Of a stretch of DNA of 64,000 bases, positions 1 to 64,000 are shown piece by piece. A program made the position numbers and the translations under genes. The notes below the pieces were generated by a model. It was not told the DNA's origin. It ran no database searches and worked only from the letters and a program-made list of their open reading frames with translations. Source of the stretch: the human T2T-CHM13v2.0 reference genome, Homo sapiens; assembly GCF_009914755.1 (NCBI RefSeq), contig NC_060933.1. One strand, 5' to 3'. The first letter of the stretch is position 1. Each line of letters starts with the position of its first letter.

Positions 1-479
1 ACATGAAGGGAAAGTGCGAGGGTGATAACTAGGGACTGACAGGGTGGGTATGGGAGGGTGCTTATTATAAACAACACTAAATAGGAAGACTTGTCAGTGC
101 CAGTCACTGAGGGGTGGGGGGCACAGCTGTGAGGTGGTCAGGATGAGGGCGGGCCACCTAGGATCCTCCCAGATAATAACACAGGCAGCCTTTTATCCTT
201 TGACCACTCTAGCTGGATTTCAGAATTGTCTGCTTGGACTTTTTAAAATTGTAAAATACATAATATACACAAAAGCTATGCATATCTACTGCTTAAAGAA
301 TAACAATAAAACAGAAATAGAACATTTCTATTTCTAGACAATCTTAATCTATTGGTTGAAAATTTGAGCAGGATGATAATGCGTGCAAGCATGACTTAAA
401 AAACAACCCTGGCTTTGTCTGCAGGACATATGAGAGGAGGCAATGTCTACAAGGAAAGAGACTGGAGTGGTTTTTGGCA

Positions 480-925
480 TTTGAGCATTGTGATGGCTTT
501 TTGATGCATTAACTTGGCTAGGCCAAACAACAGTTCCCAGTAATTCATCTAGGTACTGCTCTGAAGAGATTTTACCGATGGGATTCAAGTCCCTAATCAG
601 TTGACTTTAAGTCAGATCAAAAGAGAGTTCACTCCAGGTGGGCCTGGCCTAATCAGGTGAGCCTTTTAAAAGACGGCTTAGGCCTTCTCCAAAGTCAGAG
701 ACTCCAAACAGCTCATGTCTGGGGGGTTCCAGTCTGTTCCTGATAGTCTCTTCCTGACTACCTGCCCTACACGCTTCAGACTTGCTTTGCCAGCCCAATT
801 GTGTAAAATTCCTTGCAAGAAATCTCTGTATATATGCATATGTGGACACATATACAACACACACCTCTCATATATATGTATAATCACCTACTGCTTTTGC
901 TTCTGTGGTTAAACCTTGACTGATA
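480..925 (+). mobile_element. MLT2-type LTR remnant
   Basis: ctaatcagttgactttaag...gggcctggcctaatcaggtgagcc...aaccttgactgata; boundaries approximate. Confidence 0.55.
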
Positions 926-1058
926 GAAGCATTAAAACAGAACTTGAAATATATATTAAAACAGAATTTGAAATATATATTATATATATACACACACACA
1001 TATACATACACACACACACATATTCTTAAATGCATAATCCACTAAATCTAATTCACTA

Positions 1059-54357
<53,299 letters not shown>

Positions 54358-54435
54358 CTAGCTACGTTCCCCGCAGGCTGTGCCTCACTAGCTTTAAAGC
54401 CGGGTAGCAGGAGGGCGTGGCGAGCGGGGAAAGCA

Positions 54436-54445
54436 GGGATTTTCC
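54436..54445 (+). promoter_or_regulatory. NF-kB consensus site GGGATTTTCC
   Basis: Exact fit to GGGRNNYYCC. Confidence 0.5.
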
Positions 54446-54499
54446 GAGGAAATGAGGCCGGACGCGAGGCGGAGCTGCATAGGAACTTTAATAACTAAA

Positions 54500-54514
54500 G
54501 GGAAAATCGAAAGT
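54500..54514 (+). promoter_or_regulatory. IRF-binding element (GGGAAAATCGAAAGT)
   Basis: Matches IRF-E AANNGAAA(G/C)(T/C) ~160 bp upstream of the ATG; RIG-I is a well-known interferon/IRF-induced gene. Confidence 0.8.
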
Positions 54515-54561
54515 GCAACTAGCGGCGGGCGGGGTTCGCGGAGGCTGTTTTGCCTCGGGCT

Positions 54562-54574
54562 AGTTTCGTTTCCC
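54562..54574 (+). promoter_or_regulatory. ISRE (AGTTTCGTTTCCC; GGGAAACGAAACT on minus strand)
   Basis: GAAA-N1-GAAACT ISRE form in the proximal promoter. Confidence 0.75.
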
Positions 54575-56261
54575 TCCGCACCGAGGAAGCCCGGGAACGG
54601 AGAGGACCCCTAGGAATTGCTTTTATTTTTATGATCTTATATTTTGTTTTGCTTTTATAGCGCTAACGTTTAGACACAGTAAAATGCACACAATCTGAGT
54701 GTGCAATTCGATGAGTTTTGTAAAGTGTACACCTGTGTACCCAGTTCTCCCACGTCGGCTGGGTGCCAGGGTAAGTCTATGTTTAGCTTTATAGGAAACC
54801 GCCACCTGTTGTCCAAAATGACTGATTACATCCAGTTTACATTCCCACCCGCAGTAGGAGAGCTCCAGTAGATAGACACATTGGTCAGCCTTTCTTTTTT
54901 TTTTTTAATTTTAACTTCCATCTTGGTCGGTGTGAAATGGTATATTATTGTGGTTTTAATTTTAATTTCCCATATAATTAATGGTGGGCACATTCGCATG
55001 TGCTTACTGGGTCATTCATATATCTTTTGTGAAGCATCTGCTCCAATCTTTTGCCTGACTTTGGAGTTTTTTGGTTTATGGATTTACAGGAGTTATTTAT
55101 TCAGGATACAAAATTGTTAAATATATGTATTCGAAATATCTTCTTCCAGTCTGTGGCTTACCATTTCATTTTCTTAAAGGTGTCTTTTGAGGAGCAGACA
55201 CTTATATTGATGCAATTTTCAGGTTTTTCTTCTGTTTGTTGTTTTTTGTGTCCTCTTTAATAAATCTTTGCCTACCCCAAGGTCATGAAAATATTGTTTC
55301 CTTTTAGATTTATATTTTTAGCCTTTACTTCTGGGTCTATTACTATCTCAAAATAATTTTGTTGTGGCGTGAGATGGGGGGTCCAGGTTCACTTTTTCCA
55401 TATTTCTAATTGTTTCAGCACCGTTTGTTGAAAACTTTTCCTTTTGGCATTGGATAGCCTTGGGACCTTTGTAAAAAAACCAAGTCCATTGAATGTATGT
55501 GTGTCTATTTCTGACTCTTGTTATATTCTACTTCCTACTACTTTGACAATACCATTGTCTCTAGGTTACTTTAGATTTCAACTAAGTCTCAAAATCAAGT
55601 ACTACTAAGTTCTCCAAATTTGTTTTTCACTGTGAAGATATTAGCTATTTGAGATTCTTTGCATTCCTTTTTTTTTTTTTTTTTAAATTTCTTTTTTGAG
55701 ACAAGGTCTCACTCTGTCTCCCAGGCTGGAGTGCAGTGGTGCAAACAGGGGTCACTGCAACCTTGAATCCCTGTGCATTTCCATATGAAATAAGAATCAA
55801 CTTGTCAATTACCCCTTCCTTCCCCCAAAAAAAGTTTATGGGGATTTTGATCAAGATTGCATTGAACCTACAGATAAACTTGGGGAGAAGTGACATCTTA
55901 ACAATATTGAGTCTTCTAATCCATAAGCATGGTATGCCTTTTCATTTACTTAGGTCTATAATTTCTCTCAGCAGTATTTTAGTTTTGTTTCATTTTATTT
56001 TACAGACGGAGTCTCACTATGTTGCCCAAGCTGGAGTGCAGTGGCTATTCACAGGCACAATTATAGTGTGCTACAGCCTTGAACTCTTGGGCTCAAGGGA
56101 TCCACCTGGACTCAAGCAATCCTCCTACCTCAGCCATCCAGAGTAGCTGGGACTACAGGCACGGGCCATCACACCTGGCTATTCTGAACTATTTTATGTT
56201 ATTTGATGCTACTGTCAATGGAATTGTTTTTAAGATTTCATTTTCAAATTGTCTGTTGCTA

Positions 56262-56741
<480 letters not shown>

Positions 56742-56768
56742 TTATGCCTTTTATTTCCTTTCATTATA

Positions 56769-57037
56769 GTTTTTCTTTCTGAGACAGGGTCTCACTTTTG
56801 TCAACCAGGCTGCTGCAGCCTCCACCTCCCAGGCTCAAGGATCCTTCCACTGCAGCCTCCTGAGTAGCTAGGACCACAGGTGCACACCACTACACCCAGC
56901 TAATTTTTGTATTTTTTTGTAGAGATGGGGTTTCGCCCTGATGCCCAGGCTGGTCTCAAACTCCTGAACTCAAGCGATCGCCCATCTCGGCCTCTCAAAG
57001 TGCTGGGATTACAGACATGAGCCACCATGCCCAGCCA
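56769..57037 (-). mobile_element. AluJ
   Basis: Antisense Alu with small deletion. Confidence 0.85.
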
Positions 57038-57820
57038 GTTTTACTTCTTTCTTTCCGGTCTTCATGCTTTTTGCCTCCTTTCTTTATTATGGTACCTCCT
57101 AGAGCCTCCTATAGAAAATAGAATAAAAGTGGTGACAGTTGACACCATTACTTTATTGCTAATTTCAGTGGGGAAATCATCAATGTAATAATAATCACTT
57201 TAAATAATATGGTAGCTGTAAATTTTTCTTAGATACCTTTTATCAGATTGATGAAGTTCTCTTTTATTCCTAGTTTGCTGAGTTTTTATAATGCATGGGT
57301 GTTGAATTTTTCAAATGTTTTTTCCTGCATTTATTGAGGTGATCATATATTCTGTTAACATACCAAATTTCACTGATCAATTTTTGAACGTTCACCCAAC
57401 CTACCATTCCTGGGATAAATCTCATTTGGTTTTAGATACAAAGGATGCTATATCATGACCAAATGAGTATTTTCATAAATACTTTTGTGTCTGTGTTCAT
57501 GAGGAATATTAGTCAATAATTTTATTTTCTTGTAATGTGTTTATCAGGTTTTGATATCAGAGTTATGCTAGTCTCATAAAGCAAGAGTTTGTTTCAGATT
57601 GGTATCATTTTCCCCTTAAATGTTTAACAGAATTCACTAATAAAACCATTTGGGCTTGACATTTTCCTTGTTTGAAGATTCTTTATAATGAATTCAATTT
57701 CTCAATTAGATATAAAGCTATTCTGACTTTTAATCTTTAATCAGTTTTGATAAATTGTGCTTCTCAAGTGTTAAAATAATTGGTAGGCCATTAGACTGAT
57801 GTAGCTGTAACACCCTCATG

Positions 57821-57834
57821 AGGAAAATGAAACT
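57821..57834 (+). promoter_or_regulatory. Consensus ISRE AGGAAAATGAAACT within LTR
   Basis: Exact match to RGGAAANNGAAACT. Confidence 0.55.
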
Positions 57835-58042
57835 TAGTTTAGCCAATCACAGTTGGCTAACTGGGACATTGGTTATATTGTCATAAATTTCTCACTTGGA
57901 TAGTCCAAATAAGGCAAACACTCAAACTTTAACCAATGAAACAATTTCTTTGCTCTGTGTCCCTTCAACCCCCTCTAACAGAGCCCCAAACCATTTCTGG
58001 TTTGTAGCTGCTTAATTTATGAATCACTGCTGGAACACCTTA

Positions 58043-58349
58043 ATTTTTTTTTTTTTTTTTTTTTTGAGACAGAGTCTCACTCTGTAGCCCAAGCTGGAGT
58101 GCAGTGGCACAATCTTGGCTCACTGCAGCCTTCACCTCTAGGGCTCAAGAGATTCTCCTGCCTCGGCCCCCAAGTAGCTGGGACTAGAGGCATGCGCCAT
58201 CACACCCAGTTAATTTTTTTGTATTTTTTTAGTAGAGACTGGGTTTCACCATGTTGCCTGGGTGGTCTCGAACTCCTGAGCTCAGGCAATCCACCCACCT
58301 TGGCCTCCCAAAGTGATGGGATTACAGGTGTGAGCCACCACGCCTGGCC
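58043..58349 (-). mobile_element. Alu nested in upstream LTR
   Basis: Antisense Alu. Confidence 0.9.
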
Positions 58350-60392
58350 AGCTTGAAATTTTAATGTGGAAAAGTTTATATTTTAACACAAGGAATTTGA
58401 TCATTTCCTCTAAATTGTTAAATGTATTGGCATATGGTGTTCGTGATAGACCTTATTATCTTTTTTGCCTTTTTAAAAAATCAGTCTTGCCAGGGATTTA
58501 CCAATTGCATCTTTTCAAAGAACAAACTTTTAATTCAATAATTTTATTTTTTTAAGAGACAGGGTTTTGCTGTGTCATCCAGTAAAATGGACTCCTTGGA
58601 TACACGTTAATCAAATATAACTTTAACCTCTTTTAGCTATAACTCTTTGTATTCTTTTAGCTATAGGTCTCTCTCCATACACACATACACATATATATTT
58701 GTATACACTCTACATATTATTTTATACGTGTGTGTGTGTGTATTTAGTGGTTGCACTAAGGATTATAATATGTATCCTCAACTTAATCTATTTAGAACTA
58801 ATATTGTACCACATTAGGTAAAATATAAGATCATCACAACCATGTAATTCCACCCCATCCTTTTTGCTATCATTGTCTGAAACTGTACTTCTATATGTTA
58901 TAAAATACATACTACAATAATACAATGTTATAAACCTTGTTATAGCTTGTTGTCTTTTAAGTAAAATAAGAAAAAAATTAGTTTTTGTTTTTCCATGCTG
59001 TTTGCTATTTCTGGTGCTATTCATTGCCTCTGGTAAACACTGGTTTCCAACTAATGTTATTTCACTTCTGTCTTCTCCAATTTGTTAAGGCTTCCAGTAA
59101 CTTTTTCATTTTAGGTTTGTTTTTTTTTTTTTTTTGTAGTTCCAGGATTTCCATTGTTTCTTTTTTCTACTTCTCATGTCTCAGCTGAGAACCACTATCT
59201 GTTCATTCATTAAACCATCTTTTCCTTTAAGTTCATACACATATTTCTAATAGTGTCTTTAAAGCCCTTGTCTGTGAATTCCATCTTGGAACCTGTTTTG
59301 GTGACGGCTTTTTCTCTTGACTATGGGTTCATTCACATGTCTAGTATTTTTTTTATACTGGATGCTATAGATGTATTATAGAATCTCTGGATTCTATTAT
59401 TTTACTCTCAAGAGTATTACTTTTTGTTCTAGCATTCCACTGAATTACCGATGAATTACTTTAAACTTACAAAGGCATTGTTTACACACTGTGGTAGGTC
59501 TGTTTCAAATTTTGCCCTTCTTGCAAGGTAAGTCCTTAGTCCTGAGTCATAGTCTTCCACAGTAAGCTGTGGCCCTGCATGTTCCAGTGAAAAGTCCTAC
59601 ATGTTTCTCAGCCCATCTAAGTTGGTGGGATTCAACCTCCAAGTTCTATATTCCCTGTGGTGGTGGCTGAAATGTATCTATTGAGCCCTTTTAGCTTTCC
59701 AGCTATTGCTTACATGGGCTTTTTGGAATCTTCCCTGCACATGTACATTTCAGGGTCAGGTAAAGATTTGAGTGAAAGTTATACAAAAATTTTAGGGCTT
59801 GTTTTCTGTGTCTACTTTCTGAAATTTCTCCCTCAAAATGCAGTCACTCGGGCAGCCCCAGGGTCCATCTTCTGACACAATGTCTGTGGCTCTCTGCTTG
59901 CATTCTAGTCTCCCTATGGACCGGGGATGACCCTCAGATGAAATGCCAAAGAAACTGTTCTTATACAGTGTCATCTCCGTCTTTCAAGGGTCTAATTCCC
60001 TCCAGTTTCTGCTTTTTGATTGCCCTCCAGTGGCTTCAAGTTCTTTATACCCTTATGTTTTGCCTATGTTTATAATTATTATCTCATGCAAGCTACTCTT
60101 CCAATACCTGGATTTGGGTTTTAGCTGAGAAAAAGAAATCAGATCCAAAATTCCTTTAAAAAGGTAAAGACATGCCTCCTTCTATGCTACTAGTGGGAAA
60201 TAATGTATTCCTGAATAACAACAGATTTAGAAAACATCAACAATTACAGTATAGATTATACCTGAAAGAACTGAAGGTCCAGAAATGGAATCATTTGACA
60301 GATTCATAGGTAAAATTTGACCAAGGCCAGGAAAGAAGGGGAGTGTCACAGAAGGATAAGATCACAGAAGGATTAGGTGATATCTTATCACC

Positions 60393-60521
60393 TAATACCT
60401 AGGTGATAGGTTGATAGGTGCAGCAAACCACCATGGCACACATTTACCTATGTAACAAACCTGCACATCCTGCAGATGTACCCCAGAACTTAAAATTAAA
60501 AATTAAAAATTAAAAAAAAAA
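60393..60521 (+). mobile_element. Short 5'-truncated L1PA-type 3' end with A-rich tail
   Basis: ggtgcagcaaaccaccatggcacacatttacctatgtaacaaacctgcacatcctgc...agaacttaaaa. Confidence 0.85.
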
Positions 60522-60822
60522 TCTCAGTCTTAGACCATCTCCTCACCTGGGCATTAATTTACTCAACACATTTACAGAATATCTACTGTATGTCAGGTAC
60601 TGTGAAAAACACTAGATACATGGAGATAAGTGGAAAAGAGTCTCTGTCAAGAGCTTAGAGTCTGATTGAAGGAGGAAGAAGACACAATAAAGATGTAAAA
60701 ACACAAATAGTAACTGCCAAATGTGAAGTGACATGGAGAAAACTATTTCAGTACAGTGGTAAGGGAATACCTTTCTGAGGAGGTCACATTTCAGCTGAAT
60801 CCTGAAGAATGAGAAGGAATTA

Positions 60823-61572
<750 letters not shown>

Positions 61573-62600
61573 ATACTGCAGGGTTTTAATCAAGGAATAG
61601 CATAATCTGATTACATTTTTTAAAAACCTCTCTGGCTCCTAGCCAGAATGAGATCAGTTGGGAGGTGACTCAAGTAAGAGATGCTGAGCAGCATAGATAA
61701 GGACACTGTGGCAGAGAGTGTAAGAAGTTAATTGAGATATATTTTAGAGACAGGATTGAGTGGCTGGCAGAGGAAAGGAATGAGAAAAATCGAGGATAAA
61801 TTTCAGGTATCTGGTTTGAGCAACTGGGAGAATGGTATTACCATGACTAAAGTGGAGAATATGGCTTTAGAGCTTACCACATTCTAGTGAGGGAGACAGA
61901 CAGAAAAGTAGATGTTATATAGTAATAAGTGCTGTGAGGAGAAATAAAGTAGAAAAAGGAATAAGGAGTAATGGGGCTGCTTATATTAGATGAGTTGGTC
62001 AGATCACGTAAACAAGCTCAGGCCAATGTGCTGGAGGATGAGAAACCACATAGAGCCCAGTAACCCCAGGTGAAGGCTTAGATCAGCCGACCTACAAGCT
62101 GACTGAAGACACACAAGAATGCCAGTCAAGACAGTCTTGGCAGGCAGTATCTCTAAGAACTAATATGACGCAGATACTGGTTTTGGTAAACAGGCAGGGT
62201 TTCTGTTTGAGCCTGTGCTGATCATAACTGCCCAGCCAGTCACTCAATCCTATCTCTAAAATATATGGGTGGTAGAGAGAAATAGGTTTGAGGAGAAAAA
62301 GGTGTAAAGAAGCCATTTTGTCAAATACAATGAGCAAGAATACTACAAAAACTTGCCCTCTAATGTCGTACAGCTTATGAAGCTGATGTACACCAATCTG
62401 CACGGTTACCAGTTACTGATTTCCTTCACAATACTTAGCAGCATGCACGTACGCAGAACCGAAGAGCTGGGTTCATCCAGACTGAGATCTTGCTAGGTAA
62501 ACTGTAGGCCAACTACAGCTTGCATTCCAAATCTGGCACGTGTCTTGTTTTTGTACAGACCAAAAGCTAAAAATTGTTTTAACATTTAGAAAGTGTTGTA

Positions 62601-62730
62601 GGCCAGGCATGGTGGCTCACACCTGTAATCACAGCACTTTGGGAGGCCAAGATGGGAGGACTGCTTGAACCCAGGAGTTTGAGACCATGCTGGGCAACAA
62701 AGCAAAGCTCCACCTCAATTTGAAAAAAAG
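62601..62730 (+). mobile_element. Free left Alu monomer (FLAM-like) inside a MER58-like relic
   Basis: Single Alu arm with A tail. Confidence 0.7.
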
Positions 62731-64000
62731 TGTAGAAAAAAACAAAGATTATGTGACACAGCCTGTGTATGGCCCTAGAGGAAAAGTTTCCCAACTCCTA
62801 AAGTAGGTAAATGATGAAAGAAAGAAGGGCAAGTGAGTTGGAGGGTATTGCAAGGAGAGTGATTAAAACATTATCGGGAAAATCATAACTGGACATGAAG
62901 GAAAGCAAAGGAGAGTGACTGATAGAGTAGAATCTAAAGATGGTACTTCCCAGTCCTATATTCTAAAAATCCTATTAGATTTCCTTGGAGGCAGCCTAAC
63001 CTGCTCCACCAAAGCAACGGTTTCTAACATAATCATCACATGAAAGTAAGAGTGAGGTGCTCCCAAGAACCTAAAAATAAGATTAACCTCTCAAAAAGTC
63101 TATGTTCCATAGTGACGAGGGCACTGTATTAGATACAGGAGACACAACATAAAATTGAAGAGGCAAAGAAAGTATGTGGGACTATGGGAAACACTTCTTG
63201 GCCTCTTTTGAAAGTTTCTTTTCTGTTGCCAGCCAACTTTTCATATTATGTTCCCTAGAATTCTCACTTACGTCTGCTTCTCTTGCTCTACCTCCTCTCT
63301 GGAGTATCTCATCCTCCCACAGCCTCAGTACTACTCTGTTTCACAGCAACTCCTAAATCATTTCTCTAGCCCCAATCTTGCCTCCAAGATTCACACTCCA
63401 ATTTTCAGATGCCCACTGGAAATTTTCCTCCTGATGAGTATCTTCTATTTCATCTGTGATGGTGGGAATGTTGTATACCTTTACAACATTAAAAAAAAAA
63501 AAAGAGTGGATTAGAAACATAACCCAACTAAAAAGAATAAATAAATTAAAAATAAAGAATGTGGTAGCCACTAGCCTCATGTGGCTATTTAAATTAATTA
63601 AAACCAAATAAAATTTAAAGTTCAACTCCTAGGTTTTACCAGCCGCATTTTAAGTGCTTAATATCAACATATGGCTAGCAGCTACTATAGCACAACTCCA
63701 GGCTGCTTCGTTTCAAACAACTAATTTTCCTCCCCAGACTATTCCTATTCCTATTCCTATTTCTCGCCATGGATATTGGTATCACCATGCATCCAACTCT
63801 CATATTGAAAAAAAAAAAAAGGTCTGGTCATCCCAGACTTTTCCCTCTCCTTCACAGCCCATCTCCATTTAAATTGTACCCAAATATTGTGTTGTGTACC
63901 TCAGAAATCTCCAATCTAGCCCCTTCTCTGGATCCTTATTGTCCCTGTTCTTGTACAGGCCCTTCTGATATCTGGTTTGAGCTACTTGTCAGAGCTTTTT

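What the first reader, a model, noticed from the sequence alone, without database searches (positions are those of the whole stretch)
57769..58388. ERV solo LTR ~3.3 kb upstream of the promoter carries a perfect ISRE next to a CCAAT box
Seen: a cleanly bounded LTR (10-bp terminal IR, caag TSD) contains AGGAAAATGAAACT (57821-57834), an exact RGGAAANNGAAACT match. It is followed 7 bp later by agccaatca (NF-Y) and by more CCAAT motifs (57868 reverse, 57933). Established: ERV1 LTRs such as MER41 have been co-opted as interferon-inducible enhancers of innate immune genes. Inference: a retrovirus-derived enhancer may amplify the interferon feed-forward induction of RIG-I.
Basis: partly seen in the sequence, partly recalled or inferred. 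Interest (0 to 1): 0.7.

Follow-up and report, generated by a model that had tools for sequence, protein, structure and literature searches.

The report
Ancient solo LTR upstream of RIG-I
About 3.3 kb upstream of the RIG-I promoter lies a very old retroviral solo LTR that still carries an interferon-response motif inherited from its virus family, but nothing yet shows that the cell uses it.

Summary
Window 57769-58388 is a real solo LTR: TG...CA ends, a 10-nt terminal inverted repeat and a caag duplication on both sides. The same bounds recur in dispersed copies elsewhere in the genome. An Alu-type SINE splits it at 58044-58349.

A 4-bp target duplication recurs across copies, which points to ERV1-type integration. 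Divergence between copies puts the family at roughly 80-150 Myr, far older than MER41. I could not get its Dfam/Repbase name because no repeat library was on hand.

AGGAAAATGAAACT (57821-57834) is exact. It was not gained locally. An ISRE-like 12-mer sits 19-22 nt before the CCAAT box in 33 of 40 sampled copies: exact in 4, one mismatch in 15.

Enhancer function is untested. No RefSeq functional element overlaps the LTR. The published RIG-I IRF/ISRE elements are promoter-proximal, and those reporters reached only -2 kb.

One lead: 8 family copies genome-wide keep the exact ISRE plus CCAATCA, and two of them lie by interferon-stimulated genes, RIGI and HERC6. This is not statistically firm.

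Verdict: a new member of a known kind, of moderate-to-low interest.

The parts
57765..57768 (.). Left copy of the 4-bp target-site duplication (caag)
   Evidence: Read; identical to 58389-58392. The 4-bp length recurs in other copies.
57769..58043 (+). 5' part of the solo LTR (U3 and part of R). Starts TG. Sense on the + strand, so antisense to RIGI.
   Evidence: Copies elsewhere align from 57766-57769 onward. Orientation follows from the family's CCAAT boxes, TATAAA (21 of 40 copies) and AATAAA near the 3' end (26 of 40 copies).
57821..57834 (+). ISRE-like motif AGGAAAATGAAACT (core GAAAATGAAACT at 57823-57834)
   Evidence: The homologous 12-mer lies 19-22 nt before the box in 33 of 40 copies at 3 mismatches or fewer: 4 exact, 15 with one mismatch.
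57841..57849 (+). First CCAAT box (agccaatca; CCAAT at 57843-57847), a possible NF-Y site
   Evidence: CCAAT is present at the aligned site in 22 of 40 copies (my count from the printed boxes). NF-Y binding is inferred from the motif only.
57868..57872 (-). Reverse CCAAT (ATTGG on the + strand), mostly particular to this copy
   Evidence: In alignment A1 only 1 of 13 other rows (L013) reads ATTGG at this site.
57933..57937 (+). Second CCAAT box (taaccaatga)
   Evidence: CCAAT at the aligned site in 7 of 13 other rows of alignment A1 (my count).
58044..58349 (-). Nested SINE insertion (Alu, named from recall) with a 22-nt T run on the + strand; same strand as RIGI
   Evidence: It is the only soft-masked stretch here (58034-58354). 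27 other segments of 200 bp or more in the window are 73-83% identical to it.
58350..58388 (+). 3' part of the solo LTR (end of U5); ends CA
   Evidence: Copies align to 58352-58359 through 58388-58396 (row winB).
58389..58392 (.). Right copy of the 4-bp target-site duplication (caag)

Best explanation
This is an ancient solo LTR of an ERV1-type endogenous retrovirus. Recombination between the two LTRs of a provirus left it behind, and an Alu later split it. Its U3 region carried, as part of the virus family's own promoter, an IRF/ISRE-like site about 20 nt upstream of a CCAAT box.

The two bases at core positions 6-7 of the motif read mostly TG or CA across copies, the pattern expected from decay of a CpG. 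Copies reading TG, like this one, keep a perfect ISRE core, and copies reading CA lose it.

Shown: identity as an LTR, its bounds, the 4-bp duplication, great age, and family origin of the motif.

Inferred: today the copy is most likely a passive relic. At most it is a minor, redundant IRF/ISGF3-plus-NF-Y site. The interferon and IRF3 response of RIG-I is run by the promoter-proximal IRF-E and ISRE. As a promoter the LTR is dead, with no TATA-like box and no poly(A) signal.
For: Element:
- Ends, inverted repeat and duplication.
- About 30 places matched at 69-88% identity, with 220-578 first-look candidates when other copies were used as queries.
- Shared bounds across copies.

Class:
- Of 14 copies with both termini recognisable, 5 have a 4/4 flank match and 9 have at least 3/4. 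None has 5/5 or 6/6.

Solo status:
- No second copy in the window.
- No two of 136 listed places lie within 20 kb of each other.

Age:
- Half the mean pairwise K2P distance is 0.18-0.23 within length classes. That gives 83-103 Myr at 2.2e-9 per site per year and 121-152 Myr at 1.5e-9. The rates are recalled values.

Motif origin:
- 33 of 40 copies carry a 12-mer with 3 mismatches or fewer at the same distance from the box: 4 exact, 15 with one mismatch.
- Core positions 6-7 read TG 16, CA 8, TA 2, TT 2, CG 1 and four other dinucleotides once each.

Against a main role in RIG-I control:
- The proximal IRF-E and ISRE were defined by deletion, ChIP and EMSA (passages of PMC5035021).
- No RefSeq functional element overlaps the LTR, while the promoter is marked as an active region at 54270-54519.
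- The nearest genes of the first 40 sampled copies include no interferon-stimulated gene that I recognise.
Against: - The motif is a perfect 13-mer GGAAANNGAAACT next to a CCAAT box, only 3.3 kb from a strongly interferon-induced promoter. Such sites are sometimes bound.
- The published reporters stopped at -2 kb, so this region has not been tested.
- Of 8 family copies genome-wide that keep the exact ISRE core plus CCAATCA, two lie 3.4 and 4.4 kb from the start sites of RIGI and HERC6. HERC6 as an interferon-stimulated gene is my own knowledge. The window, the HERC6 copy and one copy near ATG10 share the identical 13-mer.
- A paper reports IRF3/p65-bound, STARR-active elements near DDX58, and another reports an enhancer in the DDX58 locus validated by CRISPRi. 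Their positions are in supplements or figures that I could not see.
Confidence: 0.6

Rival explanations
1. The LTR is a working, auxiliary interferon-inducible enhancer of RIG-I. ISGF3 or IRFs bind the ISRE, NF-Y binds the neighbouring CCAAT boxes, and the element adds to the promoter-proximal IRF-E/ISRE during feed-forward induction.
For: - Exact ISRE core and CCAAT box 6 nt apart.
- The LTR is 3.3 kb from the published start site. The IRF-E oligonucleotide printed in PMC5035021 maps to 54486-54519 on the - strand.
- The region lies outside the tested 2-kb reporters.
- Two of 8 module-intact family copies sit by RIGI and HERC6.
- Four other copies near start sites are decayed at the motif: FAM89A, SIGLECL1, DEFB104B and FUBP1.
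- The principle is established for MER41 (review passages).
Against: - No binding, accessibility or reporter evidence could be reached.
- No RefSeq functional element overlaps the LTR.
- The association with interferon-stimulated genes is weak. With the seed copy removed it is 1 of 7, and the census is partial and biased by how copies were found.
- A module-intact copy also lies by ATG10, and near-exact ones lie by PEX5L and RFPL4B.
- The CRISPRi-validated DDX58 enhancer was modelled as a separate bead in a 400-kb polymer model. That suggests it is distal, though its position is not given in the text I could read.
Confidence: 0.25
2. The LTR has a constitutive use unrelated to interferon, for example an NF-Y-bound basal enhancer or an upstream antisense promoter remnant, because it holds three CCAAT motifs.
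For: Three CCAAT motifs within 95 nt. Two of them are family-conserved: 22 of 40 copies at the first box and 7 of 13 at the second.
Against: - No TATAAA or AATAAA is left in this copy.
- No annotated transcript or functional element lies over it.
- CCAAT motifs are ordinary parts of retroviral U3 regions.
Confidence: 0.07
3. It is a young, primate-specific MER41-like LTR.
Against: - Half-pairwise divergence of 0.18-0.23 against 45-60 Myr stated for MER41.
- No TTCNNNGAA in the element.
- A direct sequence comparison failed for lack of a verified MER41 comparator.
Confidence: 0.02
4. It is not a repeat at all, and the terminal inverted repeat and caag flanks are a chance find in A+T-rich DNA.
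For: The LTR parts are not soft-masked in the RefSeq sequence.
Against: - Dozens of dispersed copies share the same ends.
- Another copy on chr9 is also unmasked, so the mask simply misses this old family.
Confidence: 0.01

Closest known systems
MER41 LTRs as interferon-inducible enhancers (for example MER41.AIM2), as described in the review PMC9963469 (passages read)
   Same: An ERV1-type solo LTR lying near an innate-immune gene and carrying an interferon-pathway transcription-factor motif that came with the family sequence.
   Different: - MER41 is given as 45-60 Myr and primate-specific. This family is about 80-150 Myr by divergence.
- The MER41 motif is a STAT1 site and the work used interferon gamma. 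Here the motif is an ISRE and there is no TTCNNNGAA.
- MER41.AIM2 lies 220 bp from its gene and was tested by knockout. This LTR lies 3.3 kb away and is untested.
Promoter-proximal IRF-E (-17/-5) and ISRE (-78/-64) of human RIG-I (PMC5035021, passages read)
   Same: IRF-type motifs upstream of the same gene. The printed IRF-E oligonucleotide maps to window 54486-54519 on the - strand.
   Different: These are host promoter elements, shown by deletion, ChIP and EMSA to drive induction. The LTR motif lies 3.3 kb further upstream, outside the 2-kb constructs, and derives from a retrovirus.
Lineage-specific transposon-derived interferon-inducible enhancers: mouse B2 SINEs (PMC10229128) and ruminant retrotransposons (PMC9435751). 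Search listings and abstracts only.
   Same: Repeats that spread interferon-pathway motifs and lie near immune genes.
   Different: Those families are young, lineage-specific and abundant, and have binding data. This family is old, probably shared among placental mammals, and only a few copies keep the motif exact: 4 of 40 sampled and 8 genome-wide with the box.

Membership tests
Retroviral LTR (solo LTR) | TG...CA termini forming a short inverted repeat | tested here: met
   (I6). The same start and end appear in other copies.
Retroviral LTR (solo LTR) | Target-site duplication of fixed short length directly flanking a single LTR | tested here: met
   caag on both sides. 4/4 flank matches in 5 of 14 copies with clean termini, and at least 3/4 in 9 of 14.
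Retroviral LTR (solo LTR) | Dispersed multi-copy family sharing the same bounds | tested here: met
   136 distinct places listed and 220-578 first-look candidates.
Retroviral LTR (solo LTR) | U3-R-U5 signals: TATA-like box and poly(A) signal in the expected order | tested here: inconclusive
   Family: TATAAA in 21 of 40 copies and AATAAA near the 3' end in 26 of 40. Neither is present in the window copy.
Retroviral LTR (solo LTR) | Pairs of LTRs flanking internal proviral sequence, with primer-binding site and polypurine tract | not tested
No LTR pairs within 20 kb among 136 places.
ERV1 (class I, gamma/epsilon-like) | 4-bp target-site duplication (5 bp for ERVL/MaLR, 6 bp for ERVK; established knowledge, recalled) | tested here: met
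   no copy with 5/5 or 6/6, and 5 of 14 with 4/4.
ERV1 (class I, gamma/epsilon-like) | Reverse-transcriptase or pol phylogeny of the internal region, or a match to a named Dfam/Repbase LTR | not testable with these tools
   No repeat library was on hand. A 17-nt string of a copy is in no held paper. Naming through inner genes is barred, so I stopped there.
MER41 | Primate-specific age (45-60 Myr) | tested here: not met
   Half-pairwise K2P of 0.18-0.23, or roughly 80-150 Myr.
MER41 | STAT1 (GAS) motif in the LTR | tested here: not met
   No TTCNNNGAA in 57769-58388.
MER41 | Sequence similarity to a MER41 LTR | tested here: inconclusive
   Two stretches upstream of AIM2 showed no family similarity: best E 0.065 for the first, and only Alu-flank hits for the second. 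I could not verify that either stretch holds MER41.
ISRE (interferon-stimulated response element) | Match to the core GAAANNGAAACT, extended GGAAANNGAAACT (motif recalled) | tested here: met
   57822-57834.
ISRE (interferon-stimulated response element) | Binding of ISGF3 or IRFs and interferon-induced activity | not testable with these tools
   No ChIP, ATAC or reporter data were reachable.
Transposon-derived interferon-inducible enhancer of a host gene | Inducible chromatin marks, contact with the promoter, and an effect on the gene's expression | not testable with these tools
   Only negative and weak: no RefSeq functional element over the LTR.

The most novel reading that the evidence does not exclude
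A retrovirus family that entered the genome around the time of the early placental mammals carried an IRF-responsive ISRE-plus-CCAAT promoter module. The handful of copies that still hold the module exactly would then have been retained because they were drawn into the core interferon network. These include the copies 3.4 kb upstream of RIGI and 4.4 kb inside HERC6. That would be retroviral wiring of antiviral genes far older and more widely shared than the primate-specific MER41 case.
Probability: 0.12. Interest if true: 0.65.

Novelty: new member of a known kind. Interest (0 to 1): 0.35.

Why it matters
RIG-I is a central sensor of viral RNA, and interferon itself induces it. If an ancient retroviral LTR added an ISRE to its upstream region, that would be retrovirus-derived wiring of the interferon system shared across placental mammals, not one confined to primates. 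The HERC6 copy would point to a small, old co-opted set.

If the LTR is inert, which I think more likely, the case is a useful caution. A perfect ISRE next to an interferon-stimulated gene can be a leftover of a viral promoter, kept by the direction in which a CpG happened to decay.

Tried and rejected
Family name. No Dfam or Repbase library is among the tools. A 17-nt string of one copy is in none of the held papers. None of the literature searches on DDX58/RIG-I with LTR, ISRE, enhancer, transposable element or RepeatMasker found a paper describing this LTR, and the search on HERC6 found none describing the HERC6 copy. Naming through inner genes is barred, so I stopped.

MER41 comparison. 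I fetched 1.27 kb upstream of the annotated AIM2 gene end (L041). I also fetched 3.5 kb around where I recalled the canonical AIM2 start to be (L042). Neither resembles the family: best E was 0.065, and the only real hits were Alu flanks. A genome search with L042:1150-2650 found only 3 candidate places. I therefore could not show that a MER41 LTR was in what I fetched, and the test is void.

Soft-masking as evidence against a repeat. Rejected, because another family copy on chr9 is also unmasked.

Enrichment near interferon-stimulated genes. Among the nearest genes of the first 40 copies I recognise none. Of 11 places within 5 kb of a protein-coding start site among 136, two are RIGI and HERC6. 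The census is partial, since only 40 of 220-578 candidates are scored per search. It is also biased, since three places came from the motif search. I treat the result as a lead only.

A looser pattern for module-intact copies returned only 4 places, all already known.

Position of the published DDX58 enhancer. The text refers to a figure panel and to Extended Data Table 2, which are not held.

Orthologous presence in other mammals. No other mammalian genome is reachable.
Full report
What is there. Window 57769-58388 begins tgttaaaata and ends tattttaaca. It has caag directly on both sides, at 57765-57768 and 58389-58392. The terminal inverted repeat is perfect over 10 nt of the element (pair I6, which reports 11 nt including one flanking base). 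Inside, 58044-58349 is a separate insertion. It starts with a 22-nt T run on the + strand and is the only soft-masked stretch here (58034-58354). It has 27 other relatives of 200 bp or more in the same 64-kb window at 73-83% identity. I call it an Alu from recall of what Alu looks like. The LTR proper is therefore 57769-58043 plus 58350-58388.

Is it a real repeat? Yes. A search of the reference with 57769-58033 gave 39 matching pieces at about 30 places, 69-88% identical. I fetched 20 of these with short flanks and compared them with the window. Wherever the ends are present, the similarity starts at 57766-57769 and stops at 58388-58392. Alignment A1 shows the same picture row by row. Searches with other copies as queries gave 220, 241, 287 and 578 first-look candidates, of which 40 were scored each time. 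The family, with at least two subfamilies, therefore has several hundred copies or more. The LTR parts are not soft-masked, but another chr9 copy is not either, so the mask says nothing here.

What kind of element? Full copies are about 340-400 bp long. Reading along the + strand of the window copy, copies carry two CCAAT boxes, a TATAAA (21 of 40 copies) and an AATAAA in the last fifth (26 of 40 copies). This is the U3-R-U5 layout of a retroviral LTR. It is oriented + in the window and so lies antisense to RIGI.

The flanks of the copies tell the class. Of 20 copies with both ends in reach, 14 have both termini recognisable. Of those 14, 5 show a perfect 4-bp duplication and 9 show at least 3 of 4. 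None shows 5 of 5 or 6 of 6. By established knowledge (recalled), 4 bp is the ERV1 length, 5 bp the ERVL/MaLR length and 6 bp the ERVK length.

The element is solo. Identical duplications flank a single LTR. No second copy lies in the window. Among 136 places listed by the searches, no two are within 20 kb of each other.

I could not name the family.

How old? I used no consensus. I took mean pairwise Kimura distances over the shared core of a MAFFT alignment of the window's 5' part with 40 copies, and halved them. All pairs gave a mean K2P of 0.456 and a median of 0.432 (locus L038 left out of the pairs; L026, which is truncated, inflates the mean slightly). Within length classes the halves are 0.18-0.23. 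That is 83-103 Myr at 2.2e-9 substitutions per site per year and 121-152 Myr at 1.5e-9. Both rates are recalled, and subfamily structure inflates the figures somewhat. The closest pair overall differs at 17% of sites, and the window's closest relative, L001, at 22%. The family therefore dates to about the time of the early placental mammals. It is far older than MER41, which is put at 45-60 Myr in the review passages. The nested Alu fits an old host element.

The motif. ATTGG is at 57868-57872 and CCAAT at 57933-57937. As a bare 12-mer the ISRE core is unremarkable: there are 2 matches in the window against 0.41 expected, and 7 of 100 shuffles reach 2.

The family explains its presence. In 33 of 40 copies a 12-mer with at most 3 mismatches to GAAANNGAAACT lies 19-22 nt before the aligned CCAAT box. 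It is exact in 4 copies (L001, L002, L007, L027), one mismatch off in 15, two off in 9 and three off in 5. The other 7 copies are truncated or replaced there. The A positions of the motif carry the window's base in 28-33 of 33 copies. The least shared positions are 57822 (10 of 33), 57823 (20), 57828 (20) and 57829 (19).

At core positions 6-7 the copies read TG 16, CA 8, TA 2, TT 2, CG 1 and four other dinucleotides once each. This is the spectrum that decay of a methylated CpG leaves. TG keeps the G that the motif needs, and CA destroys it. This copy is one of the minority that kept it.

One nuance concerns length forms. The family comes in three forms between the 5' block and the box: about 34-37, 64-66 and 82-92 nt. 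The window copy is of the short form, at 27 nt. Among the 7 short-form rows, only the window and L001 have G at the first core position. The perfect 5' half may therefore be particular to a small subgroup.

The first CCAAT box is present in 22 of 40 copies (my count). The second is present in 7 of 13 rows of A1. The reverse one at 57868 is present in only 1 of 13 and so is mostly local.

State of this copy. It has no TATAAA and no AATAAA. Alignment A1 shows a gap of about 24 nt where other copies have the TATA-like box. The Alu sits where other copies have the poly(A) signal region. It has no CpG left and no GAS motif. As a promoter it is dead, and only an enhancer-type role is conceivable.

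Does it act on RIG-I? I found no evidence either way that bears directly on it.
- The oligonucleotide printed for the RIG-I IRF-E maps to 54486-54519 on the - strand. It is 3.4 kb from the RefSeq 5' end at 54369.
- That paper (passages read) shows that the IRF-E at -17/-5 is essential and the ISRE at -78/-64 contributes. Deleting sites at -1323, -887 and -291 from a 2-kb reporter has little effect. The LTR lies beyond their constructs.
- RefSeq lists an active region over the promoter (54270-54519) and nothing over the LTR. This is weak negative evidence, since those sets come from few cell types without interferon.
- One paper reports IRF3/p65-bound, STARR-active elements near DDX58. Another reports a CRISPRi-validated enhancer in the DDX58 locus. 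Their positions are in closed supplements, a figure and a table. The polymer-model paper treats that enhancer as a point distinct from the promoter in a 400-kb model, which suggests it is distal.
- None of the six literature searches found a paper that mentions this LTR.

A lead from distribution. The pattern ISRE core, 5-10 nt, CCAATCA occurs 11 times in the reference, against 5 for the reversed control. Eight of the 11 are family copies: the window, L007, L027, and L043, L044, L045, L047 and L048. L046 is not a family copy, and two matches were not fetched.
- Two of the eight lie close to start sites of interferon-stimulated genes. The window copy is 3.4 kb from RIGI, and L044 is 4.4 kb inside HERC6. 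HERC6 as an interferon-stimulated gene is my own knowledge.
- The window, the HERC6 copy and a copy 4.9 kb from ATG10 share the same 13-mer GGAAAATGAAACT.
- Other copies within 5 kb of a start site are one mismatch off (RFPL4B, PEX5L) or decayed (FAM89A, SIGLECL1, DEFB104B, FUBP1).

This is what selective retention next to interferon-stimulated genes would look like. However, with the seed copy set aside it rests on one locus. The census covers 136 places of a family of many hundreds, three of which were found through the motif itself. With that many copies, one to three near such genes are expected by chance. I record it as a lead and not as a result.

Verdict. The element is an ancient ERV1-type solo LTR, and the ISRE-plus-CCAAT module is a piece of the retroviral U3 that this copy happens to have kept. 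The enhancer reading is possible but unsupported. I put it at about one in four, and I put the passive or redundant relic reading at about six in ten. It is a new member of a known kind, transposon-borne interferon motifs near immune genes. Its interest lies mainly in its age and in the RIGI/HERC6 coincidence.

Noticed in passing
window 52117-52128 (- strand, sense to RIGI): The only other exact GAAANNGAAACT in the window (GAAAGAGAAACT) lies in RIGI intron 1, about 2.3 kb downstream of the start site. It is not in a masked repeat of 100 bp or more.
   Followed up: no
window 54486-54519 (- strand) versus the RefSeq RIGI 5' end at 54369: The IRF-E oligonucleotide printed in PMC5035021 maps here, so that paper's start site is near 54496. 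That is about 125 bp upstream of the RefSeq mRNA 5' end. The RefSeq 'active region_28262' (54270-54519) covers both.
   Followed up: partly
window 55164-55173 and 56236-56245 (- strand): Two further GAAAATGAAA half-ISRE strings lie between the promoter and the LTR. The looser pattern GAAANNGAAA occurs 18 times in the window against 6.2 expected, and 0 of 100 shuffles reach 18. Many of the matches are A-rich runs.
   Followed up: no
G000 chr4:91,714,256-91,714,654 (L044): A family copy 4.4 kb inside HERC6, antisense to the gene, keeps the same 13-mer GGAAAATGAAACT and a CCAATCA box.
   Followed up: partly
G000 chr2:113,505,202 (L043) and chrX:125,630,923 (L027): These two copies still read CG at core positions 6-7 of the motif. 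L043 lies 11 kb from IL1F10, in the IL36/IL1 cluster.
   Followed up: no
G000 chr9:41.58, 43.26, 48.29, 48.47 and 79.44 Mb; chr20:25.89 and 26.04 Mb; chr17:23.02 Mb; chr7:57.92 and 58.05 Mb; chr12:37.55 Mb; chr22:17.44 Mb; chr19:39.71 Mb; chr8:7.21, 11.98 and 12.52 Mb: Groups of hits share the same query bounds and near-equal scores. They look like single old insertions multiplied by pericentromeric and 8p23 segmental duplications, and they would inflate copy counts.
   Followed up: no
L007, L010, L029, L036 (flanks of family copies): Several other copies of the LTR family also carry or abut Alu-type insertions, as expected for old elements.
   Followed up: no
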